The translations under genes were made by a program, and so were the position numbers. 372 bases of DNA from sequence record OP360898.1; one strand, written 5' to 3'. The notes under the pieces are model-generated. The model was not told the DNA's origin. It was given only the letters and a program-made list of their open reading frames with translations, and did not search any database. This document shows, one piece after another, positions 1-372 of this stretch (positions are counted from its first letter, which is position 1; every line of letters begins with the position of its first letter). The DNA is from a phage.

Positions 1-372
1 TCTGACGGCTGACGTTCTGATTTACGATATTGAGGACGCGATGAACCACTATGACGTTCGCTCTGAGTACACCTCTCAGTTGGGTGAATCTCTGGCGATG
101 GCTGCTGATGGTGCGGTTCTGGCTGAGATTGCTGGCCTGTGCAACTTGGCGAGCACCGCTGACGAGAACATCGCAGGTCTAGGCTCTGCCACTGTGATTG
201 AGACCGCTCAGACCAAGGTTGAAATTACCGACCAAGTCGCTCTGGGTAAGGAGATTATTGCGGCTCTGACCAAGGCTCGTGCGGCTCTGACCAAGAACTA
301 TGTTCCGGCTGCTGACCGTGTGTTCTACTGCGACCCAGATAGCTACTCTGCGATTCTGGCTGCGCTGATGCC
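1..372 (+). CDS. 10A: Major capsid protein of a T7-like podophage (Autographiviridae), internal fragment, partial at both ends; codon phase: first complete codon at nt 2-4, last complete codon at nt 368-370
   Basis: Seen in sequence: the frame starting at nt 2 is open across the window (123 codons), while the other two plus-strand frames stop immediately (tga at 3-5 and at 10-12). Codon usage is strongly biased toward ctg, gct, ggt, cgt, acc, aac, tac, as in highly expressed enterobacterial and T7 late genes. Established knowledge (recall, not a database search): the translation matches the central region of T7 gp10A, e.g. LTADVLIYDIEDAMNHYDVRSEYTSQLGESLAMAADGAVLAEIAGLCN and TDQVALGKEIIAALTKARAALTKNYVPAADRVFYCDPDSYSAILAALMP. 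The trailing cc is consistent with the next residue being Pro, as in T7. Confidence 0.9.
259..295 (+). repeat. Exact 16-nt direct repeat tgcggctctgaccaag (259-274 and 280-295) at a 21-nt (7-codon) period, inside the CDS
   Basis: Seen in sequence: the 16-mer is identical at 259-274 and 280-295, including all synonymous third positions. The flanking bases differ (258 t vs 279 g; 275 g vs 296 a). In frame it encodes AALTK twice, within AALTKAR / AALTKNY. Confidence 0.85.

What the first reader, a model, noticed from the sequence alone, without database searches (positions are those of the whole stretch)
146..226. Divergent patch relative to T7 gp10A, flanked by near-identical sequence
Against T7 gp10A as I recall it, the flanks (window residues 1-48 and 76-123) look essentially identical, while the segment LASTAD...A...S...A.T.VEI (nt ~146-226) carries most of the substitutions. 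The same stretch also holds most of the window's less-favoured codons (ttg 146-148, agc 152-154, gca 173-175, cta 179-181, act 191-193, gtg 194-196). That pattern fits a mosaic segment acquired by recombination from another T7-like phage, or a surface-exposed region under diversifying selection. My T7 reference is from memory, so the exact substitution list is uncertain.
Basis: partly seen in the sequence, partly recalled or inferred. Interest (0 to 1): 0.4.

Follow-up and report, generated by a model that had tools for sequence, protein, structure and literature searches.

The report
Hypervariable loop in T7-type capsid protein
The divergent patch is real: it is one of three short hypervariable stretches of the T7-family major capsid protein, different in every related phage examined and reshuffled by recombination, which makes it an ordinary variable capsid loop, probably on the outer surface, and not a one-off foreign insert.

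Summary
The window is codons 99-221 of the major capsid gene (gp10 homologue) of Salmonella phage 3A_8767, a Teseptimavirus. It is 100% identical to the GenBank record except for base 1.

- **Observation confirmed against real T7.** All 12 amino-acid differences in the window lie in codons 147-173 (nt 146-226). That is 12/27 in the patch against 0/96 in the flanks, and 24/81 against 13/288 nucleotide differences (p~1e-9).
- **The pattern is not specific to T7.** Among 24 distinct Teseptimavirus capsid genes the patch has 24 different protein alleles, while the two flanks have 2 and 4. It is the second of three hypervariable regions (aa 17-21, 147-173, 260-279), and family-wide indels fall at the same places.
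- **Selection is not proven.** dN is ~30x higher than in the rest of the gene, but dN/dS is only 0.30. Synonymous diversity is ~2x higher and codon adaptation is lower in the patch.
- **Recombination is pervasive across the whole gene** (PHI p=0.0015; segment genealogies are uncorrelated).
- **No donor was found** for the 3A_8767 allele (best 88.9% nt), and its C-terminal half is private.
- **Outer-surface exposure is inferred**, from homologous capsid structures only.

Verdict: real, ordinary, modest interest.

The parts
2..372 (+). Internal fragment of the major capsid protein gene (gp10 homologue), codons 99-221 plus 2 nt of codon 222, of Salmonella phage 3A_8767
   Evidence: 100% megablast identity to NC_048004.1 26773-27143 within the CDS 'major head protein'. 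Open frame. Pfam PF21703 Gp10A-like E=7e-42 and PHROG 267 major head protein. 93% protein identity to T7 gp10A, PDB 3J7X etc..
2..145 (+). Conserved 5' flank, codons 99-146 (includes the long 'spine' helix, about aa 107-146)
   Evidence: 0 amino-acid differences from T7. Only 2 protein alleles among 24 Teseptimavirus genes, and dN = 0.000. The helix assignment comes from low-confidence AF2 DSSP (helix at aa 118-144) and HK97-fold topology, so it is inferred.
146..226 (+). Hypervariable region 2 (HV2) of gp10, codons 147-173: the finding
   Evidence: 12/27 aa and 24/81 nt differ from T7. 24 distinct protein alleles in 24 phages. Mean pairwise dN 0.175 vs 0.006 and dS 0.58 vs 0.24 in the rest of the gene. 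Family-wide indels occur at T7 residues 169-174.
146..163 (+). HV2 variable cluster a, codons 147-152 (L/V, A/E/S/T/V, S/G, T/Q/A/K/D, S/Y/A/T/L/H, D/N)
   Evidence: Per-position residue counts in 24 Teseptimavirus genes. In 3A_8767 this half (LASTAD) is shared with PVN09.
164..205 (+). HV2 invariant scaffold E153-N-I, G157-L-G and A161-T-V-I-E-T, interrupted by variable codons 156 (nt 173-175) and 160 (nt 185-187)
   Evidence: These residues are invariant in 24/24 genes (E165 in 23/24). Their codons nevertheless carry the highest synonymous diversity in the gene (0.46-0.77 at I155, G157, L158, G159, A161, T162, V163).
206..226 (+). HV2 variable cluster b, codons 167-173, where variable positions (167, 169, 171-173) alternate with invariant Q168 and K170; the 3A_8767 version AQTKVEI is private
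   Evidence: Residue counts show A167, T169 and V171 occur only in 3A_8767 among the 24 genes. The degenerate pattern for ETAQTKVEI matches only the phage itself in IMG/VR, plus one chance hit in 596 Gb of genomes.
227..372 (+). Conserved 3' flank, codons 174-221 (first A-domain helix and the following segment)
   Evidence: 0 amino-acid differences from T7. 4 protein alleles among 24 genes, and dN 0.005. The low-confidence AF2 model has a helix at aa 176-198.

Best explanation
Window nt 146-226 encode hypervariable region 2 (HV2, residues 147-173) of the HK97-fold major capsid protein gp10 of a T7-group phage.

What is shown:
- About 14 positions (147-152, 156, 160, 167, 169, 171-174) accept many residues, including charge changes.
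- An invariant scaffold (ENI, GLG, ATVI, T166, Q168, K170) is maintained.
- Co-infecting T7-like phages recombine so often that gene segments under 150 bp have independent genealogies, so variants are reshuffled. Practically every isolate carries a unique combination at HV2 and at the two sister regions, HV1 (aa 17-21) and HV3 (aa 260-279).
- The 3A_8767 allele combines an N-terminal half also seen in PVN09 with a private C-terminal half (A167, T169, V171). It is therefore best read as an old allele class further modified by point mutation, not as a recent block transfer.

What is inferred:
- The variable side chains face the outside of the capsid.
- The variability reflects low structural constraint, possibly amplified by diversifying pressure from something that recognises the capsid surface. 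That agent has not been identified.
For: - Identity and coordinates.
- Hypervariability in every comparison: 13 IMG/VR plus 12 GenBank Teseptimavirus genes give 24/24 distinct HV2 alleles versus 2 and 4 for the flanks. Entropy peaks at 141-185 and 251-285 both within the genus and across 80 T7-like capsids.
- dN 0.175 vs 0.006 and dS 0.58 vs 0.24.
- Synonymous differences at aa-invariant codons are 0.36 vs 0.158, above all 195 control blocks. The diversity profile peaks at codons 151-170.
- Indels in 80 homologues occur only at T7 residues ~20, 169-174, 264, 277-280 and the C-terminus, i.e. at the HV regions.
- Recombination: PHI p=0.0015. Segment distance matrices are uncorrelated. 38/78 four-gamete violations occur inside the 81-nt patch. 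There is a genealogical switch for 3A_8767.
- No donor and a private C-terminal half.
[quoted passage not shown] The T7 N-terminal tail (residues 2-25, containing HV1) is externalised in the mature capsid (PMC7695174). The solved H5 capsid differs structurally from T7 at four indel-bearing elements, and H5 vs T7 has exactly four indel sites, one of them in HV2 (PMC11481518; alignment).
Against: - Solvent exposure of residues 147-173 in T7 itself was not measured. The T7 structure paper was not available. Both AlphaFold fragment models were unusable (pLDDT 45.8 and 37.2).
- Regional dN/dS is 0.30, so nothing here requires positive selection.
- The raised synonymous diversity can be explained by weaker codon-usage selection alone. 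Codon adaptation in the patch is lower than in all control blocks in 23/24 phages, also at invariant codons.
- The panel is 24 sequences, and the recombination-based inferences rest on small counts with post-hoc choice of comparators.
- The large protein search returned only fragments.
Confidence: 0.75

Rival explanations
1. Pure relaxed constraint. HV2 is a structurally tolerant linker that drifts neutrally, and recombination merely shuffles neutral variants. No external agent selects for diversity.
For: Regional dN/dS is 0.30, below 1. Indels are tolerated there. Codon adaptation is locally poor in 23/24 phages, consistent with generally weak selection on this stretch. The mBio authors state that the H5/T7 loop differences do not correlate with infectivity or specificity (PMC11481518).
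Against: Half of the patch residues are absolutely invariant, so the segment is not unconstrained. 24/24 unique alleles, with charge-changing replacements at five positions, and a local peak of synonymous diversity are also what balancing or diversifying selection would produce. Three separate regions, at least one of them (HV1) documented as exterior, behave in the same way.
Confidence: 0.4
2. Diversifying (negative frequency-dependent) selection. HV1, HV2 and HV3 form the exposed face of the capsid subunit that is recognised by something hostile, such as capsid-triggered abortive-infection proteins (PifA-type, CapRel-, CBASS- or Pycsar-type sensors) or animal antibodies. Rare alleles then escape and are favoured.
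For: Every isolate has a unique allele. Synonymous diversity is locally elevated, as expected around balanced polymorphisms in a recombining population. Capsid mutations are a recurrent escape route from SEFIR, Pycsar, CBASS, PifA, Lit and CapRel (preprint 10.1101/2022.08.27.505566). [quoted passage not shown]
Against: There is no dN/dS above 1. No escape mutation has been mapped to gp10 147-173 in any paper I could read. BASEL attributes PifA sensitivity mainly to gp1.2. There is no association of HV2 allele with host genus in the panel: the two Salmonella phages carry unrelated alleles. Intracellular sensors see unassembled or assembling protein, so surface exposure in the virion is not obviously relevant to them.
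Confidence: 0.3
3. Discrete mosaic block. 3A_8767 recently acquired nt ~146-226 from another T7-like phage by a single homologous exchange with breakpoints in the conserved flanks.
For: The backbone-nearest relatives (SYGE1, NC-A, 64795_ec1, JeanTinguely) differ from 3A_8767 3-4x more at synonymous codons inside the patch than outside (p=0.001-0.03). The patch-nearest relatives (YpYeO9, PVN09, EG1, KKE5P) show equal rates inside and outside. The gene pool recombines.
Against: No donor was found. The best patch identity is 88.9% nt and 82% aa in GenBank phages, IMG/VR and the metagenome collection. Three residues are private. All segments of the gene are mutually incongruent, so there is no clonal frame against which one block stands out. 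The patch is divergent against all 23 relatives.
Confidence: 0.1
4. The patch overlaps a second, non-coding or alternative-frame element (promoter, RNA structure, embedded ORF, DGR variable repeat) that drives its unusual evolution.
For: None positive. This was considered because both synonymous and non-synonymous sites are unusual here.
Against: - There is no Rfam match at E<=1.
- There is no T7-promoter-like site with up to 3 mismatches.
- There are no inverted repeats.
- Alternative-frame ORFs are 43 aa or shorter and overlap conserved flanks as much as the patch.
- Only one copy of the patch exists in the phage genome, so there is no DGR template repeat (places_in_record = 1).
- Extra constraint would lower synonymous diversity, not raise it.
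Confidence: 0.02

Closest known systems
Bacteriophage T7 major capsid protein gp10A (HK97 fold; PDB 2XVR, 3IZG, 3J7V/W/X; Pfam PF21703)
   Same: 93% identical over 343 aa. The window flanks are 100% identical in protein. Gene order is the same (scaffold gp9, gp10, tail tube gp11/12), and the gp10B frameshift site GGTTTTC is conserved.
   Different: 12 substitutions in residues 147-173, plus differences in residues 3, 10, 18-21, 262-279 and 342. There are one-residue length differences in HV1 and HV3.
HV2 alleles of Edwardsiella phage PVN09, Yersinia phage vB_YpYeO9 and Escherichia phage SYGE1
   Same: PVN09 shares LASTADENIAGLGSATVI exactly. YpYeO9 is the closest at nucleotide level (88.9%). 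SYGE1 is the closest backbone (2.8% nt distance) and shares STADENIAGLG.
   Different: The C-terminal half AQTKVEI of 3A_8767 is unique (PVN09 TQAKSKI, YpYeO9 TQAKAEI, SYGE1 TQSKSEL). No relative is close in both backbone and patch.
Post-spine-helix loop / G-loop region of other HK97-fold capsids (Syn5 gp39, PhiM1 MCP, HK97 gp5)
   Same: It has the same topological position, immediately after the long P-domain helix. In Syn5 and PhiM1 this region is on the exterior and contacts decoration proteins (PMC4102127; PMC11440229).
   Different: T7-group phages have no decoration proteins. The equivalence rests on fold topology, not on a structural superposition done here.
Hypervariable surface loops of other viral capsid proteins (e.g. 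adenovirus hexon HVRs; from general knowledge)
   Same: Short, indel-tolerant, hydrophilic segments embedded in a highly conserved shell protein. They differ between every type and are exchanged by recombination.
   Different: For those systems antibody pressure and dN/dS above 1 are documented. Here neither the selective agent nor positive selection has been shown.

Membership tests
T7-type HK97-fold major capsid protein (Gp10A-like, PF21703) | Significant match to the family profile above the curated cut-off | tested here: met
   The window fragment scores 144 bits (cut-off 27) and the full protein 374 bits. PHROG 267 major head protein E=1e-34.
T7-type HK97-fold major capsid protein (Gp10A-like, PF21703) | Close sequence relationship to a capsid protein with a solved HK97-fold structure | tested here: met
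   E=1e-202 to T7 gp10A chains 2XVR/3J7V-X, aligned end to end.
T7-type HK97-fold major capsid protein (Gp10A-like, PF21703) | Syntenic position between the scaffold gene and the tail-tube genes in a T7-like genome | tested here: met
   L001 has portal, scaffold, major head, gp10B extension, tail tubular A and B in that order, the same as T7.
Hypervariable surface loop under diversifying selection | Variability concentrated in a short segment relative to the flanks, across many relatives | tested here: met
   24/24 alleles vs 2 and 4 for the flanks. dN is 30x that of the rest of the gene. Entropy profile.
Hypervariable surface loop under diversifying selection | Segment is solvent-exposed on the assembled particle | tested here: inconclusive
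   There is indirect support only: Syn5 and PhiM1 homologous loops bind external proteins, and the patch holds an indel site between two solved capsids.
Hypervariable surface loop under diversifying selection | dN/dS above 1 at the variable sites | tested here: not met
   Regional dN/dS is 0.30 with local dS. Recombination-aware site-wise tests were not possible with these tools.
Hypervariable surface loop under diversifying selection | Identified selective agent (antibody, receptor, immune sensor) | not testable with these tools
   The literature gives only generic links between capsids and Abi systems, plus a minor role of gp10 in PifA sensitivity.
Discrete recombinant (mosaic) segment | A donor lineage more similar in the segment than in the flanks | tested here: not met
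   The best patch identity of 88.9% nt is lower than the flank identities of 91-99%. There is nothing closer in IMG/VR, the metagenome collection or the genome collection.
Discrete recombinant (mosaic) segment | Phylogenetic incongruence specific to the segment against a congruent backbone | tested here: not met
   Incongruence exists, but it is general: flank5 vs flank3 gives r=-0.21, and all segment pairs give r<=0.55.
Diversity-generating retroelement variable region | A second, template copy of the variable repeat and a reverse transcriptase nearby | tested here: not met
   The patch occurs once in the 38.8-kb genome (places_in_record 1). There are no repeats of the patch in the window. 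Neighbouring genes are structural.

The most novel reading that the evidence does not exclude
HV1 (externalised N-terminal tail), HV2 (post-spine-helix loop) and HV3 (A-domain loops) together form one composite exterior face of the T7-group capsid subunit. This face would be kept polymorphic by negative frequency-dependent selection from capsid-recognising bacterial immunity or animal antibodies. Sub-100-bp recombination between co-infecting phages would act as the allele-shuffling engine, making it in effect an antigenic-variation system in a strictly lytic phage.
Probability: 0.2. Interest if true: 0.6.

Novelty: new member of a known kind. Interest (0 to 1): 0.25.

Why it matters
This is chiefly a clean negative for the more exciting reading. 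The patch is not a foreign insert but a generally hypervariable capsid loop, and the sequence itself is already in GenBank.

It has some practical value:
- It marks residues 147-152, 156, 160 and 167-174 of T7-type gp10 (with 17-21 and 260-279) as naturally substitution- and indel-tolerant. That is useful for phage display or capsid engineering, and as a high-resolution strain marker for Teseptimavirus.
- It shows that even a 1-kb capsid gene in this group is a fine-scale recombination mosaic, so capsid-gene trees should not be read as phage phylogeny.

If the variability turned out to be driven by capsid-sensing immunity, it would give a natural allele series for mapping what such sensors recognise.

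Tried and rejected
- **Large protein search.** The search with the window translation returned only 7 fragmentary hits at 73% identity or less and no full-length T7-group capsid. It was useless as a donor search and gave no full-length protein that I was allowed to fold.
- **AlphaFold.** The window fragment and the 201-aa fragment P0002, each with an 8-sequence alignment, gave mean pLDDT 45.8 and 37.2. These were too poor for exposure or fold search, so I did not run fold search.
- **Unavailable papers.** The T7 capsid structure papers (Guo 2014; Ionel 2011) and Schmitt & Molineux 1991 on gene 10 and F exclusion are not held. I could not obtain residue-level names for T7 loops or the location of PifA-escape mutations.
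- **Naming HV2.** I tried to name HV2 using the four elements listed for phage H5 vs T7 (A-loop, E-loop, A-pocket, N-hairpin). The four indel sites match in number, but the insertion and deletion labels do not match one-to-one. The name is left open.
- **Genome-collection pattern hit.** This was a chance match: 0.81 were expected and the protein context was unrelated.
- **Non-coding explanations rejected.** I rejected an RNA element, a T7 promoter, an embedded ORF and a DGR.
- **Introgression from another genus rejected.** Non-Teseptimavirus capsids are even less similar in the patch (33-52% aa) than in the flanks (82-90%).

Full report
**1. What the window is**

The 372-nt window has one open frame (frame 2, nt 2-372). 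All other-frame ORFs are 43 aa or shorter. Megablast gives 100% identity over nt 2-372 to Salmonella phage 3A_8767 (MH382198 / NC_048004; genus Teseptimavirus; host S. Typhi; India), inside the CDS annotated 'major head protein'. Base 1 differs from the record (T vs C, synonymous). The window covers codons 99-221 of a 343-aa gp10 homologue. It matches Pfam Gp10A-like PF21703, PHROG 267 and the solved T7 gp10A chains at E=1e-202. The gene sits in the canonical order portal, scaffold, capsid, gp10B extension, tail tube A and B.

**2. Checking the observation**

I aligned the 3A_8767 gene to the true T7 gene 10A from NC_001604.

- Window residues 1-48 and 76-123 are identical to T7.
- All 12 amino-acid differences fall in gp10 residues 147-173, which are exactly nt 146-226.
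- The counts are 12/27 vs 0/96 residues (Fisher p=1.2e-9) and 24/81 vs 13/288 nucleotides (p=2.8e-9).
- Gene-wide, the differences from T7 form three clusters plus the C-terminus: aa 3, 10, 18-21; 147-173; 262-279; and 342.

The codon remark is partly right. With the gene's own usage as reference, 6 of the 11 low-usage codons in the window are in the patch (p=0.014), and only 1 of 263 other 27-codon blocks is as poorly adapted. ACT is not a minor codon here, and the rare GCC at codon 161 was overlooked.

**3. The patch is hypervariable in the whole group, not just against T7**

I collected 80 T7-like capsid loci from IMG/VR and 12 more Teseptimavirus genes from GenBank. This gave 24 distinct Teseptimavirus genes.

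- Variable amino-acid positions cluster in HV1 (17-21), HV2 (147-173), HV3 (260-279) and the last three residues.
- HV2 has 24 different protein alleles in 24 genes and HV3 has 23. The two window flanks have 2 and 4.
- Inside HV2 the pattern is fixed. E153-N-I, G157-L-G, A161-T-V-I, T166, Q168 and K170 never change. Positions 147-152, 156, 160, 169 and 171-174 take up to seven residues each, including charge changes.
- The alternation of variable 167/169/171 with invariant 168/170 suggests an extended strand with one face exposed. This is inference.
- Across the wider family, indels relative to T7 occur only at T7 residues ~20, 169-174, 264, 277-280 and the C-terminus, i.e. at the HV regions.

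**4. Mode of evolution**

Nei-Gojobori estimates over the 13 IMG/VR Teseptimavirus genes are:

| Region | dN | dS | dN/dS |
|---|---|---|---|
| HV2 | 0.175 | 0.58 | 0.30 |
| Rest of gene | 0.006 | 0.24 | 0.03 |

Amino-acid turnover is therefore ~30-fold higher, but there is no regional dN/dS above 1.

Synonymous divergence is also raised. At codons whose amino acid is invariant, the mean pairwise fraction differing is 0.36 in HV2 versus 0.158 outside. That is higher than all 195 control blocks, and the gene's synonymous-diversity profile peaks at codons 151-170.

Two readings remain open:
- Old alleles maintained in a recombining population.
- Locally ineffective selection on codon usage.

The second reading is supported by the codon data. 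HV2 is less codon-adapted than every control block in 23 of 24 phages, also at invariant codons.

**5. Recombination**

- A permutation PHI test on 222 informative sites is significant (0.5635 vs 0.5888±0.0083, p=0.0015).
- Pairwise-distance matrices of gene segments are almost uncorrelated. HV2 vs window flanks gives Mantel r=0.17, and the 5' flank vs the 3' flank gives r=-0.21.
- 38 of 78 site pairs inside the 81-nt patch violate the four-gamete test.

The whole gene is thus a fine-scale mosaic.

For 3A_8767 specifically, the backbone is nearest to SYGE1, NC-A, 64795_ec1 and JeanTinguely. HV2 is nearest to YpYeO9, PVN09, EG1, KKE5P, IME390 and EFA-2. Against the first group, synonymous codon differences are 24-44% in HV2 versus 8-11% in the backbone (p=0.001-0.03). 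Against the second group they are equal.

So HV2 of 3A_8767 belongs to a different allele class (S160...I173) than the HV2 of its backbone relatives. This is a recombinational history, but not a recent block import:
- The closest HV2 is only 88.9% identical in nucleotides.
- The N-terminal half is shared with PVN09, whereas A167, T169 and V171 are private.
- HV3 of 3A_8767 likewise looks like a chimera of the 64795_ec1 and YpYeO9 versions.

**6. Donor search**

- The patch alone against 50,697 GenBank phage records gave nothing above 88% besides the phage itself.
- In IMG/VR, the peptide TADENIAG and the degenerate pattern for ETAQTKVEI occur only in the phage itself.
- In the 596-Gb genome collection there was one hit, in an unrelated protein, where 0.81 chance hits were expected.
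- The 5.8-billion-protein search returned only fragments and is uninformative.

**7. Where the patch sits in the capsid**

I could not compute this directly.
- The T7 structure papers are not held.
- The folding tool accepted only window-derived or previously returned proteins.
- The two fragment models have mean pLDDT 45.8 and 37.2. The first at least places aa 145-175 as a non-helical stretch between helices at 118-144 and 176-198.

The indirect evidence is consistent with an exterior position:
[quoted passage not shown] - The T7 N-terminal tail (residues 2-25, containing HV1) is externalised on maturation (PMC7695174).
- The solved Klebsiella phage H5 capsid differs structurally from T7 in four elements attributed to indels (PMC11481518). 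H5 vs T7 has exactly four indel sites, one at T7 residue ~169 in HV2. The paper's labels cannot be matched one-to-one to those sites, so I do not assign a T7 loop name to HV2.

**8. Other possibilities excluded**

- No Rfam family matches.
- There is no T7-promoter-like sequence.
- There are no inverted repeats.
- There is no second copy of the patch in the genome, which rules out a DGR.
- There is no resemblance of the patch to other genera that would suggest introgression. Patch identity to them is 33-52% aa versus 82-90% in the flanks.

**9. What drives the variability**

This is unknown. The literature shows that capsid proteins are frequent escape loci for abortive-infection systems: SEFIR, Pycsar, CBASS, PifA, Lit and CapRel (10.1101/2022.08.27.505566). 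T7 gp10 has some role in PifA sensitivity, although gp1.2 is the main determinant (PMC8594841). I found no mapping of such effects to residues 147-173. The HV2 allele shows no association with host genus in the panel. I therefore rank relaxed constraint plus recombination as sufficient, and diversifying selection as possible but unproven.

**10. Verdict**

The patch is a hypervariable, probably exterior, loop. Recombination is involved, but as pervasive shuffling and not as one import. Diversifying selection is not demonstrated.
- The feature is an ordinary property of a well-known protein family, and the 3A_8767 allele is a new variant within it.
- Interest is low to modest.

Noticed in passing
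window 1: Base 1 of the window is T, whereas the otherwise identical GenBank record (NC_048004 / MH382198) has C at that position (gene nt 294, codon 98 CTC>CTT, synonymous). It could be a windowing artefact or a variant.
   Followed up: partly
window 259-274 and 280-295: There is an exact 16-nt direct repeat, TGCGGCTCTGACCAAG, 21 nt apart. It encodes AALTK twice (IIAALTKARAALTKN) inside the conserved A-domain helix, and is present in T7 with a single synonymous C>T difference in the first copy.
   Followed up: partly
L001:3738-3899 (3A_8767, downstream of the window): The gp10B -1 frameshift extension is annotated as a separate 'head protein' CDS. The slippery GGTTTTC site just before the gp10A stop is conserved with T7, and the extension (53 aa) is nearly identical to T7's (52 aa). 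The same split annotation appears in most related records.
   Followed up: partly
L001:3484-3543 (gp10 aa 260-279, HV3): HV3 of 3A_8767 looks chimeric. ARDGVTGQKH matches 64795_ec1 and PATATGNDKV matches YpYeO9. HV3 has 23 alleles in 24 phages and contains the two largest indel sites of the family.
   Followed up: partly
L088 (MT350293, 'Enterococcus phage EFA-2'); P0002, P0006, P0007: A Teseptimavirus capsid gene 92.7% identical to the window is deposited as an Enterococcus faecalis phage. T7-like capsid fragments are also labelled Cutibacterium acnes, Xylella fastidiosa and Enterobacter hormaechei. These are probably host mislabels or contamination.
   Followed up: no
L096:1141-1425 and L095:1141-1425: A 39.8-kb metagenome contig (ERZ807347 NODE-48) carries the exact T7 HV2 protein allele. 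A 38.9-kb human-gut contig carries a Teseptimavirus HV2 allele with a one-residue deletion (IETQAKTAL).
   Followed up: no
A5 alignment (T7 vs Klebsiella phage H5 gp10): The mBio paper attributes H5/T7 structural differences to insertions in the A-loop and A-pocket and deletions in the N-hairpin and E-loop. The sequence alignment has no indel in the canonical E-loop region (aa ~63-98). The four indels are at T7 ~22 (deletion), ~169 (deletion), 262-266 (insertion) and 278-281 (deletion).
   Followed up: partly
whole capsid gene, 24 Teseptimavirus sequences: Distance matrices of adjacent ~150-bp conserved segments are uncorrelated or even negatively correlated (r=-0.21 for the two window flanks). 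Single-gene capsid phylogenies for this genus therefore do not reflect a single history.
   Followed up: yes
(protein database search): The 5.8-billion-protein search returned only 7 fragmentary hits for a query whose flanks are 100% identical to T7 gp10. Full-length T7-group capsids appear to be absent from, or not retrievable in, that index.
   Followed up: no
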